Origin: Candidatus Hodarchaeota archaeon | GTDB lineage: Archaea; Asgardarchaeota; Heimdallarchaeia; Hodarchaeales; Hodarchaeaceae | Direction of reading: 5' to 3' | Assembly (NCBI GenBank): GCA_016839815.1 | Contig: JAEOTM010000074.1 | Location: 1-19,030, forward strand | Length of the DNA stretch: 19,030 bases | Shown here: in pieces, positions 1 to 19,030 of the stretch | Layout: each line of letters begins with the position of its first letter | Numbering within the stretch: the first letter of the stretch is position 1 | Translations under genes and position numbers: made by a program | The notes under the pieces: generated by a model | Databases searched by the model: none | What the model saw: only the letters and a program-made list of their open reading frames with translations | Told to the model about the DNA's origin: nothing

Positions 1-542
1 CCCTCTCTTGCATATTCTAGTGCGATTTCACGTCCAATCCCTTTTCCTGCTCCAGTAATTATGGCAATTCTCCCATCAAGTTTATTTGCTCTGATAGCTG
101 GTTCCTGTTCTCTTATAGGTAGATCTGTAGAGATTTTACCTCTAAAGACACGATATATTACTCTATCTCCCTCAATAACCTCAGGTTTCACAATGACTTT
201 CTCACCAATCTTAACTGGTTTGTCCTCTTGATCAATCCATGCTACTAGACGGCCACCCTCTTTTAAGGATACTACGCATACTGTATAAGGTGCGAATTGT
301 TCAAATCCCGCAGGAGGAACTTGTACTTCAGAAAACGATAATATCTTTCCCTCACCTGTAAAATCTAAATATTCAATATTATCATCAGTCAGACATTCTT
401 TGCAGTTAGCTCTGGGAGGATAATAAAGAACATCACAACGTGTACATCGAGTTCCTTCAAGTCTTCCTTCTCTTAAAGCAGTTAACAAACGTTTTCCAAT
501 TTTTGATTGTGAGATATAATCTCGATAACCAAATTGCTTCAA
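1..542 (-). CDS. DUF35 (Zn-ribbon + OB-fold) protein fused to a short-chain dehydrogenase/reductase; C-terminus runs off the left edge
   Basis: Not in the ORF track; translated by hand from TTG at 542, with SD GAGGTGA overlapping the thiolase stop. Sequence MKQFGYRDYISQSKIGKRLLTALREGRLEGTRCTRCDVLYYPPRANCKECLTDD...GKILSFSEVQVPPAGFEQFAPYTVCVVSLKEGGRLVAWI (DUF35) continues without a stop into KLDGRIAIITGAGKGIGREIALEYARE (SDR TGxxxGIG Rossmann motif). Confidence 0.9.
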   Translation of the reverse strand, partial: MKQFGYRDYISQSKIGKRLLTALREGRLEGTRCTRCDVLYYPPRANCKECLTDDNIEYLDFTGEGKILSFSEVQVPPAGFEQFAPYTVCVVSLKEGGRLVAWIDQEDKPVKIGEKVIVKPEVIEGDRVIYRVFRGKISTDLPIREQEPAIRANKLDGRIAIITGAGKGIGREIALEYARE

Positions 543-551
543 CTTAAAATT

Positions 552-1697
552 TCACCTCGAAAAAACATGTACAATACAATATTGGCCATGACCACCAACA
601 TTGTGAGTTAAACCAACCTCAGCACCGTTAACTTGTGTCTTTCCTGCTTCTCCACGAAGTTGTTGGACTATTCCATAAACCTGAGAACATCCAGTGGCTC
701 CTATAGGGTGGCCTTTGGCTTTAAGCCCTCCATCTACATTCACAGGAAGTTTTCCACCGATATAAGCCGACTTCACAAACTCACCCCCTTTTCCACGCTC
801 AGTAAAACCTAGGTCTTCATATGCCATTATTTCAGCTATTGTAAAACAATCATGGACTTCTGCAATATGAATTTCTCTTGGTTCAACCTTAGCTTGCTTA
901 TAAGCTATCTCTGACGCATTAACAGCACTGGTCAGTGTACTTAACTCTGGACGTGTTAAAAGAGAGAATGGAGCTGTTGCAGCTCCAAGCCCTTTTATCC
1001 ATATTGGAGTATCTGATAATCTCTTTGATTGTTCTTCATTTGCCACAATTAAGGCTGAACTACCATCAGCATTGGCACAACAGTCAAAAAGGTGCAATGG
1101 AGAAGCAATAATACGTGATTCCAGAACTTTTTCTATTGTTATTTCTTTTTGAAACATTGCTTTCTCATTCTTTATCCCATAATGATGAGCCTTTACTGCT
1201 ACCTCAGCTAATTGCTCTGAGGTTGTACCATACTTCTCCATATGACTCTGGGCATACATTGCATAATAGTTCGCAAAAGTTGTACCATAAGGTGCTTCCC
1301 ATTGTACATCTCCAGTTCGTCCCATAATCTTCAGAATTTCAGATGTTGGGTTTTCCAACATTTTTTGAACCCCAAGTACTAAAACAATATCGTGCATCTT
1401 CGATTTAATTAGTGCATAAGCAGTACGTAGTGCTGCTGCTGAACTACTACATGCAGCTTCTGTAAGCCAGACTGGTTGGGGATTTAAACCAAGGTATTCT
1501 GTAATCGGACCAGCAATACTTCGTTGCGTCATGTAAACTGGACTTGCTCCAATTATTGTAGCCCCTATATCTTTTTGACCTATTCCTGCGTCATTTACTG
1601 CCTCTACAAACGGTTCAAAGGCAAGTTCTGCCACTGTAACATCATCACGTCTACCAAATTTACTATGCCCTATCCCGACAATCCCTACTTGTGACAT
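552..1697 (-). CDS. Archaeal/SCP2-type thiolase (acetyl-CoA C-acyltransferase), DUF35-associated
   Basis: 381 aa; catalytic Cys in EAACSSS, plus EVHDCFT, GGLKAKGHPIGATG and THNVGG motifs; directly followed by a DUF35 gene. Confidence 0.92.
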   Translation of the reverse strand: MSQVGIVGIGHSKFGRRDDVTVAELAFEPFVEAVNDAGIGQKDIGATIIGASPVYMTQRSIAGPITEYLGLNPQPVWLTEAACSSSAAALRTAYALIKSKMHDIVLVLGVQKMLENPTSEILKIMGRTGDVQWEAPYGTTFANYYAMYAQSHMEKYGTTSEQLAEVAVKAHHYGIKNEKAMFQKEITIEKVLESRIIASPLHLFDCCANADGSSALIVANEEQSKRLSDTPIWIKGLGAATAPFSLLTRPELSTLTSAVNASEIAYKQAKVEPREIHIAEVHDCFTIAEIMAYEDLGFTERGKGGEFVKSAYIGGKLPVNVDGGLKAKGHPIGATGCSQVYGIVQQLRGEAGKTQVNGAEVGLTHNVGGHGQYCIVHVFSR

Positions 1698-1733
1698 AAT
1701 TCTTTGTCCTGTATTGTTTTTTCCACAAAGATA

Positions 1734-2780
1734 TTACTTTTGGCATAAGATAACAGTACGCACGCCTTCACCACGGCGCATAACATCGAAAGCTTCATTT
1801 ATTTCAGAAAGAGGATACTTAGCAGTTACAAGTGGCTCAACCACTAAACTTTTGTATTTAACTAGCGCGATGATTCTAGGATAATCTACTGTTCGACAAC
1901 CTAGGCTTCCCACAAGTTCCATTTCACGAAACATTACACGGCCAATATCAAATCCATCCCATCTTTTGGGAGAATATCCAACTGCAACCAATCGACCTCC
2001 AGTCCTTAAGCTGTTGAATGCTTGTTTGAAGGTAGCAGGATTACCAATCGCTTCAAAGGCAATGTCTGCTCCTCCACCTGTTATTTTACGAATAGTTCCT
2101 ACAATTCCACGATCGTCCATTTTTTTTGCAGAAATTGTTTCAACAGCTCCCAGTTTTTTAGCGATATCTAATTTTTCAGGTACAATGTCTACAGCTATAG
2201 CTAAACCACCTGCAACGTTGATGTTTTGAACTATATTTAAACCAATCCCACCACATCCAATCACTACAGCCCAATCTCCTGGTTTTACCTGTCCTCGATT
2301 TTTTACGGCATGATAAGGAGTAGAAATTGCATCAGCGATGATACAACCTTCCTCTAATGGAATTTCTGATGGAAGATGGAATATATCTTTAACAGGAACC
2401 ATGATTTGTTCTGCAAACCCACCATCAACATTACTCCCAAAAAATGTCTGATTTAAACAAATGTTCTCACGTCCAGTTCTGCAGTGAAAACAATTTCCAC
2501 AAGATATTACAGCAGGAATTAGAACATGATCACCTTGTTTAAAGGATGTAACATCATCACTTCTTTCTCGAATTGTGCCTGCCATCTCGTGTCCTAAAAT
2601 TAAAGGTGGTGATTTACCTGTTGGCACACCATGGTCAAGAAAACCCAAATCGGTATGACAAACACCACATGCAGTGATATCGACAATCACATTGCCTGTT
2701 GTTCCAATAATATTCGGGGAGTCATAATCGTCCACAATTTTTAATGGTTCTTTTACTTTCTCAAAAACAGCCGCTCTCAT
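1734..2780 (-). CDS. had: 6-hydroxycyclohex-1-ene-1-carbonyl-CoA dehydrogenase (Had/BamQ/BzdX-like Zn-dependent alcohol dehydrogenase)
   Basis: CGVCHTD and GHE catalytic Zn ligands, structural Zn CGNCFHCRTGRENIC, GCGGIG NAD site; HGVPT...PPLILGHE and RVMFREMELVGSLGCR resemble Had/BamQ; adjacent to dch in a bzd island. Confidence 0.8.
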   Translation of the reverse strand: MRAAVFEKVKEPLKIVDDYDSPNIIGTTGNVIVDITACGVCHTDLGFLDHGVPTGKSPPLILGHEMAGTIRERSDDVTSFKQGDHVLIPAVISCGNCFHCRTGRENICLNQTFFGSNVDGGFAEQIMVPVKDIFHLPSEIPLEEGCIIADAISTPYHAVKNRGQVKPGDWAVVIGCGGIGLNIVQNINVAGGLAIAVDIVPEKLDIAKKLGAVETISAKKMDDRGIVGTIRKITGGGADIAFEAIGNPATFKQAFNSLRTGGRLVAVGYSPKRWDGFDIGRVMFREMELVGSLGCRTVDYPRIIALVKYKSLVVEPLVTAKYPLSEINEAFDVMRRGEGVRTVILCQK

Positions 2781-2847
2781 ACTAATACTTTCCTATACAA
2801 TTATGTTCGTTTAATTATGATTCTCAGTTTTTTATTTTTTTTATTTT

Positions 2848-3615
2848 TTAGCGATTTCGCCATTCAGGCGGACGTTTATCGATAAAAGCTTGTAACCCCT
2901 CATTTGCATCATGTGTAGTCATGAGTTCATTGAGATATAGATCTTCTACTTCACTTAGTCTCTTATCAAAATCAGAATCGATCCCTAACTTAACAGCTTT
3001 TTTGGTGTATTGTAGTACAACTGAACTTAATTTAGTGAATCTTTCAAGAAATGAAGTTATATCCTTCTCATAAGATTCTAAGGGGAAAACATGATTAACA
3101 AGTCCTATTCTATGTGCTTCATTTGCATCGATAATTTCACCTTGTAAAATGAGCTCAAATGCTTTTTTCTCACCAAGGAGAAAAGGAAATATAACTGCTG
3201 ATACTGGAGGAAACACTCCAACCTTTATTTCCGGATTTCCAAATTTTGCTTTTTCAGAAGCTAAAACAATATCACAAAAAGCAGCTACCTCACATCCACC
3301 ACCTAATGCTGCTCCCTTTACACACGCGACTGTGGGTACTTTCATTCGATTTAGTCTTTTAAACATACCATGAAATATATCCAACATCTTTTGTGCTGTA
3401 TCACCCATATGTTCCCCTACATCAACTCCTGCGGAGAATGACTTCCCAAGGTGACTAAATACTACTGCTTTGAGAGATTTATCTTCCAAGAATCTATCAA
3501 GTACATCATTGATCTGTTCCATCATAGTAATATTTAGAATATTTAATGGACCGTTGTTAAAGATTATATTCCCAATATTTTCCTGTTTTTCAACAAGAAT
3601 TAATTCATCACTCAA
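2848..3615 (-). CDS. dch: Cyclohexa-1,5-diene-1-carbonyl-CoA hydratase (Dch/BamR/BzdW-like, crotonase family)
   Basis: FSAGVDVGEH, GAALGGGCE, PEIKVGVFPP and ELMTTHDANEGLQAFIDKRPPEW motifs; TTG start with GGTGA SD; benzoyl-CoA reductase context. Confidence 0.82.
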   Translation of the reverse strand: MSDELILVEKQENIGNIIFNNGPLNILNITMMEQINDVLDRFLEDKSLKAVVFSHLGKSFSAGVDVGEHMGDTAQKMLDIFHGMFKRLNRMKVPTVACVKGAALGGGCEVAAFCDIVLASEKAKFGNPEIKVGVFPPVSAVIFPFLLGEKKAFELILQGEIIDANEAHRIGLVNHVFPLESYEKDITSFLERFTKLSSVVLQYTKKAVKLGIDSDFDKRLSEVEDLYLNELMTTHDANEGLQAFIDKRPPEWRNR

Positions 3616-3846
3616 TTCTTTTTCACCACATCTTCTTAAACTGAAATTATCAAATCTATCTTCTTGTTATTGACTCCATTGTAACCAGATTCTGGTTTTG
3701 AATCGTTTTGTTCAAAAAGGACCAAAGGATAGAATTCAAGTATCATGAAAAGGCTTAAACGAAATACCGCTTCAAGAATAATATCACTCTTTAAATGTAA
3801 TTCTATCAGTACTTGCTTCTTAGAATTGGATTTAATTCTTTAAACA

Positions 3847-3858
3847 ATTTATATAAAT
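3847..3858. promoter_or_regulatory. Palindromic archaeal TATA box in the divergent dch / CCG-protein intergenic region
   Basis: ATTTATATAAAT is a perfect palindrome matching the TTTATATA consensus on both strands, between divergent genes. Confidence 0.45.
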
Positions 3859-3999
3859 GTGTATAGTATTTATATCAAAAAGTCGATCCTAGGGTCCAAT
3901 ATATGAATATTCCTATTCAATACTGGATGAAATCATTAAATCTTAAACCTAGAAATAATAGGATAATCATAATAAGCGATTTAAGATAGAGCTAAAGCG

Positions 4000-5553
4000 A
4001 TGAAATTACCAAATAATGTTGTAACCCAAATAACCCAATTTCTTGATAAATCACTAGTTTTAACTGATATTGAGGATCGTTATGCATATTCCTTTGAGAA
4101 AATATATGAAAAAAAATCTTACAGAATCCCTGATATTGTGGTAAGGGTTGATCAATTTACAAATACTAGTAAACTATTCAATTTAGCTAAGGATCAAGAT
4201 ATCACGGTCATTAGTAGGAGTACTTTTGATTCTAGACCAATAATAGAACCATCAAAAATAACAATATTGTTAGATGATCTAAAAAGACCTGACATGGAGA
4301 GAAGAATAGAGAAACCAGACGATCTTAAAAAAACTCTCATAAAAAAAATGCAATCCAATGCATATAGTGTCTATCATAATATTGCTTCTGTTCAACAGTT
4401 CATGAATTTAAAGGAGAGCTTAAATAAATGTTTACAACGTGACGTATGCGGCGGTTATTGTACAATCACTCCATCTTATCAAGGAATTGAAACATGGTCA
4501 GCTAAAGGAAGAATGCTTTTAATCAAAGGTTTAATGAAGGGAGAATTAGAGTATTCAAAAAAAATTGTCGACATAATGTATACCTGTAGTCAATGTGGAA
4601 ACTGTTTTGGAGAATGCTTTGAGCAATTAGATTTTCATAAGGCAATAACTCGTATACGACAGATTATTGCGGAAAAGAAATTGACTCCAAAGGTTTTTCA
4701 CACGACAGCTTCGAATATAATCACATCTGGAGATCCTGCAGCTATTCCAGCAGAAAAAAGGTTATCATGGATAGAAAATATTCTTGGTAATTCATTTCCA
4801 GAAAAAGCAGATTATGTTTATTGGGTAGGATGTATGGTATCATATCGTACTCCTAAAACTGCTATAGCCTTTTATAACATATTAAAAAATTCCCGTGTAT
4901 CCTTTACAATGTTAGGAAGGAATGAGGGGTGTTGTGGTTATGTTTTGTTATCATCAGGCCTTCTAGATGAAGCAAGGAAGGTTGCTAAGAAGACTGTTGA
5001 AAAAATTGAAAAAACGAAGGCAAAATCTTTAATTACTCCTTGTGCTGGTTGTTACTATACATTTACGAAGTTATTTCCTGAAATTGTGGATATAGAGTTA
5101 CCATGTGAGGTTCTGCATTCAACCCAATTCATTGAACGAGAAATTAAAGCTAATAAATTAGTATTAAACTCTCTTCAGGCAAAAGTTACATATCACGATC
5201 CATGCTCTTTAGGTAGACATTGTAATGTCTATGAGACTCCGAGGTATATTTTAGATGCTGTACCTAATCTTACAATAACAGAAATGCCCTTTAATCAATA
5301 TCAAGCTCGTTGTTGTGGGGGAGGTGGAGGATTATGGAATTATAATCATCAAATTAGTATGGATGCTGCATTAAAGAGGTTAAGTGACGACTTTATTCCA
5401 TTAGATATCAATATCTTAACCACAGCATGTCCACTTTGTCAAATGAACCTCAGAATTACCGCAAGGAGAAATTCAATACCTGTTCAAGTTAGGGATGTTA
5501 CAGAAATTATTGAGTCAGTTATGAATGAGAATCCTTATCTAAATAGCAGATAA
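4000..5553 (+). CDS. HdrD/GlcF-like Fe-S oxidoreductase with two CCG domains and a degenerate FAD-binding-like N-terminus
   Basis: CSQCGNCFGEC ferredoxin-like motif; CCG domains WVGC...EGCCG...PCAGC and YHDPC...RCCGGGG...TACPLC; N-terminus EDRYAYSFE...PDIVVR resembles the start of GlcD-type FAD-linked oxidases. Confidence 0.8.
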   Translation: MKLPNNVVTQITQFLDKSLVLTDIEDRYAYSFEKIYEKKSYRIPDIVVRVDQFTNTSKLFNLAKDQDITVISRSTFDSRPIIEPSKITILLDDLKRPDMERRIEKPDDLKKTLIKKMQSNAYSVYHNIASVQQFMNLKESLNKCLQRDVCGGYCTITPSYQGIETWSAKGRMLLIKGLMKGELEYSKKIVDIMYTCSQCGNCFGECFEQLDFHKAITRIRQIIAEKKLTPKVFHTTASNIITSGDPAAIPAEKRLSWIENILGNSFPEKADYVYWVGCMVSYRTPKTAIAFYNILKNSRVSFTMLGRNEGCCGYVLLSSGLLDEARKVAKKTVEKIEKTKAKSLITPCAGCYYTFTKLFPEIVDIELPCEVLHSTQFIEREIKANKLVLNSLQAKVTYHDPCSLGRHCNVYETPRYILDAVPNLTITEMPFNQYQARCCGGGGGLWNYNHQISMDAALKRLSDDFIPLDINILTTACPLCQMNLRITARRNSIPVQVRDVTEIIESVMNENPYLNSR

Positions 5554-6024
5554 TAGTTTTTGTATTAGTTCTGAAAATCTTTGGGCTGCAGCTTTTCTTT
5601 TTAAAAAGTTAATTTGGGTTGCTTCAACGAATTGGAGTGCATCAGGTTCACAGTTCTTAACACATAATGGGTCTCCATCGCAGAGATCACATTTTTTGAT
5701 TTGTCCATCTATACCTATTATAACTCCACCAAAAGGACAATGGGTGACGCAAAGCTTACAACCAACACACAAATCATAATTAATCAGCATAGCCCCCGTT
5801 TTTTCTTCTCTATATATTGCTCCCATAGGGCAAACAGTTTCACAAATGGGATCTTCACACTGTTGACAAATCATTGGAATATATAATCCTGAGCTTTCCC
5901 ATTTAATCACCTGTATTCTTGCATGGGATGGGTTACAAACTTTTTCGTGGTGAAGTGAACAGACTGCTTCACATATGCGACAACCAGAACAGTTCTCTGG
6001 ATTAACAAATAAGAAGTTTTTCAC
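5539..6024 (-). CDS. 4x[4Fe-4S] electron-transfer subunit (AorA/DmsB-like) of the aldehyde oxidoreductase
   Basis: CSGCRICEAVC, CQQCEDPICETVCP, CVGCKLCVTHCP and KCDLC...CVKNC motifs; GTG start 3 nt downstream of the AOR stop. Confidence 0.9.
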   Translation of the reverse strand: MKNFLFVNPENCSGCRICEAVCSLHHEKVCNPSHARIQVIKWESSGLYIPMICQQCEDPICETVCPMGAIYREEKTGAMLINYDLCVGCKLCVTHCPFGGVIIGIDGQIKKCDLCDGDPLCVKNCEPDALQFVEATQINFLKRKAAAQRFSELIQKLLSAI

Positions 6025-6027
6025 TAT

Positions 6028-7932
6028 TTAGTTCTCCATTCTAGACTTTTGTGATGATTGATTTTTTAATCCAAGATTGTGAAGGGTTTCATTACTAGGA
6101 ATCCCACTACTATCCCACCCATGGAGTGAGTAATATTCATCGATCATTCTTTTGAATTGCTCTTCATCGATCTTCTTTCCTTTGATAATAGGAAGTCCTA
6201 ATGGTGTTGGTTCTTTAAAGAATCTTTCAGGTAGTTTGTCGTCTTTTCTGGTGAATCCTTCACGATTATTAAACATCCGTTCTATAGTTACAATCCTTTC
6301 ACCGATTTCCATTAGTTGAGGTTTTGATAATTTTAAACCAGATGCTAACTCAATGAGTCTAGAAAATTCTTCGAATTTAGGTGCATGTACTGCACAAAAA
6401 ACAGTTTGAAATTTACATATTCCTATTGAATCAGTAATAGCGTATAATAGTTCTTGCCACCAAACCATACGACTCTTCCCCTCATAAGAAGTGTAATCTG
6501 AAGACATTGGGGCGCCATATATCTCTTCTAAAAGGTCTTCTGGGAGTCCATAAAGATCTATTGCTGGTCTACTTCTTAGATGATCTGCTCCTCGCGTTGA
6601 AGTTGCGATACCTAGTGCTAGACTTGGTGTTGGACGTTCATCAGAATGTAAATTGCTCATGCCTTTAATTTGCATAGCATAATACTCTGATTCCTTCCCT
6701 ATCTTTTCTATTGCAGGCAAAAATCCTTCAGCAAGTAAATTTCCTAAATAGCCTTCCCTTTTGCTTATTCTTTTTATAAGCTCAAAAACTACTTCTTCAT
6801 TACCCCAAGTAAGATCCAGACCATCGATCACTTTTTCTGAAAGCAACCCCTTCTCATAGAGCTCCATAACCCAAGCAATTATTCCGCCAATTTCTAGTGT
6901 ATCAATGCCATACTTATTCACAAGGTGATTAGCTACCAGTACAGTTTCCATTTTTTTACAATCAACCATAGTTCCAAAAGCACCTAAAGAAGTGTATTCT
7001 GGGCCTTCTCCAAAAATTGGGGCATATGGCCCTTCTTTTAGCGCATATCGATGCCGACAATGGACACTGCATCCATAACAACCAGACATTCCAATAGTAT
7101 ATTCATCCATTACTTCAGGCTCTAAATTTTCCCCATCCTCAAGTAGGTTAAGCTGAAAATTTCTTGTTCGAATCAAACCAGTAGTATTTGTATTGCTGTA
7201 TATTATGAGTGTTCCCCATTTTGATTGTGCTTTTGCCCATCGTGATCCTGTGATCATATTGTTCATTTCTGTACAATAGTCAAGTAATTGGTCAGGAAAA
7301 GCAAATTCTAAATCCATTGTTCCACGAGTTGCGATAGCTTTCAAATTCTTGGATCCCATAACACATCCCATCCCTGTTCGGCCCGCTGCATTCTTCATCC
7401 CAGTTCTTACATTTGCATATCTAACCAGATTTTCTCCTGCTTCTCCAATAACTAAGCTCTTAATTTGTTCGTCATTGTGGTCTGATCGGATTTGATCTTG
7501 AGTTTCAAAAGTGTCTTTTCCCCATAAATGGGTTGCATCACGAATTTCTACCTCTCCATTGTTTATCCAGATATAACTTGGTTTTGCAGCTTTCCCAGAA
7601 ATTATCAAGTGATCAAATCCTGCAAATCTCAATTCAGGAGCAAAAAAACCACCAATATTTGAGTCACCTACAGCTCCTGTTAAGGGTGATTTAGCTGCAA
7701 TATCACACCTTCCAGCACCTAGAGCAGGAATTCCCGTAAGTAAACCAGTCCCTACAAGTAAAGCGTTATCAGGTCCTAATGGATCAATATCAGGAGAAAC
7801 GTGATGATATAGATTGTACATATTAATTCCTCTCCCTCCAAGAAATTGATTCCTAAGTGATTTTGAGATTGGTTTTTTCTTGATTTGACCTGATGATAAA
7901 TCTATATAAGCAATTTTCCTATTCCAAACCAT
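6028..7932 (-). CDS. aor: Tungsten-type aldehyde:ferredoxin oxidoreductase family protein (AOR/WOR)
   Basis: 634 aa; KSPLTG, AAGRTGMGCVMGSKNLKAI, CYGCSVHC, EGPEY, GIDT, STRGADHL, DSIGICKF and DDKLPERF motifs. Confidence 0.92.
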   Translation of the reverse strand: MVWNRKIAYIDLSSGQIKKKPISKSLRNQFLGGRGINMYNLYHHVSPDIDPLGPDNALLVGTGLLTGIPALGAGRCDIAAKSPLTGAVGDSNIGGFFAPELRFAGFDHLIISGKAAKPSYIWINNGEVEIRDATHLWGKDTFETQDQIRSDHNDEQIKSLVIGEAGENLVRYANVRTGMKNAAGRTGMGCVMGSKNLKAIATRGTMDLEFAFPDQLLDYCTEMNNMITGSRWAKAQSKWGTLIIYSNTNTTGLIRTRNFQLNLLEDGENLEPEVMDEYTIGMSGCYGCSVHCRHRYALKEGPYAPIFGEGPEYTSLGAFGTMVDCKKMETVLVANHLVNKYGIDTLEIGGIIAWVMELYEKGLLSEKVIDGLDLTWGNEEVVFELIKRISKREGYLGNLLAEGFLPAIEKIGKESEYYAMQIKGMSNLHSDERPTPSLALGIATSTRGADHLRSRPAIDLYGLPEDLLEEIYGAPMSSDYTSYEGKSRMVWWQELLYAITDSIGICKFQTVFCAVHAPKFEEFSRLIELASGLKLSKPQLMEIGERIVTIERMFNNREGFTRKDDKLPERFFKEPTPLGLPIIKGKKIDEEQFKRMIDEYYSLHGWDSSGIPSNETLHNLGLKNQSSQKSRMEN

Positions 7933-7949
7933 AATGAATACCTCTGAAG

Positions 7950-8096
7950 TTATTTTGCTAATCCACGAATTTTAGGTTGATCTGGTTTTGGCCAGGAAAT
8001 TCTATATTTGGTATTACACTGAGGACACTCAGCTAGTTCCGTATTTAGTTGAACTTGAAATCTTTTTAAACAATTTAAACATCTCACTTCATTCAT
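7950..8096 (-). CDS. 48-aa zinc-ribbon/rubredoxin-like small protein (CxxC-x14-CxxC)
   Basis: Not in the ORF track. ATG at 8096 with upstream AAGGTG SD gives MNEVRCLNCLKRFQVQLNTELAECPQCNTKYRISWPKPDQPKIRGLAK*; it fills the gap between the MoaD-like gene and aor on the same strand. Confidence 0.8.
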   Translation of the reverse strand: MNEVRCLNCLKRFQVQLNTELAECPQCNTKYRISWPKPDQPKIRGLAK

Positions 8097-8123
8097 AGAG
8101 AAAACACCTTTCTAACTATTACA

Positions 8124-8408
8124 TTAACCGCCCCCTACGGGAAGACTGAATATTAATACATCTTTATCTTGAATTCTTTCGTTAATCTCTCTAATACCTT
8201 TTCCATTTAGCATTACAAGAATATCATTAGAAATCTTATTAGTTTGAGGATTTACAATATCAATAAATTCCTTTCCGTACTTTTTTGCTAATTTTGTCAA
8301 AATATCACCGAATATACAACTTTCACTAATCGGTTCAACAATTTTTCGTTTTTTGGTAACCTCTCTGAAAGTTGCGTGGAAAATTATTTCGATTCGACCT
8401 GAAGTCAT
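8124..8408 (-). CDS. MoaD/ThiS/SAMP-family ubiquitin-like sulfur carrier
   Basis: FHATFRE near the N-terminus, ILVMLNG, and C-terminal LPVGGG diglycine; leads the AOR operon. Start probably ATG 8408 or 8417 rather than the track's 8438. Confidence 0.85.
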   Translation of the reverse strand: MTSGRIEIIFHATFREVTKKRKIVEPISESCIFGDILTKLAKKYGKEFIDIVNPQTNKISNDILVMLNGKGIREINERIQDKDVLIFSLPVGGG

Positions 8409-8499
8409 AATGTTCATTCTCAAATTAATGATCTTCAACCTGAATATTGGTATTCTTCAAATTTTCTATTACAAGAATATAGCTAGAGTCAAATGAAAC

Positions 8500-8511
8500 T
8501 TTTATATAAAA
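8500..8511. promoter_or_regulatory. Palindromic TATA box between the divergent AOR and bzd operons
   Basis: TTTTATATAAAA perfect palindrome within the near-palindrome ACTTTTATATAAAAAGT (8498-8514), preceded on the + strand by purine-rich BRE-like AAATGAAA. Confidence 0.5.
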
Positions 8512-8596
8512 AGTATCACATAGTGAATCCTTATCAGCCACAAGGCATATATATAGTAAGACTGAGTTATAGTTGAAAAAAATGGAGGGTTCCTTT

Positions 8597-8836
8597 GTGT
8601 CGGAAGCTCCTGACAAACAGCTAAAACGTATAGAAAATATGGTGAATAGCGTGAATGAGCCAGTAGAAGAGTTACATTCGGAATTCATTGTCAAAGGATA
8701 TGAAATGATTGACAGAGAAGTAAAGCAAAGTGGGAATACGGGCCGAGTCTATTTACCGAAAAATTGGATTGGATCTAAAGTTAAGATTATACGTGTTTCA
8801 AAAATTAAGGAAAATTCAGGTCAAGGTAAGGAGTGA
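8597..8836 (+). CDS. DUF2080-family small protein (AbrB-like, putative DNA-binding)
   Basis: GYEMIDREVKQSGNTGRVYLPKNWIGSKVKIIRV matches the DUF2080 pattern; GTG 8597 follows a GGAGGG SD (alternative starts 8573 or 8582). Confidence 0.8.
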   Translation: MSEAPDKQLKRIENMVNSVNEPVEELHSEFIVKGYEMIDREVKQSGNTGRVYLPKNWIGSKVKIIRVSKIKENSGQGKE

Positions 8837-9321
8837 TAAACGAATATCTCGAGATGATCATTATGAGCACAAACGACGATATTACGGTTAGAAAAATGAA
8901 AGATTCAGATATTGATTCAATCGTTTCTTTAGATAAAAGTATCTCTGGTGTCCTCCGTCCTGAAATGTGGAAATCTGAAATAATGCATTATCTGAATAAT
9001 AATAGCATAAGTCTTGTTGCTGAAATTCAGAAGCAAGTAGTAGGATTTATGATCGGTACTGTGCATCCTTGGCTCTTTGGTATCGAGAACGGTGGTTGGA
9101 TTGAAGTTTTAGGAGTACATCCAGAACACACAGCAAAAGGAGTGGGAAAAAAACTAGGCAATACACTTTTTGAAGTATTCAAGGTCCAAGGAGTTCATAT
9201 TGTTTATACCTGCGTTGAATGGACTTCAAGTGACTTGTTGGAATTTTTCAGAACCTTGGAAATGACAAAAAGCAACTTTATTACGCTAATGAAAGAATTA
9301 CAAGAAAGGAAAATTGACTAG
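8833..9321 (+). CDS. GNAT N-acetyltransferase, BadL-like
   Basis: LVAE...VVGFMIG, WIEVLGVHPEHTAKGVGKKL acetyl-CoA motif A, and TCVEW...LLEFF; immediately upstream of bzdN. True start may be ATG 8863. Confidence 0.85.
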   Translation: MINEYLEMIIMSTNDDITVRKMKDSDIDSIVSLDKSISGVLRPEMWKSEIMHYLNNNSISLVAEIQKQVVGFMIGTVHPWLFGIENGGWIEVLGVHPEHTAKGVGKKLGNTLFEVFKVQGVHIVYTCVEWTSSDLLEFFRTLEMTKSNFITLMKELQERKID

Positions 9322-9386
9322 AACACTAAAAACAGTTAATGATAAAATGACTAATGAATCAAAATGAAAATCTAGGAGTCTAGATC

Positions 9387-10538
9387 ATGGTAACAGTGCA
9401 GATGAAAAAGAAAGAAGTCTTTGACCAGTTCAAAGATTGGTATGAAACTCGTCATGAATATGCAAAAGCATGGAAGGAAAAGACTGGTGGTAAAGTTATG
9501 GGCTATTTCTGTACTTACGTACCAGAAGAGATTCTCTATGCTGCAGAAATACTTCCAGTGCGGATTCTAGGTAGTCACGAACCTCAAGACGTAACAGAAC
9601 CACATATTTTCGCGATGTTCTGTCCTTTTTGTCGTGATTGTCTTGCGCAAGGACTAAAAGGTCGTTTTGACTATCTAGATGGAATTATGATTGCTCAAAG
9701 TTGTCTTCATATTAGACAGGCTTACACCAGTTGGGATCTTCATATTCCAACTGATTATAGTTACTATTTACCTCATCCAATGCATGTCCAAAGTCCTCGC
9801 GCAATCCCATATCTCCGAGAGGAGTTAATTCGATTCAAAAAATCTGTTGAGGAATGGATAGGGAAACCTATTACTGATGAGGATTTAAAACGTGGAATCG
9901 AATTAATGAATAAAAATCGACGCTTAATGAAAGAAGTATATGAGCTTAGAAAGAGACCTAACCCACCTCTCACTGGATTAGAAGCAATGTATATGGTCGT
10001 GTCAAGTCAAATGACTGATAAACATGAACATAACCGTGAGTTAGAAATAATTTTACAAGAACTTTCTAAACGTGATATAGGTGACCCTGGTGAAAGGTTA
10101 ATGATAATTGGATCTGAGGATGATGATACTGAGTTTTTAGCAATGGTTGAAGATCTAGGGGCAACTTTTGTAACAGATGATCATTGCACAGGTACTCGCT
10201 ATTTCTATGAAGAAATTAACCAAACTGGGGATTTAATGACTGCAATCGCAGAAAGATATGTGAAACGGGTTCCCTGTCCAAGTAAAGATTGGCCAGAACG
10301 CACTAGACTTGATCATATTATGCGAATGAGCAAAGAATATGATGTCCAAGGAGCAATACTAGTTCAACAAAAATTCTGTGATCCACATGAATTAGATATT
10401 CCTAAAATAAAGGAAGAATTAGAAAAAAATGGTCTCACAACGCTATTTCTAGAATTTGATGTTACAGTTCCAATCGGCCAATTTAAAACCCGTGTAGAGG
10501 CATTTCTTGAAATAATGCGGGAGGAAGATTTGTTTTAG
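9387..10538 (+). CDS. bzdN: Benzoyl-CoA reductase, bzd-type, subunit N
   Basis: [67 protein letters not shown] and QKFCDPHE; first gene of an N-O-P-Q run. Confidence 0.92.
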
Positions 10539-10549
10539 GAGGAAATAAA

Positions 10550-11863
10550 ATGAGTACAGCAAAATATTCTACTGAAAGATTGAAAAGCTGGGGAAAGGCA
10601 AAGACACTTCGAGAGAATTATTACAAGGATTTCGCAGAAGCTCATGAAAAAGGAGGAATTCGCTGGGCTGGAGGTGCTTGGTCTTTTGACGCCATTCCTG
10701 CTGGTCTAGGAGAAGATGTATGGTGTTTAACAGGAGAACCTTATGGAGCAACTGTGGCATTTAATAAAGATTTAGCACAGGAATGCCAAGAAGCTATCGA
10801 AACAAAAGGATTTGCAAGAGACCTTTGTTCGTATATGCGGAATTATTGGGGATCAGTTATCCTTAATAAATATGCTTGGCCACAATACTCCGAGGAATTC
10901 CCGAAACCTGATTTTATGTGGCAAGATCATATTTGTTGTTCACATGCAAAGTGGTATCAGGTTGCTAGTGATCTTGAAGGAGGGATTCCAACCTTTAACA
11001 TTGATGTTTCAGTAGGTCCTTATGAGGAATTAACAGAAAGTAGACTAAACTATATTGTTGGCCAAATGCATGATGGAATAAAGTGGTTAGAAAAGACTAC
11101 AGGAAGAGATTATGATGATGAACTTCTGATCAAAGCAGTTCATAATGAATTCCGTGCTTGTTATTATTGGGCAGCCATTTGTGAATTAAACAAAACAATA
11201 CCTGCACCATTAGATGAAAAATCTATGTATTCTCTGTATGTATTAGGCACGTTAAGAAAATCATCACAATGGACTGCAGATTTCTATGAGAAAGAGCTTT
11301 ACCCTGAAGTTAAAAATCGTGTAGAGCGTCAAATTGCCGCTGTTGAAAATGAACAATGTCGTATCATGACTGACACCCAACCTCCATGGGCTTTTCTTAA
11401 AGTATTCCGTTATCTAGAGAAATATGGATGTGTATCAATAGGAAGTCTGTATACTTTCGCGCTCATTGGTTTATGGGAAGATAAAGAAGATGGAAGTTGG
11501 GGACCGAGATCAATACCTGATATTGAGATTACAAACCGTGACGAAGCCTTACGAGCTCTTGCTGAATGGAATTTAAGCAAACCTGAATGGCAGCATTTTT
11601 ATCATCCAAAATTTAAATCTGAAATGATGATTAGGATTGCACGTGAATGGAAACTTGATGGAGTTCTTCTACACTTCAATAGAGGTTGTGAGGGTTTAAG
11701 CCTTGGTATAGCAGAAAATCGTTTAGCGATTCAAAAAGCTGGATTTCCAGTAATGCCATTTGAAGGTAATATGGGAGATGAAAGAGAGTTCGATCTTACT
11801 AGAACTATGATTCGAATAGACGCATTTATGGAAAGCCTTGGGATGAAGAAATTAGTGGATTAA
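10550..11863 (+). CDS. bzdO: Benzoyl-CoA reductase, bzd-type, subunit O
   Basis: [50 protein letters not shown] and [12 protein letters not shown]. Confidence 0.92.
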
Positions 11864-11876
11864 GAGTGGTGAAATT

Positions 11877-12668
11877 TTGATGACAACAATTGGAATTGAT
11901 TTAGGAGCAAAAAATACCAAAGTGGTGATATTGAGAGATAATGAGATTCTAACTACTGCTTCAGTCTTGAGTGGTTTTGATCAAAAAGCTTCTGCTGATG
12001 AAGCAATAGAGAAAGCAATTAATCAAGTTGGAATGTCTCGAGATGATATTAAATATATCACAGCAACAGGTGCAGGAGTTGATGCCATTAATTTTGCAAA
12101 TGAGACGGTGACTGAGATTAGTGCGAATGCCCGTGGTATATTCACAGTTTTTCCTTCTGTACGTACTGTAATAGATGTAGGGGCTGAAGAAGGAAGAGCA
12201 ATTCGCTTAAACGACAATGGAAAAGTCTTAGATTTTGGAATAAATGAGAAATGTGCTGCTGGAGCGGGTGCCTTTACTGAAGCAATGGCTCGAGCCTTGG
12301 AAGTAGATCTAGAAAAAATGGGAGAAATGTCATTAAAATCCACAAAAACAGTACCTATGAATGCACAATGTACTATCTTCGCTGAATCCGAAGTAGTTTC
12401 ATTAATCCACCAAAAAACACCAAAACAAGATATTATTCGTGCTGTACATGACGCAATAGCAGATCGAATTACTAGTATGGCTCGTAGAGTAGGTATTGAA
12501 AAAGAAGTAGCATTGACTGGTGGTGTAGCAAACAATATTGGTTTCGTCGATTCGATGAAAAGAAACTTAGGCTTTGAACTTTTGGTACCTAAGGATCCAG
12601 TTGTGCCAGAATTCATATCTGCTTATGGAGCTGCACTTATAGCTCAAGATAGAATAAATGGAGGATAA
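11877..12668 (+). CDS. bzdP: Benzoyl-CoA reductase, bzd-type, ATPase subunit P
   Basis: ASKHA ATPase motifs GIDLGAKNTK, IDVGAEEGR, NEKCAAGAG and NAQCTIFAESE; located between bzdO and bzdQ. Confidence 0.9.
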   Translation: MMTTIGIDLGAKNTKVVILRDNEILTTASVLSGFDQKASADEAIEKAINQVGMSRDDIKYITATGAGVDAINFANETVTEISANARGIFTVFPSVRTVIDVGAEEGRAIRLNDNGKVLDFGINEKCAAGAGAFTEAMARALEVDLEKMGEMSLKSTKTVPMNAQCTIFAESEVVSLIHQKTPKQDIIRAVHDAIADRITSMARRVGIEKEVALTGGVANNIGFVDSMKRNLGFELLVPKDPVVPEFISAYGAALIAQDRINGG

Positions 12669-13554
12669 AAGTTTGGCTAATTCAGAAAGTACAGATTATT
12701 GGAGATGGACTGAATCACGTTGGACCAATCCAGATCTTGATTGGAAAGATAGTGATATTATTTCAGCAGGGGTTGATGTTGGATCAGTGAGTACACAATC
12801 AGTTGTGATGGTTGATGGTGAAATTTATTGTTATGCAAATATGAGAACTGGTAGTGATAGTCCCGATAGTGCAAATAGGTCTATGAATTGGGCATTAGAA
12901 GGCACTGGACTTCCAGTAGAAAAAATTGGATATGCAGTTGGAACGGGTTATGGGAGAGTGAACGTACCTTTCGCAAAACGAGCTATTACAGAAATTGCAT
13001 GCCATGCGCGTGGGGCTAACTTCATGTACGGCCCCTCAATCAGAACAGTATTAGATATGGGAGGTCAAGACTGTAAAGCAATACGATGCGACCACCGAGG
13101 TAAAGTTACTGCGTTTCTAATGAATGATAAATGCGCAGCTGGAACTGGGAGAGGTATGGAAGTATTCGCAGATCTTCTTCAAGTTCATATTAACAATGTA
13201 GGAGAAATGTCTTTAGTAGACGAAGAACCAGAACCAGTGAGTAGTACTTGTGTGGTATTTGCTAAATCTGAAGCAGTAGCTCTTTTGCGAAAAGGATGGT
13301 CTAAGGAAAAAGTCTTAGCTGCATATTGTGGGGCAATGGCTCATCGTGTAGTAACTCTTCTGGAGCAACTTGGTGTTGAAAATGATTTCGCTATTACTGG
13401 TGGGATCGCTAAGAATATTGGTGTTGTATCACGAATTGAAAAGGAATTGAAAATAACTGCTCCAGAACCAGATATTGATCCACAGCTTGCTGGTGCAATA
13501 GGTGGTGCCTTGTTTGGGAAAGCTTTGGTCGAAAAGGCCAGAAAAAAGGCTTAA
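12658..13554 (+). CDS. bzdQ: Benzoyl-CoA reductase, bzd-type, ATPase subunit Q
   Basis: N-terminal YWRWTESRW extension typical of BzdQ; GVDVGSVSTQ, LDMGGQDCK, MNDKCAAGTGRG and SSTCVVFAKSE. Confidence 0.92.
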   Translation: MEDKSLANSESTDYWRWTESRWTNPDLDWKDSDIISAGVDVGSVSTQSVVMVDGEIYCYANMRTGSDSPDSANRSMNWALEGTGLPVEKIGYAVGTGYGRVNVPFAKRAITEIACHARGANFMYGPSIRTVLDMGGQDCKAIRCDHRGKVTAFLMNDKCAAGTGRGMEVFADLLQVHINNVGEMSLVDEEPEPVSSTCVVFAKSEAVALLRKGWSKEKVLAAYCGAMAHRVVTLLEQLGVENDFAITGGIAKNIGVVSRIEKELKITAPEPDIDPQLAGAIGGALFGKALVEKARKKA

Positions 13555-13591
13555 AAGTTTAGCTAATCTTTAAAATAAAGTGAGGAAAAAT

Positions 13592-13879
13592 ATGAAAGCG
13601 AATTACGGCTATAAGGATGGTTCGGGAGATTATTATATTACTATCGACACAGAACTCTGCGATGGTTGTGCTAAATGTGTTGGAGTTTGTCCTGAAAAAG
13701 TCTTGGAAGTAGTGGAAAATGAATTGGATCCTTTAGCAGAGGATTTAGTTGCAAGAGTTACTGAAGAACATCGGAAGAAAATTAAATATTCCTGTGCTCC
13801 ATGTAAACCCACTACAGGGCCAGTAGAACTCCCTTGTGTTACTATTTGTGAACCTAGTGCAATTACACATTCATGGTAG
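13592..13879 (+). CDS. bzdM: 2x[4Fe-4S] ferredoxin, BzdM-type electron donor to benzoyl-CoA reductase
   Basis: MKANYGYKDGSGDYYITIDT start; CDGCAKCVGVCP and CAPC-x10-CVTIC clusters; ends ITHSW; ATG 13592 follows a GAGG SD. Confidence 0.85.
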   Translation: MKANYGYKDGSGDYYITIDTELCDGCAKCVGVCPEKVLEVVENELDPLAEDLVARVTEEHRKKIKYSCAPCKPTTGPVELPCVTICEPSAITHSW

Positions 13880-13958
13880 AATCATCCCTTTAATTACTGG
13901 CGTTTTAATCTTCTGAGAGCTATAAAACTTGAAAAAATCACTTTGAGAGTTCAAACAT

Positions 13959-16490
13959 ATGGAAAAAGTCTATCTTAAGATAAATGATGTCGAATTCTTA
14001 GTTAATAAAGGAATTTCCATTTTAGAAGCTGCTCAGGTTTCTGGGATTTATATTCCCAGACTTTGTACACATCCAGATTTATTATCAGCTCAAGAACTGA
14101 AACCCATTGAAGTTGTATATCAAGGTAATATTCAATATAAGAATGATTATTCAATGTCATCACAAGAACATGAAGGTTGTCAACTCTGTATTGTGAAAAT
14201 GGAAGGAGAAGAAGAATTAATAACATCATGTAATAGACTAATAGAAGAAAATACTACTGTTTGGACAAATACTCCTGAAATTATTGACTATCGAAGAGAA
14301 AAATTAAAACAAATTCTTTCAAAACATCGTCATGCTTGTTTAACTTGTGCTCAACAGGCAGGTTGTAGTCGTGAACCTTGTTCGACTAATGTACCAGTTG
14401 AAGAACGATGTTGTCCTGAATTTGGAAGATGTGAATTGCAAAAAGTAGCAGAATACATCGGAATTAAGCACGAAACTCCTCGTTATCAACCAAAGGAACT
14501 CCAAATCCTTGATGATGAACCTCTTTTCATAAGAAATTATGAGTTATGTATAGGTTGTACCAGGTGTGTTAGAATATGTAAAGACGTTAAAGGGGTTGAT
14601 GCGCTAGGGTTTGTTTTCTATAATGGTGAAGTGATCATAGGTAGCATAGCACCCACATTAAAAGAATCAGGTTGCAAATTCTGCGGTGCTTGCGTCGAAG
14701 TATGTCCTACAGGAGCATTATCGGACAAAGACATTCTTTGGGCTGAGCGTGAAAGTACTCTTGTCCCATGTCGTGATACTTGCCCTTTAGGAGCTGATGT
14801 TCCACGCTATATTCGTCATATTGCTGACAGAGATTTTGAAGAAGCGGTTGCAGTCATTCGTGAGAAGACTCCATTACCTTACGTTCTTGGAAGGGTTTGT
14901 TTTCATGCGTGTGAGAATAAATGCCGTCGAAATTTAATAAATTGTTCAATTGCTATCTGTGCACTCAAACGTTTTGCATTGGAAAATGACACAGGGATAT
15001 GGAAATCGAAAATAATCTCCGGACCTGCAACAGGGAGAAAAATAGCTATTATTGGTTCAGGACCGGCTGGACTTACTGCTGCTTATTATTTAACGAGAAT
15101 AGGCCATTCATTAACAGTATTTGAAGCGGAATCAGAAGTCGGCGGGATGATGAGCTTCGGGATACCAGAATTTAGATTACCTCGTGATATTCTACAGAAA
15201 GATATCGACTACATATTGAGTATGGGTATTGAAATCAAGGTTAATCAAGCCATTGGAAAACAGATAACCCTTAGTTCTTTATTTTCTTTAGGCTATAATG
15301 CAATTTTTCTTGCAATTGGTGCTCAAGAAGCAAAAAAGCTTAAGGACAAAAGTATGGAGCATGAAGATGTACTTTGGGGTTTAGAATTTCTAAAAGACGT
15401 AAACAAAGGTAAACCAATAGAAGTTAAAGATCATGTCCTAGTCATAGGTGGAGGAAATGTAGCAATGGATGTAGCATTAACGACACTCCGTCTAGGTGCG
15501 AAAACGGTTAAAGTGGTTTGTTTAGAATCAAGAGAAGAAATGCCAGCTCACGAATGGGAAATAAAAGAAATATTAGAGGAGGAAATTGAGCTTAATTGTT
15601 CATGGGGACCTAAAAAAGTTCTTGAAAAAAATGGAAAAGTAACTGGAGTGGAGTTAATTAAGTGTACTAATGTTTTTGATGATAAAGGGAATTTTAATCC
15701 AACTTTTAATGAAAACATAATTAATATTATTGAAACCGACATGGTAATACTCGCGATTGGTCAAAATGCAGATTTAAGCACCTTAGAAGATGAGGATGAA
15801 ATCATAGTTTCTCAAGGAGGATTAATTGGTATAAATGAAACAAACTTTGAAACTACATTGTCAGGAGTTTTTGCGGGAGGTGAAGTCACAGAGGGACCAA
15901 TTTCTGTTGTTGAAGCTATCGAAATAGGTAGGAAAGCCGCTAGTTCAATTGACAGGTATTTAGGAGGAATAGGAGAAATTGACCAGAAAATTGCTGAATA
16001 TAAAACTCCCAACACTTGGTTAGGTCGTGATGAGGGCTTCTATGAAAAGCAACGAGTTTCAATGCCGACAATACCGTTGTCAGATCGCTCGAAAAGCTTT
16101 GATGAAGTAGAACTGGGTTATTCTGAAGAAATGGCTGTCGAAGAAGCGAATCGGTGCTTGAATTGTGACTTAAGATTACTTATTTCGCCTGTAGAATTTC
16201 CTCCTGAAAAATGGTTAGAACTATCGATAGAAAATATTCAAGACATCCCTGAATGTGAAGGCGCAGTTCAACTTCTTGATGAAAATAAACAGATTATTCT
16301 AATTAAAGGAACTCCTAACTTAAGGCAAATACTGAAAGAACAGCTAAAATCTGTAGTAAATGCACGTTACTTTGGGATTGAGGAAGATCCGATGTATACA
16401 AAAAAGGAAAGCGAACTATTACAGCAGTATATGCAACAGTTTGGTAAAATGCCGGAAGGAAATGAAGAATTAGATGATGATCTATTTTAG
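13959..16490 (+). CDS. bzdV: BzdV-like NAD(P)H:ferredoxin oxidoreductase (NuoG-like Fe-S N-terminus + GltD/SudA flavin module + C-terminal extra domain)
   Basis: IPRLC...GCQLC...TSC [2Fe-2S]; HRHACLTC; CIGCTRCVRIC and CKFCGACVEVCP; PCRDTCP, GRVCFHACE, IIGSGPAGL, VIGGGNVAMD, EANRCLNC; follows bzdM. Confidence 0.78.
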   Translation: MEKVYLKINDVEFLVNKGISILEAAQVSGIYIPRLCTHPDLLSAQELKPIEVVYQGNIQYKNDYSMSSQEHEGCQLCIVKMEGEEELITSCNRLIEENTTVWTNTPEIIDYRREKLKQILSKHRHACLTCAQQAGCSREPCSTNVPVEERCCPEFGRCELQKVAEYIGIKHETPRYQPKELQILDDEPLFIRNYELCIGCTRCVRICKDVKGVDALGFVFYNGEVIIGSIAPTLKESGCKFCGACVEVCPTGALSDKDILWAERESTLVPCRDTCPLGADVPRYIRHIADRDFEEAVAVIREKTPLPYVLGRVCFHACENKCRRNLINCSIAICALKRFALENDTGIWKSKIISGPATGRKIAIIGSGPAGLTAAYYLTRIGHSLTVFEAESEVGGMMSFGIPEFRLPRDILQKDIDYILSMGIEIKVNQAIGKQITLSSLFSLGYNAIFLAIGAQEAKKLKDKSMEHEDVLWGLEFLKDVNKGKPIEVKDHVLVIGGGNVAMDVALTTLRLGAKTVKVVCLESREEMPAHEWEIKEILEEEIELNCSWGPKKVLEKNGKVTGVELIKCTNVFDDKGNFNPTFNENIINIIETDMVILAIGQNADLSTLEDEDEIIVSQGGLIGINETNFETTLSGVFAGGEVTEGPISVVEAIEIGRKAASSIDRYLGGIGEIDQKIAEYKTPNTWLGRDEGFYEKQRVSMPTIPLSDRSKSFDEVELGYSEEMAVEEANRCLNCDLRLLISPVEFPPEKWLELSIENIQDIPECEGAVQLLDENKQIILIKGTPNLRQILKEQLKSVVNARYFGIEEDPMYTKKESELLQQYMQQFGKMPEGNEELDDDLF

Positions 16491-16523
16491 ATCAAACGAA
16501 CAAGTAAGAAGAATAGAATAAAA

Positions 16524-16772
16524 TTGACAAACGATAAAAAAGAGAAGAAATCTCAAATAGAGAAGGAGGGATGGGTTAGGAAATTTACTGTAGAAGAAAA
16601 TCGAGTAGATGAATACAAAGAATTATATGAGTCATTAGGGCAAGAAGTTATGGTAACAGCAGTTAATCCGAGTGAAATTGAAGGATGCGTAGAATGTTTT
16701 AAGGTTGAATGTGATAAATATCGTACGATCTATACTCGATCAAAAAAAAGTGAAGAAAAATTAATACTTTGA
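16524..16772 (+). CDS. Small hypothetical CxxC protein, last gene of the bzd operon
   Basis: 82 aa, EGWVRKF...ELYESLGQEV...GCVECFK...YRTIYTR; co-directional, 33 nt after bzdV; protein-like composition. Confidence 0.7.
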   Translation: MTNDKKEKKSQIEKEGWVRKFTVEENRVDEYKELYESLGQEVMVTAVNPSEIEGCVECFKVECDKYRTIYTRSKKSEEKLIL

Positions 16773-17711
16773 CTCCAAAGCTCGTACATAAGCCAATGTT
16801 GCTTCATTAAAAGGAATAGGAACGTTGAATTGTTTCCCAATCTCCACTATTTTTCCATTTAGAAATTCTATTTCAGTTGGGTTTTTATTCTCTATATCAA
16901 TTAACATAGAGGGTTTATGGTGTCCTCCTTTTGATAAATAACCCATACAGATATCATGGAAGTTAGTATCGAAAGAAATCCCCAACTTTGCTGCAATTGT
17001 TATTCCTTCCTTAATAATACCACTAGCAAGATTATTGGTATCGTTATGCTCCATTGCTTCCTTCATAGTTTGACCAGTAATTGCACACACAGGAGCAAGG
17101 GCAGCATTCAAAATTACTTTTTTCCAGACTGCATGTTGAATATTTTCAACAAATTCTGTTTGAAAGTTCTTTGAGGATACCAATTCTGCAATTGATTTGG
17201 CTCTATCGTATGAGTTTGGTGATACCGCTCCTACAAAATTCGGAGGATTGAAAAAGGTCATATCAATAATTCCTGGTTTCAGGATATTGCCCGCATAATT
17301 AATCACATTTCGGAAAGCTCTCTCCGCTCCGAATGTTTCTACAAGGATATCTTCATTACCAGCACCATTTTGATGAATAACAACTAGCGTTTCATCTGAA
17401 ATAACTTTTTCTAAATCTTGGACGACTTGTTTTAGATATGGTGTCTTAACACTTATGAAAACTAGGTTTATATTAGAATCAATCAATTGTAAAATTGAAG
17501 TCTTTAGGTGCTCATTATCAAAATGAACTATTTGATTAGTTACTCCCAAGATTTGAAGACCAAAATTTTGAATTGCTTCAATATGTGCCTTCCAAATATC
17601 AACTAAAGTAACTTCAACATTTTTTTGAGCTAAGAAAGCTCCAAGAATACCACCTGATGGACCCGCCCCAATAATTGCAACTTTAAATTCTCTTTCATTC
17701 ATATCAAACAT
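16761..17711 (-). CDS. panE: Ketopantoate reductase (PanE/ApbA) family 2-oxoacid reductase
   Basis: IIGAGPSGG, SVK, HQNG, WKKVILNAA, SMLIDI and TEIEFLNGKIV motifs. Confidence 0.85.
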   Translation of the reverse strand: MFDMNEREFKVAIIGAGPSGGILGAFLAQKNVEVTLVDIWKAHIEAIQNFGLQILGVTNQIVHFDNEHLKTSILQLIDSNINLVFISVKTPYLKQVVQDLEKVISDETLVVIHQNGAGNEDILVETFGAERAFRNVINYAGNILKPGIIDMTFFNPPNFVGAVSPNSYDRAKSIAELVSSKNFQTEFVENIQHAVWKKVILNAALAPVCAITGQTMKEAMEHNDTNNLASGIIKEGITIAAKLGISFDTNFHDICMGYLSKGGHHKPSMLIDIENKNPTEIEFLNGKIVEIGKQFNVPIPFNEATLAYVRALESKY

Positions 17712-17859
17712 GTCCCTAATTTAAAAAGGAAGAATTTTCTTTTTCAAAATTTTTTGTAATTTGTGTCTTAACACAAAATAATTGGTCTTTTAACCTAAAA
17801 TAAAAGATTAAATACTTTTATACTGTTTTGAGTCTTTTATATATTTTGAGAATTTACAC

Positions 17860-18651
17860 TTATGACTCTGAATCTACAGCGTATAAAGCTGCACCTAGGG
17901 CAACAAAAAGTTGTGGATCAGGGGGAACTAGAATTGTTTTATCCAGTACATCTTTAAAAATGTCGATAATTACAGGATTGTGAGCTACAACTCCTCCCGT
18001 TAAAACTACATCATTCTCAATTGTATCTATTTCAATTACCCGTTGGACAATGGAATGAAATGCTCCACGGATCATATCTTCTGCTTTAACTCCTTCTCTA
18101 ATTCGAGCTAATATTTCCGTCCCTGCAAACACAGTACAATAACTACTTATTTTTTTTGGATCCGAAGATAGGCTTGCTAGTTCATTCAGATCTCTAGAGG
18201 GGATCCTCATCTTTAATGCTAGCTCCTCTAAAAATGTACCAGTACCAGCGGCACATTTTCTGTTCATTTTAAAGCTAGCTTGTTTTCCATTGCGTACTTT
18301 GATAATTTTTGTGTCTTGCCCTCCAATATCAATTATTGTTAGTGATTTTTCTGGATATAGGAAATTTGCAGCCTTTGCAGAGCAACTTATTTCAGTAATT
18401 GGTAGAATAGGTATTTTTTCGATTGTAAAATTCTTTCGTCCAAATCCTGATGTTACTACTTGTTTAATGTCAAGAAGGAATAACTCCTCTGAAAAAGATG
18501 TTTGTAAGGCTTTTTCTGCGGCAGCTTGTAAATTTACACCTGAGAAGTTAATACCTGACCCAGAGATGTTTTTATTTTGATCAAGTAATACTGTTTTTGT
18601 AAAGGATGATCCAATATCGATTCCTGCATAGAGGGATTTTCGTGACACCAT
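17860..18651 (-). CDS. 2-hydroxyacyl-CoA dehydratase activase / BadF-BadG-BcrA-BcrD family ATPase
   Basis: GIDIGSSFTK, TSGFGR, IDIGGQDTK, MNRKCAAGTGTFLE, SSYCTVFA and LTGGVVAHN. Confidence 0.9.
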   Translation of the reverse strand: MVSRKSLYAGIDIGSSFTKTVLLDQNKNISGSGINFSGVNLQAAAEKALQTSFSEELFLLDIKQVVTSGFGRKNFTIEKIPILPITEISCSAKAANFLYPEKSLTIIDIGGQDTKIIKVRNGKQASFKMNRKCAAGTGTFLEELALKMRIPSRDLNELASLSSDPKKISSYCTVFAGTEILARIREGVKAEDMIRGAFHSIVQRVIEIDTIENDVVLTGGVVAHNPVIIDIFKDVLDKTILVPPDPQLFVALGAALYAVDSES

Positions 18652-18690
18652 TTATTCTCCTTTCATGTTATTGTATTAATAATATCATCT

Positions 18691-19030
18691 TTAAATCCCA
18701 GCCAGCTGTTCTATAAAGGCTTCAATATTTGTTTTTGTCTGTTCTTCACTGTAAACATTTAGATCATTAAGATCAGCATCAATTACTAAATTAGGAACAT
18801 TAGTTTGCATTTCCAATCTTTTTGGCATCCCATACTGCGTATTGGAGTTATTTGGACATGTTCTAGCATTATGGAAAAATATTCCATCAATATTAAACGC
18901 ATCTATCATATTTTTCAAGTATTTTATTTTACTAGCTTCGGATTGGTTAATGAAAAGTTTTGTGTAAGCTCTAGCCATGCTTGAATAGGGTTCATTCCGA
19001 TTAAAATCGGAAAATATCCAACTGTTACAG
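18691..19030 (-). CDS. C-terminal part of a 2-hydroxyacyl-CoA dehydratase / benzoyl-CoA reductase B-type subunit (start lies beyond the right edge)
   Basis: Frame is open to the window edge: ...CNSWIFSDFNRNEPYSSMARAYTKLFI...IDGIFFHNARTCPNNS...VPNLVIDADLND...TNIEAFIEQL, a typical HgdA/B-family C-terminus; sits upstream of an activase. Confidence 0.85.
   Translation of the reverse strand, partial: CNSWIFSDFNRNEPYSSMARAYTKLFINQSEASKIKYLKNMIDAFNIDGIFFHNARTCPNNSNTQYGMPKRLEMQTNVPNLVIDADLNDLNVYSEEQTKTNIEAFIEQLAGI

Follow-up and report, generated by a model that had tools for sequence, protein, structure and literature searches.

Several described systems place a DUF35 protein between a thiolase and a second enzyme. 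Voegeli et al. 2018 are said to have found that DUF35 in the Methanothermococcus thermolithotrophicus complex connects the thiolase with the enzyme catalysing the adjacent step. Schmerling et al. (bioRxiv 10.1101/2024.07.05.601840) described a complex of Sulfolobus acidocaldarius that unites KT/DUF35 (Saci_1121/1120) with Saci_1104, an SDR ketoacyl-CoA reductase, and with a MaoC dehydratase. For the lower benzoate pathway, AabC and AabD of Aromatoleum sp. CIB were assigned as 3-hydroxypimelyl-CoA dehydrogenase and 3-oxopimelyl-CoA thiolase from genetics and expression only (PMC9795900). Which enzymes process 3-hydroxypimelyl-CoA further in anaerobic aromatic degradation is poorly defined, and their usual annotation is that of generic beta-oxidation genes. 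Here, we describe an archaeal locus in which a DUF35 adaptor and an SDR are encoded as one protein next to a thiolase.

A DUF35::SDR fusion gene at a contig end

The window, by which we mean the whole stretch of 19,030 nucleotides analysed from contig JAEOTM010000074.1 of a Candidatus Hodarchaeota archaeon, starts at base 1 of that contig. The reading frame at this end (Table 1) comprises 180 aa, from a TTG start at 542-540 to an open 3' end, and encodes a complete DUF35, consisting of a Cys4 zinc ribbon and an OB fold, followed by a linker and the start of an SDR. Pfam profiles recognized zf-ChsH2 (PF12172; 39.7 bits, cut-off 23.2) and OB_ChsH2_C (PF01796; 50.2 bits, cut-off 27.1) in the first two segments, and the span of the OB fold was recovered again by a genome search. 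The CxxC pairs C33/C36 and C47/C50 are directly visible in the frame, and C33, C36 and C47 are invariant across 24 homologues. The glycine motif TGAGKGIG at residues 163-170 fits the TGxxxGxG cofactor motif of classical SDRs. Residues 159-180 match positions 2-23 (the first 22) of the adh_short profile with 17.6 bits, which is below the Pfam cut-off because the remaining SDR is missing. DUF35, the linker and TGAGKGIG all lie in a single frame, and the Pfam domains and direct reading thus agree with the initial annotation, which had described this architecture with a linker of about 20 aa and a thiolase gene preceding it; that thiolase is complete.

Table 1. Features of the fusion gene and its operon neighbours in the window
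Feature	Position	Strand	Remarks
DUF35::SDR fusion gene, 5' part	3..542	(-)	residues 1-180 of expected ~403; cut at contig end
DUF35 Cys4 zinc ribbon, rubredoxin-like	381..479	(-)	residues 22-54; C33, C36, C47, C50
DUF35 OB fold	195..359	(-)	residues 62-116
Interdomain linker	72..137	(-)	about residues 136-157, ~22 aa
SDR Rossmann-fold start, beta1 and TGAGKGIG glycine motif	3..71	(-)	residues 158-180
Thiolase/fusion junction	543..558	(-)	9 nt between genes
SCP2/archaeal-type thiolase	552..1697	(-)	381 aa, complete; predicted docking partner of DUF35
MDR, Had-like	1734..2780	(-)	best NCBIfam TIGR03201, 215 bits, below cut-off 338
Crotonase-family hydratase, Dch-like (dienoyl-CoA hydratase-like)	2848..3615	(-)	first gene of the operon; best NCBIfam TIGR03189, 183.7 bits, below cut-off 292.5

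The fusion gene is incomplete because the contig ends there, and neither a stop codon nor a frameshift is the cause. The remaining part of the SDR was absent from all other contigs of the assembly, in which the best other SDR was 37% identical. Since the contig breaks at this point and the metagenome-assembled genome (MAG) is 89.5% complete, the missing remainder is not evidence of absence. The position of the gene at the extreme end of a contig, together with an estimated contamination of 7.8% for the MAG and just 22 SDR residues present in the window, could raise the suspicion of a decaying gene or of a fusion created by misassembly. We regard this as scarcely credible, given that 58 database proteins share the junction, as do 15 complete, stop-free genomic copies, and that the remainder of the window is syntenic with the related genome G083. 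Moreover, among the short and patchy Logan contigs of four marine-sediment runs, one contig from a separate run covers window positions 1-146 with zero differences and extends 11 nt beyond the window start. The initial annotation had singled out positions of about 90-160 as the stretch whose sequence support mattered and had named an interruption of the linker by a stop or a frameshift as a possible flaw; the independent contig is identical as far as position 146, and the 15 genomes encode the fusion uninterrupted. A scan for sigma-70 promoters and terminators stayed at chance level with a bacterial-type model that is not applicable to an archaeon.

Full-length orthologues of the fusion

The same DUF35 and SDR architecture recurs in 58 homologues, which are full-length at about 403 aa and 54-85% identical; these and the 15 uninterrupted genomic copies indicate that the reading frame is neither chance nor chimeric. 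The 403-aa protein P0001 is 85-87% identical to the window frame across the entire length of the latter. In the 15 orthologues the full-length SDR is intact, with TGAGKGIG, NNAG (243-246) and the catalytic tetrad N268-S298-Y311-K315 all invariant (P0001 numbering), so that the complete SDR anticipated in the initial annotation is present in the family, although NNAG and the tetrad fall beyond residue 180, where the window frame ends. The linker is the sole stretch that varies in both sequence and length among these orthologues. For a full-length orthologue, an AlphaFold monomer computed from an alignment of 15 rows reached a mean pLDDT of just 56.6, a poor model in which pLDDT was low in the linker.

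Among 1.84 billion representatives, the whole fusion was covered by only one cluster at 50% identity, and the full-length fusions form a single tight family, encountered solely in Asgard archaea. The SDR part scored 233.6 bits against the FabG subfamily NF009466 (NCBIfam, cut-off 222; full-length SDR), and among characterised SDRs, FabG and (3R)-hydroxyacyl-CoA dehydrogenase come closest to it. The fused SDRs formed a single clade (SH-aLRT 100) in the SDR tree, and the sister group of this clade was not resolved in two SDR trees. A joint clade with the SDRs encoded next to Oah in bacteria reached a support of just 0.73, and a putative orthology of the two groups is without good support in the trees. 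A contig scan with the fusion alignment was dominated by generic SDR motifs and returned one fused locus; the bacterial loci served as outgroup and context.

Pairing of the fusion with a thiolase

The protein encoded upstream of the fusion matched Thiolase_C_1 (Pfam, 143.5 bits) and NF004720 (NCBIfam, 475.8 bits, cut-off 420), and its C83, H330 and HDCF motif (from H282) are invariant. A Shine-Dalgarno-like GAGGTGA (552-558) contains the stop codon TGA of the thiolase (552-554) and lies 9 nt ahead of the TTG start, an arrangement by which the junction may couple translation of the two genes. The thiolase was found directly upstream of the fusion in 13/13 loci inspected. In G397, a genome of another family, it still precedes the fusion directly, with nothing else conserved and the pair located away from other pathway genes.

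Structural comparisons point to the same partnership. The best PDB match of the DUF35 part was 6ESQ_E (E 1e-16), chain A of 6ESQ was the second-best PDB match of the thiolase (E 1.7e-70), and both proteins also matched BbsA/BbsB in 7PXP. A model of the complex predicts docking of the DUF35 domain to the thiolase with an ipSAE of 0.89, as opposed to 0.00 for the best control, a result that may echo the solved homologous complexes 6ESQ and 7PXP. The model runs agreed in at least 97% of contacts with a partner pLDDT of at least 91, and 58 of 80 solved complexes attained the mark used for the docking score, as did 2 of 110 mismatched pairs. The association with the thiolase that the initial annotation had suggested, and for which it had proposed modelling of the complex, is supported by the conserved gene pair and agrees with the predicted docking.

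Benzoyl-CoA pathway context and proposed function

The window also encodes BzdN (score 491.6, cut-off 453.8), BzdO (694.4, cut-off 448.6) and BzdQ (409.6, cut-off 380.2). Every genus relative inspected has the gene for the Had-like MDR in syntenic position, and that for the Dch-like hydratase is syntenic in relatives. In G083, which is fully syntenic with the window, the gene order continues with the fusion, ACAD, Oah/BamA, thiolase-2, 3HCDH and CoA ligase. By synteny, the rest of the SDR and then these genes, the ACAD on the opposite strand, would be expected beyond the contig end of the source genome. In G005, Oah (562.6, cut-off 464.45) immediately follows the fusion, and in G009 it lies 129 kb away from it. 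The full fusion was present in 15/400 Asgard genomes, and Oah was found in those 15 and one 70%-complete genome but in none of the remaining ones, a co-occurrence that amounts to about two independent lineages. Oah was not detected in the searched source genome, which the contig break and the completeness of 89.5% may explain. The earlier assignment to the lower benzoyl-CoA pathway thus gains from the Bzd proteins in the window, the linkage to Oah in relatives, the co-occurrence across genomes and the bacterial operons described below.

We propose, with a probability of roughly 0.6, that the fusion is a 3-hydroxypimelyl-CoA dehydrogenase tethered to a 3-oxopimelyl-CoA thiolase within an anaerobic benzoyl-CoA pathway of Asgard archaea. 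The N-terminal DUF35 adaptor would clamp onto the thiolase, whose gene lies 9 nt upstream, at its loop domain, and the flexible linker of about 22 residues would bear the classical FabG-like SDR, so that the SDR would be permanently held beside the thiolase. In the order of the pathway, BzdNOPQ would be followed by the Dch-like hydratase, the Had-like MDR and Oah, and the thiolase and fusion would perform the two steps following ring opening. The SDR would oxidize 3-hydroxypimelyl-CoA to 3-oxopimelyl-CoA, which the thiolase would convert to glutaryl-CoA and acetyl-CoA, the unstable 3-oxoacyl-CoA being handed directly between the tethered sites. We infer the substrate, the direction of the reaction and the channelling from the gene context.

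The same parts occur unfused in bacteria. Oah, SDR, thiolase and DUF35 are encoded by consecutive genes in 11/20 Oah loci (the Desulfobacterales-type order), and in most of these loci a separate ECH and 3HCDH come next and are available for the C4 steps. No biochemical characterisation of these modules was found in the literature searched. The bacterial parts are 49-55% (thiolase), 39-43% (SDR) and 29-37% (DUF35) identical to the Asgard ones, and the window thiolase is only 23-36% identical to the other DUF35-paired thiolases of its own genome.

These loci bear on whether the pair might act in the same benzoate or alicyclic cluster on another intermediate, that is, in the terminal C4 steps or on another dicarboxylic or alicyclic 3-hydroxyacyl-CoA. 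In the C4 variant, 3-hydroxybutyryl-CoA would be converted via acetoacetyl-CoA to two acetyl-CoA, and 3HCDH and thiolase-2 would take the C7 step. The structurally solved archaeal thiolases paired with DUF35 are indeed acetoacetyl-CoA thiolases (6ESQ), and sequence does not fix the substrate specificity. Because the cluster of the relatives contains a second dehydrogenase/thiolase pair, 3HCDH and thiolase-2, sequence does not tell which pair performs which step either. However, the bacterial SDR-thiolase-DUF35 genes directly follow Oah, whereas ECH and 3HCDH, the canonical (S)-specific enzymes leading from crotonyl-CoA to acetoacetyl-CoA, form a separate unit behind them, and the window thiolase is nearer to the Oah-linked thiolases than to the others of its own genome. 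We therefore consider another intermediate unlikely, though it is the alternative to which we give the most weight.

The cofactor signature of the fused SDR raises the question of direction. It consists of the K of TGAGKGIG and the R of AART, which directly follows beta-2; in the standard SDR classification this combination denotes the NADP(H) type, and NADP(H)-type SDRs are more usual among reductive ketoacyl reductases. The pair could accordingly be imagined as an ACP-independent condensation-reduction module running in the synthetic direction with NADPH, the crotonase serving as dehydratase and the MDR as enoyl reductase. Such a module would have a precedent in S. acidocaldarius, where the SDR ketoacyl-CoA reductase bound by KT/DUF35 is NADPH-dependent and (R)-specific and the cycle is closed by an MDR enoyl-CoA reductase; the fusion is FabG-like, and the four clustered genes nominally span all four reaction types. 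Against this stands the restriction of the fusion to genomes carrying Oah rather than a broad distribution in Asgard archaea, as well as the location of the bacterial counterparts inside catabolic Oah operons. Furthermore, the MDR matched Had best (215 bits, as compared with 161 bits for archaeal acryloyl-CoA reductase), and the hydratase is a crotonase with Dch as its best match instead of a MaoC dehydratase. A synthetic role is, in our estimation, improbable.

A MaoC gene was found in none of the clusters inspected. The Sulfolobus-type archaeal fatty acid synthase set was considered for this locus and rejected: the locus has KT/DUF35 and an NADP-type SDR, but MaoC is missing and the MDR is Had-like.

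Discussion

A natural fusion of adaptor and dehydrogenase constitutes Rosetta-stone evidence that both enzymes act as one complex. Our analysis names concrete candidates for the enzymes downstream of ring opening, in Asgard archaea as well as in the widespread bacterial Oah-SDR-thiolase-DUF35 operons. The repertoire of DUF35-scaffolded thiolases, which includes mevalonate formation, fatty-acid synthesis in Sulfolobus, and steroid and toluene degradation, would be extended to a covalently tethered dehydrogenase, and the thiolase and the fusion provide a compact two-protein system suited to tests of substrate channelling.

One could go further and speculate that the pair is an obligatory dehydrogenase-thiolase channelling machine, which also assembles non-covalently from the bacterial operons and which, being reversible with NADPH, serves ACP-independent chain elongation in Asgard archaea. 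If this were true, the closest archaeal relatives of eukaryotes would gain a means of making fatty acids or dicarboxylic acids. We hold this extended view to be a long shot. By itself, the fusion has no bearing on fatty-acid synthesis in Asgard archaea, and the evidence points away from a role in it. We return to the putative tethered 3-hydroxypimelyl-CoA dehydrogenase for the comparison with known systems.

The initial annotation had regarded the DUF35-SDR architecture as uncharacterised, and we likewise found no description of it in the literature searched. The bacterial operons of strict anaerobes (loci L133-L151) carry the same three parts beside Oah/BamA as the Asgard locus, but spread over three genes, ordered SDR-thiolase-DUF35, whereas the Asgard order is thiolase-DUF35::SDR with a covalent connection. 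AabC and AabD resemble the Asgard pair in the proposed lower-benzoate reactions; they are separate enzymes for which no DUF35 was reported. The M. thermolithotrophicus thiolase/HMG-CoA synthase/DUF35 complex (6ESQ, 6ET9), which supplies the top PDB match for the Asgard DUF35, belongs to the mevalonate pathway, and its DUF35 is a free subunit with HMG-CoA synthase as the partner instead of being fused to an SDR.

ChsH2-Ltp2 from steroid side-chain degradation (6OK1) is similar in that its DUF35 part docks a protein of thiolase fold and is covalently joined to an enzyme from a neighbouring step; there, however, the joined enzyme is a MaoC hydratase and the docked Ltp2 an aldolase, as opposed to the SDR and thiolase in Asgard archaea. 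The benzoylsuccinyl-CoA thiolase BbsAB (7PXP) is a DUF35/thiolase pair of anaerobic aromatic degradation in which the preceding step is catalysed by the SDR BbsCD, which, unlike the Asgard SDR, is not fused to its DUF35 protein, BbsA. The similarity of the Asgard DUF35 to ChsH2 and BbsA is weak (E 1e-4 to 1e-7). The Sulfolobus complex, compared here by description, shares with the Asgard pair a DUF35-bearing thiolase and a FabG-like, NADP-type SDR for the 3-oxoacyl-CoA that the thiolase forms or uses, a role proposed for the Asgard SDR, and the binding of these partners has been demonstrated in Sulfolobus. There the SDR binds non-covalently as a protein of its own and serves fatty-acid synthesis, whereas the Asgard SDR is fused to DUF35, has no MaoC partner in its cluster and stands in a catabolic context.

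Truncated fusion gene at the contig start

The source MAG comprises 4.24 Mb in 206 contigs (completeness 89.5%, contamination 7.8%), and the window covers the first 19,030 bases of its contig C15. Four closely packed genes lie on the minus strand at the contig start. The initial annotation had proposed that the gene after the thiolase joins a DUF35, a linker and the start of a short-chain dehydrogenase (SDR) in one frame, and this reading is correct: the 180-residue fragment in the window contains both DUF35 domains and the glycine motif of the SDR. A Shine-Dalgarno-like GAGGTGA, which includes the thiolase stop codon TGA, is located 9 nt ahead of the TTG start of the fusion.

The gene was un-called and is incomplete only because the contig ends. 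Its remainder was absent from all other contigs of the assembly, where the best other SDR was 37% identical. A 157-nt contig from a separate marine-sediment run extends 11 nt past the window start and matches positions 1-146 with 0 differences. Because this independent contig spans the junction, the junction is not specific to this assembly.

Features of the window and the basis of their assignment
Feature	Position	Strand	Basis
Fusion ORF	TTG start at 542, leaves contig at base 3	-	ORF reading
Cys4 zinc ribbon	fusion fragment	-	Pfam zf-ChsH2, 39.7 bits
OB fold	fusion fragment	-	Pfam OB_ChsH2_C, 50.2 bits
Linker	fusion fragment, between OB fold and SDR start	-	initial annotation
SDR start incl. 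TGAGKGIG	fusion fragment	-	first 22 SDR profile positions
Thiolase, SCP2-type	552-1697	-	Pfam/ORF reading
Zn-type MDR dehydrogenase	1734-2780	-	Pfam/ORF reading
Crotonase	2848-3615	-	Pfam/ORF reading
HdrD/CCG-domain protein	4000-5553	+	
4Fe-4S protein	5539-6024	-	
AOR	6028-7932	-	
BzdN	window		491.6 bits (cut-off 453.8)
BzdO	window		694.4 bits (cut-off 448.6)
BzdQ	window		409.6 bits (cut-off 380.2)
BcrAD/BadFG-type activase (third)	17860-18651	-	
HadB/HgdA-like subunit, C-terminal end	18691-19029	-	

Conservation and distribution of the fusion

The fusion is a conserved, genuine protein. A search limited to longer proteins retrieved 58 homologues of the fragment, nearly all of 400-423 aa and 54-85% identical; a complete SDR is present in every one, and both DUF35 Pfam domains in all except one. 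The named homologues all belong to Asgard archaea, under the labels 'FabG' or 'glucose 1-dehydrogenase'. An alignment of 15 of the 58 shows no variation in the zinc-ribbon cysteines, TGAGKGIG, NNAG or the catalytic N268-S298-Y311-K315, and a highly conserved SDR domain. Variation in sequence and length is confined to residues ~136-157, as expected for a linker. In three homologues labelled Kariarchaeaceae (P0054, P0056 and P0058), Asp replaces the fourth zinc-ribbon Cys (CTKND instead of C..C), and zinc binding by these ribbons may be altered or absent. The fused SDR has a Lys within the glycine motif and an Arg directly after beta-2 (AART), which we take to be an NADP(H)-type signature under the usual SDR classification.

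Only one among 1.84 billion 50%-identity representatives covered the full 403 residues, the other long matches checked being plain SDRs or unrelated fusions, and trees group the fused SDRs in a single tight clade (SH-aLRT 100). The fusion thus had a single origin and has a narrow distribution. The full-length form was found in 15 of 400 sampled genomes of the phylum, namely 14 of 21 further genomes sampled from the window's genus and G397, a genome from a different family. Since this one GTDB genus carries the submitter labels Heimdall-, Thor- or Promethearchaeota, the label names overstate the spread.

Pairing and predicted docking with the thiolase

An SCP2-type thiolase lies immediately upstream of the fusion in 13 of 13 loci examined, including that of G397, where it is the only conserved neighbour. 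In G397 (locus L122, G397:C7:32000-51999, at 9593-11981), the thiolase and the fusion are 80% and 68% identical to those of the window, the same similarity as same-genus copies. The pair is surrounded by unrelated genes (VapC, MtrH-like, TldD), with Oah, the ring-opening hydrolase, and BzdO encoded elsewhere in the genome; together this suggests that the pathway was transferred laterally among Asgard archaea.

The window thiolase retains the catalytic Cys83 and His330 and the HDCF motif. The top PDB match of the DUF35 domain was 6ESQ_E from the M. thermolithotrophicus thiolase/HMG-CoA synthase complex (E 1e-16), and the thiolase chain of 6ESQ was the second-best match of the thiolase (E 1.7e-70); both proteins also match BbsA/BbsB of 7PXP. 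The complex prediction suggested for this pair, run with the thiolase and fusion residues 1-135, docked the two at an ipSAE of 0.89, a mark attained in 58 of 80 solved complexes and in 2 of 110 mismatched pairs; the highest-scoring of three controls gave 0.00. As homologous complexes are already solved, this pass indicates likeness to them rather than proof of binding. The runs shared at least 97% of contacts with partner pLDDT of at least 91, and the predicted interface comprises thiolase residues 119-154, 195-201 and 246-252, taken to be the loop domain.

Pathway context of the fusion

By profile scores, the remainder of the window holds Azoarcus-type class I benzoyl-CoA reductase genes, with a second, BzdP-like activase. 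The operon crotonase and MDR best matched Dch (TIGR03189) and Had (TIGR03201), respectively, both below cut-off. In some relatives, a gene for a 223-aa metallo-beta-lactamase-fold protein is inserted between these two (L026:6665-7336, L029:12704-13375 and L030:12816-13487).

The AOR, 4Fe-4S and convergent HdrD/CCG-domain genes separate the operon from the bzd genes, and the CCG gene is kept beside the operon in most relatives. Several Desulfobacterales Oah loci have an AOR-Fer4-CCG trio in BamB/C/D-like order near Oah, at only ~30% identity to the window proteins. The third activase and the HadB/HgdA-like subunit, cut by the window end, indicate a putative second ATP-driven radical dehydratase or reductase system next to the bzd genes.

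The gene directly after the fusion in the close relative G005 is a true Oah/BamA (TIGR03200, 562.6 bits; cut-off 464.45). Another relative's contig, G083:C15, is syntenic with the entire window and continues past the fusion with ACAD, Oah, a second thiolase, a 3HCDH-type dehydrogenase and a CoA ligase, which is most probably the order of the window's missing flank. Three relatives have the ACAD on the opposite strand between fusion and Oah (L121:4987-6186 (+), L123:3897-5111 and L124:5980-7194), and in others an ACAD is found at a distance of 2-6 kb, together with EtfB and a ferredoxin-domain EtfA. The ACAD between fusion and Oah scores highest against acryloyl-CoA reductase AcrC (368 bits), followed by non-decarboxylating glutaryl-CoA dehydrogenase at 346 bits, neither of which reaches its cut-off; it is a candidate for the glutaryl-CoA step. 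Of the 400 Asgard genomes, only the 15 with the fusion and one further, 70%-complete genome encode Oah, a co-occurrence that represents only about two independent lineages and should not be over-read.

Separate SDR, thiolase and DUF35 genes at bacterial Oah loci

Among 151 genomes sampled from the order of one Desulfobacteraceae MAG, 60 encode Oah above cut-off. Of 20 Oah loci taken with sufficient flank, eleven have SDR, thiolase and DUF35 as three separate, co-directional genes directly adjoining Oah, followed in most by ECH and 3HCDH. These SDRs are 39-43% identical to the fused SDR and the stand-alone DUF35s 29-37% to the Asgard domain. The SCP2-type thiolases are 49-55% identical to that of the window, compared with 23-36% for the three further thiolases that are paired with a DUF35 in its own genome. 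The SDR-thiolase-DUF35 module thus recurs regularly in anaerobic benzoyl-CoA clusters, immediately following the ring-opening hydrolase, and the later C4 steps could be served by a separate ECH/3HCDH unit. In the Asgard lineage the same parts are present in rearranged and fused form. SDR trees allow a shared ancestry of the fused, thiolase-adjacent and Oah-adjacent SDRs, at a support of only 0.73 and without resolving the sister group.

Benzoyl-CoA clusters in a Bacteroidetes MAG (L051) and a KSB1 MAG (L105) encode an Oah that shares 70% and 57% identity, respectively, with the Asgard protein, along with a stand-alone FabG-like SDR, Dch-like and Had-like genes and subunits resembling class I BCR; neither DUF35 nor an SCP2-type thiolase was detected within their flanks.

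Proposed role and comparison with known complexes

For the channelling role in the lower benzoyl-CoA pathway proposed by the initial annotation, the domain architecture, its conservation, the thiolase pairing and the gene context are established here and the docking is modelled; we infer the substrate, direction, channelling and oligomeric state. The DUF35 domain would clamp the thiolase beside its CoA-binding loop domain, and the ~22-residue linker would hold the SDR within reach. The SDR would oxidise 3-hydroxypimelyl-CoA, the product of Oah, and the thiolase would split 3-oxopimelyl-CoA into glutaryl-CoA and acetyl-CoA. The ACAD/ETF encoded nearby would then take over glutaryl-CoA, leaving the C4 steps to ECH/3HCDH/thiolase-2. 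The tethered pair might instead act on another intermediate of the same pathway, for example in the C4 steps, a reading compatible with the sequence and a more serious rival than a reductive role. The latter would suit the NADP-type signature and FabG/(3R)-dehydrogenase likeness too, and it has a precedent in S. acidocaldarius, whose fatty-acid synthase complex contains a KT/DUF35 pair with an NADPH-specific SDR reductase bound to it (bioRxiv 10.1101/2024.07.05.601840). However, we rate it low because the fusion is restricted to genomes with Oah, the cluster hydratase and MDR resemble Dch and Had and not a MaoC dehydratase and an enoyl reductase, and the bacterial counterparts are located in catabolic operons.

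For the steps proposed here for the SDR-thiolase pair, publications on benzoate degradation in Asgard archaea or bacteria name generic beta-oxidation genes. DUF35-scaffolded thiolase complexes are already known, as is a non-covalent thiolase/DUF35/SDR complex. No DUF35-SDR fusion was described in the literature searched, in agreement with the view that the architecture is uncharacterised, and the covalent fusion is therefore the new feature: the SDR is bound non-covalently by KT/DUF35 in the S. acidocaldarius complex, whereas in Asgard archaea it is fused to the DUF35.
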